NCBI GenBank assembly: GCA_951406725.2
Contig: OX597841.1
Location: 20,026,001 to 20,090,000 of the forward strand
Length of the DNA: 64,000 nt
Reading direction: 5' to 3'
Origin: Octopus vulgaris
Lineage: Eukaryota
Made by a program: the position numbers and the translations under genes. The notes below the pieces were generated by a model, which did no database searches, had not been told where the DNA came from, and worked only from the letters and a program-made list of their open reading frames with translations. Positions 1 to 64,000 of the stretch are shown one piece after another. The number at the start of each line of letters is the position of its first letter. Position 1 is the first letter of the stretch.

Positions 1-174
1 GGCTCCCCTCACTGAGATGAGGCTCCACTTGATAGATCAATTGGTTACTGGGTTTAGCTCAATATTCTTCTTAGCCATTACTCATTATCTCATGTTAACT
101 GAATCCAGGGGTTTGCCTTCTCCTCTTCAGCCTCACTATCACTCATGGTGGTATTATGATGAGTTACGCTTAGT

Positions 175-505
175 GGCATGGCTCAGTGGTTAGAGCGTCG
201 AGCTTACGATCGTGAGGTTGTGAGCTCGAATCCTGGACCGGGCTGCGTGTTGTGTTCTTGAGCAAAGCACTTTATTTCACGTTGCTCCAGTTCACTCAGC
301 TGTAGAAATGAGTTGCGACGTCACAGGTGCCAAGCTGTATCGGCCCCTTTGCCTTTCCCTTGGATAACACTGGTGGCGTGGAGAGGGGAGGCCGGTATGC
401 ATGGGCGACTGCTGGTCTTCCATAAACAACCTTGCCCGGACTTGTGTCTAGGAGGGTAACTTTCTAGGTGCAATTCCATGGTCATTCATGACCGAAGGGG
501 GTCTT
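175..505 (+). mobile_element. Full-length tRNA-derived SINE (CORE-like central domain) with 11-bp target-site duplication
   Basis: A-box TGGCTCAGTGG and B-box-like GCTCGAATCC; central TTGAGCAAAGCACTTTATTTCAC...CAGCTG; flanked by identical TTACGCTTAGT at 164-174 and 506-516; diverged second copy at 57168-57500. Confidence 0.88.
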
Positions 506-757
506 TTACGCTTAGTAACAACATTCACCTTTCATTGTGTCCAACGAATCCTCTACATTCGACTTCAATTGAAAAATACTCTGCTTTCCAGCCTGTGTCT
601 TCACATTCCTCAAGGAGGTTTTTATAACAGTTGATCTTTTGAGCCTGAGCAGCATCCAAGTTATCTTCATGAGGAATTGTTAACTTGACTCAATTTACTT
701 TTCTTTCACACCATATCTCGTTTCTTAGTAACTGGAATGGTGAAAAACCATACATAT

Positions 758-985
758 TTGTGTGTGTGTGTGTGTGTGTGTGAGTGTGTGTGCATGTGAG
801 TGTGTGTGTGTGTGATGTGTGTGTGTGTGTGTGTGTGTGATGTGTGTGTGTGTGTGTGTGTGTGTGAGTGTGTGTGTGTATGTTTGTGTTTGTGTTTGCC
901 ACCACTGTTTGACCACTGATGTTGGTTTGTTTACTTCCTTGTAACATAGCAGTTTGGCAAAAGAGACCAATAGAATAAATACCAC
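758..985 (+). repeat. (TG)n microsatellite followed by 3' half of SINE family A
   Basis: TG run 758-880, then diverged match to the family A 3' half (...GGCAAAAGAGACCAATAGAATAA). Confidence 0.7.
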
Positions 986-1435
986 CACCTCTACCCTCAC
1001 CACCCCCACTGCCATCACCACCACCACAAACACCACTACTACTACTACTAACACTACCATTGCCGCCAGCACCACTGCTGCTGCTACTGTACGTGGTACC
1101 ACCACCACTGCCACAACTACTACTACTACTACTACATGTATCTATTCTGTAGATCCTTCAGAAAGATTGAAAACAAAAGTCAAGTCCTCAGGATTTGAAC
1201 CCAAAAAGCAGTCGATAGTCGATGCTGAATAAATATACTTCTGAAAGTCTTGAGGGTCATTCACCTGTTTTCACATTTTTACTGTGGAATATTACTACTG
1301 ATAGTTGTAGTAGTAGTAGTAGTAGTAGTAGTAGAGATAATAAATACCTGGTATGTGTGGACATGTGTGTGTACATCTATGTATGTGAGCAGATGTGGGT
1401 GCATATATGTATGCAAGTATGTACGTATGCATGTA

Positions 1436-1470
<35 letters not shown>

Positions 1471-1472
<2 letters not shown>

Positions 1473-2026
1473 TTATGCATGCCTTTCCTTCCTGTTGGAG
1501 GCAAGTGAAGTCAAAATTGAATTAGAAATCGAACCTCATCCGACGACTGGCATCTCTGCCAACCTCCCTTCATTGGACACTAAACTCTGCTTGTGAAGTC
1601 CTGTTGGAGCAAGTGAAATTGGAATTGAAATCGAACCAATCCTATGACTGGCACCCAGCACTTGCCAGGGCCGCTGGACTGACTCCTGTGCAGGTGGCAA
1701 GTAAAGAAACACCGTTTCGACCCTGTGCTTGAAGAGACCTATTGAGTCAAGTACACCAACATCAAAAATCAATGGAAGTTGTAGTTGTGATCCCTGTGCC
1801 AGTGGCACATAAAAAACACCATTCAAACGTGGCCGTTGCCAGCCTCGCCTGGCACATAAATAGCCCCCACTACATTCACAGAGTGGTTGGTGTTAGGAAG
1901 GGCATCCAGCTGTAAAAACACTGCCAGATCAGACTGGAGCCTGGTGCAGCCTTCTGGCTTCCCAGATCCCCGGTCGAACCGTCCAACCCATGCTAGCATG
2001 GAGAACGGACATTAAACGATGACGAT
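1471..2026 (+). mobile_element. 5'-truncated RTE LINE 3'UTR fragment
   Basis: Matches the 3'UTR of the RTE at 12750-14971 (GTGGCAC..AAAA units, GGAAGGGCATCCAGCTGTA, CCATGCTAGCATGG, GAT tail). Confidence 0.85.
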
Positions 2027-2031
2027 ATATA

Positions 2032-2067
<36 letters not shown>

Positions 2068-2251
2068 TGTATGTATGTATGTATGTATGTATATGTATGT
2101 TTTAGTTTTAGTTGCCAATTCTGTACAAGACATTGTAGATCTTTAGCTGGGCTAAAAAGTCACATTCGATCACAGAACCAATAACAGTTAAGCTTCATGC
2201 AATGGCCATACTCGATAACAAGGGGGCAGCCATCATGTATGCATGTATGTA

Positions 2252-3525
2252 TTAGGTCGTCAAGTATGAAATTTGTAGAAAAGAAAAAAAGTTTGCTAAT
2301 GTTTTATGAATACAAGGAATAGTTTTATTCATTAAAGTATGCACAGATATTGTCAATACACTTTTGTCATTTCAGTGGTAGCTTCTCCAGCCCAGAACTG
2401 TAAAAGCCTGGCAATCTAGAGTCAATAAAATCTTGGAAGGCCTGTTTTACAGCATTGACGTAATTATATGTGTTTCCTATCAAAAAGTTAACCAAATTCC
2501 GGAAGAAGTGGGAGCAAGATTAGGTGAGTATGGTGGATGATGGAGAACTTCCAACTCCAACTCCTGTAGTTTCGCTAATGTCATTTTTGCTACGTTGGGT
2601 CTGGCGTTGTCTTATAATAAAATAAGAGTGAATATGTTGACTAATCTAGGCTGTTTTTTTGTACGTTTCTGCATCATTTGGTCCAGTTGGCTGCAGTATA
2701 TTTCAGCTGTGATTGATGAGCCAGGTTTAAGGAAATCATAATGGATCACAACCTGTGCCAGACCACGAAACACACCCCATCAGCTTCTATTGATGAATTT
2801 GACTTTTTGGACTGTGTTTTGGTGGCTCATCTTTGTCCAGCCATTCTGCTGAACGTTTACAGTTGTTGTATTGGATCCATTTCTCATCACATTACAATTC
2901 GATTAAAAAATGATTCATTTTTGTGACGAGAAAGTAGCATAATGTAGCTTCCAAACGTTGCTGTTTCTAATTTTCATTGAGTTCAGGTGGAAACCACTTA
3001 TTGAGCTTTTTCACTTTACTGATTTGAACTAGGGGAGTCAATATTGTTTGCTTGCTAACACCAAACAACAACGATAATTCACGGGCACTTTGAGATGGAT
3101 CTGACTGGATGGTGGCTTTCAGTTCATCATTAACCACCCTTGTTTCTGGTTGACTGCATTGCTCATTTGTAAAGTCAAAGTTACCAGAATGAAATTTTGC
3201 AAACCAATTTGATACTGTCCACTGTGTTATAACTTTAGAATGAAATAGTCCATTAATATTCCGAGCTGTCTGTGATACTGTATTTCCAAGAAAGAACTCA
3301 TGTTTCAAAACTGTACAAATTTCCAACTTATCCATCTTTAAACAAAAATAGCAAAAAACGATTTGTAAATACTTTATAAAGCACAAGATGAATTAGAATA
3401 AAGAAATAGATGAGTCAGCTTTCAAACAAAAAATAAAGATTGTGAAAATATAATAATAGTGCAAAATAAGCAGCTGTCAAAGTTTACCGTATACTTTACT
3501 ACAAATTTCATACATGACAACCTAA
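2252..3525 (-). mobile_element. Full-length but inactivated mariner transposon (~1.27 kb)
   Basis: TIRs TTAGGTCGTCAAGTATGAAATTTGTAG / CTACAAATTTCATACATGACAACCTAA with TA on both sides; minus-strand transposase with HTH N-terminus, WFPPEL (WVPHEL), CDEKW and HPPYSPNLAP motifs; interrupted by stops/frameshift. Confidence 0.92.
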
Positions 3526-3559
3526 TATATATACCGACATAGATATATATGTGTGTTTG

Positions 3560-3629
<70 letters not shown>

Positions 3630-4164
3630 TGTATGTATGTATATATATATACACACACAGATATATGTATATGTATACATTCAGATAGATAGTTGAATAT
3701 ACATATAAACACATATATCCTCTGTATATATGCATATATATACACATATATCTGTATATATGCATATATGTGTATATTTATATATGTATCATCATCATCA
3801 TCATCATCGTTTAGCGTCCGTTTTCCATGCTAGCATGGGTTAATAATAATAATAATAATAATAATAGGGAATATGATTCCAAACTTACAGGGAAAATTCA
3901 ATTTAGTAATACTAAATCAAATTTCACAGTATATAATATATGTATATAAACATAGGCCTATGTTTTTATGGTTTAGATTCAGTTTTAAAAACAGATTTTC
4001 TTAGATAAGTCGTGAATTTCTTTCTAAATAATATTGTTGAATTTTGTTTGATTGTTATTGTAAAAATATTGATTTCTATATTGTTATTTGTTAATTATAA
4101 GTTATAATACATATATTTATTTACTTATCATTATTATTGTTGTTATTATCTTGTGAACTATTAC

Positions 4165-4480
4165 AACCGTGGAGAATGGCGACGTACAGTAAAAGAGGGA
4201 ATACAAAGGAGTGACAGAGAGAGAGAGAGAGGAGAAATGGAAAGAAAGGAAGAGACGTAAACAAGAGACCATGGCACTACAACCAGCCAGGAACAGTCTT
4301 CGCTACATTTGCAGTACCTGCCAGAGGGAGTGTTTGTCCAGGATAGGACTACACAGCCACAGCAGGAAATGTATCAGGAAATAAAATATAACAGCCGGAC
4401 TAGACCTAGAAAAAAAAAAAAAAAAATGCGCAACTCCATTGTCTCCCGAGACAGAAAGATTGCCAATACAATACATTGTG
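4165..4480 (+). mobile_element. 3' fragment of a second RTE-clade LINE (C-terminal zinc finger and 3'UTR)
   Basis: Translates to ...YICSTCQRECLSRIGLHSHSRKC, a C2H2-like C-terminus typical of RTE ORFs; similar motif at ~55700-55780. Confidence 0.7.
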
Positions 4481-5206
4481 AAATAGATTTGTAACACAAA
4501 ATACTATCGAATCGGTAGTAATTTTTTATTTGTTATGTAATATTGCATTTAAGTAAATATTTTTAATAATAATAGAAACTTTGGTTAATTCTATAAATGA
4601 GTGAAATATTAAATCTATGCATAAATTGAATTAATTATATAAAGTTTAACTAATTTGTCTGTGTATATTTGAACCATTTTCTATTTCTAATTCTTGTAGT
4701 TATAGTCTGTAGTAGTATTATGAATATCGGTTAGCATGAAGCCTTTTAGTATATATTATGTAATTAGAATTCGTTTAAACTTAGATGTTTATTAAATAAA
4801 TACATAATTAAATAATTTAATGGATATAGATTAAATTACAGTATTCTTCACTTAATGTATATTATATATTTTATATATATGTTTTGTTTTAGATAATTTT
4901 CCTGTAATGATATACTATAGTATGTTATTTTTTCTTCTATGAGCTAAAATATATTTTCATAGATAAAATAAATATTTCTATCTATTTAAATTCTTTGTCT
5001 CCATCCAACCAAAAATAAAATCCCCCTCCCCACTGACAGATCTAAATAACAAAGTGAAAAAGTCTACAGTCAGAGAGTGAATTTACTACTATCGTGTTCT
5101 TAAGAATGAAATCAACCTCTCTGTCTATATATCTACCCTCTTTATAATGTTGGCAAACGAAATAGGGATAAGAATGTGCATTGTCCGTTTGATTGGAAAA
5201 TTCTAT

Positions 5207-5296
5207 ATGTGGCTGAAGATTGCTCAACATTTTAAAACTGATGTAATACTTAAAGTGTTTAATAAAATGAAGTAGCATGAAACCATCGTACCACAT
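5207..5296 (+). ncRNA. Type I hammerhead ribozyme motif (long stem II) in a Penelope-like terminus
   Basis: ATGTGG-CTGAAGA-TTGCT...AGCAT-GAAA-CCATCG-TA-CCACAT; stem I ATGTGG/CCACAT; homologs at 22413-22495 and 39912-39997. Confidence 0.75.
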
Positions 5297-5338
5297 TACC
5301 TCGGATATACTTTTTGCTTATATATATATATATATATA

Positions 5339-5511
5339 GGCATAGGAGTGGCTGTGTGGTAAGTAGCTTGTTTACCAGCCACATGGTTCCAGGTTCAGTC
5401 CCACTGCATGGCACCTTGGGCAAGTGTCTTCTACTATAGCCTCAGGTCGACCAAAGCCTTGTGAGTGGATTTGGTAGACAGAAACTAAAAAAAAGCCCAT
5501 CGTATATATGT

Positions 5512-5573
<62 letters not shown>

Positions 5574-5805
5574 ATGTGTGTATATATGTTTGTGTGTCTG
5601 TGTTTGTCCCCGCAACATTTGCTTGACACCCAAAGCTGGTGTGCTTATGTCACCATAACTTAGCAGTTCGGCAAAAGAGACCGATCGAATAAGTACGAAG
5701 CTTACAAAGAATAAGTCCTGGGGTTGATTTGCTCGACTAAAGGCGGTGCTCCAGCATGGCCACAGTCAGATGACTGAAACAAGTAAAAGTGTAAAAGAGA
5801 AAAGA
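5339..5805 (+). mobile_element. Full-length tRNA-derived SINE family A (internal TG microsatellite, LINE-like tail)
   Basis: Head GGAGTGGCTGTGTGGTAAG...GGTTCAGTCCC, internal (TG)n, tail GGCGGTGCTCCAGCATGGCCACAGTCAGATGACTGAAAC; more than 15 copies or fragments in the window. Confidence 0.9.
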
Positions 5806-5814
5806 GTATATATA

Positions 5815-6003
5815 TATTTATTTGCCATGGTAGATCCCTAGCCACAACACATTCTTTATTTTCTTTCCCTTTTTCTTTCTGTGGAAGAGCATAGACTCGA
5901 AACATTAAAGACTTTTTCACTTCCCAAGCATTAAACTAATACATCTGTTTGTTGTCTACACCACCTGTCTTTGTCTTTTGTTTTTTTTGTGAAGTCTCTC
6001 CCT
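5815..6003 (+). mobile_element. Short Penelope-like terminal fragment with degenerate minimal hammerhead (5874-5912)
   Basis: TCTTT-CTGTGGAA-GAGCATAGACTC-GAAACATT-AAAGA; homologous to 63496-63662; ends at (TA)n. Confidence 0.6.
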
Positions 6004-6053
6004 ATATATTTATATATATATAAAAAAAGGAAATATATATATATATATATATA

Positions 6054-6272
6054 AAAATAAATATAAGAGAGTGGTCACTATATGGCTCACTCTAGCACCA
6101 GTTAATCCAAAAGGTTTCAACCACAAAAATACATGTTTCCCATGAAAGTCAGTACGATTGTTAGCTCATCGTACTGACTTTCATGGGAAACATGTATTTT
6201 TGTGGTTGAAACCTTTTGGATTTACTAGTGCTAGAGTGAGCCACATAGTGACCACTCTCTTATATTTATTTT
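6054..6272. repeat. Near-perfect ~105-bp inverted repeat with 9-nt loop
   Basis: 6054-6158 is the reverse complement of 6168-6272 with few mismatches. Confidence 0.95.
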
Positions 6273-6417
6273 GTAAAAATATTATAATATATTATAAAAT
6301 ATTATAATAATCCAGGTTTCTCGGCGCACTGGGCCACTTGGTGTTGAATAGGTATACTATTAAATTAGTATCTAATTCTCTCACCCTTATTAATTAATTA
6401 TATATATATATATATAA

Positions 6418-6624
6418 AGTTAATCCAAACAAGAAAGCACAAAAAAACACAACAACGCGAGGACGTGGAACAAATATAGTATTATTGGACACTCAGGAAA
6501 GAAGGAAAGAAGGAGGGTTTAACGTTTCGAGCGGAGCTCCTTGTCGGAAACATAGGAGAAATAAAGATCCAGAGAACAGAAGACAGAGGAAAAAAAATTG
6601 CCAACGGTACACACGAGGTCACAT
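6418..6624 (-). mobile_element. Short Penelope-like terminal element with mutated minimal hammerhead (6517-6551)
   Basis: Minus strand GTTT-CCGACAA-G-GAGCTCCGCTC-GAAACGTT-AAAC; homologous copy with intact core at 57616-57808. Confidence 0.7.
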
Positions 6625-6884
6625 ATATACATACATACATACATACACACATACATACATACATACACACACACATACACACACACACACACACACACAT
6701 GGAAATGATGGGATAGTAGGGTGGAGAAGAGGAGCTTGTAGGTCACCTAATTCAATTTTTGATTATCAACAACCTTTGTACCAGAGACTTGGCTGTTTAC
6801 TAATGCACAAACATTACTACTACTACTACTACTACTACTGCTACTACTACTCTCAGCTACTACTACAACTACAACTACTACTAT

Positions 6885-6915
<31 letters not shown>

Positions 6916-6916
6916 G

Positions 6917-7506
6917 CAGTCCTTCATCTCCATGACCAAAGCAGGCACAACAGAACCACAACTCAATCAAGATCATGCTCATTGTTTTTTCGACATAACT
7001 GGTATTGTGCATCGAGAATTCGTCCCTGAGGACCAGATCGTTGAGCAAGAGTTCTGCTGTTTTGAAGCAGTTGACGGAGGAAATTTGGTGAAAGCAACCA
7101 GAGATGCGGAGCACAAACAACTGGATTGATCACAGAGACAATGCACCATCACCAAACTCTCCTCACTTGCGAGTTTCTTACTAAAACCAACATGGCATCA
7201 CTTCCACACCTGTCCTATTCACCAGGTTTAGCACCTGCAGACTTCCATCTCTTCCCCAAGAAGAAAAGGCAGCTCAAAGGTCAACAGTTTAACATTGTTG
7301 TTGAGATCCAGAACAAATTGCAGAAGGTCCTCAACTCACTTACCGAAAACGACTTCCAAGATAGATTCCAAGAGTAGTAAGACCACTGGGACCAGTGTAT
7401 TGCTGTGCAAGGAGACTATTTCGAAGGAGATGAGGTTAAAACTATATTTGAATAAGTTATTTTTTATTCACTGTGTCAAGTCCAGGAAAATTTTGGTACC
7501 ACTTTG
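6917..7506 (+). mobile_element. 3' half of a second mariner-family transposon (pseudogene)
   Basis: FFDITGIVHREFVPEDQ, HLSYSPGLAPADFHLFPK and DYFEGD motifs spread over shifting frames. Confidence 0.85.
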
Positions 7507-7542
7507 TTTGTATGTATGCATGTATGTATATATATATGTATA

Positions 7543-8103
7543 TGTCAGGTCGCTTTCGAGTGCTACTGGTAACATGTAACCCAGTACAACCTATTACATG
7601 GTTGGGTCATCAGCAACTAAATCGGCAACCCCACCAAGTTTGCTTGGTGAGGAGGGTGTTTATTGGACACCCTGCGGGATGAAAAACAAAACCCGTCAAA
7701 GAGCGGAGGAACTCTTGAGAGTCAACGGCCATCCAATAAATAAATGTCTTAAGGCTGTATCATACGCGGGGACATAGAAATAATCGGACTGAATACCCAA
7801 TCGCACGGTTAAACCATTGGGAGGGAAGGACTCCTAGCCTTTGTTAGGGCATCCTTCTAGGAGAAGGTAACTCAGGTAACTGGGATAACTCCGACATAAA
7901 ACCTGCGGCTCAGTGGTTACCGATGATGTTGACTTGTTCTTCTTTTCGGATTATGGCTGCTGTTGCTTAGTGAGTGGGATTGACTCAGTGCACAGCCTTT
8001 CCTCACTTTAAAAAAAAATCTTCTTGCACAGGCATTGCACGATAACAACATTGATTAAGCTTCGTGCAATGGCCATACTCGATAACAAGGGGGTAGCCAC
8101 CAT
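7543..8103 (+). mobile_element. Non-coding interspersed repeat, probably a non-autonomous RTE derivative
   Basis: 3' end recurs at ~2188-2235 and 5' part at ~29510-29700; contains CTAGGAGAAGGTAACTC resembling an RTE 5'UTR motif; no ORF. Confidence 0.55.
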
Positions 8104-8160
8104 GTATATATGTATGTATGCCCGTATGCAAGAATGTATGCTTGTATGTATGTATGTATA

Positions 8161-8670
8161 CTGTAAATCCTCGAGTATAATCCGCATTTTTTCCTAAAAT
8201 TTAAAGGTCAAAATCCCTAGTGCGTACTATATACGAGGTTTAAAATGAAAATTATTTTCTAAGCAATGTCCGAGTCTCTATTTGCTGTCCGGCAATGTTT
8301 ATTCAGACGCATTTCGTGATGTTGGGCGTGAAAATACCTTAAGCTAAGCCTGAAAGCAATGAAGTCATAAAAGAATCATCCATAACTTGCAGTAAGCAAC
8401 ATTTATTAAACGTTATTACTGTTATTTCTTTATTTTCTGCAAACAAAATGCACAAAAAAGCTACACGTTTGCATTATGTTATATATACAATAATAATAAA
8501 GGACGTTACCATATACACTTTTACAAACCAAGGACGTTATATAGACCTCCTTGACTCAAGTTAGAGAAGGGATAAGTATTATACATAAGGTTTTGGTTTT
8601 TCAGAGGTACAGCTCCTAAAACTCCCCTGTATATTATACTCAAGGGTGGACTATACTCGAGGATTTACAG
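8161..8670. mobile_element. Tc1/mariner-pogo superfamily MITE (510 bp)
   Basis: TIRs CTGTAAATCCTCGAGTATAATCC / GGACTATACTCGAGGATTTACAG with TA at 8159-8160 and 8671-8672; subterminal copies of the TIR motif. Confidence 0.88.
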
Positions 8671-9457
8671 TATACGTATGCATGTATGTATATATTTAAG
8701 TATGGAAGTATGCATGCATGTATATATGTATGTATACAAGCATACATGCAATGTATGTATATTTTGGTGGGAATGTCCCATCAGTATTCCTTGTGCTGGT
8801 ATTTGTGTACAGATTCAATAAGAGGAAGATTCTCTCTCTTTATTCCAGGACAGTTTTTTTGTTTGAATGCATATTGCTTTTGCAACACTATGCAATTGCA
8901 CAGGGAGTGAGCATCTCCGTGAGTTTTTGACCAGCTGCCAATCAATTGTGTAATGTCTTCCACGGAACATAATCTATATTTCCAGTCCCATCTTGCATTT
9001 CCAAGGGCTCCGCTATCTCTTTTGTTGATAACATATCAAGTAGCCCTTTCCTGTTCTTGGATTGCAAATGCCTTCAAAGTGTGATGTGATGTAGCAATCA
9101 TGAGTCCAAGAGAAGCTTCTCTTCATGTCAATATTACTGTATGTTCTCTCTCAAAAACTGCATCAATGCCACTACATGCACCGAAAAGATATTACTGTCT
9201 TCTCCAAGTCTTCAGGTAACATACGCATGCATAGAATTCTGGTAGGCTGAGCATTTTACATCTGTGAGTCCAGCTGTTTTGGAGTTGTAAAAGAGGTCAT
9301 AAGGAAAAATGCACTTTGGGAGAAGCTCACTGCCCACATGTAGGATATTGTTCTCTTTCCTTTTCGGCACAAAGTTAAAGTATTTATTTTTGCTGATGTT
9401 GTTTAGCAAGTGCTGCCTGAGAGAGACTGTACATTTGAAAGCTGTCTCTATTGATCA

Positions 9458-9830
9458 CATAAAAAGCACCCACTACACTCTCGGAGTGGTTGGCATTAGG
9501 AAGGGCATCCAGCTGTAGAAACACTGCCAGATCAGACTGGGCCTGGTGCAGCCATCTGGCTTCCCAGACCCCGGTTGAACCGTCCAACCCATGCTAGCAC
9601 GGAAAACGGACGTGAAACGATGATGATGATGATGATATAGGAGTGGCTGAGTGGTAAGAAGCTTCCTTCCCAACCACATGGTTCTTGTACTCTAGCCTCA
9701 GGCCAACCAGAGCCTTGTCAGTGGATTTGGTAGACGGAAACTGAAAGAAGCCCATCAAATATACATGTATGTATCTGTATGTCTGTGTTTGTCTCCACAC
9801 CATTGCTTAACAACCGATATTAATGTGTTT
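9458..9830 (+). mobile_element. RTE 3' end (9458-9635) followed by internally deleted SINE family A
   Basis: AAAAGCACCCACTACACTC...(GAT)n, then GGAGTGGCTGAGTGGTAAG SINE head. Confidence 0.8.
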
Positions 9831-10029
9831 TCTAGTCCAAAGACAAATGTAACTCGCCCCCTCTGGGAGATAGAGATCTGTTACAGCCATTGGTCATTCG
9901 GTCATCATAGAATAAAAAGTCCTGTGTTAGTGAGGATGTGTTATCTCCCCAAAACCAGTTATTTGTGGACCTGGAGAGGTGAATAAAGGATCTATCCCTT
10001 GGGCTGCTATTGAATCATAAGGACTCTTC

Positions 10030-10350
10030 CAGGTTTAGTCAGGTAGCGCTTGGAATGAATGCATGGTGTGAAGATTTCTTGGTGAGTATTCAGTGACCCA
10101 GGTTTCATGGAGTCTTTGAATATCTTAGCTCACCCAGCCATGCAGAGCTTGTAGCATACGCTCCTGTTGATGTGGGGTCTCAGTTGTTCTAAGATCTTCC
10201 ACCTGATATCATACGGGGGTCCCTTCATCTTTGCGGTGCCACACATGGCTGACCAGGAATGTAATGAATTGTCTTTCTGGGACCCTGAAGGAGGACCTGT
10301 GGTTGTACAAGCGTCACTTGAATGCCATACCAGCTGATCTGATGTATTCC
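10030..10350 (-). pseudogene. Penelope-like element GIY-YIG endonuclease remnant
   Basis: Minus strand reads EYIRSAGMAFK*RLYNHRSSF...SHVWH..., then YDIRWKILEQ...CYKLC...LNTHQEIFTPCIHSKRYL, the PLE GIY-YIG C-terminal pattern. Confidence 0.72.
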
Positions 10351-10837
10351 TAAGGCTTGGGCATTGGTTGTGTTCACACTGCTGGTGCCTCTCCTGTTGG
10401 CCCGGGACCTGTGGATGTTGTTGTTGTTGTTGGGGCTGCTGTCAGTGCTGTTATCATTACACTGCACATGTCCGGCAATGCCACTGTGGCTATCATTGCT
10501 GTGGTTGTCATCGTTGTAGGCATCCTTGGCTGCTATAGATTTGTCACCAGTGGTGATGTCAGTCCTGTTGATGGTAATGTTGGGTGTATCTATTTATTTA
10601 TATATGTGGATGGATCTAAATATATATGAATGAGTGAATAAAGAACTGTACATGGTAGATAAACATGATAGAGATAGTGACCAAATTTCCTCGGAAAATG
10701 AAGAATGCATTGAACAAAATAGTCTTAGTGTGTGATTAAGACATGAGAGTCATGCATGGAATGCCTTTCACATTAAGTCTTATTAAGGAAAGAAATGGGT
10801 GGGAGCAACAACAGTGTTGCCATCTTCTTCCTCTTCC

Positions 10838-10904
<67 letters not shown>

Positions 10905-11040
10905 TATCATTATCATCACTGCAACCACCACCACCTTCACTACCATTGCCTTCACCACCACAACCTTCACCACCACCAACAACAACACCACAACTACAAC
11001 CACCACCACCATTAACAACAACAACACTAATAACGCAACT
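10838..11040. repeat. (CAT)n / (CAC)n / (CAA)n compound trinucleotide repeat
   Basis: Direct inspection; explains the poly-H/S/I/D ORFs. Confidence 0.95.
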
Positions 11041-11525
11041 ACTACAACGGAAAGGCCCCACCACCACCACAGGTAAGTAGTACCACCACCACAGGTAAGT
11101 AGTACCACCACCACCACCTGTGCTACAACTGCTATGAACTGCAGTAAGATAAGACTTCCAGCCAAACCCTACAAGTAAATGTCACAGTCAGACTTTGAAC
11201 CGAAACAAGGAGTCAGGGTGGAAGGGTGGATTAGATGGGTGGTGTACGATTATTCACCTTTCTGTTTAGAGCAGGTACTAAATTCATTGCGTGCGTGTCC
11301 GTGTGTGTGTGTGTGTGTGTGTCCGTGTGCGTGTGTGTGCATGTGGGCGTGCGTGTGTGTGTCTGTGTCTGTGTGTATTGGTATGTTCTCATACATACAC
11401 AGATATGAATAGATAATTACACACACATACATATAATAGATACCTTAGATACCAATCTATCTTGATATATATATATATACACAAACATATACACACGCAC
11501 ACACACACATATACATATATATATA

Positions 11526-11906
11526 CTAGCAGTATCGCCCGGCGTTGCTCAGGTTTGTAAGGGAAATAACTATAAAGCATTTTTAGAGAGTTATAGCCAA
11601 AAAATAGCAAAAAAATGGAAAAAAAATGATGGTAAATTTTTTTGAGAGTTAAAGGTAGAGTTGCGTCCCCTAGACGGTCTGTGGTTTGGGTTTCTAATTC
11701 TCGACCCCATGTCGAATTTATCGATTTTTTTCAGAACTGGGGGAACTTTTCAAAATTTTCTCTGCGTTAGTTTTGAATTATGACATTGGGCTATGTGTGT
11801 GTCAAGTTTCATCAGAATCGGTTGAAAGCCGTGGTCAGGGTGAGGGTACGAGAAAACAGACACACAGAAACACGCACAGACAAACTGCCGTTTATATAGA
11901 GAGAGA
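11526..11906 (-). mobile_element. Non-autonomous Helitron-like element
   Basis: Minus strand starts TC (TCTCTCTATATAAACGGC) and ends with a GC-rich hairpin (GAGCAACGCCGGGCG) then CTAG; sits at an A|T junction; no TIR or TSD. Confidence 0.72.
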
Positions 11907-11919
11907 TATATATGTGTTT

Positions 11920-12138
11920 TTCTATTACTTGTTTCAGCCATTTCGACTGTGGCCATGCAGGAGCACCACCTTTTAATTGAAGAAATCGACCCCTGGACTT
12001 ATTCTTTGTAAGCCTGGTATTTATTCTACCAGTCTCCCTTGCTGAACCACTAAGTTTAAAGGATGTAAGCACACGAACATCAGTTGTCAAGCGATAGTGA
12101 GAGGACAAGCACAGACAGAAACACACAGATATATACAT

Positions 12139-12177
<39 letters not shown>

Positions 12178-12740
12178 GGCGCAGGAGTGGCTGTGTGGTA
12201 AGTAGCTTGTTTACCAACCACATGGTTCCGGGTTCAGTCCCACTGCATGGCATCTTGGGCAAGTGTCTTCTGCTATAGCCCGGGCCGACCAATGCCTTGT
12301 GAGTGGATTTGGTAGACGGAAACTGAAAGAAGCCCGTCGTATATATGTATATATATAAATATGTATGTGCGTGTATATGTTTGTGTGTCTGTGTTTGTCC
12401 CCCTAGCATTGCTTGACAACCGATGCTGGTATGTTTACGTCCCCGTCACTTAGTGGTTGGGCAAAAGAGACCGATAGAATAAGTACTGGGCTTACAAAGA
12501 ATAAGTCCCGGGGTCAATTTGCTCGACTAAAGGTGGTGCTCCAGCATGGCCGCAGTCAAATAACTGAAACAAGTAAAAGAGTATATATGACAGGATTCTT
12601 TCAGTTTCTGTCTACTAAATCCACTCACAAGACTTTGGTCGGCCCAAAGCTACAGTAGAAGATACTTGCTCAAGGTGTCACGCTGTGGGACTGAACCCAG
12701 AACCATGTTGTTGGGAAGCAAGCTTCCTATCACACAGCCA
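11920..12740. mobile_element. SINE family A cluster: minus 3' half (11920-12125), full plus copy (12178-12581), minus 5' half (12587-12740)
   Basis: Matches to 5339-5805; arrangement fits a plus copy inserted into the internal microsatellite of an older minus copy. Confidence 0.85.
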
Positions 12741-12749
12741 TATATATAT

Positions 12750-14971
12750 GGATGCAAAGAGAGAGGTTTGGAGACGCCACTATGAAAGAAAATGCATGGG
12801 ATAAAGAGAGTCTGCCAAATGTTGACCCAACAGAGGGACCAGCTATCCATGTTGACAGTTCCTAGGTAGTTAAGGAAATTAGAAGCATAAAGACAGGGAA
12901 AGCCCCAGGCCCATCAGGAATTACTGCTGAGATGCTCAAAATATCTGGCAGTGTCGGCCATAGCCTAGTCACCCGTATAGTTAACCAGGTGATACCCAAA
13001 GAAGTCATACCCAATGACTGGTGTAGCAGCATACTAGTCAACTGCTACAAAGGAAAAGGTGACGCTTTAGATACAAATAATTACAGAGGTATCAAGCTGT
13101 TGGTAATGAAGGTTACGGAGAGGGTCATAGCCCAACTGATTAGGAAGAGAGTCAGTATAGATGAGATGCAGTTTGGTTTCGTGCCAGGGAAAAGCACCAC
13201 TAATGCCATATTCCTAGTAAGACAGCTGCAGGAGAAATACCTAGCCAAAGTTAAGCCCCTGTACCTGGCTTTCGTTGACATGGAGAAAGCCTTTGACAGA
13301 GTCCCCCGATCCCTTATCTGGTGGTCAATGAGGAAACTAGGGATAGATGAATGGTTAGTGAGAGCTGTGCGAGCCATGTACAGAGAGGCTAGTAAGGTGA
13401 GGGTTGGCAACGAGTACAGTGAAGAATTCTGGGTAGAGGTTGGGGTCCACCAAGGTTCAGTCCTCAGCCCCCCTCCTATTTATCATAGTCCTCCAGGCAA
13501 TAACGGAGGAATTCAAGACAGGATGCCCCTGAGAGCTCCTCTATGCTGATGACCTTGCTCTAATTGCTGAATCACTATCAGAACTGGAGAAGTTTCAGGT
13601 GTGGAAGCAAGGATTAGAATCGAAGGGCCTCAGAGTCAACCTAGCTAAAACCAAAGTCCTAATATGTAGGAAGGCAGGCAAATCACAAACGCCTTCAGGT
13701 AGATGGCCCTGCTCAATCTGTAGAAAAGGCGTAGGTAGAAACTCTATAAGATGCACCAAGTGTAAGCTATGGACACATAAGAGGTGCAGCAATGTCAAAG
13801 GAAGGTTAACTGGGAAGATAGTTTTTGTATGTGGCAGATGCTCAGGAGCAATAAACACTGAAAATGTGCAGAGACCAACTTCCACCACATTCCAGGGAGA
13901 AAAACTAGAAGTAGTTGATTGCTTCTGTTACCTAGGTGACCAAGTCAGTAGCGGAGGAGGGTGCACTGAAAGTGTAGCTGCTAGAATAAGAATAGCTTGG
14001 GCAAAGTTCAGAGAGCTCTTACCTCTGCTGGTGACAAAGGGTCTCTCACTCAGAGTAAAAGGTAGACTGTATGACGCTTGTGTACGAACAGCCATGTTAC
14101 ATGGCAGTGAAACATGGGCTGTGACTGCTGAGGATATGTGTAAGCTCGCAAGGAATGAAGCCAGTATGCTCCGATGGATGTATAATGTCAGTGTTCATAC
14201 TCGACAGAGTGTAAGTACCTTGAGAGAAAAGTTGGACCTAAGAAGCATCAGTTGTGGTGTGCAAGAGAGATGTTTGCGCTGGCATGGTCATGTGGTGAGA
14301 ATGGATGAGGATAGCTGTGTGAAAAAGTGCCACACCCTAGCTGTTGAGGGAACCTGTGGAAGAGGTAGACCAGGAAAACCTGGGATGTAGTGGTGAAGCA
14401 CGACCTTCAAACTTTAAGCCTCACCAAGGAAATGACAAGAGACCGAGACCTTTGGAAGTATGCTGTGCGTGAGAAGACCCAGCATGACAAGTGAGACCAT
14501 AACCTCGTGGCCTCTACCTGGGATGTAGCCAGCCCACTTATGCATACCTTTCCTTCTTGGGACACAAATCTCTACTTGTGAAGACCTGTTGAGGCAAGGG
14601 AAAATCAAAATCAAAATCGATCAACATCAATGGAAACTGTACCAGTGCCGGTGGCACGCAACAGAACCATCCGAACGTGGCCGTAGCAAGTGCTGCCCCG
14701 ACTGGCCTCGTGCCAGTGGCAGGTAAAAATCACCCTCAGATTGTGGCCGTTGCCAGCCTCGCCTGGCCTCCATGCCAGTGGCAGGTAAAAAGCACCATCC
14801 AATCGTGGCTGTTTGCCAGCTTCGTCTGGCCCCTGTGCCAGTGGCACGTAAAAAGCACCCACTACACTCATGGAGTGGTTGGCGTTAGGAAGGGCATCCA
14901 GTCGTTGAACTGTCCAACCCATGCTAGCATGGAAAGCGGACGTTAAACTATGATGATGATGATGATGATGA
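12750..14971 (+). mobile_element. 5'-truncated RTE-clade LINE (RT pseudogene, internal Cys-rich finger, 3'UTR, (GAT)n tail)
   Basis: ORFs 12932-13549 and 13599-14390: NYRGIKLL, QFGFVPGKST, FVDMEKAFDRV, GVHQGSVLSP, frameshift, YADD, CSIC...CTKCKLWTHKRC...CGRC, MLHGSETW, GRGRP. Confidence 0.93.
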
Positions 14972-14999
14972 TACATACATATGTATGCGTGAGTGTATA

Positions 15000-15380
15000 T
15001 CATCATCATCATCATCATCATCGTTTAACGTTCGTTCTCCATGCTAGCATGGGTTGGATGGTTTGACTGGAGTCTGGGAAGCCAGAAGGCTGCACCAGGC
15101 TCCGGTCTTATCTGGCAATGTTTCTTCAGCTGGATGCCCTTCCTAACACCAACCACTCTGAGAGTGTAGTGGGTGCTTTTTACGTGCCACCTGCACTGGT
15201 GCCAGGCGAGGCTGGCATTGGCCACGGTCGGATTGGTGCATTTTACGTGCCACAGGCACGGAAGCCAGTAAAGTTCGAAGGTCGTGCTTAACCACCTCGT
15301 CCCAAGTTTTCCTGGGTCTACCTCTTCCACGTGTTCCCTCCACTGCTAGGGATTGGCACTTTTTCACACACCTATCATCC
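15000..15380 (-). mobile_element. RTE 3' fragment in inverted (tail-to-tail) orientation
   Basis: Reverse complement of RTE ORF end (VEGTRGRGRPRKTW) and 3'UTR. Confidence 0.85.
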
Positions 15381-15467
15381 AAGGGTAAAATGTTTTTGGG
15401 GAAAAAAATTTTATCAATCGCCAGCATATCAAAAAATACCTTTAAAGGTTAAATTTGTAAATAATTT

Positions 15468-15859
15468 ACAAGATAAGAGCAAAAGAAAAATTCTAATGCC
15501 AAATATGCCGAAAAAAAGACAAATTGTCAATAAACCATTATAATTTATGCGTTTCGAAACAAACCAATAGAAATTTCTATCTTGGATATATTTGGGGTAC
15601 TAAGGTCTGCTCTGGACTTAGTGCTTGCTTTTTCCATGGGTACGGGAAAGTATTTCACTTATATCCCACATATTTATCGCTGAAGGGGGAAAAATTTTTA
15701 TGAATTAACACCGAAATTGGACCAATACGGTAATAACGGATTTTTTAGAAATTTCTATCGGTTTGTTTCGAGACGCATAAATTATAATGGTTTATTGACA
15801 ATTTTTGGCTTTTTTTCGGCATATTTGGCATCAGAATTTTTCTTTTGCCCTTATCTTGT
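15468..15859. repeat. ~112-bp inverted repeat (15468-15579 / 15746-15859) enclosing a hammerhead-like motif; PLE-type foldback
   Basis: Arms are reverse-complementary; ends at long (TA)n. Confidence 0.9.
15676..15731 (+). ncRNA. Type I hammerhead-like motif (one core substitution)
   Basis: ATCG-CTGAAGG-GG...CC-GAAA-TTGGACCAA-TA-CGGT; near-palindromic stem III. Confidence 0.55.
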
Positions 15860-15867
15860 GATATATA

Positions 15868-15976
<109 letters not shown>

Positions 15977-16231
15977 TAGATAGATAGATAGATATATATA
16001 TATATATATATATATTATAAAATGAGATAGGGGTTGAAAATTCAACCCACCATGGGATAATATATATCCAATATACTGCTAGATAGGTACCCAACAAAAT
16101 TAATACATAGATGTTCATTTTATATATTGCCTTTACTCATATGTAATGGTGTATTTAAGTATGGATTGAGTATCATCGGATAGTTGATGTTTTACTGATT
16201 TAAGTATGTTTCTCCATTCTCTAATTTTGTA

Positions 16232-16278
<47 letters not shown>

Positions 16279-16302
16279 TGTATATGTATGTGTGAGTGTG
16301 TG

Positions 16303-19691
<3,389 letters not shown>

Positions 19692-19708
19692 AAATATATC
19701 TATATATA

Positions 19709-19831
<123 letters not shown>

Positions 19832-19950
19832 ATTTATGGCCACAGCTCATAAGCTGAAACTAGAATCAATCAATCAATCAATCAATCATAGGTAGATAGG
19901 TATCTATGCATGTATGTTTTTATGTAAATATGTGTGTGTGCATGTGTGTG

Positions 19951-19995
<45 letters not shown>

Positions 19996-20002
19996 ATATA
20001 TG

Positions 20003-20033
<31 letters not shown>

Positions 20034-20251
20034 AAGCATGCATTTATGTATATATATATACATATATACATATATGTATGTACATTTATACACATATATA
20101 TATATACATATATATATTTACATATATATACATATATATACATATATATTTACATATATATATATGTATATATATATATAAATTGATGGCAAGCATATAA
20201 AAAACATGACCATATCAGTAAAATTAATTTTTAAGTATATATTATAAAAAT

Positions 20252-20650
20252 ATAATTATAATTAAGGGTGGTGAAATGCCAGCGCTTATATGCTAGACAT
20301 AGATGTTAAATATCAACAATCTACACTAAATTTGTTCTCTATTTATAACCCCAGGTCAAACGCAAGGTAAAGGGCAAGAAGATTTACAAAACTTTCCGAT
20401 TATCCTATCTCCTAAGGTTTCATACTCTGTAATGAAGATCACTATGTCTATGAATGTGTTTGCTTCTACATTTGTCAGTGAATCTCTACTGAACATTGCA
20501 AAGTAATCTTTAGAACAGAACATGAAATTTTTGTAATTCTTGTTCATTCGACCTGGAGTTATAAACAGAGGACAAATTTAGAGTGGATTGTAGGTACTTG
20601 ACATCTACTTCTAGCGTATAGGTGCTGGCATTCCAGCACCTATAATTATA
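20252..20650. repeat. Diverged inverted repeat (~110-bp arms) of PLE-type termini
   Basis: GGTGGTGAAATGCCAGCGC...ATAACCCCAGGTC versus GACCTGGAGTTAT...GTGCTGGCATTCCAGCACC. Confidence 0.75.
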
Positions 20651-20810
20651 TTTCTATTTCTATAATTATTTACTTAAATATATATATTTATGTAAGAACC
20701 ATGCTGGAAACATAAAACTTCTTCTCTGAACATCTTATTAGTACATTACTTGTGATATGTTTGTTTGGCTTACTTTTCATTTTCTCTGTGTCTTTCTGAA
20801 TTGACTATAT

Positions 20811-22163
20811 GTGTGTGTGTGTATGTATATATGCACGCCTGCCCCTGGCCAGATCCTAGCAGTGGATCTTTTTGCGGGCGCTTGTCAGCGTGCATTGGAG
20901 CGGTTCAACTTCTCCAGGCGCCAACGCCGCCTCAACATCTCCCCGGCTGAGCTCTTGGCTCTTCGTTCCCTCCAACGGCGCGCTGACATTATCATCAAAC
21001 CAGCTGACAAGGGTGGAGCTGTAGTGGTGTGGCGCACGGACCTCTATAGGGCCGAGGCTTTCCGCCAACTCAATGACACCTCCTTCTATTCCCCTCTGCC
21101 CTCTAACCCCACACGTAGCTACCAACAGACGGTATCCTTTACTGTCCAAGACCTCATCTCGTCCTCCCGTCTCCCCCGCACCGCATCCAACCTAATTGTG
21201 CGAACCCCACGTACCCCCACCATTTACTTCCTCCCCAAAATCCACAAACCCAACAACCCTGGCCGCCCCATCGTCTCCGCCTGTAACTGCCCCACGGAGC
21301 TCATCTCTAAATACCTCGACCGTGTCCTTGCCCCCCTAGTGGCATCTCTTCCCTCCCACATCCACGATACCAACCATGCTCTCCGGCTTTTCAACTCTTT
21401 CTCCTTTCCTCCCGGCTCCTCCAAAATCCTTTTTACTATGGACATCCAAAGCCTCTATACTGTTATCCCTCACCACGAAGGACTGCAGGCCCTTCGACAC
21501 TTTCTTGACCTCCGCTCTAACCCTGTACCTGACACCTCCACACTCATTCGTCTGGCCGAACTTGTCCTTACTCTGAACTGCTTCTCGTTCGCGGGCGAGT
21601 TCTACCATCAGGTCTCGGGAGTGGCCATGGGAACGCGAATGGGCCCCAACTATGCGAACCTGTTCGTTGGCTATGTTGAGGCCCAAATATTCTCTAATTT
21701 CACTGGTCCCACTCCTGAACTATATGGTCGTTATATTGACGACATTATCGGTGCCACCTCACTCTCCCGCGAACATCTAGATTCCTTCCTCTCTTTCGTC
21801 CAATCTTTCCATCCAGCCCTCCACTTCACTTCCACTATCTCCAACACCTCTGTCTCCTTCCTCGACATTTCGGTTAGCATTCTTCACTCCACTCTTACCA
21901 CCTCCATTCACTACAAACACACAGACTCACACTCATACCTCAACTTCTTTTCCTCCCACCCAGAACACACCAAGCTTTCCATCCCCTATTCCCAATTCCT
22001 CCGTCTATGTAGGCTCTGTAGTGACGACCATGACTTTGAGACTCAGTCTCAACGTATGGCTCACCACTTCACCCTACGTGGATACCCCCTCACCACTATC
22101 CACACCGCCCTTGCGTTTTTTAAATGTCTTGCTTCGAAAACTGCATTAGGTACGATTAGTTAA
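20811..22163 (+). mobile_element. Penelope-like element reverse transcriptase fragment (open frame, truncated at both ends)
   Basis: IKPADKGGAVVV, LPKIHKP..GRPIVS, MDIQSLYT, GVAMGTRMGPNYANLF, RYIDD, FLDI, SSHP..K.SIPYSQFLR motifs; no GIY-YIG follows; real homology spans roughly 20835-22112. Confidence 0.93.
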
Positions 22164-22231
22164 ATTTTGGTAGTAATGACTTATGTCCCTCTTAGCGTGA
22201 GGCATTTATGTGTAATAATGCCCTCTATACA

Positions 22232-22298
<67 letters not shown>

Positions 22299-22412
22299 TT
22301 CAGATGAATATGTACTTAAGCAGAGGCACCAGAATTTAGAACGGTATTATCCATACAATTTCAAAGTAAGGTGAATAAAACCAAAATAAGCAACAGGGTA
22401 TCCAGAGGTAAA

Positions 22413-22495
22413 GCAGTACGATTGTTTCAAGCAACTCCATTTAATTGAACAATGCAATCATGCATCAATTTAAATGCAGAGCAATCCTCAGTTGC
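22413..22495 (-). ncRNA. Type I hammerhead motif (long stem II family) in a PLE terminus
   Basis: Minus strand GCAA-CTGAGGA-TTGC...GCTT-GAAA-CAATCG-TA-CTGC with internal hairpin CATTTAAATTGA/TCAATTAAATG. Confidence 0.65.
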
Positions 22496-22844
22496 ATAAA
22501 TACATAGAATTTAATTAAATTAAAACAGATGGACACATTAGTATAATCTTACCTAATATCTCCAAGAAGATAAGGAGATAGACAAAGAACATGCTGCCTT
22601 CACTTCAGCTTAGAAGCTACCAAGGTATCAGGAAGAAAGACATGTTACAGATATTGCTTGTCACTATTTTATGGGGTCATCTTTAATTTATTAACTAGTT
22701 TTATCAAATCTTTGTATATCTAAAACCCGAGAGAACAAGGGGTAGTGTCTGTTAGGATTGGGGCTGAGGGAGTCGACAGAAATCATAAAAAACTATCAAG
22801 ATTTATTAGAAGCAATATCAAGAGATTTGGTAAAGAAACCTTAA

Positions 22845-24460
22845 ATCAAGATGCAGCAGTATTCAAGGTGTGGCCGTACAAAGGAGGAGAAGGTTCTTAA
22901 GATCCAGGAACTCATCCTACGAGCTATATCGACCTTATTGTTGATGTGTGCACTCCAACTGAGATCGTCATCAACAATTACACCCAGGTCTCTGATATTG
23001 TTAGAGGCTGTGAGCGGTTCCCCTGAAGGAAGAGAGTATGGCTGCTTTAGTGAGGAATTTCTTCCAAAATGCATCAGCTCAAATTTTCCCTTATTTAGTT
23101 GTATTTTGTTTCTGTCTGCCCTTTGACTCACAGCATATAGATCAGACTGGAGTTGAGTTTGGTCTGCTTCTTCATTGACGATTTGCTGGAGCTTAGTGTC
23201 ATCAGCAAATATTTTCACATTGCATTGATGTACAACATTGGAAAGGTCATTTATGTAAATTATAAAGGAGGAGCAGGCCCAAGACAGTCCCCTGGGGGAC
23301 ACCGCTAGTGACTTTTGCTGGGCTTGAGTGGACTCCATCAACTACAACATGTTGTGTTCTATTCGCCAGGAAATACTTGATCCAGTGTAGAACTTTTCCA
23401 CAGATTCCAACATTTGCCAATTTTGAGAGTAGGATATTATGGTCAACCCTGTCGAACGCTTTACTGAAGTCAAGATATATGACATCAGAGTTCGAACCTG
23501 TTCCCAAGGCTTCGAGTACATCTTCAATGTGGTGTAAGAGTTCTGTTAGACAGTCTCTGCCACAGCAAAAGCCATGCTGATTTGCATTTAGGAGTTTGTG
23601 GGTCTCCAGGAAGTCAGCTATCCTTGATCTTAACACTCTTTCAAACACTTTAATGATGTGGGAGGTGAGTGAGATTGGGCGATAGTTGACCGCGAGGGAT
23701 CTGTTTCCCTGTTTGAAAACCGAGATAACAGACTGGGATAGGAACTGCTTCGGTATATAATCTGAGTCTAAAGAATTTCTCCAGAGTTTGGTTGGAGGGA
23801 CTGCAAGTTGATATCTACATTCCTTCAGGAGACTAGCGGGAAATCTATCAGGGCCTACTGCAGAATAGTATTTGACCTTATTTATTGCTGCTACGACGTC
23901 AGTGGCAGTGAAGGTTATGTCTGAGATTTTGTGTTGGGAGTCAACTTCGTTCGTTTCCCTTATGTCAATATCAGTGGGATCACTAAAGACAGAGCAGTGT
24001 TGTTTCTGCAGTATTTCTGCCATTTCTTTAGCATTGTGTTGAGGAATGCCATTATCATCAATCAATGGCCCAATGGGTGAGACAGTGGTTCGATGCTTAT
24101 TTGCATAAGAACTTTTGGGTTCTGTTTGATGTTTTTGATTACCCACTGTTCCTCCACAGCTCTTTAATTTTCAATGGAGGTTTTCATGTTAGTCTGCAGA
24201 TGAAGTTTTTCCAACTCCTGCCTTTTCATTGTTGCTGAATGTGGATGTTGTATGTGGGAGTATTTTAATTGAGTCTTTTAATGAGCCTGAGGAGTGTTTT
24301 TTTTCTTTTTAGGAAGCCGGTTTCTGTTTGTGTTAGTAGATTTCATAGGAGCGTGTTTTGAGCATGTATAGGTGACAATGTTCTCAAAGTGTTGCCATGC
24401 AGTCTCAATTTGGGTGAGACTGAGAGTAAAAGACCAGTCGATGAAGGACAGATCCTTTCT
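22845..24460 (-). pseudogene. Degraded CR1/L2-group LINE RT remnant (different family from 16.5 kb)
   Basis: NYRPISLTSH, YLDFSKAFDRV, SGVPQGTVLG, FADD and RPHLEYC across a frameshift. Confidence 0.88.
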
Positions 24461-25042
24461 GATTGCCCCCCGCCAGTCCGCTTTGTGGAAGCTTATGTCT
24501 TCAAATTAGTGCTATGGAGTGGGATTGGCTGGTTTGGGTTTTGATATGCTGGGAATTAAAATTGCAGAGTGCATACATACATAAAACTTCGTCCTCAACA
24601 TTGTTTTTAATGTCCCCCTTTCTATACTTGCTTTGGTCAGGTGGACCTTCCATTGCCAACTCTCACCTGCAAGGTAGTATTTCCCATTGCTTTCCTGAGA
24701 GACTGGAAACAAAAGATGAAAATATTGCTTGTGATGGCAAGACAAGGAAACTCAAGCATACACACAGACACACACACACACACATACACATTCAAATCCA
24801 CTCACACGACTTTGATCAACCTGATGCTTTATGGGAAGAGACTCACAATAGGACTGAACCTGAAATTACCTGGCTGGAAAGCAAATTTCTTAACCACACA
24901 ACCAAACGTAGGAAAAGAGAGAGAAACAGGGAGAAAAGAGGAAAGAGAGACAAAGAGGTAAATAGACATGTAGATAGATTAACAGACAGACAGATAGATA
25001 GACAGACAACAGACAGATAGATAGATAGACAGATAGTCAGAC

Positions 25043-25078
<36 letters not shown>

Positions 25079-26638
25079 TTCTTTATTGGCTATACAGGGC
25101 TAAACACAGAAGGGACAAAATACAAAGTAGAGCTTTTTTGGGGGGGAAGAAGAGAAGGGGAAAAAAGGGGGGGCGAATTCCGATCAAAAAGAATCGTGAA
25201 AAGAAGAAAAAAGAAAAAAGAGGGGGGGGGGCAATTCCAATCAAAAGTGATCGTGGGGAAAAAGAAGAAAACAAGAAAAAAGAAAATGGGGCCGATCAAT
25301 AGGGATCGTGTATCACAGTATTGTTAATGAAAAAGGGGAGAACAGATTAGGTTTATCCGTGGATAGAAAAGCCTACGGAAAAGACCATGGGAACCTTGGG
25401 CAATAGTGTCATGCAAAAAGAAAACACATTACAGTAAGTGGGTCTCTTTTTTCCTTTCGTTTTTTATTTTTATTTTTGGTTCATAGGATTATGCTCAAGC
25501 TGGCTCCATCATTCACACGTGCCATCCTTGCTACATTCATCCATCTTTTTTTGAAGCATTCACTAAACAAAACTCCCCTCTCTACTCTCACCTTCCTCTT
25601 CAAGTGATACTTGAAGAAGTTGATGAGAGATTGACCAGAGAGGAAAGTGTTTGTCTCTAGACCTTTCAGACACATCCACCATTCACATTCTTTCACCACA
25701 GCCACAAGTACGATGAAAATGGCTCTTCCTTCCCATTTCAAGGAAGAGGCAAGACAATATTCCCGATAGACTCGGTTGATAAACTGACTCGTCCCACATG
25801 CGATACCAGTCGTTCAACATAGGCCCACAGGTCGGAAATGGTTGGACACTGTACGAGTGTGTGCATAACGGCTACATCACTCTCACCACATCTTGGACAG
25901 GTCGGCCCCGTGTTTCTCAAGCCATGTCTATAGAGCTTATCCCGAACAGGTAGTACTTCTCGATAGCACTGCCAGGCCAGGGATCTCTGGAAGTTGTCCA
26001 TAGGTCCCAGCCCGAAAGTTGTCTTGAACAGGCAGGTCAGGTATTCCTCATCGATGCTCAGGTTCACCCCGAGATCGTCGTTGTACCTCTCCTCCACTAA
26101 TCCCCTATAGAATGCTTTGGTTGTGTTGAAGTCACTCAAGGTCAACCCGGGACAGTATAGTTGCTTGAGAGCAACGCAATACTTGCGGTGCCATTTGCCC
26201 TTCCTTGGCCTCTTTTTGATCCATGACTGCAGTTCAGTCATAGAGATGAGTTGCAGGAAAGCATGCCTCACAAACGGCGACCACACCTGTTCACCGTTGT
26301 CTACATAGAGCCGGAGATGTCTGCGCATCATCAACCACGGCATGCCCAGTCCTCCTTTTAATGGGTGTTGACAGCAAATAGATTGCCTGACTGTCGGGAC
26401 GCATCCTTTCCACAAGAAGTGGAAGAGAATGCGTTCTAGTTTGGTGATGGTAGGGTTGGGTCAAGGCATGACGGTCAAGCGGTAGTAGATAACGGACGCG
26501 AAATACATGTTCGCCACCTCTGCTTGACCTTTTAGGGACAGCTTCCTCTCAGCCCATTGCCAGGCAAGAGTGACCACCCAACTCATTATCTTGTACCAGT
26601 TCTTCTCCATTCGGAGGTCCGGACCAAACCAGACCCCG

Positions 26639-26640
<2 letters not shown>
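25079..26640 (-). mobile_element. 5'-truncated Tx1/L1-clade LINE inserted in a (GATA)n microsatellite
   Basis: LSLKG..EVAN, KGGLGMP and zf-RVT-like CPRCGESD..HTLVQC; 3'UTR ends AATAAAGAAA then (TCTA)n; (GATA)n on both flanks. Confidence 0.85.
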
Positions 26641-26712
<72 letters not shown>

Positions 26713-26721
26713 GGATGGAAG

Positions 26722-26752
<31 letters not shown>

Positions 26753-26789
26753 ATACACACATGCAGAATTCAAGGCAAAATTCCTTGTG

Positions 26790-27230
26790 TGGGAATCAAA
26801 ACCTAGAATAGAGAGGCCTCAAAGTAAACATAGCTAAGACTATGTTTTACTCAGCAGACAAGAAGACAGGGCCCTGGAGCTGTCAAGGAAATGACCTTGC
26901 TCAGTATGCAGAAAAGGAGTAGGTAGGGAGAAATTCATATGCTGTAGTAAGTGTAGGCTATGGACACACAAGAGACGCAGTGGAATTTACGAGATGGCTA
27001 ACAGAGAAGACAGGTTTTGTATTTGGCAGATGCACAGGAGTAACAAGCACTTCACAAAGAGACTCTTATAAATGCTTGGGCTGTCACACTAGAAGAAGTG
27101 GATAGCTTCCATCACCAAGGTGACATAATTAGCAGTGGAGATGGGTTTTCTGTAAGCCTAGTCACTTGGGTAACAACTGGCTGGAAAAACTTTACAGAAC
27201 CACTGCTGCTGCTGCTGCTGACAACGAAGC
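26790..27230 (+). pseudogene. Old RTE ORF fragment
   Basis: Diverged homolog of 13599-14040 (GLKVNIAKT, CSVCRKGVG, LWTHKR). Confidence 0.7.
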
Positions 27231-27457
27231 AAGATAATATTTGCCCCTAACCAGACATGTTCTCACAGAATATTGGAAATGCCATGGCATTGCTTGGGTG
27301 GCTGCGACAATCATTTACAACTATGAAACAAAGAGAAAAAAAGCACACACACACTCAGATCACACGTATACATACATGCATATAAAGAGATATACATACA
27401 AAGATACATGCATACATGTGTGTGTGTGAGAGAGAGAGAAAGAGAAAGAAAGAGAAG

Positions 27458-27760
27458 GTGCATGGCTTAGTGGTTAGGGTATTCAGCTCACAATCATAAT
27501 CTCATGAGTTCAATTCCTGGCAAGGCATCATGTCCTTGAGCAAGACACTTTATTTCACATTGCGCCAGTCTACTCGGTTGGCAAAAATGAGTTGTAAGTG
27601 TAATTCAAAGGGCCAGCTTTTATGTCACATTGAATCTCCCTAAGAATTATGTCAAGGGTAGGCATGTCTGTGGAGCACTCAGCCACTTGCACGTTAATTT
27701 CATGAGCAAGCTGTTCCATTGATTGGATCAACTGGAACCCTTGTCGTTTTAATCAACAGT
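27458..27760 (+). mobile_element. CORE-like tRNA-SINE with an alternative 3' tail
   Basis: Head and core as in 175-310, but tail ...GATTGGATCAACTGGAACCC; partial copy at ~30480-30665. Confidence 0.75.
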
Positions 27761-27770
27761 TATGTGTGTG

Positions 27771-27837
<67 letters not shown>

Positions 27838-28477
27838 AAGTAGGCTCTTGGTGGTGTTTGCATGTCAGGGCAGCCAGAAATTGCCCTTAATCCCTTACAC
27901 AATGTTCTTACAAAGCAATCTTTTCTGATGCTTTAATGATCTTTCCAGTTCAGCACCTTCTTTAAAATAAAACCACATAGGGACAGACAACAGCTTAAGC
28001 ACAAACAACTTTCTGTGTTCTACACTTATCTGTCACAGCTGCATATTAATTCAACATTTCATTCACTGTTAAAGCAAGCAGGCTTTTTGCAATCACACTG
28101 TCCATGTTCCAATCAATATTCTGTCTGAATTGACAGGATTGTTGTCTCAAACATATGTCAAACATTTTTTTTTTTATATATATTTTTTGTTCATTTATTT
28201 TGTATTGTTATCTTATTTTTCTGTAATGACAAATTTTTGTTGGTGCAGTTCAAATTTGTTTCTTTGTGCTGAAATATTTGTTGCAGAAGACTCTTTTAAC
28301 ATTATAATGCTTTTTCAATAGTATTATTGCCAAGGGGTTCCAACAAATTTTGTTATACTGAAAAATTCTGTATATTGATGTTCCTTAGACAGAATTTCAC
28401 TTGAATATGTGTGTGTGTGTGTGGGTGTGTGTGTATACACACTCACACACATATATATATATATATATATATTTATG

Positions 28478-28511
<34 letters not shown>

Positions 28512-28623
28512 TGTATGTATGTGTGCATTTATGTATTGGTTTAAGCCAATTAGACAGATTTCTTGAAATTGGGCCCCATGCCAAGAGAGGGCCCTGCATA
28601 CATGCTTGAGCAAAGGATACTAT

Positions 28624-28807
28624 CTTTTCTTTTATCTTTTACTTGTTTCAGGCATTAGACTGTAGCCATGCTGGGGCACCACCAGGAAGAATTTTTGTTG
28701 AATGAAATTTTTTTTAAAAATTTTTTTCACCCTGGTACTTATTCTATTGATCTCTTTGCTGAACTGCTAAGTAACAGGGACATAAATACACCAACACAGA
28801 CACAAAG

Positions 28808-28888
<81 letters not shown>

Positions 28889-29048
28889 ACAGGCTTCTTT
28901 CATTTCTGTCTACTAAATCCACTCACAAAGCTTTGGTCAGCTCAAGGCTTTAGTAGAAAACCCTTGCCCAAGGTATCACACAGTGGAACTGAACCCAGAA
29001 ACGTGTGGTTGGGAAGCAAGTTTCTTACCACACAGCCACACCTGCACC
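28624..29048 (-). mobile_element. SINE family A inserted into an older MITE
   Basis: Reverse complement of family A; flanks join up to match 29998-30253. Confidence 0.82.
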
Positions 29049-29103
29049 TATGATAAATTTTTAGTATGTCATTGTGGCTAACGGTGGAACCTCAAGCCCT
29101 TAA

Positions 29104-29323
29104 CCCTTTCGTTACCAACCCGGCTGAAACTGGCTCTGGCTCTGAGTACAAATGTCTTGTTTTCATAAGCTTTGAATTAAAATCTTTCACCAAACTTTAG
29201 TCACAATTTATGTTCCTAACATTAGCTTAATGAAAACTAAGATATTTTACTAAATTCTTTGTTATATTTAAAGTAATTGAAAGAAACACAGAGCATCTCA
29301 AAATAAATTCAGTAACGAAAGGG
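29104..29323. mobile_element. piggyBac-like MITE
   Basis: TTAA-CCCTTTCGTTAC...GTAACGAAAGGG-TAA. Confidence 0.75.
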
Positions 29324-29997
29324 TAACTTTTGTCTGGAATTGGCGAACTACACGAAGCATAAAACGTCAATCTTCAACTTTTGAAGTGCACAGGGACTCA
29401 CTGACTGTTCCCTAATTGGGCCCAGCACTTCCTAGCACCAACTCTGTATGTTTGTACATATGTGTGAGCATTTGTAGGTATATAAACGTTTATATACATA
29501 TAAGAATATTTCAGTCACTCTTAGTGCAACTGGTAGTATGTAGTCTAAGTACAACCTGTTACATGGTTGAGCTGTCATCGACTAAGCTATTAGCCTTACT
29601 AAGCCTGCTTGGTAAGAAGTGTTGAACACTGCTGGATAAAAAACAAAACAAAACCTGTTGAAGAGTGGAAGAACTCAGTAGAGTCAACGGTCATCCAACA
29701 GCTGGGAGTAAGAAACCTGTAGTCTTTATCAAGACATCTCTCTACAACAAGTAAATTTCAAAATAACATCCACTTCATCACAATGTCTTCTTTGTTTCTG
29801 GACTTCTTGGTTTTGTTGGTGAAGCTCTTAGCAGTGTTGTGCAAAATATTATTGACTTTAAACTTCAGCACACGCATTACTGACAGCCATTGTCTTTAAC
29901 ATTTAGGTTAAGAGAGCTTTTCAGTGACAATCATACTTGTCTACAAGTTGACAATCACCATATATATATGAGTGGGGTGGGTGCATGCATGTGTGAG

Positions 29998-30248
29998 CAG
30001 GGCTGGTTGTAAGTTAATTAGACAGATCTGTTCAAATTAGGTCCTGTGCCAAGAGAAGGCCCCATGCACACGCTCGAACAGAGGACACTATGATGAATTT
30101 TTAGTATATCAAGGCCTCAAGGTCTCAACACTTTTTGACTTGGACTAGTGCACTAAATGAAGCATAAAACATCTATCTTCAGCTTTTGTAGAGTAGCGGG
30201 CCACACAAACAATTCTCTGATTGGGAACCATACTTCCTAGCACTGGCC

Positions 30249-30253
<5 letters not shown>
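29998..30253. mobile_element. hAT-like MITE (uninterrupted copy; interrupted copy at ~28535-29445)
   Basis: CAGGGCTGG...CTGGCCCT termini; internal similarity to 28535-28623, 29049-29100 and 29324-29445. Confidence 0.55.
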
Positions 30254-30293
<40 letters not shown>

Positions 30294-31155
30294 TATATGT
30301 ATATCTTTCTCATTCCCTTTCCATTTTTTGCCTTCTGCTTTATTTCATTAACAGTTTCATTACGAAGCCAAGCCGAACCAAGTCAACACTATTCACTAGC
30401 AACAACCTGAAGGACACACAATGCAGCACCATGGAATTTTTACAGGAACTGATTATTTTTGTTATCTTTCATCTTTTACTTGCTCCAGTCCACTCAGCTG
30501 GCAAAAACAAGTTGTACATTGCATTTCAGAGGTACAGCCTTGTCACCTTCTGTGTCATGCTGAATTTCGTTAAAGGTATGCATGTCTCAACCATTTGCAC
30601 AACCAGTGGTACATTAATTTCAGAAGCATGCTGATCCATTGACTGGATCAACTGAAACCCTTATCATTCCAAATCAAATCATTAATTATGATGGAATATT
30701 CTATCTATATCATTTCCATATGAGAAAGGTAAATCTTTTTGCTCCCTTTGTAATAATGAAATGTATTTCATCCTGTTCTCAGAGAATCTCCTTGTAAATA
30801 CGTTTATAGAATGTGTTTATCGTTGCAAACATTGACAAAAAAAATACCTTTAGTTCCTATAAGAGATTTCTACCATTCTATAAAATTTTATATTTGACTG
30901 TCTTCTTACATTTCACTTCCACTAAATATAGCTACTCCGAAGCATTTAAGCTTTATTCCTATTCATATATCGCTCTATATCTCTCCACTATTTGTTGTCT
31001 GCTAATTTCTTTCTTTCTCCTCCTTCTCTTCCAATGAACTACCTTTGACATTATATCTATTAACATTTTTTTTTAAAGACTTACTAGCGTTCCCGTCATC
31101 ATATAAACAGTCATTACATTCTGTTAAAATGTCTTATTGATGTGTTTTTTTTTCT

Positions 31156-31241
31156 TTCCCTGATGAGAAGATTGCATTGTTTTACACCATTTTATTCCTT
31201 GTGGAACAATACTAATGTTTTCTTCAAAACATATGTTGGAA
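31156..31241 (+). ncRNA. Decayed type I hammerhead (GAAA mutated to AAAA)
   Basis: TTCC-CTGATGA-GAAGA...TCTTC-AAAA-CATATG-TT-GGAA; palindromic stem III. Confidence 0.6.
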
Positions 31242-31289
31242 GTAAAAAGATTTGAATAACACTTGTGTTTAACTCCATTTATTTATTTA

Positions 31290-31338
<49 letters not shown>

Positions 31339-31370
31339 TATATCTATATATTTATATGTATGTATGTATG

Positions 31371-31416
<46 letters not shown>

Positions 31417-31489
31417 CATACATACATACATATAAATATATAGATATATATATATATATAATGTTAATGTTAATGTCAATGTCAGTGTC

Positions 31490-32650
31490 ATTAATGTTAA
31501 TGTCAGTGTTCATAGTCGACAGAGTGTAAATACCTTGAGAGAAAAGTTGGACCTAAGAGGAATCAGATGTTGTGTGCAAGAGAGACGATTGCGCTGGTAT
31601 GGTCATGTGGTGAGAATGGATGAAGATAGGTGTGTGAAAAAGTGCCACACCCTGGCAGTTGAGGGGACCTGTGGAAGAGGTAGACCCAGGAAAACCTGGG
31701 TCGAGGTGGTGAAGCACGACCTTCGAACTCTAGGTCTCACCAAGGAAATGACCAGAGACCGAGACCTATGGAAGTATGCTGTGCGTGAGAAGACCCGGCA
31801 AGACCAGTGAGAACAATCAAATTCAAATCATATATCAGAAAGCAGGGGTTAAGTGACCCATCTGTTCGTGTCCGCTGTCAGCCTCGTCTGGTACCCGTGC
31901 CGGTGATACGTAAAAGCACCATTCGCTCATGGCCGTTTGCCAGCTCTGCCTGGCCCCGTGTCGGTGGCACGTAAAAGCACCATCCATTCGTGTTCGTTGC
32001 CAGCCTCGCCTGGCCCCGTGCCGGTGATACGTAAAAGCACCGTCCGTTCGTGGCCGTTGGCCAGCTCTGTCTGGCCCTGTGTCGGTGGCACGTAAAAGCA
32101 CCATCCGTCCGTGTCCGTTGCCAGCCTTGGCTGGCCCCCGTGCCGGTGACACGTAAAAGCACCGTCCGCTCGTGGCCGTTTGCCAGCTCTGTCTGGCAAC
32201 CGTGTCAGTCGCACGTAAAAGCACCATCCGTTCACGTCCGTTGCCAGCCTCGGCTGGCCCCCGTGCCGGTGACACGTAAAAGCACCGTCCATTCGTGGCC
32301 GGTTGCCAGCTCTGTCTGGCCCTGTGTCGGTGGCACGTAAAAGCACCATCCGTTCGTGTCCGTTGCCAGCATCGCCTGGCCCCGTGCCGGTGACATGTAA
32401 AAGCACCATCCGTTCGTGGCCGTTCGTGGCCGTTCGCCAGCTCTGTCTGGCACCTGTGCAGGTGGCACGTAAAAAACACCCACTACACTCGCGGAGTGGT
32501 TGGCGTTAGGAAGGGCATCCAGCCGTAGAAACACTGCCAGATCTGACTGGGCCTGACGAAGCCTTCCAGCTTCACAGACCCCAGTTGACCCGTCCAACCC
32601 ATGCTAGCATGGAAAGCGGACGCTAAACGATGATGATGATGATGATGATA
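31490..32650 (+). mobile_element. RTE 3' fragment with ~10 tandem ~61-bp units in the 3'UTR
   Basis: ORF end RLRWYGHVVRM...GRGRPRKTW; GTAAAAGCACC recurs about every 61 bp from 31910 to 32480; (GAT)n tail. Confidence 0.92.
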
Positions 32651-33257
32651 TATATATATATATATCAAACAATTCAATTGGATACAAACCAAGTAGTTTT
32701 AATTTTATCAAGAAATCAGTGAATATCTGTAGAGTATACCACAAACTATAACAACTGTTCCATTGCAAACGACAAAGTGACCGACCAGCCCAGAAATGGA
32801 GTTCATCAAGTAAACAAAAATCAAATGAAAACAAACACAAAGAATAAATCAAATCATCTGCTTTAATCTCTCCGTATCTTTATCTTGCTTTTTATTTTCC
32901 TTTGCTTTCCTTTTTTGGGGGGGTTTTGTTTGTTCTCTTTATTCACCCCATTTCTGAACAAGTTAATTTGAATTTGTGGTTTCAAGGTATTCTATTACCT
33001 GCTTTAGTTACTTGATACTGGCCAGGCTGGAGCACTACCTTCAAGGTTTTCAGTCAAACATATCAACCCCAGGACTTCTTTTGTTAAAGCCTAGTACTTA
33101 TTCTATTGGTCTCTTTTATCAAACTGCTAAGTTATGGGAATATGAACACACCAACACTTGCCCAAGGTGCCACACAATGGGACTGATCCTGGAACCATGT
33201 GGTTGGAAAGCAAGCTCCTTACTACACAGCCACGCATGTGCTTATATATATATATGT

Positions 33258-33700
33258 ATCATCATCATCATCATCATCATTTAGCGTCCGTTTTCCATGC
33301 TAGCATGGGTTGGACGGTTCTGCTGGGGTCTGTGAAGCCAGAAGGCTTCATCAGGCCCAGTCAAATCTGGCAGTGTTTCTACGGCTGGATGCCCTTCCTA
33401 ACGCCAACCACTCCGTGAGTGTAGTGGGTGCTTTTTACGTGCCACCCGCACTGGTGCCAGACAGAGCTGGCAAACGGCCACGAACGGATGGTGCCTTTTA
33501 TGTGCCACCGGCACGAGGGCCAGGCGAGGCTGGCAACGGACACGAAACGGGGCGGTGCTGGCAACGGTCGCGAAACGGAAAGTTCTCTTACATGCCACCG
33601 GCACTGGTAACACATCTGCAATTTCCATTGATCGATTTCCATTGATCGATTTCGATTCTGATCCTCACTTGCCTCAATGGGTCTTCACAAGCAGAGTTTC
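33258..33700 (-). mobile_element. RTE 3'UTR fragment (inverted relative to 31490-32650)
   Basis: Reverse complement of the 3'UTR including 3-4 units; preceded by a minus SINE A at ~32990-33240. Confidence 0.85.
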
Positions 33701-33706
33701 GACATG

Positions 33707-33745
<39 letters not shown>

Positions 33746-33752
<7 letters not shown>

Positions 33753-33900
33753 TTCGAGACAAAACCACTATTTTGCAAATCAAACAAGGAAAGACTTAAT
33801 CAATACATAAAAACTTTAATATAAATTTAAAATTTTTATGTATTGATTAAGTCTTTCCTTGTTTGATTTGCAAAATAGTGGTTTTATCTCGAATTAATAT
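33746..33900. repeat. Near-perfect ~68-bp inverted repeat within (TA)n
   Basis: 33746-33813 vs 33833-33900; the following 33950-33980 resembles the reverse complement of 3866-3900. Confidence 0.92.
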
Positions 33901-34327
33901 TATATTATATTTTACTATAAAATTGGATTTAATCCTAAATCTGATGTTTTTTCCCTGTAAATTTGGATTTATTCCCTAATATTTATTATTATATATATAT
34001 ATATATATACATATAAGTGTGTGTGCGTATTTATTGTGAAATAAGGTTTAATTTAACCATTTCTGCATATACCTTAATAATCAACACTTACAATTGTTGA
34101 AATAATACTGATATGATGTATTATTTCAAATGTTATAAAGTAGTATTTCAGCCATGACCTCCTGGTAAAATAATTGTAGAGTTGTGCAATAAAACAAGCT
34201 TACTCTATCTATTCTAATTCGTTAATATTTTTATAACTCTGTGTTTGTGTGTCTGTATACATACGTATATATATATATATACAAATATGACCATTCCGAA
34301 ATATAACAATATATATATATATTAATA

Positions 34328-34663
34328 GGCGCAGGAGTGGCTGTGTGGTAAGTAGCTTGCTAACCAACCACACGGTTGCGGGTTCAATCCCACTGCGTGG
34401 CATCTTGGGCAAGTGTCTTCTGCTATAGCCCCGGGCCGACCAATGCCTTGTGAGTGGATTTGGTAGACGGAAACTGAAAGAAACCTGTCGTATATATGTA
34501 TATATATGTATATGTGTGTGTGTTTGTGTGTCTGTGTTTGTCCCCCTAGCATTGCTTGACAACCGATGCTGGTGTGTTTAGGTCCCCGTCACTTAGCGGT
34601 TCGGCAAAAAGAGACCGATAGAATAAGTCAAATGACTGAAACAAGTAAAAGAGTAAAAAAGAG

Positions 34664-34665
<2 letters not shown>
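34328..34665 (+). mobile_element. SINE family A (small 3' deletion)
   Basis: High similarity to 12178-12581. Confidence 0.88.
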
Positions 34666-34749
<84 letters not shown>

Positions 34750-35585
34750 CAGCGGTGGTGCCCCAGCATGGCCGCGTCCTTCGGGCTAAAACATTTTAAG
34801 GATTTAAAGATATATATATATAGATAGATATGTATGTTTATGTATAAATATATATATATATACATACAAACAAACATACATATATATGTATATTCATCAT
34901 CATCATCATCATCATCGTTTAACGTCCGTTCTCCATGATGACGATGATGATGATGATGAATATACATATGTATGTATGTTTGTTTGTATGTATATATATA
35001 TATATTTATACATAAACATATATATATATATATACATATACCAAAGTAAGCGCATAAATGTGAAACAAGGTGGGAAAAAAGAGTACTCAAATACCAGAGG
35101 TAGAGTAATATGCTTTTTTTAAGACAAAAGCTGCTTTTGAATAAAGTATATATATATATATATAAATATATAAATATACACACACACATATACATACATA
35201 CATATATATACACACAAAAACACACACAAACACATATATATGTATGCTTTAAGACATGCACATGCATGTACACACACACACACACACACACACACATACG
35301 TTGTGCACATATACAGAGATACAGACAGACAAAATAACAGAGTGAAATCTAATAGTTTGAGGGATGCGTCTGGTTTGTAGCAACAACTGGTTTCCTCCAA
35401 GAAATACCATTTAATGCTACCATAAAAACAGCAACAGCAACATCAACAACAGCAATGGTCTCAGCTTTCCTCAGCCTGCCAGTTGGCCTCTGTATACCTA
35501 TCACTCCTCCACACCGTGCCAGGTGGAAGGAGTAACGTCCTCCAAAGCAAAAACAATCCAAAAGATGTCTGTTGTGAAGAATTAC

Positions 35586-36120
35586 AGGTGCAGGTGTGGC
35601 TGTGTGGTAAGAAGCTTGTTTCTCAACCACAGGGTTTTAGGTTCTGTCCCACTGTGTAACACCTTGCGCAATTCTCTATTATTGTATCATTGGGATGACC
35701 TTGTGAGTTGAGTGGATTTGGCAGATGGAAACTAAAAGAAGCCCATTGTGTGTGTGTGGTAAGTAGCTTGTTTACCAACCACATGGTTCCAGGTTCAGTC
35801 CCACTGCATGTCTTCTACTATAGCCTCGGGCCGACCAAAGCCTTGTGAGTGGATTTGGTAGACGGAAACTGAAAGAAGCCTGTTGTATATATGTATATAT
35901 ATATATATATATGTGTGTGTGCATGTTTGTGTGTCTATGTTTGTCCCCCTGGTCTGTTTATGTCTCCGTCACTTAGTGGTTCGGCAAAAGAGACCGATAG
36001 AATAAGTACTGGGCTTACAAAAGAATAAGTCCCGGGGTCGAGTTGCTCGATTAAAGGGCAGTGCCCCAGCATGGCCGCAGTCAAATGACTGAAACAAGTA
36101 AAAGAGTAAAAGAGTAAAGA
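35586..36120 (+). mobile_element. Two tandem SINE family A copies
   Basis: Heads at ~35586 and ~35752; tail at 36055-36120. Confidence 0.8.
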
Positions 36121-36184
36121 GTAATATATATATATATATTTGTGTGTGTGTGTGTGTAAATACATACATATAGGTATATATATA

Positions 36185-36858
36185 TCGGTGGCACATAAAG
36201 ACACCATCCGAAGACCCGGCGACGTAGTCAGTCCACCTGTGCATACCTTCCCTCTTATGACACTTGTGAAGACCTGTTGAGGCAAGTGTGTGACACCGTG
36301 GCCATTCGCCAGCCACATCTGGCACCTGTGTCGGTGGCACATAAAGACACCCGTGGCCGTCAAGAAAATCATCCGAACGTGGCCGTAGCCAGTACCGCAT
36401 AGACTGGCCTCCGTGCTTTGGGGACGTAACAAACACCATCCGATCGTGGCCGTCCGCCAGCCTCATCTGGCACCTGTGTCGGTGGCACATAAAAACACCA
36501 TCCGAGCGTGGCCGTCTGCCAGCCTCGTCTGGCACCTGTGTCGGTGGCACATAAAAACACCATCCGAGCGTGGCCGTCTGCCAGCCTCGTCTGGCACCTG
36601 TGTCGGTGGCACATAAAAACACCATCCGAGCGTGGCCGTTCGCCAGCCTCGTCTGGCACCTGTGTCGGTGGCACATAAAATCACCCACTACACTCTCGGA
36701 GTGGTTGGCGTTAGGAAGGGCATCCAGCTGTAGAAACACTGCCAGATCTGACTGGCCTGGTGCAGCCTTCGGGCTCCCCAGACCCCAGTTGAACCGTCCA
36801 ACCCATGCTAGCATGGAAAACGGACGCTAAATGATGATGATGATGATGATGATGATGA
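36185..36858 (+). mobile_element. RTE 3'UTR fragment with tandem units
   Basis: GGTGGCACATAAAAACACCATCCGAGCGTGGCC units and (GAT)n tail. Confidence 0.88.
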
Positions 36859-37089
36859 TATATATATATACATATATATATAAATATATAAGTGTAGGAG
36901 TGATTGTGTGGTAAGAAGCTTGCTTTCCAGCCACATGTTACCAGGTTCAGTCCCAGTGAGTGGCACCTTGGACAAGTGTCTTCTACCATAGCATTGGACC
37001 TACCAAAGATTTGTAAGTGGATTTGGTAGATGGAAACAGAAAGAAGCCCTTTGTACATATATATAGGCATGTGTGTGTGTGTGCATAGA

Positions 37090-37124
<35 letters not shown>

Positions 37125-37129
<5 letters not shown>

Positions 37130-37620
37130 CATCATCATCATCATCATCATTATTTAGCGTCCGTTTTCCATGCTAGCATGGGTTGGACGGTTCAACTGGG
37201 GTCTGGGGAGCCCGAAGGCTGCACCAGGCCAGTCAGATCTGGCAGTGTTTCTACAGCTGGATGCCCTTCCTAACGCCAACCACTCCGAGAGTGTAGTGGG
37301 TGATTTTATGTGCCACCGACACAGGTGCCAGACGAGGCTGGCGAACGGCCACGCTCGGATGGTGTTTTTATGTGCCACCGACACAGGTGCCAGACGAGGC
37401 TGGCAGACGGCCACGCTCGGATGGTGTTTTTATGTGCCACCGACACAGGTGCCAGATGAGGCTGGCGGACGGCCACGATCAGATGGTGTTTGTTACGTCC
37501 CCAAAGCACGGAGGCCAGTCTATGCGGTACTGGCTACGGCCACGTTCGGATGATTTTCTTGTGTGCCACCGGCACTGGTACCACAAAGATACAAATTCCA
37601 TTGATGTTCATCTATTTTGA
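37125..37620 (-). mobile_element. RTE 3'UTR fragment, near-identical inverted partner of 36360-36858
   Basis: Reverse complement shares the same diagnostic variants and lacks one unit. Confidence 0.88.
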
Positions 37621-37648
37621 TTTGTTTTGATTTGATTTGATATATATA

Positions 37649-37691
<43 letters not shown>

Positions 37692-37889
37692 GTTTAAATA
37701 TTTGTTGTGCAAGATTTTTTATGTGAAATCGTGTGTTGAAACAGACATTGTGTGACAAAAGAACTCTGGCCGAAATAAGATTAAGATTAATGTAAAAAAT
37801 AAATAACACTGAAGCAAAGTAACACCAAATATATAGTGCGTGTGTTTTTATTGGCTAAACTGGCAATATGACCATTCCGAAATATAACA

Positions 37890-37950
<61 letters not shown>

Positions 37951-38038
37951 TATACATATATATATATATATACATACACATACATATATATGTGTATGTA
38001 TATATATATATATATACATACATACATACATACATACA

Positions 38039-38069
<31 letters not shown>

Positions 38070-38780
38070 GATGATCACGATGATAACATCATCATCATCA
38101 TCATAATCATTTTCATCGGTTAGTGTCTGTTTTCCATGCTGGCATGGTTGAATAGCTTGACAGAAGCTGTCAGGAGGATCTCTCAAAGCTAATCATGCAG
38201 TATTCCCGATTCCTACAAAACCTCCACATTAAGTTGGATACAACAGTTTCTTTTTGGTTTTATTACTTCTTGTGTTGCTAATCATTAATTATGTATGCAT
38301 TAATGTTTCTCATTAATAAAACCGAATTCTGAGAAAAGCTTTAAATTTTATTTCTTTGCTTCTCTTCATTTTTCTTTGTTCTTCCAAAACTTTTGTTTTG
38401 TATTTTGATTTATTCATTTGTTTATTTATGAATATATTTATTTCTTTATTTGTTGCCAGTGATTTTGCTATTTAATTCTTGGTGCAGTTTTATTCAGTTG
38501 TTATGTCATATGAATGAGATTGTGGGTTTGAGGCTATGTCATATGAATGAGATTGTGGGTTTGAGGTTATGTTTGGAAAACGAAATTAGTCAAACAACAA
38601 TTACAAAATTGAAAGACAACAGAAATGCACACACAAAGATACATACACAAACATACACAAAAGTATACACATACAAGCACAAACATATATATATACACAA
38701 ATACAAACAATGCATACACACAAAACATACAAACATACAAACATACACACATACACACACATAAATATATACACACACAC

Positions 38781-39075
38781 ATTGTTATATTTCAGGATGG
38801 CCATTTTTGGTTCCTTGTCTAATAAACCCAAGTGCTAATATATTCATTCCTCACTCGTTTATTATTGTGCTTATCTTATCTTATGTCCATTACCTGGAAA
38901 TCTTTCATCACACACCTGGGACCTCTTCAGTGACACCTCTGTTCCATGTGTGTCCTCTTGTTCTGTTTAGTCCATTGTAGGCAAAAAGAAAAAATCACCA
39001 TCCTGAAATATAACAATATCTCTTTCAACACACGATTTTACATCAGGAATCTTGCAAAACAAATACATAAACGTA
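38781..39075. mobile_element. PLE-type terminus with short inverted ends and a degenerate minus-strand hammerhead-like core (~38885-38935)
   Basis: ATTGTTATATTTCAGGATGG / CCATCCTGAAATATAACAAT; related pieces at 37690-37892 and 34285-34310; minus strand CTGAAGA-GGTCCCA..TGTGAT-GAAA. Confidence 0.55.
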
Positions 39076-39301
39076 TGTGTATATATATATATATATATAC
39101 ACATCATCATCATCATCATCGTTTAACGTCCGCTTTCCATGCTAGCATGGGTTGGATGATTTGACTGAGGTCTAGCGAACCAGATGGCTGCACCAGGCTC
39201 CAGTCTGATCTGGCAGAGTTTCTACAGCTGGACGCCTTTCCTAACGCCAACCACTCCGAGAGTGTAGTGGGTGCTTTTATTATTTTTATTATTACCATAA
39301 A

Positions 39302-39370
<69 letters not shown>

Positions 39371-39419
39371 TGTTAATACTATTATTACAATTATTATTGT
39401 CATCATTGTTGTTACTATT

Positions 39420-39570
39420 CATTCTACTCCTGGCTAACTTAATGTTTTTACTATTAGGTCCAGCTATTATGGTAGCCATGTTTGGGAGAGTGGAATATGA
39501 AATTCTCACTGATCCTCTAGAAATTATTTTATCATATTTATGGGAGGCTGGGAAATTTTTTTTCTCTAAA
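39420..39570 (-). pseudogene. Penelope-like ORF fragment (RT to GIY-YIG linker)
   Basis: KNFPASHKYDKIISRGSVRISYSTLPNMATII pattern typical of PLE ORFs. Confidence 0.65.
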
Positions 39571-39911
39571 TTACACTGTCTGTGAATAGGATTGGGACCA
39601 TTTGACATTGACCTAGTTCTCTCATCAAATAGCAGTAATTGGCATTTATTAGTGGCAATTGCTGTTTTCAACATGAATTCCATTTATGGAGTTCTGAAAC
39701 CCCCTTTACCCCATTTCTACAATTAAAATATCTTTATTGCTTCCAACCTTACAGCAGTCAGGAACAACCAAATCTTAGTCAGTCAGTGGAAGGACTTCAC
39801 TACCTCATATATTCTTAAAATTTAAATCCACATCTTTGTCTGTATATCTACCTTCTCTATAATGTTGCCACTTGATTGGAAAATTTTTGTATTAATGGAA
39901 AACCTCTATAA

Positions 39912-39997
39912 TTGGCTGATGAGTATTCAGCATCTTAAATCTGTTGTAATACTTACAACATTTAATAAAATGATGTAGTACGAAATGATCGTACCAA
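39912..39997 (+). ncRNA. Type I hammerhead ribozyme motif with intact core
   Basis: TTGG-CTGATGA-GTATT...AGTAC-GAAA-TGATCG-TA-CCAA; GUA cleavage triplet. Confidence 0.8.
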
Positions 39998-40384
39998 ATT
40001 ACCGGAGTCATTCTAGTTGCTTATTTTGATTATAATTACCCCATGGATTTTTATGGATAACACCATACAAAATTCTGGTGCATCTAAATTAAGTACCATA
40101 TTCATTTGAATCTAAATTTTTGCTGAACTTATATACATATATATATATATACATACAGGCTTCTTTCAGTTTCTGTCTGCCAAATCCACTCACAAGGCTT
40201 TGGTCGGCCAAAGGCTATATTAAAAGACACTTACCCAAGATGCCATACAGTGGGACTGAACCTGGAACCATGTGGTTGGGATGCAAGCTTCTTACCGCAC
40301 AGCCATGACCTCATCTATTTGTACTTAATATACAAACACTCACAAATGCACAGACAATTGTACATACTCACACAAATACACAAT

Positions 40385-40415
<31 letters not shown>

Positions 40416-41729
40416 CGCGCACATGCACTTTCATTAAGATACACATTGATTCAGTCTTAAAGGAACACAGATGTGCAGCTGCATACAAGCGCACACAGAC
40501 AAATACACAAACACACACACACACACACAGAGGCACACAACATATACACACACACATATATATACTTGTAACCAAAATAGAAGCAGCTCAAATTTGCATT
40601 TTTTATCTTACCTACTTGTTCATTCCACTCATGCCACACACCTCTCACCCTAATCATACCTTCTCAACCAATATCTTCAAGACACCTATATACGCCCCCA
40701 CAACACTCTCACTACCATTTCTATTATTTGATTCAGTCATTGGAACGTTGCCATGCTGGAGCACTGCTTTGAAGGATTTAGTGAAATAAATCGAACCCAG
40801 AACATAATTTTTAAGCTTGGTGCTTAGACGTGGCTGTGTGGTAAGAAGCTTGCTTCCAAAACCACACAGTTCCCAGTTCAATCCTACTGCATGGCACCTT
40901 GGGCAAGTGTCTTCTACTATAGCCATGGGCCAACCAAAGCTTTGTGAGTGGATTTGGTAGGTGGAAACTGAAAGAAGCCCGTCGTTCAACTCTCATAGCT
41001 GCCTACTTTTTCTATCTTATAAGGGTAAATACCCAATCTTTCTCTGTTGTTCTTACAACTTTGCAGCAAAATACCAACCACATTCAACACTTCCACAGTT
41101 TGTTTATATATATTTATATATATATATATGAGGGGGATGAGTGTGTGTCTTTGTGCCTGTGTTTGTCCTCATCACCACTTGACAACCGGTGTTGGTATAT
41201 TTATGTCCCCGTGACTTTGCAGTTCAGCAAAAAGAGACTAATAGAATAAGTAGCAGGCTTTAAAACGACAAATAAGTACTGGGGTTGATTCATTTGACTA
41301 AAAATTCTATTATAAGGTGGGGGCAGATAAAAGATAAAAGTTCTGTCAGAAAAAAACTGACACAGTCATATGGCAGGCTTCCACACAGTTTCCATTCACA
41401 AGGTATTAATTGGCCTGAAGCTATAATAAAAAAAATACTTGCCCAAGGTACCATACAGTAGGAATGAACCTGAAACCATGTAGTTGCAAAGAGAGGTTCT
41501 TAACCTCACAGCCATATCTGTGCCAATGAGGAAGACATTTTAGAAACAGCAGCCAAATCTCCTTCAAGTCACATTCTACCATCTTTGGAAAGATCACGTT
41601 AGTTAATATGGGTTTCGTTTTGGTGCACATAGGAAAAAGGACAGGAAGGCCATGGCTGGGATGCCTTGGGCTGTTCAATCAGTGAGTCGATTGTTACATT
41701 TCTATTATCTTCAAGACCTCCAGCACCAC

Positions 41730-41776
<47 letters not shown>

Positions 41777-42344
41777 CACATACACACCATACACACATGG
41801 TTTACTGACCTACTAAAAATAGCAACAAATTCCCCTTCCAAACATACTCCTCCATCTTAAGAAAGAATACATTGCGTAAATCTGGGTTCACTATACATAT
41901 GAAGAGGGCAGGATGGTCACGGATGGAACATCTTTAATTATAGGGCTTCTAGATCAAGATGGGGCAGGAGTTAAACAAAATTAATCATTACACATGAGGA
42001 AAGAAGATAAACTTAGATTGGTGATGGTGGTGGTGGTATTGGGGGGTGCATGGAGACTATCATCATCATCATCATCATCATCATTATTGCCACAACCACC
42101 ACGTAGGACCACAACAACCCATCAAGGACCAGCAAGGGAACCTTGATTCATTGCTGGTTTAAAACTGCTGTAAATTGCCGCTAAATCTCCCTCTAGTTGC
42201 AAATGGACTTCTTTTTATAAAGGAAGAACACATAGGCTGATGTAGTCCTAGGTGCACAGGGCCCGGAAACAACACAGTCATCACAGTTGAAATGACTTTG
42301 GTGAGGGGTCAACTGAAAACATGATCAACAATAACCATCACTTG

Positions 42345-45300
42345 CACACACACACACACACACCATCAGCAGACAGCCATGCATATACACACACACACAC
42401 ACCATCAGCAGACAGCCATGCATACACACATACACACACCATCAGCAGACAGCCATGCATACACACACACACACACCATCAGCAGACAGCCATGCATACA
42501 CACACACACACACCATCAGCAGACAGCCATGCATACACACACACACACACCATCAGCAGACAGCCATGCATACACACACACACACACCATCAGCAGACAG
42601 CCATGCACACACACACACACACACCATCAGCAGACAGCCATGCATACACACACACACACACCATCAGCAGACAGCCATGCATACACACATACACACACCA
42701 TCAGCAGACAGCCATGCATACACACACACACACACCATCAGCAGACAGCCATGCATACACACACACACACACCATCAGCAGACAGCCATGCATACACACA
42801 CACACCATCAGCAGACAGCCATGCATACACACACACACACACCATCAGCAGACAGCCATGCACACACACACACACACACCATCAGCAGACAGCCATGCAT
42901 ACACACACACACACACCATCAGCAGACAGCCATGCATACACACATACACACACCATCAGCAGACAGCCATGCATGCACACACACACACACCATCAGCAGA
43001 CAGCCATGCATACACACACACACACACCATCAGCAGACAGCCATGCATACACACACACACACACCATCAGCAGACAGCCATGCATACACACACACACACA
43101 CCATCAGCAGACAGCCATGCATACACACACACACACACCATCAGCAGACAGCCATGCATACACACACACACACACCATCAGCAGACAGCCATGCACACAC
43201 ACACACACACACCATCAGCAGACAGCCATGCATACACACACACACACACCATCAGCAGACAGCCATGCATACACACACACACACACCATCAGCAGACAGC
43301 CATGCATACACACACACACACACCATCAGCAGACAGCCATGCATACACACACACACCATCAGCAGACAGCCATGCATACACACACACACACACCATCAGC
43401 AGACAGCCATGCACACACACACACACACACCATCAGCAGACAGCCATGCACACACACACACACACACCATCAGCAGACAGCCATGCATACACACACACAC
43501 ACACCATCAGCAGACAGCCATGCATACACACACACACACACCATCAGCAGACAGCCATGCATACACACACACACACACCATCAGCAGACAGCCATGCATA
43601 CACACACACACACACCATCAGCAGACAGCCATGCATACACACACACACACACCATCAGCAGACAGCCATGCATACACACACACACACACCATCAGCAGAC
43701 AGCCATGCACACACACACACACACACCATCAGCAGACAGCCATGCATACACACACACACACACCATCAGCAGACAGCCATGCATACACACACACACACAC
43801 CATCAGCAGACAGCCATGCATACACACACACACACACCATCAGCAGACAGCCATGCATACACACACACACACACCATCAGCAGACAGCCATGCATACACA
43901 CACACACACACCATCAGCAGACAGCCATGCATACACACACACACACACCATCAGCAGACAGCCATGCATACACACACACACACACCATCAGCAGACAGCC
44001 ATGCATACACACACACACACACCATCAGCAGACAGCCATGCACACACACACACACACACCATCAGCAGACAGCCATGCATACACACACACACACACCATC
44101 AGCAGACAGCCATGCATACACACACACACACACCATCAGCAGACAGCCATGCATACACACACACACACACCATCAGCAGACAGCCATGCATACACACACA
44201 CACACACCATCAGCAGACAGCCATGCATACACACACACACACACCATCAGCAGACAGCCATGCATACACACACACACACACCATCAGCAGACAGCCATGC
44301 ATACACACACACACACACCATCAGCAGACAGCCATGCATACACACACACACACCATCAGCAGACAGCCATGCATACACACACACACACACCATCAGCAGA
44401 CAGCCATGCATACACACACACACACACCATCAGCAGACAGCCATGCATACACACACACACACACCATCAGCAGACAGCCATGCATACACACACACACACA
44501 CCATCAGCAGACAGCCATGCATACACACACACACACACCATCAGCAGACAGCCATGCATACACACACACACACACCATCAGCAGACAGCCATGCATACAC
44601 ACACACACACACCATCAGCAGACAGCCATGCATACACACACACACACACCATCAGCAGACAGCCATGCATACACACACACACACACACCATCAGCAGACA
44701 GCCATGCATACACACACACACACACCATCAGCAGACAGCCATGCATACACACACACACACACCATCAGCAGACAGCCATGCATACACACACACACACACC
44801 ATCAGCATACAGCCATTCATACACACACACACACACCATCAGCAGACAGCCATGCATACACACACACACACACCATCAGCAGACAGCCATGCATACACAC
44901 ACACACACACCATCAGCGGACAGCCATGCATACACACACACACACACCATCAGCAGACAGCCATGCATACACACACACACACACCATCAGCAGACAGCCA
45001 TGCATACACACACACACACACCATCAGCAGACAGCCATGCATACACACACACACACACCATCAGCAGACAGCCATGCATACACACACACACACACCATCA
45101 GCAGACAGCCATGCATACACACACACACACACCATCAGCAGACAGCCATGCATACACACACACACACACCATCAGCAGACAGCCATGCACACACACACAC
45201 ACACACCATCAGCAGACAGCCATGCACACACACACACACACACCATCAGCAGACAGCCATGCATACACACACACACACACCATCAGCAGACAGCCATGCA

Positions 45301-48300
45301 TACACACACACACACACCATCAGCAGACAGCCATGCATACACACACACACACACCATCAGCAGACAGCCATGCATACACACACACACACACCATCAGCAG
45401 ACAGCCATGCATACACACACACACCATCAGCAGACAGCCATGCATACACACACACACACACCATCAGCAGACAGCCATGCATACACACACACACACACCA
45501 TCAGCAGACAGCCATGCATACACACACACACACACCATCAGCAGACAGCCATGCATACACACACACACACACCATCAGCAGACAGCCATGCATACACACA
45601 CACACACACCATCAGCAGACAGCCATGCATACACACACACACACACCATCAGCAGACAGCCATGCATACACACACACACACACATCAGCAGACAGCCATG
45701 CATACACACACACACACACCATCAGCAGACAGCCATGCATACACACACACACACACCATCAGCAGACAGCCATGCATACACACACACACACACCATCAGC
45801 AGACAGCCATGCATACACACACACACACCATCAGCAGACAGCCATGCATACACACACACACACACCATCAGCAGACAGCCATGCATACACACACACACAC
45901 ACCATCAGCAGACAGCCATGCACACACACACACACACACCATCAGCAGACAGCCATGCATACACACACACACACACCATCAGCAGACAGCCATGCATACA
46001 CACACACACACACCATCAGCAGACAGCCATGCATACACACACACACACACCATCAGCAGACAGCCATGCATACACACACACACACACCATCAGCAGACAG
46101 CCATGCACACACACACACACACACCATCAGCAGACAGCCATGCATACACACACACACACACCATCAGCAGACAGCCATGCATACACACACACACACACCA
46201 TCAGCAGACAGCCATGCAACACACACACACACACCATCAGCAGACAGCCATGCATACACACACACACACACCATCAGCAGACAGCCATGCATACACACAC
46301 ACACACACCATCAGCAGACAGCCATGCATACACACACACACACACCATCAGCAGACAGCCATGCACACACACACACACACCATCAGCAGACAGCCATGCA
46401 TACACACACACACACACCATCAGCAGACAGCCATGCATACACACACACACACACCATCAGCAGACAGCCATGCATACACACACACACACACCATCAGCAG
46501 ACAGCCATGCATACACACACACACACACCATCAGCAGACAGCCATGCATACACACACACACACACCATCAGCAGACAGCCATGCATACACACACACACAC
46601 ACCATCAGCAGACAGCCATGCATACACACACACACACACCATCAGCAGACAGCCATGCATACACACACACACACACCATCAGCAGACAGCCATGCATACA
46701 CACACACACACACCATCAGCAGACAGCCATGCATACACACACACACACACCATCAGCAGACAGCCATGCATACACACACACACACACCATCAGCAGACAG
46801 CCATGCATACACACACACACACACCATCAGCAGACAGCCATGCATACACACACACACACACACCATCAGCAGACAGCCATGCATACACACACACACACAC
46901 ACCATCAGCAGACAGCCATGCATACACACACACACACACCATCAGCAGACAGCCATGCATACACACACACACACACACCATCAGCAGACAGCCATGCATA
47001 CACACACACACACACCATCAGCAGACAGCCATGCATACACACACACACACACCATCAGCAGACAGCCATGCATACACACACACACACACCATCAGCAGAC
47101 AGCCATGCATACACACACACACACACCATCAGCAGACAGCCATGCATACACACACACACACACCATCAGCAGACAGCCATGCATACACACACACACACAC
47201 CATCAGCAGACAGCCATGCACACACACACACACACACCATCAGCAGACAGCCATGCACACACACACACACACACCATCAGCAGACAGCCATGCATACACA
47301 CACACACACACCATCAGCAGACAGCCATGCATACACACACACACACACCATCAGCAGACAGCCATGCATACACACACACACACACCATCAGCAGACAGCC
47401 ATGCACACACACACACACACCATCAGCAGACAGCCATGCACACACACACACACACACCATCAGCAGACAGCAGCACAGCCATGCAACACACACACACACA
47501 CACCATCAGCAGACAGCCATGCATACACACACACACACACCATCAGCAGACAGCCATGCACACACACACACACACACCATCAGCAGACAGCCATGCACAC
47601 ACACACACACACCATCAGCAGACAGCCATGCATACACACACACACACACCATCAGCAGACAGCCATGCATACACACACACACACACCATCAGCAGACAGC
47701 CATGCATACACACACACACACACCATCAGCAGACAGCCATGCACACACACACACACACACCATCAGCAGACAGCCATGCATACACACACACACACACCAT
47801 CAGCAGACAGCCATGCATACACACACACACACACCATCAGCAGACAGCCATGCATACACACACACACACACCATCAGCAGACAGCCATGCATACACACAC
47901 ACACACACCATCAGCAGACAGCCATGCACACACACACACACACACCATCAGCAGACAGCCATGCATACACACACACACACACCATCAGCAGACAGCCATG
48001 CATACACACACACACACACACATCAGCAGACAGCCATGCAACACACACACACACACACATCAGCAGACAGCCATGCATACACACACACACACACCATCAG
48101 CAGACAGCCATGCATACACACACACACACACCATCAGCAGACAGCCATGCACACACACACACACACACCATCAGCAGACAGCCATGCATACACACACACA
48201 CACACCATCAGCAGACAGCCATGCATACACACACACACACACCATCAGCAGACAGCCATGCACACACACACACACACACCATCAGCAGACAGCCATGCAT

Positions 48301-48460
48301 ACACACACACACACACCATCAGCAGACAGCCATGCATACACACACACACACACCATCAGCAGACAGCCATGCATACACACACACACACACCATCAGCAGA
48401 CAGCCATGCATACACACACACACACACCATCAGCAGACAGCCATGCACACACACATACAC
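42345..48460. repeat. 37-bp minisatellite array, about 165 units: CCATCAGCAGACAGCCATGCAT plus (AC)n
   Basis: Period of 37 bp measured directly (e.g. 43581 to 43618); the 37-aa peptide repeat equals 3 units; unit count estimated from length/37. Confidence 0.98.
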
Positions 48461-48489
48461 ACGCACATGCACACACTCAAAATATATGA

Positions 48490-48950
48490 CTGCCATCACC
48501 ACCACCGCCACTATCACCACCATCATCATCGTCATCATCACCACCACCACCATCGTCATCACCACCACCACCACCATCATCGTCACCACCACCACCATCA
48601 CCATTACCATCGTCATCACCATCACCACCACCACCATCACCACCATCAGTAGCACCATCACCACCACCACCACCACATCATCATCATCGTCATCATCACC
48701 ACCACCACCGCCATCATCGTCACCACCACCACCATCAGCAGCACCATCACCACCACCACCACCATCAGCATCACCACCACCACCACCATCACCATCACCA
48801 TTACCATCATCATCATCATCACCATCACCACCATCAGCAGCACCATCACCACCACCACCACCATCATCGTCACCACCACCACCATCACCATTACCATCAT
48901 CATCATCAGCAGCAGCACCATCACCACCACCACCATCACCACCAACAACA
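48490..48950. repeat. Compound (CAC/CAT/CAG)n trinucleotide tract
   Basis: Direct inspection. Confidence 0.93.
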
Positions 48951-49445
48951 ATACCACACTACCTCCACCCCACCATCACTATCAATCTAAATATATCCTC
49001 TTCTTACGTAAATAAACTATTTTCAGGCTGGGAAGGAAAAAAAGTCGAGAAGGAGAAAGAAGCGGAAGGTTAGGGAAGCTGAGTGTGGATGGGGACTGTA
49101 TGGGTGGGGTACCTGAAAAGTGAGGTGTGGAAACAATTTATAAGGAAGTACAGTCTAACTTACACACACACACTCAAACATGCTTGACTGCCATGACCAC
49201 CACCATCACCTGGAATAGCTATTGGCAGTTACATGTATTATTCAAGTCAAACTATTTTGAATAATACGTGGAACTCTCAATAAATCTCTTTCTTCGTTTC
49301 TCCACTCATTCATATATACAGGGTCCGCTTCAGGAGGGGAAAAATCTGTGTAAATATTTTAATTCAGTGTTATTGCAATTTGATAAAACATCAAAAGAGG
49401 TATTTGTATTTATAGAGTTAATATACAAGTCAATGGTGGACTCAC

Positions 49446-49504
<59 letters not shown>

Positions 49505-49539
49505 GTAAATGTAATATGTGACAATTATTCAGTAGCCAT

Positions 49540-49600
49540 GATAAAACTCCGAGTTTCAGATGCTGGGGTGGAAATCCACACTGCCATCTCTTCAGTTATC
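49540..49600 (-). ncRNA. Type I hammerhead ribozyme motif
   Basis: Minus strand GATAA-CTGAAGA-GATG..GTGG.CCAC..CATC-T-GAAA-CTCGGAG-TT-TTATC; next to a PLE GIY-YIG fragment in the opposite orientation. Confidence 0.75.
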
Positions 49601-49669
49601 CGGCCATTGGAAAAATGCTACGAAAAATGACCATTATACAAAAGGAAATTACTCTGTGATTGACCGTTA

Positions 49670-49960
49670 TTAAGACAAAAGAGCTATTCGAGTGGGCCTT
49701 ACAGAGGGTAATTTCAAGGCCAAGTTCAATAATCACACCTTGGGATAAAAGGAAAATTACCAAATTATCCTGTCATATATGGTCATTAAAAGGTAAAGGT
49801 GTCAGTTACAACATCCATTGGAAGATTTTAGCCAAGTGTAAGCCTTACACCAACGGCAGTGGAAAGTGCGGTCTATGTGATATGGAAAGATGGCTCATCT
49901 GGAAAAGCAGCTTAGACCCTGAATTCAAGGACTGAATTTTTCGGGTCATGTGGCCAAATA
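49670..49960 (+). pseudogene. Penelope-like GIY-YIG C-terminal fragment
   Basis: TKLSCHIWSLKGKGVSYNIHWKILAKCKPYTNGSGKCGLCDMERWLI. Confidence 0.8.
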
Positions 49961-50899
49961 TTTGTTACGTTTTTGGTCCCCCCGAGACTACAGATAGAAC
50001 TTGCTTTCTATATTGTGTCCACGCACAAGCTTTTCATCTATTTATACCTTTTACCTATATTTCTTACATATTTTTCATTTTATTTATATTTTTATATACA
50101 TATATTTCTTACATATTTATGGAGAATTTTAAGTTTACTGCTTATATATTTTTTACACATAATTTTTTCTGTATTCTACCTTCCACCCAGCATTTTTCCC
50201 TGTGCGTATAGAGACGTGTATATGGAATATTTTGTGCATGTGTGTGAATGTGTGCAGATATGTGTGTATATAGATGTGTGCGTGTGTGCGTGCATGCAAG
50301 TACGTGCGCATATAGACGTATTTTACTCAGTGTTTTTACACATTTTCCTGTATTTTTGCCTTTAGTCCTGTTTTTTCTTGTGTTAGACGTATGTATAATC
50401 CTTTTTGTGCGTGCGTGTGTGTGTGCGTATATAGACACGTGCGGCTATGTGCATATATAGGCATGTGTGTGTGCGTGCATAATGTATGTGCATATATACA
50501 CGTGCTTTACTCTTTGTATGCTCCCTTATGCCTTTTTCTGTATTGTTACCCTTAACCCTGTTTTTTCTTGTGCTTGTGCGTATGTAGATGTCTGTATGAA
50601 CCTTTATGGTGCGCGTGTGTGTGTGTAAGTTTGTATGTATATGCATATACATTTGGCAAAGGATGTGAACGTTTTCAAGTGAGGGTGGATAAATATATAG
50701 CTTTAGGCACATGCACATGGGTGTACGGGCGCACATGTGTAGGTATGAACAGGCACGCTTACGCGAATACTATGAACCGATAGAATAAGTACTAGGCTTA
50801 CAAAGAATAAGTCCTGGGGTCGATTTGCTCAACTAAACGCGGTGCTCCAGCATGGCCACAGTCAAATGACTGAAACAAGTAAAAGAGTAGAAGAGAATA

Positions 50900-52160
50900 A
50901 AAAATTTGTTGAGTATTGTTTGCTTTGCTGGATGTTTTGATTTTTTTTTTTCCTTAAGAGTTCTAAAAAGATTCATGTCACTGAAATCAAAACTTTCAAG
51001 GCCTGTTTCTAATTGAGTTCTTAGATAGTGTTTCATTTCAGCTGGTGTTGAAGACTCCGGAACTCTTTCATCAACACCAACGTTAGAATCTTCATCTCCT
51101 TCAGTTTCCTTTTCAGATTGCCAAAAGTCATGAATGATCTCATCTTGTCGTTCTTCTTCAGTGATGATCTCTGGAGCAACAACAGCACCTCATCTGCAGA
51201 ACATTTCTACGATTGCTTTTGGGTCAATCCAGCAGGATCGAATCTCCGTTAACATCTATGGCTACATTTGATTCTTCAGCCAAAACAAAACCAGCTTTGG
51301 TCCAACAACATTTGATTGTCTTGTTAAAGACCTTCTTCCAAGCGACATTCAACATGTACATCCAAAATGGGGATCTACTTTGCAACGTCTTGAACAAAAA
51401 TATCCCATTCTGTGTCTTCCATAACATCAATGATCTTCTTGCACAGTTCATGACTGATTATATCCCTGTGTCACAGGGCTGCAGCACTGACATTGTGCTG
51501 GGAGGAAGAAACTGTTAAGGGATATTCTTGCAATCATTGATGACTACATGAGAAGAGCAATTGTCAAGTAGGACCACCACTTGTCTTCCAGATTCCTGCA
51601 AACAACAATCCCAAGATCTGAGACATCTTCCATAGATTTTTTTCCATCATCTAAGCATTGGTTGAAAAGTCATATTGAATTGGAAGTGTTTTGATATTTT
51701 TAAAGCATCTTGGCAATCCAGCCTTTACAATTAAGAGCAAATCTTCTTTGTCTCCATTCATCTTGCAGGCCACCATCAAGGTCACACGGCCCTTTGCCAT
51801 CTTAAAGCCCCTCACAGTTTTCTTGCAACCCTCATTGACATATGTATTCCTTGGTAATGCACGAAAGTAGATCCTAGTTTCATCAACGTTGTAGATGTCT
51901 TGTGGCTGATACAGTTTCAAGGGAAGCTGCACAAAATTGATGATGAGCTCCATCAACACCAGATTCAACTGCATAAAATGTTTAGTTTGTGTTTTCTAAA
52001 GGGAAAAATGTGAACTACAAAGCTTACCTTTTAGAACCATAAAAGAGATTCCATGTCTTTATTGCCAACAGTAAAACCAACATTCAAATGCCTTAAAATC
52101 ATGTCCAATGAGCAATGGCGTTGGCTTTATGCGTTAGGATCAGGCCATTAACATAAACTA
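50900..52160 (-). pseudogene. pogo/Tigger-like (CENP-B/DDE_1) transposase remnant
   Basis: RHGI, IYNVDET, K.RVTLMVA, STNA*M, LLDNCSSH and QPCD motifs with stops and frameshifts. Confidence 0.85.
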
Positions 52161-52779
52161 CTTTGTTACAAGGACATAAACACACCAACACCAGTTGTCA
52201 AGCGGTGGTGGGGAACAAACACAGGCACAAAGACAGACAGACAGACACACACACACATGCACACATGTATATATATGATGGGCTTCTTTCAGTTTCTGTC
52301 TACCAAATCCACACACAAGGCTTTCTCAAGCCTGGGGCTATAGTAAAAGACACCTGCCCAAGCTGTCATGCAGTGGGACTGAACCCAGAACCATGTGGTT
52401 GGAAAGAAAGGTTCTTACCACACAGCCACCAAGAAAAAAAAACATTTAAAAACTGAGATAATGAAGATGGTGGTGACAACAATAACAACACTAACAACAT
52501 TAACAACAATACCAGGTTGGTATTTTACTGGATTTTTTCTTTTTTTTTTCTCTTGACATTTTCCATTAACTCATTGATCCACAAAGAGAGACATATGTCT
52601 ATGGTTCAGATGTAGGTCACACAAAATTCTTTGTGGGTCACGGTGACATCTGTGCATTCATCAAATCATTTATGGAGTTCTGTGTACAAAACTTAACCAC
52701 AAGGAGGCCAGCGAAACAATAGACTATTTATAACATCAGATTTCTTTTGAGCTGCAAGAATCATTAGCTTTTTGGGCAA

Positions 52780-54800
52780 AATGCTTTGAGGCATTTCATC
52801 TGTCTTTATGTTCTGGGTTGCTTTATGTCTTTAATCTTGGCTGGGAGATGGTCAATGCTGGATGCCTTGTTCAAAATCAGGTCATTTATTGCAGATTCGA
52901 TTTCTCCAAAGGTTGGTGTATCATCTAGGCAATTGATGGGTGGTAGTGAAGGGATATTGTCAAGAAAAGAAAGGTTAAAGGGGTTTCTACAGTAGAGGAG
53001 GGTGTTGAAGGGTTCAGCCCATTGTGACAGAATGCCATCTCGGTCCTTGATGAGGGATGTTGAATCATGGAGCCTCTAATTGGGCCAGATGCAGTCTTTA
53101 TGGATTCGTAGAAAGCTTGGATGTTGTTTGTGCCAGCATAGCCTTGTTTTTCTTGTGCTTTGGTCTTCCACCATTTGTTCTGTGTGGTTCTGAGTTTTCA
53201 CTGGACATCAGAGTGGAGACTTGCTCATTGTCTGTGGTTGGCTGCCGTTGGTTGACGGAGACATCTGTTGTGTGCTGCATTCTTCTCATGTAGGAGTGAG
53301 TGGATCTCTGCCGAGTTGTCATCAATCCAGTCCTGATGATGTCTATTCAGAACACCAAGTATATCTTTGGCAGTGACAGAGGTTGCAAAAGTGTCGCACT
53401 CTGACATCAGAGTTTGTCCATCAGTTGGCCCAGTTTTGTCTCGGCATCAGGGAGTTTGGCAAACTTTTGTTCCAATGTTACTGCCAGTTTCTGTCTAGTT
53501 TCAGGGGATTGCAGGGTTCCATCATTTAGCTTCTGCTTCAGCTTTTACTAATGGATAAGAGGATGAATTCACAAGTGTAGCCAGCATCAGATCAAGTGAT
53601 GGTTAGTGCAGCAGTGGGCACTCTGGTGATTTCCACATCGTGCAGGTCCAAGCGGCGTGTGATGGCATGGTCAATCAGATGCCAGTGCTTGGATCTGGGG
53701 TACATCCATGTTGTTTTCTGTTTCTCAGCAAGTTGGAATATCGAGTTTGTGATGCAAAGTGAAAATTCAGAATAAAGTTGAAGGAGGCGGAGGCTGTTTG
53801 AGTTGGTGTCTCCAATGCTGTGCCTACTGAGAATACCATTCCAAATGCAGTATTTTGATCCCACTCTCACATTAAAGTCACCTAAAAGCAAGAGTTATCT
53901 TCATGTGGAATGTGCTGCAGGGAAGCGTAGAAGGCATCTTCGTCCTCTTCAGTTGATGTGAGAGTCGGTGCATAAGCACTAAACAGTGTGGCCAAACGGC
54001 CATGAGTTAGTGGGATGCACATCGTCATGAGCTGTTCACTGATGCCACCTGGTGGCTCAGATAATGATGGGAACAAAGCTGATCTGATACCAAAAGCAAT
54101 ACCATGCATGTAAGGGGGGGGGAGCCAGTAGCGTGACCTTTCCAGAAAAAAGTGTATCTGTTGTGTACATCCGTAAGTGACCTGAGGGTGGCAACGTCGA
54201 TGTTGTAGCATTGGAGTTCTACCACAACAAAAGCAGTGTGATGATTGGGATGGGAGGTGTTGGTGTCGTCCAGTAAAGTGCAGACATTCCAGGTTGCAAC
54301 ATTCAGAGGCTGAATTCTACTTTTAATGTTTTCACTGCATTTGAAAGACAATCCAACAGATGTGGTTACCCATCCTGATTAGCTGTGTGAGCAGGCGTTT
54401 TGTAGGCCATATTTTCTAGGCTGCTCCCCATCTTGGGGTGAGCAGCAGATCCCTAAACAAGGCTTCTCAGTCATCTCAGTAGGACTGAGAGTCTCAGCTG
54501 CTTGTCTGGGAAACAAACAACCATCTTGCTGAGGCCACCTGCGTGCAAACGCAGAACTAAGAGTTTCCAGCCAGCCTAAGCCTACCCCTTCCGTTCGGCA
54601 CCCATCGTCACAGGGCTTCGAAACACAATCATAGATGTAGGAAACGATTGCACTGGGAAACTTAGAGTGGAGAAACGGTTGCACAATCTGTGACCCACTG
54701 ACTTGGCACTGCATGGAATAAACCAAGACAACTGGCTCCATACAGTGCTGCAACATCATGCCACAGACTCAGAGCCTTGAGAAGTGCCGACGTGTTGATG
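52780..54800 (-). pseudogene. RTE-clade LINE 5' portion (5'UTR, APE endonuclease, start of RT), degraded
   Basis: ATWNVCTL, SAYAPT, LGDFNVRVG, TTWMYPRSKHWHLIDH and DWIDDN motifs. Confidence 0.85.
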
Positions 54801-54899
54801 TCACATGGATTTTAGATTGGCGTTATCATCACCAAGGGAAGATGCCACTTTGTAGCTAAAGGACTTCCCTGTCCTGAATGGTTTTGTTCAGAGTTGTCC

Positions 54900-55790
54900 T
54901 TCTAGTCCTAACAGGTGCAACCCCTCCAGACCACTTTTTCTTGCCATTCTGAAGGACTTCCACAATGGAATGATGGCCTGAGTTGTCTATAATAACACCC
55001 AGTCTGACTTTTTCCTGGTCAAAGTCAGTGTCAAGCAAGGATGTGTATTTGTCCCAGTCGTCTTCAACTTTTACATGGCAGCCGTAGCTCTCCATGCCAG
55101 ACATCCAGTCAAGCTGAAAGATGCAATGAGTGTCCGGTACTGGCCAGATGGCAGTATTTTCAATCTGAGGTGCCTGAGATCTGTAACAAAGACATCATCT
55201 CTACACATTTTTGAGTTGCAATATGCAGATGATACAGCACTTGTCAGCCAGAGATCTACTGGCCTTCGAGGCTATCGGACCACGTGTCAGATGCATACAG
55301 CCATGCTGGCCTAGTCCTCAATACTAAGAAGATGGAAATCCTCCAACAGCGTTGCGCTCCTGACACCAACCCATACTCCTCCCATGTTGGTTCAGTCCTC
55401 AACAACACCCTCGATCTGACAGACGATATTCATTGCCGCATTCGTCTTGCCTCTGCTGCGTTTGGTCGGCTAAGTACTCAAAAACATCAGAACAAGAGTG
55501 GCTGTCTACAATGCTGTTTGTGTCTCAATCCTGCTGAATGGCTGCGAGTCTTGGCTGCCCTACCTGCATCATATCAAGATGCTCAAACGGTCTCATATCT
55601 CTCGCCTTCAACAACTCCCTGGCTTACACTGGTGGAACAGGATCCCTCGTATTGAGATACGTGACCGAACAAACAGCCTTGGAAGTCAACAGCAGCAAAG
55701 CTTTACGTGCTCCACTTGCGGATGTATCTGTCTCTCCAGAACTGGACTTCACAGTCGTCAGAGGTCACACAACAACAGATGACATTTCGG
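54900..55790 (+). pseudogene. RTE-clade LINE 3' portion (RT core and C-terminal finger), degraded
   Basis: VKQGCV, DGSIFNLR, LQYADD, LLNGCESW and CSTCGCICLSRTGLHS. Confidence 0.85.
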
Positions 55791-55967
55791 AAAAATACTC
55801 ATCATTTACTCATCATTTTACCAATTTCCCCGAAATTGCTAGCCTTGTGCCAACATTTGAAACCATTATTATTATTATTAAGGCCTTGTGCCTATAACAC
55901 AAAGGAGTATTATTATTATTATTGTGTTTTTTCCTTTTTTTCTTCAAATTTTCTTCCGTTTCTCGCC

Positions 55968-56004
<37 letters not shown>

Positions 56005-56005
<1 letters not shown>

Positions 56006-56220
56006 GGTGGCAAGCTGGGTGAATCATTAGCACACTGGGCAAAATGCTTAACACCATTTTGCCTATGGCTATGGTCTGAGTTCGAATTCCACCAAGGTCA
56101 ATTTTGCCTTTCATCCCTTTGGGGTTGATACATTAAGTACCCATTGAGTATTGAGTTCAATGTAATCGACTTAACCCCTCCCCAAAATTTCAGGCTTTGT
56201 GCCTATAGTAGAAAGGATCA
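56005..56220 (+). mobile_element. Third tRNA-SINE family (Meta-like CCTTTCATCC...GGGGTTGATA domain)
   Basis: B-box GAGTTCGAATTCC; minus copies at ~59975-60180 and ~1135-1205. Confidence 0.7.
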
Positions 56221-56517
56221 TCATCATCATCATCATCATAATTAATAATTTATGAAAAATCGTTGAATCTTTTCCCAAAGCAATAAGAAGAGCCTGATAC
56301 GATTTGTAATGAAAAGAGATTGAATCTTTATTGAAATGAACAAGATTTCAAGAGATCCTCTTCCTCAGGTTCAAAATGAGGTTGGTGTTAGGAAGGGCAT
56401 CCAGCTGTAAAAATCCTGCCAAAACAGTCACAGACATCTGGTGCAGGCTTCTGCCTGGCCAGCTCCTCTGAGACCATCCCACCCATGGATGGGATGATGA
56501 TGATGATGATGATGATA

Positions 56518-56910
56518 GGTGCAAGTATGGCTGTGCAGTAAGAAGCTTGCTTCCAAGCAACATGGTTCTGGGTTCAATCCCACTGTGTGGAACTTTGGGC
56601 AAGTGCCATCTGCTATAGTCTCAGGCCATCCAAAGCCTTGTGAGTAGATTTGGTAGATGGAAACTGAAAGAAGCCTGTTTTGTGTGGGTGTGTGCGTGCG
56701 TGTATGTGTGTGTGTGTGTCCCTCCAATTCTACTTGACAACTGGTGTTTGTGTGTTTATGTCCCTGTAACTTAGCAGTTCAGCAAAGAGACCAATAGACT
56801 AAGTACTAGGCTTAAAAATAATTCCTGGGGTCAAATTGTTCAACAAAATCACATGAAGGTGGTGCTCCAGCATGGCCGCAGTCAAATGACAGAAACAAGA
56901 ATAAAAGAAT
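56518..56910 (+). mobile_element. SINE family A (older copy), preceded by an RTE 3' end at ~56380-56515
   Basis: Head, (TG)n and tail all recognisable. Confidence 0.82.
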
Positions 56911-57167
56911 ATCTACATCATCATCATCATCATCGTTTCACAATAAGATTTTCCTGCTTTTGTGGGTCAGACAGAATTTAAGTGAGATGCCCTTCCTGTC
57001 ACCAACCCTCACCTGTTTCCAAGCAACATAACATTTGCCCCATGGCCAGAGATGACCAGATAATCTCAAAAGACTGAAAATGAAGAACACTTGCTAACTT
57101 GCTTACAGCTATCAAGGAGACAGTAAAACACACACACACACACACACATATACATATGTATAGTAAA

Positions 57168-57500
57168 GGTGCATGGCTCAGTGGTTAGGGTATTGAGCTT
57201 ATAATCGTGTGGTTGTGAGTTCAATTCCTGGACCAGGTTGTGTGTTGTGTTCCAAAGCAAGACACTATTTCATGTTGCTCCAGTTCACTCAGATGAAGAA
57301 ATCATTTGTGATGTCCCTGGTGCCAAGCTCTATTGATCTTTGTCTTTCCGTTGGATAACATTGGTGGCCTGGAGAGGAGAGGCTGGTATGCATGGACGAT
57401 GGCTGGTCTTCCACAAACAACCTTGCCCAGACTTGTGCCTCAGAGAGGAACTTTCTAAGGAGAATCCCATCATCATTTGTAACCGAAAGGGATCTTTACT
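57168..57500 (+). mobile_element. CORE-like tRNA-SINE, same family as 175-505
   Basis: Colinear similarity over the full length. Confidence 0.82.
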
Positions 57501-57712
57501 CTTTGTTTATACATACATACGTACGTATGTATAAAAAAAGGGTAAAGATCCCTTTGTATGTGTGTGTGTGTGTGTGTGTGTGCATGCATGTATAAATGTA
57601 TGTATGTATAAATGTAGTTAATCCAAATATGAAAACAGAAAGAGAAAACACAACGTGAGGACGTGGAACAAGTATAGTATTATTGGACGCTCAGGAATGG
57701 AAAGAAAGGAGG

Positions 57713-57747
57713 ATTTAACGTTTCGAGCGGAGCTCTTCGTCAGAAAC
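57713..57747 (-). ncRNA. Minimal type I hammerhead with intact core in short PLE-like element 57616-57808
   Basis: Minus strand GTTT-CTGACGA-A-GAGC-TCC-GCTC-GAAA-CG-TT-AAAT; palindromic AACGTT stem III (dimer type). Confidence 0.8.
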
Positions 57748-58341
57748 ATAGGAATAGGAAAGGGAAGACGGAGGAAAAAAAATCGCCAACAGTACACACG
57801 TGGTCACATTTTGAATGTATATATGTATATATGTTCGTTTGTTTGTTCTCTTCTGTTTTTAATTATTTAAATTCTTCGTTTATTTAAATTCATTCCATTG
57901 TTGGAATGCAGATTACAAAAAACAAAGTCACATTTGAAACTTGAGAAAAGTCTAGCCTGGCCTTTCTCTTCCATTTACAGATGGTATTTGTAATATGCAA
58001 ATCAGTTGATTTCTTTTTGTGAAAATCTAAGCTTGTCCAGAGTAACAGTTATGTAAGTATGCATGGGAGGGCTTAATCTGCAAGTTGGTTGGCAGCCTGA
58101 CCAGACATGGTAAATTAGAGGGTCACATTTCAGTTGGTGAAGCCAGGCAACAGACGGTTCAAATGTTGCATCTGTGAATACACTTGAAGAATGGAAGCTG
58201 GGCCTAAGAACCACCTGCATGCACATGGTGATGCAAAATTCAATGAAGGGATAACATACGTTTGACACGGAGCAACTGACACACACACATATATACACAT
58301 ATATATATACATAGGCATACACTTATGTATACACATATATT

Positions 58342-58385
<44 letters not shown>

Positions 58386-59156
58386 AGTTGAAGGCCACTC
58401 TTCACTGCTCCACTGACCCAAATCCCTGGGAGACAATCATCAAGGACGGCCCAAAGAGACAGCATCACTGAGGGAATGGACGAGATGGAAAATAACAGAC
58501 ATCAAGAGGCAAAAAGACGCAAAAAGCAACTCGTACTCCCTCATCCCCTGCCATGATAAATTCCCCCAGTTCTTCTATTCCCATTCTTGGCTGGAATAGC
58601 CACCTCAGCCACCGGCACCCTTCGCAGTCATCAGGGCAAAGAAGTTCAATCATTTGCTACAGATTTGCTACTCAAATACGAGTTAATGCCAATGCGACAA
58701 TATATACATACATTGATATATGCACACACACACACACACACACACACACGTGTGTGTGTGTATATGTATGTATATATCATCATCATAATCATCACTGTTT
58801 AACGTCTGCCTTCCATGCTGGCATGGATTGGACAGTTTGGCAGGAGCTGGCCAGGCAGGAGCTGGCCAGGTAGGAGCTGGCCAGGTAGGAGCTGGCCAGG
58901 CAGGAGACTGCACCAGACTTCTGTGTCTGTGTCTGTCTGTGTGTGTGTGTGTGTGTGTGTATCTCTTTCATCTTTTACGTGTTTCAGTTTCTGGATGGAG
59001 AGGATGGCAACTGATGAGGCAGAGAGCAAGATGAGGCAAGCAAGACATCTTGGTCACCCACTGCATCCGTCTCCATCATGCCCTGGTTTTGCTTCTGGAT
59101 CAAAGATGATCACAGAAAGGAGAGTAAGGGTCGCTTGTGCACAACAATTCACTTAA

Positions 59157-59597
59157 CCCTTTAGCATTTAAGCCAGCCATGCCCAGCCCAAATATTCTGC
59201 CTCTATTTTATGCTCAAACTGGCTAGATCTGACCTCTCACACCTAGCCTGCAATGTCATTCCAAAACTAAACAATCACATCATCAAAACCTCAAAGCTAC
59301 AAGATAATGCTTGCTTAATTCAAAACAATGTGAATAAATAATCATTATGAGACGGGGTTGAAAAGTCCCTGGCTTTAAGGGTCTCAGAAAAGGCCTGGTT
59401 GAAAACCCAACCCTCTGAGCTCAGAGAATACTGAAGGACTGCTGCAACAAGTGTGTGAACTTGAGAGGGGAAGAATATGTTGGATAACATCATAATTAAC
59501 TGATCCTCCTCTATTCTCTCTTTTACCCGAAGCCAGGAACCTTTCAGTGCCCCTTTCTACATGTAATGGTCTAATTTGAATGCTGCCAAAGGCCTAA
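59157..59597. mobile_element. piggyBac-like MITE containing a nested deleted mariner (~59348-59556)
   Basis: TTAA-CCCTTTAGCATT left end and degenerate AATGCTGCCAAAGG right end; inner TIRs GGGGTTGAAAAGTCCCTGGCTT / AAGCCAGGAACCTTTCAGTGCCCC with an NKCVNLRGE transposase tail. Confidence 0.6.
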
Positions 59598-59685
59598 AAC
59601 AAAGTCACCAAGCAAGTCATCAGTTATCCTTGAGAACAACCAGATGGTCCTTGTCACTCCCATGGTTGTAAAACAAACTTCTTAC

Positions 59686-59706
59686 CTGCGAAACCATGCT
59701 TGCAAC
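59686..59706 (-). other. Candidate 21-nt micro-exon of an unidentified host gene
   Basis: Minus strand long T-tract...TTGTTAG|GTTGCAAGCATGGTTTCGCAG|GTAAGA in non-repetitive sequence. Confidence 0.45.
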
Positions 59707-60239
59707 CTAACAAAACAAAAAAAAAACACAACACTATTTCAAATGTAATAGCTTTAATGATATTTATAAAAAAGAAAAACATTTAAAAAAGAACAACAAC
59801 ATACTAAAACAAATAAACAAACAAGGTTGACGTTATTTGCCAAAGTTATTGATTCTTGCACAACACATGAAAGACTGTTAAAGCAGCTTTAGATGACCCG
59901 TCACTTCGTCAACAAGGCTGGAAGGACCTGGAAAGAGCGACAAGATATTGTTAGATAAACCCTAATATTGATTTCAATTTTTGGCACAAGGCCAGCAATT
60001 TCATGGGAAGGATAGATTGATTAGATCAACCACAGAGATCAACTGGTACATGTTTTAGCAATCCCAAACGGAAAAAAGGCAAAGTCAACCTCAGCAGAAT
60101 TTGAACTCAAAACATGAAAATGGATGAAATGATGCCAAGCATTTTGCCCAGCATGCTAACAATTCTGCCAGCTTGCCACCTTAGATAAGCCCTAACATTA
60201 TCATCCATAATTAATGCTTTAAACCATACTGTAATTATT

Positions 60240-61430
60240 AACTTGTAAATAGATGGCCATGCTATGTAAACGAAATGTTGGATACACCTATACCTGAATG
60301 TTGAAAAAGTTCACCTTACAATCTTGAGAGCTCAGGTTAAACCCCATTCTATGCAATATCTGTTGACCCGTTTTCATTTGCCTGGTAAACAGGACTGGAA
60401 AACAATTTTGAGAGGATGTGTTCAGTTGTGGCTTAGAGCAGGGACATAGCTTTTGCTTCCCAACTACTTCTGGGTTCAGTCTATTACATAGTACCTTGGC
60501 CAAGTGTCTCCTACTAAAGCTCCAGCCTGGCCAAAGCCTTAATGCTGGTTTTTCTGTGACAGACAGAATCTGATCTTGTCTCAAAGCAAAACCCATTGGT
60601 GATTTTCCTTTCCTCAAAACCATGCACCAGGACTTTGCATATCTGAAACTCATTTGTGCAAATGCCACAGGCTTCTCTAGTTTCCAGAGATTCTTCTTAA
60701 CTACCTGCTCTGTTGTACGAGGAATTCCTCCATGAAGGTGTTGATGGGTGGTTGCACTCTTGTCTTGCTGCAGACCACAGTACTCCTTCTCTGCTCACCT
60801 GACTAGCATATTCATTACTAATTGTTGGTAGCAGTCAGATGTCGGCTGACCAGAGGAAACCCTCAACCTGAACTTGCTGTATTGCAACTTCAACCAACTT
60901 GTGTGACATCAAGCAACAGGCATTAGCCAGACCTAGCCATAGTGCAACCAAGGCCCCTCTTTTCTTGACATGCCTCCCTAATAAACTGGGTCACCAAGTC
61001 TGTTGTCCAAGGCAACCAGAGACTCCTGAAATGCCTCCCTTCTCTACAGACATGTCAACATAGCTATTGTTCAGCTGAAAGCTAGAGTCTCTTCGATACA
61101 ATGTTGAAGAAAATCTTATAAGACACGAAACTGACCAATATTTTCAGCTCACTTCCCTTTGGGTTGCAGACATATTTTGCAGACATTTTGGGGCAGCTGA
61201 TGATAATGTGGGTGATATCTTCCACATTAGTATAGCAGAGCCAACATCTTTTATCACAATGTGGAGGTTTGGTAGTATCTTTGTCCCTCTTGTTTACCAG
61301 ATATTTGGTAGGTATCTCTTGTTCCTGGTTAGAGAAGGCGTAGCCAGGGAGGTAATGTATCTGTTGTAGGTCCAGGTGAGGCTCTCGTTGTTATCCACCA
61401 GCTTATGAGATATGCACCCAAGCATTGCTT
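60240..61430 (-). pseudogene. R2-group (Hero/NeSL-like) non-LTR RT remnant, interrupted by a SINE fragment at ~60430-60540
   Basis: FFNIVSKRL, VALWLGLANA and FAQMSFRYAKSWCMVLRKGK...VTEKP patterns. Confidence 0.65.
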
Positions 61431-61484
61431 TACGCATGCATGCATATACATACATAGATACATGCACACACACACACACATGGG

Positions 61485-61702
61485 AAGTTGTAGAAGAAAA
61501 GTTACCTTCTCAAGTTATGCCAACAAATAAGAGGTGGTTTCCCAGTTTCCATGGAATAAAAATTCCCTACATGGACAGGACACCGGTCTGTTGCGGGATT
61601 ACTCCTTTTTGCCAGCTGAGTGGATTGGAGCAACATGAAGTGAAGTGTCTTGCTCAAGAACACAATGTGTTGCCTGGTACAGAAATTGCAACCACAATCT
61701 TA
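61485..61702 (-). mobile_element. CORE-like SINE with a third tail type
   Basis: Reverse complement has TTCTTGAGCAAGACACTTCACTTCATGTTGCTCCAATCCACTCAGCTGG followed by a different tail. Confidence 0.65.
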
Positions 61703-62330
61703 TAATTTCAACATGAAATACGAAAACATTTGTTTTCGTATTTCATGTTGTTTACTGTTGGTGACGTCCTGTACCCATATATACATTTGTATTACACTAT
61801 TGTATGACTGAGCACCTTCGCATCGATTCGATTCGATTCGTTTCATTTCATTTCCTCTTCTTCTCCCAGTACAGTTTTTATATATAATTATGACGCGAAA
61901 CCCTATACCTCTTTGCTTAACCTTCCCTTCTCTCCCTTTCTCTCTCTCTCTCACTCCTCCTCATCTCTCTCACAACCGTTTGTCTTCCTCTATCTCTCTC
62001 TCTCTCTCTCACTCCTCCTCTCTCTCTCTCACAGCCGGCCAAATACTTCCTTTTGCATGCGGCCTTCTAATTGTAAATACACGGTACTCTTGCGCTCCTT
62101 GAATCTCTCCTCCTCCAGGCAAAAAAGGTCCTCTTTGGTTGTTTTCTTGTGTGTTTTTATTTCTTGTATTGTATTTTTTCGTAATTGTATTTTTATTTTG
62201 TATTTTATTTCGTATTTTATTTTGTAATTTTATTTGTATCGTTTTTACGTCCTGTTTGTGTCACATTTTGTTCTTTCCTTGTTTTTACCCCTCTGCGAAG
62301 TAATTTCCTTTAATTTCTTCGCAGGAAGGG

Positions 62331-62406
62331 CTAGTTCGACGAGTCGTGTTCTGTCCTCACCTTCGAAACACGCTGGAGTTGAACTAGGGACAGCTGATGA
62401 AGGGGA
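62331..62406 (+). ncRNA. Non-circularly permuted (pseudoknotted) hammerhead motif, copy 1
   Basis: CGTGT-T-CTGTCCT ... CTTC-GAAA-CACG ... GGGACAG-CTGATGA-A-GGGG; outer helix CTAGTTCGAC/GTTGAACTAG. Confidence 0.78.
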
Positions 62407-63132
62407 TTTTTCCTTGTGTAGTTTGTCTAGTACTCTGTTTTTTCTTTGTTAAAAAAAGGTTCGTTCCATGCTTGTTTTTACGTTTTCGTTCTTGTTGAGT
62501 TCTACGTATATATATTTATATATGCATGTATATATACATGTAGATGTAGGTACGTACATATATGTATGTATGTATGCATATATTTTATTTATTACACTAT
62601 TGTATGACTGAGCGCCTTCGCGTCGATTCGTTCTGTTTCTTCTTCTTCTCCCAGTACAGTTTTTATATATATATATATGTGTGCATATATATATTATTTA
62701 TATTATTATTTGATTGAACGCCACACATCCATTTCCAAGTAAGTTTATCTTGACTTTTTGATGTGAATCTACCCTATACTGTTCTCTCGCCCTATCGTTT
62801 TCTCTTTCATCCTTTCTCTAATTCCCTTCTTTCTCCCCTTCACCGTTTTCTATCTGTCTCTCTCTCTCCCCTCTTTCTCCTTTACTCTCTCACTGCTCAC
62901 ACGTGACCATCATCCATTTTTCTTTTTCTCATGTGATCATCTTTCTTTTCTTTCAGGGCTGTTCTAAGGACTGGACATATCCTATCTCTCTCTTCATCCT
63001 TTCTCTTGTCAAAGAAAGTATTTCTCCAGCATTCGCTATTTTACCCTCTCCATGTTGGTTTTCCTTCGGTTTCCTTGTATGTCTCCACTGTCCTGTTTTT
63101 GTTCCCAACTTTGACCCTCCATAAATTTACAT

Positions 63133-63493
63133 ATGCAAATATGGGTACAGGACGTCACCAACAGTAAACAACATGAAATACGGAAGCAAATGAGTTGAAT
63201 AGATAAACAAGAGAAACAAATGGAAAACGGCAGGTAACATAAAGAATGACCCTTCATCAGTGTCCCAAATTTTATTTTGGCGCATTATGGGAGCAACTGT
63301 CTTTGAAGACTCATATTGTTGGTCAATACTCGAAATGAGGAGTAGATAGACAGCCGACAACTGATGAAGGGTCGTCCTTTATGTTACTTGTTCTGTTTTC
63401 CATTTGTTTCTCTCGTTGTTTGCATATTGGACTCATTTGTTTTCAGATTTCATGTTGTTTACTGTTGGTGACGTCCTGTACCCATATATGCAT
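63133..63493. repeat. ~130-bp diverged inverted repeat (63133-63264 / 63356-63493), PLE-type foldback
   Basis: Arms are reverse-complementary; the terminal part recurs at 61731-61782 behind a perfect 20-bp hairpin at 61709-61750. Confidence 0.9.
63297..63372 (+). ncRNA. Non-circularly permuted (pseudoknotted) hammerhead motif, copy 2
   Basis: CTCAT-A-TTGTTGG ... ACTC-GAAA-TGAG ... CCGACAA-CTGATGA-A-GGGT; outer helix CTGTCT/AGACAG. Confidence 0.82.
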
Positions 63494-63495
63494 TA

Positions 63496-63533
63496 TCTTT
63501 CTGTTGAAGAGCGTAGGCTCGAAACGTTAAAGA
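63496..63533 (+). ncRNA. Minimal hammerhead-like motif with variant core (CTGTTGA) in a PLE terminus ending at (TA)n near 63662
   Basis: TCTTT-CTGTTGA-A-GAGC-GTAG-GCTC-GAAA-CG-TT-AAAGA. Confidence 0.62.
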
Positions 63534-63661
63534 CTTGTTTTATTTATATTTCCTGAGCGCCATACTAATACAATTGTTTGTTTGTATTCCACCTGCCTTC
63601 GTCTTTTGTTTATTTCCGTAAACCTGCCTTCGTCTTTTGTCTATTTTCATAAAGCTTCCCG

Positions 63662-63697
<36 letters not shown>

Positions 63698-63700
<3 letters not shown>

Positions 63701-63855
63701 GTTGGCGTTAGGAAGGGCATCCAGCTGTAGAAACACTGCCAGATCTGACTGGCCTGGTGCAGCCTTCGGGCTTCCCAGACCCCAGTTGAACCGTCCAACC
63801 CATGCTAGCATGGAAAGCGGACGTTAAACGATGATGATGATGATGATGATGATGA

Positions 63856-63858
<3 letters not shown>
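63698..63858 (+). mobile_element. RTE 3' end inserted in (TA)n
   Basis: GTGGTTGGCGTTAGGAAGGGC...(GAT)n. Confidence 0.88.
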
Positions 63859-63892
<34 letters not shown>

Positions 63893-64000
63893 AATAATGA
63901 GGGAGATAAATTGAATATTAATTTAATTAATATCAATTTAAAACCAGTAGCCTAGCATACAAAAATCTGAAAAATCAGAGAAAATTCCAATATATGTGTA

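Follow-up and report, generated by a model that had tools for sequence, protein, structure and literature searches.

Hammerhead ribozymes consist of three blocks of sequence: S, in which a strand of stem III is followed by H17 and by a strand of stem I; G, in which a strand of stem II is followed by GAAA and by the other strand of stem III; and C, in which the other strand of stem I is followed by CUGANGA and by the other strand of stem II. The two motifs analysed here lie in a stretch of 64,000 nucleotides of the Octopus vulgaris genome (hereafter, the window). Their closest described counterparts are the RNAs of type-SGC (HRIMA-1; Eckert 2023, PMC10085705), which were validated in vitro and are found in metatranscriptomes. 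The accessible part of this publication takes block C to be indivisible and reports that permuted RNAs of such kind were not found in genomes of known organisms. The window motifs resemble type-SGC in their S-G-C order, in the short linker between stems I and II, in the helix that ties the distal ends of these stems, and in all the letters of the core. They differ in block C, which is unbroken in type-SGC and is here interrupted at A9/G10.1 by stem IV and hairpin V. Type-CSG, known from two metagenome sequences described in the same source, has the same pseudoknotted circle of strands, opened outside the core in type-CSG and inside it in the window motifs. The PK hammerhead, in the accessible description (PMC11300833), also has an extra helix named IV and a pseudoknot that replaces the loop-loop contact. 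However, its A9 and G10.1 stay connected, and its helix IV is peripheral instead of inserted in the core.

The repeats that carry the motifs also have described counterparts. The type I and minimal hammerheads of the pLTRs of canonical Penelope-like elements (PLEs) and those of non-LTR retrozymes (bioRxiv 10.64898/2026.07.22.740005, accessible part) occur once per unit, near the 3' end, in ORF-less tandem-forming PLE derivatives. This is also the arrangement of our families A and B, but these have ~800-nt units and a six-helix pseudoknotted form where the former have a circularly permuted type I hammerhead. Naiad PLEs target (TA)n and were reported to be without canonical hammerheads; the accessible part of the report (PMC8557442) lists unexplained ‘HHR_core’ and ‘HHR_half_core’ words for them. 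Families A and B share with Naiads the targeting of (TA)n, the partial tandems, and the inverted 5'-truncated copies, and differ from them by the absence of an ORF. No physical link to a Naiad ORF was found for A, B, E, or H at the loci examined.

Our best overall explanation, to which we give a probability of about 75% on sequence evidence, is that the motifs represent a seventh wiring of the hammerhead, with the core letters and stems I to III kept, the S-G-C order, and the A9-G10.1 backbone link absent. This fold would be the ribozyme of Naiad-clade PLEs, in their 3' UTR, and of 0.8-kb relatives without an ORF, among them families A and B. Our literature search, which covered few subscription papers and none of the bioRxiv supplements, found neither a hammerhead opened at A9/G10.1 nor permuted hammerheads in Naiads; the opening is also absent from the accessible parts of PMC3088659, PMC10162972, and PMC13725137.

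Two permuted hammerhead motifs in neighbouring repeats

The initial annotation described two hammerheads with the order S1-S3-S2 (i.e., S-G-C), and we recovered every one of their segments where it had placed them (Table 1). When applied to the window, a descriptor of this order matches exactly these two sites, whereas 100 locally shuffled versions gave no match; the strict descriptor likewise has none in 8.39 Mb of shuffled sequence. We also confirmed stems I and III, the outer helix, the hairpin upstream, and the repeat context. The motifs have the core letters of hammerheads (C3-U4-G5-A6-N7-G8-A9, G12-A13-A14, A15.1-U16.1) and an H17 other than G. As anticipated, standard models miss them: Rfam gives no match at gathering score in the window, which is expected because the block order is permuted. 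Nested folding of the core region gives no signal either (z of 0.32 and 0.55), which is expected for a pseudoknotted fold. Another word of the window, GGGGCAGCTGATGA at 61190, lacks GAAA and stems and was dropped as a chance occurrence.

Copy 1 is likely a competent member of the family, with predicted cleavage. Copy 2 is probably disabled at this locus, because an inversion severs the 5' strands of stem IV and hairpin V and because the end of the inverted arm (63231-63261) can pair over the core: it is 90% complementary to 63360-63390, a span covering CUGAUGA.

Table 1. Positions of the repeat units and of the parts of the two motifs in the window.
Feature	Position	Strand	Basis or remark
Family B copy, short 3'-end remnant	61727-61791	+	Direct repeat and blast; upstream of unit A
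Family A unit, 800 bp, without ORF	61801-62600	+	Blast against 30 loci and direct repeats
Second family A unit, partial (pseudo-LTR-like partial tandem)	62601-~62671	+	Adjoins unit 61801-62600
Family B unit, 5' part	62664-63126	+	Blast
Inverted 5'-truncated family B 3' end	63127-63261	-	Inverted repeats and blast; interrupts hairpin V of copy 2
Family B unit, 3' part	63263-63493	+	Blast
Copy 1, complete core-opened hammerhead, six helices	62288-62405	+	Strict descriptor match plus helices IV and V
Copy 1 stem IV, 5' strand CCCCT	62288-62292	+	Pairs with AGGGG 62401-62405, directly after A9
Copy 1 hairpin V, 8-bp stem	62293-62324	+	Ends directly before G10.1
Copy 1 stem II, 5' strand GAAGG	62325-62329	+	G10.1 is 62325; pairs with CCTTC 62360-62364
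Copy 1 interaction helix (Ih), 5' strand	62331-62340	+	Pairs with 62378-62387; joins distal ends of stems II and I
Copy 1 block S	62345-62357	+	Stem III 62345-62349; H17 U62350 (predicted cut after it); stem I 62351-62357
Copy 1 block G	62360-62372	+	Stem II 3' strand; G12-A13-A14 62365-62367; stem III 3' strand 62368-62372
Copy 1 stem I, 3' strand, and core	62387-62400	+	Stem I 62387-62393; C3-A9 CTGATGA 62394-62400
Copy 2 stem IV, 5' strand GACCCT	63113-63118	+	End of family B 5' part
Copy 2 hairpin V, 5' arm CCATAA	63119-63124	+	End of family B 5' part
Copy 2, main part	63285-63373	+	Hairpin V 3' arm 63285-63290; fails strict descriptor
Copy 2 stem II, 5' strand GAGCA	63291-63295	+	Partner TACTC 63327-63331, one mismatch; family B majority TGCTC
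Copy 2 Ih	63297-63302/63348-63353	+	
Copy 2 stem III	63310-63314/63335-63339	+	H17 A63315 (predicted cut after it)
Copy 2 stem I	63316-63322/63354-63360	+	Core 63361-63367
Copy 2 stem IV, 3' strand	63368-63373	+	

Distribution of the motif and conservation of the core

Among 290 loci collected, we found 125 distinct sites with stems I and III, in 16 clusters. A pattern made from a word of the window gave 874 matches (0 in the control) and revealed two further families, A' and D. For detailed comparisons, we hand-picked 15 good copies, 10 from this genome and 5 from metagenome contigs, all passing a descriptor that requires the upstream stem II described below. Some of these representatives are related to each other (A/A'/A2/B; H/H2/H3; L293/L295). 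The linker between blocks G and C, given as a 14-nt constant of the family in the annotation, is not constant in the table of their linkers.

The motif could be a hammerhead-derived structure that does not cut and is kept because the PLE protein uses it to recognise its RNA. Two facts from the accessible parts of published work fit this idea: one PLE hammerhead (PAc) needed protein, and insertion in vitro did not depend on its cleavage (PMC11167929); and the A9-G10.1 link is unbroken in the published hammerheads compared (PMC10085705, PMC11300833). Yet the catalytic letters (C3-A9, G12-A14, U16.1-A15.1, G10.1-C11.1), all required by the descriptor, are invariant in the 15 representatives, where H17 is never G, whereas all helices vary freely. 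In family G, U at 10.1 occurs as single-copy changes (2/5 G copies reaching that far). Furthermore, words with GAAA before CUGANGA exceed their reversed controls genome-wide, 8-fold in one count (20,882 versus 2,491) and 2.7-fold in another (31,994 versus 11,768). The total excess of ~38,600 is one of words, many in decayed or truncated copies, rather than of verified ribozymes. We thus regard a non-cutting structure as improbable. Viral contigs scanned with one motif gave six matches, in none of which block S was seen by eye.

Stem II probably pairs with an upstream strand

The annotation built stem II from the GGGG or GGGT that follows CTGATGA and an ‘extra A’. This pairing is possible in both copies, but it is rich in wobbles and absent in other lineages; the covarying partner is an upstream strand, and G10.1 and the 5' strand of stem II precede the cleavage site by 20-27 nt. 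In the 15 representatives, the upstream stem has 74 Watson-Crick pairs out of 75, against 40.7 when strands are permuted among lineages (0/20000), although permutation values overstate independence because the representatives were selected on this stem and several are related. Its first position is G-C in all 15, and positions 2-5 use 3-4 pair types. By comparison, stems I and III have 73/75 and 68/75 pairs. The three stems flank the core, and compensatory change is found for stem II with the upstream strand: three of its five pairs change on both sides in a MAFFT alignment of 19 copies of the A/B superfamily (alignment A2).

The upstream stem is also found in sites that were not selected on stem II. 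A Watson-Crick stem of at least 4 bp at 11.1 is present in 33/36 sites of family A, 12/26 of B, 17/21 of H, 16/19 of D, 1/11 of E, and 6/12 of the others, versus 20/36, 1/26, 1/21, 0/19, 0/11, and 0/12, respectively, in a control window further upstream. In family E, the upstream stem mostly has three G-C pairs. In these unselected sites, the offset of G10.1 is mostly -20 to -26.

These data also bear on whether the motifs are ordinary type-SGC hammerheads, with stem II made by the strand after CUGAUGA plus one extra A, and with upstream pairings that are peripheral or inhibitory. The tolerance of a one-nucleotide insertion after A9 in a viroid hammerhead counts for this reading, as do the presence of a G within 3 nt after A9 in 14 of the 15 representatives and the pairing of the downstream 4-bp stem in 93% of the cells of the A/B alignment. 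In copy 2, where the upstream pairing has a mismatch, the downstream pairing is slightly more stable (-5.8 versus -4.5 kcal/mol). However, downstream pairing in A and B is mostly G-U, and the same tail forms a Watson-Crick stem IV with the 5' end. Across lineages, the strand after CUGANGA pairs at the level of chance (20-21/75 pairs versus 18-25 when permuted, in the 15 representatives), and an in-register Watson-Crick stem of at least 4 bp was found there in none of the 125 sites with stems I and III. A stem II strand directly after CUGANGA (with at most 1-2 extra nt), as in type-SGC, exists only as the wobble-rich alternative of A and B. Finally, the G after A9 is missing in one metagenome Naiad (L291) and in several published Naiad consensi, among those seen in PMC8557442. 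An ordinary type-SGC fold is therefore even less probable than a non-cutting structure, even if it is possibly a second conformation (a switch) in families A and B only.

Two helices are probably inserted between A9 and G10.1

The core-opened reading accounts for the tail that follows A9. In 14 of the 15 representatives, this tail pairs, mostly with zero gaps, with the strand just 5' of hairpin V, which itself abuts G10.1; in the other one, stem IV and hairpin V are absent within the search range. Stem IV has 91 pairs with own tails and 47.9 with swapped tails (0/20000). When own and control tails are compared for stems of at least 4 bp, the former prevail in families A (30/33 versus 2), B (9/16 versus 0), and H (14/16 versus 7), and in the remaining families taken together (3/6 versus 1). 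This test does not support stem IV in families D (9/15 versus 7) and E (2/2 versus 2) because own tails are not above the control.

Since the tail pairs with the 5' end, the 3' strand previously assigned to stem II is the 3' strand of stem IV. With stem II upstream, the tail in stem IV, and hairpin V at G10.1, the hammerhead is therefore predicted to be opened between A9 and G10.1, and, with two helices at this place, it is not a plain type-SGC. Its order is very probably IV-[V]-II-Ih-III-H-I-II'-GAAA-III'-Ih'-I'-CUGANGA-IV', as judged from the pairings. The same order results if the ends of the SGC chain are joined and the circle so formed is cut at A9/G10.1. The order of the blocks is thus not new, since it was published as type-SGC (PMC10085705, accessible part), and the difference lies in helices IV and V between A9 and G10.1.

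Ih is present in all 15 representatives, where stems I and II are linked by 1-7 nt. Such short linkers, the head-to-tail occurrence of units, and a title on dimeric cleavage of PLE hammerheads among the supplementary references of PMC10085705 (accessible part) could suggest that the helices form only between two RNAs or tandem units, as in minimal PLE hammerheads, sparing a single chain the threading of pseudoknots, but stem III is not palindromic and type-SGC and type-CSG RNAs with comparable linkers cleave themselves in cis during transcription (same source), which makes an obligate dimer the least probable of the alternatives.

If six helices form in one chain, the six orders of the blocks would not exhaust the topologies of the hammerhead, because block C could be split. 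A natural site in the core accepting two helices would also serve ribozyme engineering and help to compare the hammerhead with pistol.

Families A and B are related non-autonomous repeats

Copy 1 belongs to a family of 800-bp units. The junction word of family A occurs at 61792 and 62592, i.e., with a period of 800 bp. Copy 1 is 98%-100% identical to the 40 relatives scored among 1548 candidates of this 2.8-Gb genome, and its 41-nt core has 267 exact matches (0 in the reversed control). Family A is young. Downstream of the unit, 16 of 30 loci have (TA)n, 12 have the beginning of another unit, and two have other sequence; nine of the 30 have a unit junction upstream. Full 800-bp tandems with one hammerhead per unit occur at two loci (L020 and L021). 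Copy 2 is ~89%-92% identical to the 40 copies scored among 2134 candidates (itself at 100%). The two copies had been described as sharing almost no sequence, but families A and B show homology in the region of the ribozyme and form one superfamily, with a mean column identity of 69% in alignment A2. Neither an ORF nor similarity to Naiads was found in the loci of A and B, which are therefore non-autonomous. They have the ORF-less tandem units with one hammerhead each of non-LTR retrozymes, without the type I hammerhead in the window motifs.

We recorded the 5' starts of 103 copies: 24 are 4-16 nt past the predicted cut, none at 0 to +3, and 25 extend for at least 90 nt. These counts were not taken as evidence because, in divergent copies, the extension ends prematurely. 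At the inversion junction near copy 2 (63247-63262), we observed microhomology between the direct and inverted strands, created by the complementarity of stem IV. This suggests that a helix of the ribozyme itself guided a template switch.

The fold is found behind Naiad proteins

A second line of evidence links the fold to Naiads. Family D has a ribozyme ~1 kb behind a Naiad RT in this genome, e.g., at locus L156, and 7 of its 30 loci combine RT motifs (GIPMG or YxDD) with the ribozyme word. The RT fragment of L156 matches 12 proteins with 41%-55% identity; where full length, these have an N-terminal GIY-YIG, CxC, DKA, and a C-terminal RT, which is the Naiad layout. Seven further Naiad RT loci include two with a D-type ribozyme downstream and five with none within 2.1 kb. 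The matches to Naiads in this genome are incomplete, and most of them contain stops.

The alignment of Naiad proteins led us to 14 metagenome loci, of which five have the full fold in the 3' UTR (L291, L293, L294, L295, and L300); L291, L293, and L295 match the Naiad query almost end to end. The remaining loci include four with 62 nt or less after the ORF match, two with weak RT matches, and three Naiad contigs in which no intact core was found in tails of 343-792 nt. A locus with a weak RT match (L304) has a hammerhead core in canonical order at its 3' end.

We also tallied by eye the core-word passages of the 54 published Naiad consensi (supplement of PMC8557442), a sample that covers part of their ends. 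The core-opened fold was seen in 10 of them: three from Acropora and two from Octopus, as assigned by the next header, and one from Beroe, one from a crustacean, and three others, as assigned by position in the file. Family D matches by eye the published 3' end of an Octopus Naiad. Seven nematode consensi have instead a clean type-CSG (File S5). Several core words of arthropod Naiads did not parse, and the bivalve consensi, in the passages seen, showed none.

In summary, the core-opened hammerhead is probably the missing ribozyme of Naiad elements. The annotation had proposed a selected family of non-circularly permuted hammerheads in Penelope-like repeats: the order and the repeats stand, stem II and the plain topology do not, and the hosts are Naiad-clade PLEs and ORF-less relatives. 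We consider it fairly likely that Naiads from ctenophores and cnidarians to crustaceans and cephalopods have an active six-helix core-opened hammerhead, that nematode Naiads have its CSG permutation, and that this genome has approximately tens of thousands of such cores. The non-circular form, supposedly rare and described in a few hundred metatranscriptome sequences, would then extend to animal genomes and be among the commonest ribozymes of invertebrates. This would explain why Naiads seemed to be without a ribozyme, and resolve the stated puzzle that they ‘lack canonical HHR’.

A search for GIY-YIG recovered an abundant PLE of another clade, intact over 781 aa and with a C-terminal GIY-YIG, but it is joined in sense to the 3' end of A or B in 0 of 30 loci. 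It is still a possible mobiliser of family A. This PLE (L067 and ~20 related loci) has an RT and a repeat-rich 3' UTR where a hammerhead core was not seen; it may use another ribozyme.

A possible role in the propagation of the elements

Intact members are predicted to self-cleave, which we regard as quite probable. Hammerheads use G12 as the base and the 2'-OH of G8 as the acid (PMC11300833, accessible part), and by the same chemistry the RNA would be cut after H17 (U62350, A63315), leaving a 2',3'-cyclic phosphate and a 5'-OH. Stem IV, hairpin V, and stem II would meet at A9/G10.1 and probably hold A9 against G12 and G10.1, replacing the missing link.

As to a role in transposition, for which we see the chances as evenly balanced, retrozyme and PLE biology suggests that one cut per unit would trim read-through or tandem transcripts to unit-length RNAs with ends fit for circularisation. 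Such RNAs may be circularised and then reverse-transcribed in trans by a PLE enzyme. Reverse transcription for more than one round, from a fixed 3' start ~250 nt past the cut, would produce the head-to-tail partial tandems, which a tandem linear template explains as well.

Other features of the window

Two minimal type I hammerhead-like motifs are found outside families A and B. One, with a palindromic stem III, belongs to a third repeat family and lies immediately downstream of copy 2 (63496-63533, + strand). Its core is CUGUNGA (A6 to U) in the copies seen, which makes it a family-wide variant. The other, a related motif at 57715-57745 (- strand), has the standard CUGACGA core, GAAACGUU, and a weak stem I. 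The window also includes a truncated Penelope-like RT frame (20805-22163, + strand; 452 aa from stop to stop), 22%-23% identical to Naiad proteins, and two LINE-type RT frames, one open over 819 aa (17140-19599, + strand) and the other broken (22841-24170, - strand). Finally, positions 42343-48462 are occupied by a 6.1-kb array with 165 copies of a 37-bp unit, 97% matches, and a strong strand skew.
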